IMG/VR virus record: IMGVR_UViG_2778260992_000004
Coordinates: 1-4,560 of that record
Direction: 5' to 3' (one strand)
DNA: 4,560 bases
Source: a virus
Lineage: Duplodnaviria; Heunggongvirae; Uroviricota; Caudoviricetes
The notes under the pieces were generated by a model. It was not told the origin of the DNA, searched no databases, and worked only from the letters and a program-made list of their open reading frames with translations. Both the position numbers and the translations under genes were made by a program. Numbering within the stretch: the first letter of the stretch is position 1; each line of letters opens with the position of its first letter. Positions 1 to 4,560 of the stretch are shown here, one piece after another.

Positions 1-161
1 GAAACGAAATCACGTGGACGTTTCGTGCTCCTTCAGGTTGTGTTTTATCTGGTATTTACGTTCAGGAAACGGGAAGCCGGTCAGCAGATAATATTGGTGG
101 TGTGTATTACAAACAGGCTCAGATTTATATTGATGGCGCATGGCGCTCGGTATCAGGTTAA
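1..161 (+). CDS. Tail fiber protein, C-terminal end (P2 gpH-like); partial, 5' end lies upstream of the window
   Basis: The frame whose first full codon starts at position 3 is open from the window edge to TAA at 159-161 (...SADNIGGVYYKQAQIYIDGAWRSVSG*). The stop lies 2 nt before an ATG at 164 and 14 nt before the preferred chaperone start at 176, matching the fiber-then-chaperone order of P2-type phages. The call is by position and synteny; sequence alone is weak evidence. Confidence 0.55.
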   Translation, partial: NEITWTFRAPSGCVLSGIYVQETGSRSADNIGGVYYKQAQIYIDGAWRSVSG

Positions 162-175
162 TTATGGAGAAAATA

Positions 176-706
176 ATGGAGCTAAGAAATATTACGCGTT
201 ATTACCCTGAAGAGATGCCTTATGGCGAAGGCATTCAGTATTTCCGTAGTGAAGACGGGCAGGATTTTTATGAATCACTGGATAAATTCACGAAGAAATA
301 CAAGCTGTGCACGCATCCTGAAACTGGCGTTATTTATTCAATGGCGGAAGACGTATCCCGGCTTTATCCGGCAGGTTTCACCATTGTGGAAGTGGATGAA
401 CTACCGGATGGCTTTTGTATAGAGGCGCGCTGGTATTATAAAGATGGTGAAGTACTGCCGGTTCCTGTTGATTACAGACTGCTGGCTGAGTCGGAACGAG
501 CACGTCTTACGGCGATTGCTGAACGGGAAATATCCGACAAGAAAACAGATTTACTTCTGGGAATAATTAATGATGGTGAAAAAGAAATGCTGAAATTATG
601 GCGGATGTACATCAGAAATTTAAAGGGTATTGATTTTAATCTCATTCATGATAAATCGTCATTTGATAGTATTAAATGGCCTTGTGAACCTGAGAATACA
701 CATTAA
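176..706 (+). CDS. Tail fiber assembly protein / chaperone (Tfa, P2 gpG family), copy 1
   Basis: 176-aa ORF ending TAA 704-706. GGAGA at 166-170 sits 5 nt before ATG 176. Starting at 176 gives an N-terminus (MELRNITRYYPEE...SEDGQDFYE) colinear with the downstream paralog (MLNIKNFKPYTPEN...SEDGQDWYE). The C-terminus ...SFDSIKWPCEPENT carries the W-P-x-x-P-type end I recall for Tfa proteins. In-frame ATGs at 140 and 164 are less likely because 140 overlaps the fiber gene end. Confidence 0.85.
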   Translation: MELRNITRYYPEEMPYGEGIQYFRSEDGQDFYESLDKFTKKYKLCTHPETGVIYSMAEDVSRLYPAGFTIVEVDELPDGFCIEARWYYKDGEVLPVPVDYRLLAESERARLTAIAEREISDKKTDLLLGIINDGEKEMLKLWRMYIRNLKGIDFNLIHDKSSFDSIKWPCEPENTH

Positions 707-723
707 ATATCAAAGGATAAAAT

Positions 724-1254
724 ATGCTGAATATTAAGAATTTTAAACCTTACACACCAGAAAACATGCTCGTAAATGCATCTTACCTTATGTCTGAAGA
801 CGGACAGGACTGGTATGAATGTCAGAAATTATTTTCTCCTGATACGGTTAAAGTCGTTTATGACAACAGTAATGTAATTATCAGTTTTAGTCAGGATGTT
901 TCCTCCTTGTTTCCTGTTAACGCGAGTGTGGCTGAAGTTGCAGTCAGTGCAGTTCCTGCAGAGATGTCAATTGATGGAAACTGGTTGTATATTGATGGAA
1001 AGATTGTGCCTAAATCTATCAATTATCAGCAGAAAGCAGAAGAGCATCGACGCTGGTTGTATTCCCGTGCTGCAGATATCACTTCTGACTGGAAGGCTGA
1101 ATTGATTCTTGAAATTATCAGTGATGATGACAAAGAACAATTGAAGGCATGGCTGCTTTATGCCAGGGCACTTAAATCGCTTGATTTCAGTCAGGTTACT
1201 GATGAATCGTCTTATAATGCCATTGAGTGGCCAGCACCTCCACAGAACACCTGA
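724..1254 (+). CDS. Tail fiber assembly protein / chaperone (Tfa, P2 gpG family), copy 2, diverged tandem paralog
   Basis: 176-aa ORF ending TGA 1252-1254. AAGGA at 712-716 sits 7 nt before ATG 724. Shared motifs with copy 1 include SEDGQDWYE, WLYIDGKIVP versus WYYKDGEVLP, DKEQLKAWLLYARALKSLDF versus EKEMLKLWRMYIRNLKGIDF, and a C-terminal IEWPAPPQNT. Identity is roughly 35-40 percent by eye. Confidence 0.85.
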   Translation: MLNIKNFKPYTPENMLVNASYLMSEDGQDWYECQKLFSPDTVKVVYDNSNVIISFSQDVSSLFPVNASVAEVAVSAVPAEMSIDGNWLYIDGKIVPKSINYQQKAEEHRRWLYSRAADITSDWKAELILEIISDDDKEQLKAWLLYARALKSLDFSQVTDESSYNAIEWPAPPQNT

Positions 1255-1273
1255 AAAAGAAGTTAATCAACAG

Positions 1274-1296
1274 ACCGCCTTAAGGGCGGTTTTTTT
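1274..1296 (+). terminator. Rho-independent terminator-like hairpin plus T-tract downstream of the second chaperone gene
   Basis: ACCGCC (1274-1279) pairs with GGCGGT (1285-1290) around the loop TTAAG, followed by a run of Ts through 1296. The reverse complement has no U-tract after the stem, so it is + strand specific. Confidence 0.6.
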
Positions 1297-1309
1297 ATGG
1301 GAGAAATGT

Positions 1310-2785
1310 ATGTCCGGACTACATGGTGTTGAAACCATTGAACTGACGACAGGCACGGTTGCCGTGCAGACCATCTCCACAGCAGTGATTGGCCTGGTGG
1401 GGACAGCACCGGACGCCTCTGGTGGCGTGTGCGCTTCCGGCACAGCCGGCTCCTGGCTGCTGGGAACGGCGCTGGATTTCACGGCGAAACAGGAAGGTCG
1501 GGTCGGTAATAAGATTTCGGTTGTTGCCGTGGCTGCCACAGAACAAAACGCGCAGACAGTGGCATCGCTGAAAGGCACAACCCTGACGATAACGCTGGGG
1601 ACGGACGAACACAGCCAGATTAACGCCACGGCTGACCGTGTGACTGAAGTGGTGAATGCGCTGGGGGATTCGCCTGTGACGGCGGCTGTCAGCACCCTGA
1701 ATGCAGGAGGTGCTGAAAATAAAGTTGTGGCGCCGTTCAGCCTGACGTTATCCGGCGGAGAAGATGAGGCGTTCCCGGTCAATACACCGGTGGTGGTGGC
1801 AGGGGCCATTACTCAGGCAGGAAAACTGGGCACATCCGGAACATTATATCCGGCCCTGCGAGATATTTTTGACCAGACTGGTGCGCTGGTGATTGTGGTG
1901 CGCGCAGAAAGTAAAACAAAGACGAAAGAGGCCGAACAGCGTGCGGCGGTGATTCAGGCCATGGAGGCGCTGACAGAAAGTAAGGGCGTGACAGGCTATC
2001 AACCGCGCATCCTCATTGCCACGGGGTACAGTGAGGATGATGGCGTGGCAAAGGCGCTGGAAACGTATGCCGTGAAGCTGCGGGCTGTGGCCTATATTGA
2101 CTCGCCTTCAATGGCAACGCCGCAGGATGTGGTTCAGCGGCGCGCGTCATTTGGTGGGCGTGTGGAGCTGCTGCGTCCGCGCGTGTCAGTGACGGATGAC
2201 AGCGGGCAAACGATATTTCGTCCATATTCGGCTCGTGCTGCCGGGCTGCGTGCCCGTATTGATTACGAAAAAGGGTGGTGGTGGTCCAAATCAAACCAGG
2301 ACGTGATGAATATCACCGGTCTGGAGCAGGTGGATACGTTTATTCTCGGGGAGCAGAACTGCACGGCAAACCTGCTGAACATGGAAAATATCTCCACCAT
2401 TATTCGCCATGACGGTTTTAAACACTGGGGTAACCGTCTGTGCACATCCCACAGTCAGTGGCGTTTTGAGCCGGTACGCCGCACTGCAGATGTGATTGAG
2501 GACAGCATCCAGGAGGCCATGCTGCCTTATGTCGATCGCCCGCTTGATCGGGATGTGGCAGACGACATTCTTGGCAGCATTAATGCCTATATGCGTCAGC
2601 TTAAAAATCTGGGCGCGATCCACGGTGGCAGTGCATGGCTGAACGATGAACTGAACACTGCAGAAACCCTGGCGGCAGGGCAGTTGTATATCGATTATGA
2701 CTTTGGGCCGAAGTCACCACTGGAGCGCCTGACACTGCGGGCAATGATTAACAATAAACTGGCGCTGGAGGAACTGACGGTATGA
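1310..2785 (+). CDS. FI: Contractile tail sheath protein (P2 gpFI family)
   Basis: 491-aa ORF. GGGAGA at 1299-1304 sits 5 nt before ATG 1310. The N-terminus MSGLHGVETIELTTGTVAVQTISTAVIGLVGTAPDA and C-terminal region ...AETLAAGQLYIDYDFGPKSPLERLTLRAMIN resemble the P2 sheath as I recall it. The stop TGA 2783-2785 overlaps the next start. The ORF-track start at 1160 is only an upstream open extension across the terminator. Confidence 0.93.
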   Translation: MSGLHGVETIELTTGTVAVQTISTAVIGLVGTAPDASGGVCASGTAGSWLLGTALDFTAKQEGRVGNKISVVAVAATEQNAQTVASLKGTTLTITLGTDEHSQINATADRVTEVVNALGDSPVTAAVSTLNAGGAENKVVAPFSLTLSGGEDEAFPVNTPVVVAGAITQAGKLGTSGTLYPALRDIFDQTGALVIVVRAESKTKTKEAEQRAAVIQAMEALTESKGVTGYQPRILIATGYSEDDGVAKALETYAVKLRAVAYIDSPSMATPQDVVQRRASFGGRVELLRPRVSVTDDSGQTIFRPYSARAAGLRARIDYEKGWWWSKSNQDVMNITGLEQVDTFILGEQNCTANLLNMENISTIIRHDGFKHWGNRLCTSHSQWRFEPVRRTADVIEDSIQEAMLPYVDRPLDRDVADDILGSINAYMRQLKNLGAIHGGSAWLNDELNTAETLAAGQLYIDYDFGPKSPLERLTLRAMINNKLALEELTV

Positions 2786-3300
2786 TGACGGGTGAAAAAA
2801 AACGGTTGCGCGCATGGGCGTTATTTCTTCCTGGCGGAATCCGCCTTCAGGGGGCACATGAATACACGCCACCTGCCATTAATATCACGACAGTGGATAT
2901 CAAAACTGGCGCAATGGATGCACCGGTGGCAGTGGATGACGGCATGGAAGCGCTGACCTGTTCGTTTAAGATTTATGGTTATGATGTTGCCATGCTTACG
3001 CTGCTGGGATTACAGGCCGGGCTTTATTCGCCGGAGATTGTTGTCCGCCAGGCTTACCAGGTGGGGAATGCGACCAGCGGGCAGGTGGAAACTCTGCAGG
3101 GGATGATCACCAGTATCACGCCGGATGCGCGTCCCGCAACGTCACAGGCAGAGGCTTCGGTGACGGTGGAAATGTCACTGAGTTATTACCGTCAGGCTGT
3201 TGACGGTGTGGAAACCATCTGCATTATTCCGGAGGAATTTGTGCGTCGTATTAACGGCGTTAATGTTCTGGCGGATCTGAAAAAAATCATCCGGGTTTAA
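2782..3300 (+). CDS. FII: Tail tube protein (P2 gpFII family)
   Basis: 172-aa ORF starting at ATG 2782 within ATGATGA, which overlaps the sheath stop; GGAGG at 2767-2771. Size and position immediately after the sheath fit the tube protein, and the C-terminal region ...SYYRQAVDGVETICIIPEEFVRRINGVNVLADL resembles the P2 tube as I recall it. Confidence 0.9.
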   Translation: MMTGEKKRLRAWALFLPGGIRLQGAHEYTPPAINITTVDIKTGAMDAPVAVDDGMEALTCSFKIYGYDVAMLTLLGLQAGLYSPEIVVRQAYQVGNATSGQVETLQGMITSITPDARPATSQAEASVTVEMSLSYYRQAVDGVETICIIPEEFVRRINGVNVLADLKKIIRV

Positions 3301-3319
3301 TCCGGGGATCCTGTCATTC

Positions 3320-3346
3320 AGGCGGCTCAGGCCGCCTTTTCTTTTT
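3320..3346 (+). terminator. Intra-operonic intrinsic-terminator-like hairpin (candidate attenuator) between tube and E
   Basis: AGGCGGC (3320-3326) pairs with GCCGCCT (3331-3337) around the tetraloop TCAG, followed by TTTCTTTTT to 3346. It lies 14 nt before the RBS of the next gene. Confidence 0.5.
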
Positions 3347-3359
3347 AAAGGAGATGCTT

Positions 3360-3662
3360 ATGTCGGAAAAAAACAGTGTTCCTGCCAGCAGCGTGGAAAT
3401 TGTGTTATCCGTGCCGTATGTCACCGCATCAGGACAGACGATCACGCACGTCACTATGCGTGCGCCCACTGTCCGTGATCGTCTGTTGCATCGCCGGAGT
3501 AACAAACCGGAAGCAGAGGCTGATCTGGATATGATTGCCGGTCTGTGTGGGATGGACGCGGCAGACATGATGAACATGGAAGCGTGTGATTACCTGGCCC
3601 TGGAGCGTCAGTTTAATGTTTTTTTGCTGCCGCCGGTCCGGCGGAAGAAGAAAGCATCCTGA
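3360..3662 (+). CDS. E: Tail assembly chaperone E (P2 gpE family), zero-frame product
   Basis: 100-aa ORF. AAGGAG at 3348-3353 sits 6 nt before ATG 3360; the in-frame ATG at 3354 abuts the SD and is unlikely. The small acidic protein lies between tube and tape measure and contains a T7G slippery run near its 3' end, as in the P2 FETUD operon. Confidence 0.8.
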   Translation: MSEKNSVPASSVEIVLSVPYVTASGQTITHVTMRAPTVRDRLLHRRSNKPEAEADLDMIAGLCGMDAADMMNMEACDYLALERQFNVFLLPPVRRKKKAS

Positions 3663-3799
3663 CAGCGATACGGCGTGCCGGTGCATGGTTCGGATGGTCT
3701 CCCGGAGATGTGATGGCGCTGCCGTATACGGATTTTGTGGCAATGATGCTGGCGGAGTCGGAAGAGAGGAAGCGATGTTATGGCAACGGTGGGCGATAA
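3360..3799 (+). CDS. E': Tail assembly chaperone E+E' fusion, predicted -1 programmed ribosomal frameshift product (shift at 3620-3626)
   Basis: The -1 frame is closed by TAA at 3614-3616 and opens at 3617, directly in front of the slippery run, then stays open to TAA 3797-3799. It encodes a protein-like extension (...AAAGPAEEESILTAIRRAGAWFGWSPGDVMALPYTDFVAMMLAESEERKRCYGNGGR). The +1 frame over the same region reads as Cys/Arg-rich junk. Predicted fusion is about 146 aa. Confidence 0.7.
3619..3644 (+). other. Recoding signal: T7G slippery sequence plus downstream GC-rich hairpin
   Basis: TTTTTTTG at 3619-3626 gives the heptamer T-TTT-TTG in the E frame (codons GTT TTT TTG). Three nt downstream, CCGCCGG (3630-3636) and CCGGCGG (3638-3644) are reverse complements and can form a 5-6 bp GC stem. 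Confidence 0.7.
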
Positions 3800-4560
3800 C
3801 CTTAAAGCGAATATCCGGATCGGAGGCACGATAGATCCGTCGTGGAAAAAATCGGTTGATGGGCTGAAGCACGGATTATCAGGGGCAACACAGGAAGTGG
3901 CTCGTCTGACACGCCAGCAGGACGTACTGAAACGAAAAATTCAGGCTGGCGTTCTGGCTGGACAGGATATTACTGATCTGCGAAAGCAGTATGAAAAGCT
4001 GGGTAAAAAAATTCATGATGCCACCGGAGAGCAGGACAAATTTAACCGTAAGCTGGCGCGCGCGGAACGTCTGGCTCGCTGGAAAGGGTGGGCCGGGACC
4101 GTTCTTAAGACCGGGCTGGGGCTTTCGGTTGGTTCCGGGCTTACGCTGGCAGCAGGTGCAAGTGCGGTACTGAACCGGAATTCGGAAACAGCAGAGCGTG
4201 CAGGGATAGCGCGGAGCTACGGGGTGGACTATGAAACCTATGCGGCGTGGGATTCACTGGGCCGTCAGATGGGGTTAAACGGTGAAAACATCGGTGATCT
4301 GTTTGAGGAATACCGGAACAAGGTTTTTGACGATGATAATGGTGCCACGGACAAAGGAGCCATTCAGGAGGTATTCGGTAAACTGGGGCTGAAAGCGGGC
4401 GTAATGGCCGGAAAAAGCAACCAGGAGCAGGTCGAATTTTTATTTGATCGCTTACTGCAGGTTGAGAATGAGCAGCAGGCGGCGGGGATGGCAGATGCGT
4501 TGTTCGGTGGTGAGGCCAATAAAATTCTGACCTGGATGCGTCTGTCAGGGAAAACTTATC
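3780..4560 (+). CDS. T: Tail tape measure protein (P2 gpT family), N-terminal part; partial, continues beyond the window
   Basis: The frame is closed by TGA at 3744-3746 and the first start is ATG 3780, with GAGGAAG at 3764-3770. It runs with no stop to the window end (260 codons: MATVGDNLKANIRIGGTIDPSWKKSVDGLKHG...). The start lies inside the 3' end of the E' frame, as in P2. It is absent from the ORF track only because it has no stop in the window. Confidence 0.85.
   Translation, partial: MATVGDNLKANIRIGGTIDPSWKKSVDGLKHGLSGATQEVARLTRQQDVLKRKIQAGVLAGQDITDLRKQYEKLGKKIHDATGEQDKFNRKLARAERLARWKGWAGTVLKTGLGLSVGSGLTLAAGASAVLNRNSETAERAGIARSYGVDYETYAAWDSLGRQMGLNGENIGDLFEEYRNKVFDDDNGATDKGAIQEVFGKLGLKAGVMAGKSNQEQVEFLFDRLLQVENEQQAAGMADALFGGEANKILTWMRLSGKTY

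Follow-up and report, generated by a model that had tools for sequence, protein, structure and literature searches.

Two diverged tail-fibre assembly genes in direct tandem behind a single fibre tip in an Escherichia coli prophage

INTRODUCTION

Tail-fibre assembly (Tfa) proteins such as Mu gpU, P2 gpG and lambda Tfa have two domains, a beta-sandwich at the N-terminus and, at the C-terminus, a helical hairpin that ends in an invariant WP motif. The N-domain of the Mu protein attaches to the fibre tip and remains in the virion (PMC9608196), and PMC11915804 cites the LPS-binding study of North & Davidson 2021. These phages have one Tfa per tip. Each Tfa is usually regarded as the partner of one tip, and host-range engineering of phages and tailocins moves tip and chaperone together.

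Two Tfas of different specificity at one fibre locus are found in the Mu G, P1 C and Fels-2/SEN8 cassettes and in the remnant of one in SfIV. In these invertible cassettes, the second Tfa is inverted and lies with its own alternative tip beside a Gin/Cin-type invertase. P2 also has an extra gene, in the Z/fun moron slot, between the chaperone and the sheath operon. T4 gp57A + gp38, two chaperones of a single fibre, and the gp38 adhesins of T2/S16 are precedents for several accessory proteins at one fibre tip and for one that stays there as the adhesin (PMC9608196). T4 gp57A and gp38 are mutually unrelated and both are required.

Here we describe two homologous Tfa genes that follow one fibre tip in the same orientation. 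They are carried by the first 4,560 nucleotides of IMG/VR virus record IMGVR_UViG_2778260992_000004; this whole stretch is called the window below.

RESULTS

The window derives from an E. coli prophage whose head module is lambda-like and whose tail module is P2-like. The P2 framing given to the locus in the initial annotation therefore holds for the tail and fails for the head, and the element is not canonical P2. The parts of the window described below lie on the + strand. The window opens with the 3′ end of a P2 H-like fibre gene (3-161), recognized from its frame-3 translation and 100% identical to the fibre end of loci L001 and L004. The full fibre of the source prophage, encoded at 8185-9438 of L004, has 417 aa and matches PF12571; 52 residues of its tip fall within the window. 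Read in frame 3 of 3-161, the fibre C-terminus ends in SADNIGGVYYKQAQIYIDGAWRSVSG followed by the stop codon; the distal tip encoded there ends in SGIYVQETGSRSADNIGGVYYKQAQIYIDGAWRSVSG, also before the stop. The first Tfa gene, tfa1 (176-706), is separated by a 17-nt spacer (707-723) from the second, tfa2 (724-1254). Each encodes 176 aa. The initial annotation had this length right but placed the start of the first gene at 164. The product begins at ATG 176, with GGAG ahead of it at 166-169, in agreement with the RefSeq call in STEC711, whereas an alternative in-frame ATG upstream, at 164, would yield 180 aa. The spacer holds the tfa2 Shine-Dalgarno sequence AAGGA (713-717). A promoter and terminator scan found neither signal in 707-723, no + strand promoter-like site upstream of tfa2 and no terminator between the two genes. 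The same kind of scan placed an intrinsic terminator-like hairpin with a T-run at about 1272-1299 (1272-1292 is also given), and the fibre/chaperone operon is closed by this hairpin. It is followed by the tail sheath gene (1310-2785; PF04984 and PF17482; a RefSeq CDS in STEC711) and then by the tube and E genes. tfa1 and tfa2 would be co-transcribed in the late fibre operon, with one ribosome-binding site each.

Both products belong to the family of Mu gpU, P2 gpG and lambda Tfa by Pfam, PHROG, 5YVQ_B and predicted fold. PF02413 (Caudo_TAP) scores were 59 bits for Tfa1 and 87.8 bits for Tfa2 (gathering cut-off 22.1 bits). phrog_136, 'tail fiber assembly protein', matched both proteins over their full length (E = 1e-49 for Tfa1), and the sequence of Mu gpU (5YVQ_B) was matched with E = 4.7e-12 by Tfa1 and E = 1.2e-20 by Tfa2. 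A BLASTP alignment of the two proteins with each other spans their full length at 37% identity (E = 1e-42). These results confirm the earlier claim of two diverged, same-strand Tfa genes of 176 aa each at about 176-1254, including its estimate of roughly 35-40% identity; that one copy might fall outside the Tfa family was also considered there, and both are PF02413 proteins. Tfas of this family are usually 173-181 aa long. AF2 monomer models were obtained with pLDDT values of 88.8 (Tfa1) and 92.7 (Tfa2). In both models, the strands fall within residues 1-96 and the helices span about 100-151, and 5YVQ_B was the only significant PDB fold match for each (N-domain TM 0.75 for Tfa1 and 0.84 for Tfa2; rmsd 1.8 Å for the Tfa2 model). 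The predicted architecture of both proteins is thus the two-domain one of Tfas, a Mu gpU-like N-terminal beta-sandwich and a C-terminal helical domain.

Direct head-to-tail pairing of Tfa genes is rare. In most relatives of the lineage there is a single Tfa; the pair is therefore a variable state and not, as the initial annotation had allowed for, a fixed arrangement of this lineage. Of 129 E. coli genomes that have the tail module, about 11-12 show the tandem. Carriers of the prophage include STEC711 and the GCA_036633575.1 strain. Two classified surveys gave one direct tandem in 94 evaluable loci and one in 80 loci, the latter sample being Tfa2-biased, and both hits are the same contig of the lineage. 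Inverted Tfa neighbours were recorded at 11 of the 94 loci and at about 40 of the 80; Tfa pairs of inverted orientation with an invertase next to them occur commonly. The arrangement recurs: a 66% identical Tfa2 homologue also stands second, after a tip and a first Tfa that differ from those of the window. A search of complete E. coli genomes and IMG/VR for the second tandem lineage (L017), made to learn its context, matched the Stf N-terminus only, and no close relative of the L017 first Tfa was found in those collections. Among the isolated phages of the phage collection, none carries the pair, the best matches being 76% (Tfa1) and 45% (Tfa2). Literature searches on two, second or additional tail-fibre assembly genes found no description of a direct pair. 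The 'additional tail fiber assembly protein' of SfIV (PMC3851460) was rejected as a published precedent since its gene is convergent and lies beside an IS, as were Fels-2 and SEN8, which have inverted pairs with an invertase.

Tfa1-type chaperones go with the fibre tip type of the window (tip1) in about 40 loci on several backbones. Where a Tfa was at least 66% identical to Tfa1, the tip was at least 79% identical to that of the window, apart from one group with a second tip type, and the Tfa1-type protein was the sole Tfa in all of these loci except L063. E. coli A19, A10 and L079 retain this tip, and their one Tfa gene is of the Tfa1 type. Elsewhere, Tfa1 is 76% identical to a Rac-SA53 Tfa and 76-84% identical to other Tfas. 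Sequence covariation thus shows Tfa1, which lies in the canonical position of Mu gpU, P2 gpG and lambda Tfa, to be the probable cognate assembly chaperone of the tip encoded directly upstream. Since tip1 is accompanied by a single, Tfa1-type chaperone in dozens of phages and in three close relatives, Tfa2 would not be needed for this tip.

The situation of Tfa2 is different. Homologues 44-55% identical to it are the only chaperone after tips that are 73-100% like a type designated tip2, with the pattern ...TGIIVQxTGxxSADNIGGIYYRxxQYxxNGxW...S[IL]. The tip2 type is related to, but distinct from, the tip of the window, the H tip being about 50% identical to it. Besides the H tip, no tip2-like sequence was found in the 20.5 kb of prophage read. 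Whereas Tfa1 directly follows its own covarying tip, Tfa2 follows tfa1 here and its homologues follow tips elsewhere. The initial annotation had asked whether the second copy normally travels with its own fibre gene; those homologues do, although no such fibre accompanies tfa2 at this locus. No locus in the sample has tip1 with a Tfa2-type N-domain as the sole chaperone. The tight pairing of tip and N-domain across the sample suggests that Tfa2 may bind tip1 poorly.

The right-hand side of the locus was compared among relatives. Across the lineage, the genes of last Tfas all end in ..WP..PQNT and the stop codon, followed by the same terminator, whereas the tandem tfa1 does not. The final codons of tfa2 (..PQNT, stop) are thus common to the single Tfa genes of relatives, and the hairpin at 1272 likewise follows the single Tfa there. 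For the majority of E. coli relatives, the stretch homologous to the window begins at 1240. The region from about 1240 on is the conserved right-hand flank of an exchangeable cassette, and tfa2 occupies the resident last-chaperone position of the lineage. The second copy had been assigned to the slot that holds Z/fun in P2. However, single-Tfa relatives have no gene in that slot. tfa2 resembles Z/fun in being an extra gene between chaperone and sheath operon; unlike Z/fun, it encodes a structural-module homologue, has no promoter of its own and lies in the resident chaperone position. It therefore lacks the marks of a P2-type moron, which is an unrelated gene with its own expression signals. 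Similarity between the spacer ahead of tfa2 and the spacers ahead of sole Tfa2-type genes was too weak to place a left breakpoint.

The state of tfa2 was assessed from the L004 allele and the diverged L012 allele, between which the tfa1/tfa2 junction is homologous. tfa2 showed a dN/dS of 0.24 (34 non-synonymous versus 31 synonymous changes, Fisher p = 2e-7), as compared to 0.15 for tfa1 and 0.16 for H; dS of the neighbouring genes was 0.36-0.98. The reading frame, length and ribosome-binding site of tfa2 are conserved. A public collection indexes the exact Tfa2 protein in 52 blocks and the 84% variant of it in 28. This substitution pattern shows tfa2 to be apparently under purifying selection and not decaying. 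The suggestion that the second copy is the relic of a lost fibre cassette is thus upheld as to origin, the covarying tip being absent, and, if decay is implied, contradicted by an intact gene under apparent purifying selection. Some of the apparent constraint could come from lineages where Tfa2 is the sole chaperone. dS was unequal across the two halves of tfa2 (0.62 versus 0.11), which points to a recombination mosaic. One frameshifted tfa2 is known.

A rather unlikely, though not negligible, explanation of these observations is that tfa2 is a neutral hitch-hiker, a stranded chaperone with no present role that persists through its recency or through re-import of intact alleles. The dS mosaic inside tfa2 and the frameshifted copy would be expected in this case, and so would the missing covarying tip, the single-Tfa relatives with the same tip and the minority status of the tandem. 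However, the dN/dS of tfa2 was measured between alleles that share the tandem junction and whose neighbouring genes have diverged substantially at synonymous sites; frame, length and ribosome-binding site have been kept; and the fibre gene, too, is fragmented in the prophage with the sole broken tfa2.

The initial annotation had also proposed that the second copy serves a fibre encoded elsewhere. A second, lambda-Stf-like fibre (PF08400 and PF03406, 667 aa) is indeed encoded about 6 kb downstream, after gpD. In relatives with a Mu-like tail, such a fibre is encoded directly downstream of Tfa2-type genes, and some DUF4376 chaperones bear a Tfa2-like N-domain. The Mu-like adjacency is, however, explained by the gene order fibre-tfa-stf. 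The Stf-like fibre has a different tip, its C-terminus showing no detectable similarity to Tfa-dependent tips, and in the relatives examined it always has its own adjacent DUF4376 gene; the two are also present in single-Tfa relatives. STEC711 combines an stf pseudogene with an intact tfa2. Given the lack of tip similarity and the dedicated DUF4376 gene, Stf was rejected as the client of Tfa2, a role that we regard as improbable.

In-situ tandem duplication of one tfa followed by divergence is very improbable. Equal length (176 aa), common orientation, adjacency and full-length alignment are what such an event would leave. However, 173-181 aa is typical for the family, and the two genes share no DNA repeat beyond one 26-nt motif. 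Moreover, each copy is nearer to outside relatives (76% for Tfa1; 52-66% for Tfa2, to other prophage Tfas) than to its neighbour (37%), which argues against recent duplicates. That tfa1 and tfa2 are two chaperones probably acquired separately is well supported by these identities.

An invertible host-range switch (Mu G, P1 C or Fels-2 type) that has since decayed is equally improbable. Inverted Tfa neighbours are common in the family, and the best Tfa2 match among isolated phages is a gpG-like protein (44.7%) of Fels-2, which bears an invertible tail-fibre cassette and an invertase. However, the orientation here is direct and an alternative tip segment is missing. Inverted repeats were not found in 1-1400, nor was a gix-like site anywhere in the window when up to 3 mismatches were allowed. 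A direct pair cannot arise by simple deletion of an invertible cassette, and no inverted tfa2 with a tip fragment and an invertase was seen at this position among the loci examined. A BLASTP search with a Gin query detected no Gin-like invertase in the source prophage and its relatives (L001-L023, covering about 10 kb to each side of the pair); the same query did find invertases in many of the comparison loci. A remnant of an invertible segment was rejected on the absence of gix-like site, inverted repeats and invertase, in line with the initial view that the pair is not an inverted cassette.

DISCUSSION

The locus departs from each of the known arrangements. To the single Tfa per tip of Mu, P2 and lambda, it adds a second full-length Tfa on the same strand. 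Tfa2 is related to chaperones found in invertible cassettes; unlike these cassettes, the pair is direct, with one tip, and has neither crossover sites nor a serine invertase. In contrast to T4 gp57A and gp38, the two Tfas are homologous, and the second is dispensable for the tip in related phages.

We propose that, through cassette recombination, the cognate chaperone came to be followed by a non-cognate one, which has been kept as an accessory chaperone or a tip-binding subunit; we give this account an even chance. A unit made of tip1 and tfa1 would have been inserted ahead of tfa2 by recombination of host-range cassettes. One crossover, on the left, would lie in the fibre shaft; that on the right would lie where the last chaperone gene ends, at its invariant Trp-Pro codons and the terminator. 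The outcome would be a tfa2 without its own tip, left in the resident chaperone slot of the lineage. The order of these recombination events is one that we infer from the present arrangements.

As to function, Tfa2 would be dispensable for folding tip1 and yet has been kept intact. Our preferred reading, already listed among the initial possibilities, is that it serves the same fibre, either as a second chaperone or as a tip adhesin. Tfa2 may act on the H fibre, the tip of which is about 50% identical to its usual partner, as an auxiliary folding chaperone, as an alternative tip-bound subunit, or as both. The tip-bound variant is suggested by the fact that Mu-type Tfas stay on the fibre tip and that Mu and P2 Tfas reportedly bind LPS. 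A further step, in which the two Tfas compete for the same tip and both stay on mature fibres to give mixed caps with two LPS specificities, seems doubtful to us. If true, mixed caps would amount to constitutive, inversion-free hedging of host range, as opposed to the Gin/Cin DNA switch.

The comparison places putative recombination boundaries at concrete positions, the left one in the fibre shaft and the right one at the invariant WP codons and the terminator. The N-domain, the putative tip-binding part, goes with the tip, whereas the C-terminal domain is swapped freely; both points are of use for the design of chimeric fibres. Here, apparently, a cassette exchange in nature has left behind a non-cognate chaperone that selection has retained in the operon. 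Should Tfa2 bind this fibre too, receptor specificity would gain a further layer, set by the identity of the chaperone and requiring no DNA switch, a role proposed so far only for the Tfas of Mu and P2.

Two Tfa-family genes follow the fibre gene

The window begins with the C-terminal end of a tail-fibre protein (1-161, frame 3, + strand), whose translation reads ...SGIYVQETGSRSADNIGGVYYKQAQIYIDGAWRSVSG*. Two open reading frames of 176 aa each follow on the same strand, tfa1 at 176-706 and tfa2 at 724-1254. The initial annotation had described them as tandem tail-fibre assembly chaperone (Tfa) genes and this is confirmed by the reading frames together with the database and structure matches, though Tfa1 begins at 176 and not at 164. 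Tfa1 and Tfa2 align from end to end with 37% identity (BLASTP, E = 1e-42). Each exceeds the Pfam Caudo_TAP threshold, matches phrog_136 end to end and has the Mu fibre chaperone gpU (5YVQ chain B) as its sole PDB sequence match. The AlphaFold2 models are confident (pLDDT 88.8 for Tfa1, 92.7 for Tfa2) and alike, with an N-terminal beta-sandwich and a C-terminal helical hairpin. 5YVQ_B is again the one structure that either model matches significantly (TM 0.75 for Tfa1; TM 0.84, rmsd 1.8 A for Tfa2). Overall, tfa1 and tfa2 are two ordinary Tfa-family genes in a genuine, rare and variable arrangement.

The 17-nt spacer between the two genes carries an AAGGA ribosome-binding site, and a terminator scan found no terminator in it. 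The fibre/tfa unit is closed by a hairpin followed by a T-run at 1272-1299. Tfa2 is thus predicted to be co-transcribed with the fibre and separately translated. Downstream lie the tail sheath (1310-2785), tail tube (2782-3300) and E tail chaperone (3354-3662) genes. Translation of the sheath gene begins at ATG 1310, 3' to a GGGAGA motif, in agreement with RefSeq annotation in relatives; a 541-aa ORF listed from 1160 is its in-frame upstream extension, overlapping the 3' end of tfa2. Close to its 3' end, gene E carries a T TTT TTG heptamer (3620-3626), from which the -1 frame is open to about 3797, the tape-measure gene starting just downstream at about 3781. This corresponds to the P2-type E/E+E' programmed frameshift arrangement. 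From 450 to 1350, a stretch that runs from the 3' part of tfa1 through the whole of tfa2 and into the spacer downstream, G+C is 32-43%, as compared to 52-61% in the sheath gene. Such low values are typical of exchanged host-range modules.

The source prophage carries a second fibre

An E. coli assembly (GCA_036633575.1, locus L004) matched the window exactly over the segments checked, 1-200 and 101-1300. The likeness to P2 drawn in the initial annotation holds for the tail genes (order V-W-J-I-H-Tfa-FI-FII-E-T-U-X-D) but not for the phage as a whole, since the head module is lambda-like (Phage_portal_2, S49 protease, HDPD decoration protein, Phage_cap_E, Packaging_FI) and a lambda Stf-type second fibre is present. 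This fibre (667 aa; PF08400 phage_tail_N and PF03406) and a DUF4376 protein, its adjacent chaperone, are encoded directly after gpD, about 6 kb downstream of the tfa pair (L004 16497-19066). Among E. coli relatives, the Stf-type gene is absent in A19, which has a single Tfa.

Some DUF4376 proteins have their C-terminal part fused to a Tfa2-like N-domain. In the Salmonella protein P0016 (233 aa), the N-terminal domain is 43% identical to residues 1-111 of Tfa2 (window 724-1056). Therefore, the tip-binding N-domain is a module common to two chaperone families. Many E. coli DUF4376 genes also resemble window 784-938 in their DNA, at about 71% identity.

Direct Tfa pairs are rare and variable

Among 94 evaluable loci retrieved from GTDB species genomes and IMG/VR with a Tfa-family query, 80 had a single Tfa, 11 an inverted neighbour and two a further copy at a distance of over 300 nt; one, from the window's lineage, was a direct tandem. 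The same contig was the one direct tandem among the 80 IMG/VR loci most similar to Tfa2, about half of which were single and about half inverted, many of the latter with an invertase in reach. A more distant sample of 46 loci gave no inverted pair and two direct tandems (L270 and L271), the rest not being formally classified as single. These two IMG/VR contigs have the order fibre, Tfa-like (179 aa), Tfa-like (195 aa), with a 534-aa fibre in L271 (4304-7091). Because they belong to an unrelated virus, direct Tfa pairs have arisen more than once. That virus encodes a large putative family-B DNA polymerase, as judged by eye.

Literature searches returned no published description of a direct Tfa pair. 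In SfIV (the 'additional' Tfa), as in Fels-2 and SEN8, the second Tfa is inverted, unlike in the pair studied here. The view that the pair is not part of an invertible cassette was upheld: neither inverted repeats (1-1400) nor a gix-like site were found in the window, and no invertase was found within about 10 kb on either side of the pair in the source prophage and its relatives.

Nor is the pair fixed in its lineage, a state that the initial annotation had said would count against its reading. Both genes occur in only about 11-12 of 129 complete E. coli genomes sharing the tail module. STEC711, which also carries the pair, is 97-100% identical to the window over the fibre-tfa1-tfa2 block, with parts of the sheath down to 85-93%. 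In A19, A10 and L079, a Tfa1-type gene is the only Tfa behind a tip of the window's type. In all four relatives inspected among those whose homology starts at 1240, the stretch from the fibre gene to the same terminator holds a lone Tfa of a third type (180-181 aa). In A19 (L002 1731-4873), the 'phage tail protein I' gene encodes 855 aa rather than 196 aa, and an additional 178-aa hypothetical gene lies upstream of the fibre gene; this may be a further baseplate-attached receptor-binding module.

Each chaperone type has its usual fibre tip

The C-terminus of the upstream fibre was extracted for each Tfa in 150 loci. Some 40 Tfas with 66% or more identity to Tfa1 sit behind a tip at least 79% identical to that of the window, on fibres of 260-620 aa, some in lambdoid, Rac-like prophages. 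Tfa1-type is the only Tfa at all of them except L063, from the window's own lineage. Exceptions to the pairing were four Tfa1-type loci behind a second tip type, and L094, whose fibre end is frameshifted. Tfa2 homologues (44-55% identical) are sole chaperones behind a different, related tip (...V[ML]TGIIVQ[DE]TGxxSADNIGGIYYRxxQYxxNGxWxxxxS[IL]), which shares about 50% identity with that of the window; at one of these loci, L010, the tail is Mu-like. No tip of this type was found in the 20.5 kb of prophage read.

In Mu, the variable N-domain of Tfa binds the fibre tip and stays on it in the virion, while conserved C-terminal helices drive trimerisation (PMC9608196). The sequence data fit this picture, the N-domain moving with the tip and the C-terminal part being mosaic. 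The single Tfa of A19 and A10 consists of a Tfa1-type N-domain followed by the last 50 residues of the Tfa resident in the lineage. In the IMG/VR contigs L087 and L088, a 479-aa fibre ORF matches the window's tip (100% over the last 52 residues, 95.7% over the last 230 aa) and the Tfa is only 76-77% identical to Tfa1, so that, at fine scale, a tip is not always exchanged along with its chaperone.

The pair is best explained by cassette recombination

A recent duplication was rejected, as both genes have much nearer relatives in other places than in each other: identity is 76% between Tfa1 and a Rac-SA53 Tfa, and 52-66% between Tfa2 and other prophage Tfas. The DNA common to the two genes is one 26-nt motif.

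The last chaperone gene in the lineage always ends in ..WP..PQNT*, followed by the same hairpin; Tfa2 has this ending and the tandem Tfa1 lacks it. The vast majority of the 131 E. coli records that match the window are homologous to it from 1240 onward, a point within the final five codons of tfa2. An exchangeable host-range cassette therefore seems to recombine at a fixed right-hand boundary, formed by the invariant Trp-Pro codons and the terminator. Tfa2 thus sits in the resident chaperone slot, with the window's tip and tfa1 in front. Modular cassette recombination best explains the pair's origin. The tip and tfa1 would have been inserted ahead of a resident tfa2, or the tip-tfa1-tfa2 block would have arrived whole. 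Both routes are plausible because, in another lineage (L016-L019), a 66% homologue of Tfa2 is also the second gene of a direct pair, behind another tip and a first Tfa that likewise differs (191 aa).

tfa2 is under constraint and may act on the same fibre

Homology at the tfa1/tfa2 junction can be recognised between L004 and a diverged group (L012), which points to a single origin of the tandem in both. Between the L004 and L012 alleles, dN/dS is 0.24 for tfa2 (dS 0.36), 0.15 for tfa1 (dS 0.55), 0.16 for H, the fibre gene (dS 0.98), and 0.09 for the sheath (dS 0.70). The 34 non-synonymous and 31 synonymous differences in tfa2 depart from neutrality (Fisher test, p = 2e-7). The exact Tfa2 protein is indexed in 52 blocks of a public collection and an 84% variant in 28. 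Judged from these alleles, tfa2 is not decaying. As caveats, the two halves of tfa2 have a five-fold difference in dS, which shows past recombination; one tfa2 copy is frameshifted, in a prophage whose fibre gene is fragmented too; and only a minority of the lineage has the tandem.

Because the window's tip occurs with Tfa1-type genes alone in many phages, Tfa2 should not be essential for its folding. Our preferred reading is that Tfa2 has an accessory function on the window's own fibre, as added folding capacity or as an alternative tip-bound subunit, on the basis of the predicted co-transcription, the constraint and the fact that the usual client tip of Tfa2 belongs to the same family. Against this reading, the tight pairing of tip and N-domain in our sample suggests that Tfa2 may bind the window's tip poorly. 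The main rival is that Tfa2 is a neutral hitch-hiker. It is unlikely that Tfa2 serves the Stf-like fibre, whose C-terminus is unrelated to Tfa-dependent tips, which is accompanied by a DUF4376 gene of its own at every locus seen with a complete Stf gene, which is present in single-Tfa relatives too, and whose gene is a pseudogene in STEC711, where tfa2 is intact.

The Tfa proteins of Mu and P2 reportedly bind LPS in a strain-specific manner, a result attributed to North & Davidson in 2021. Since Mu Tfa also stays on the fibre tip, a second Tfa cap could change receptor recognition, if Tfa2 is tip-bound.
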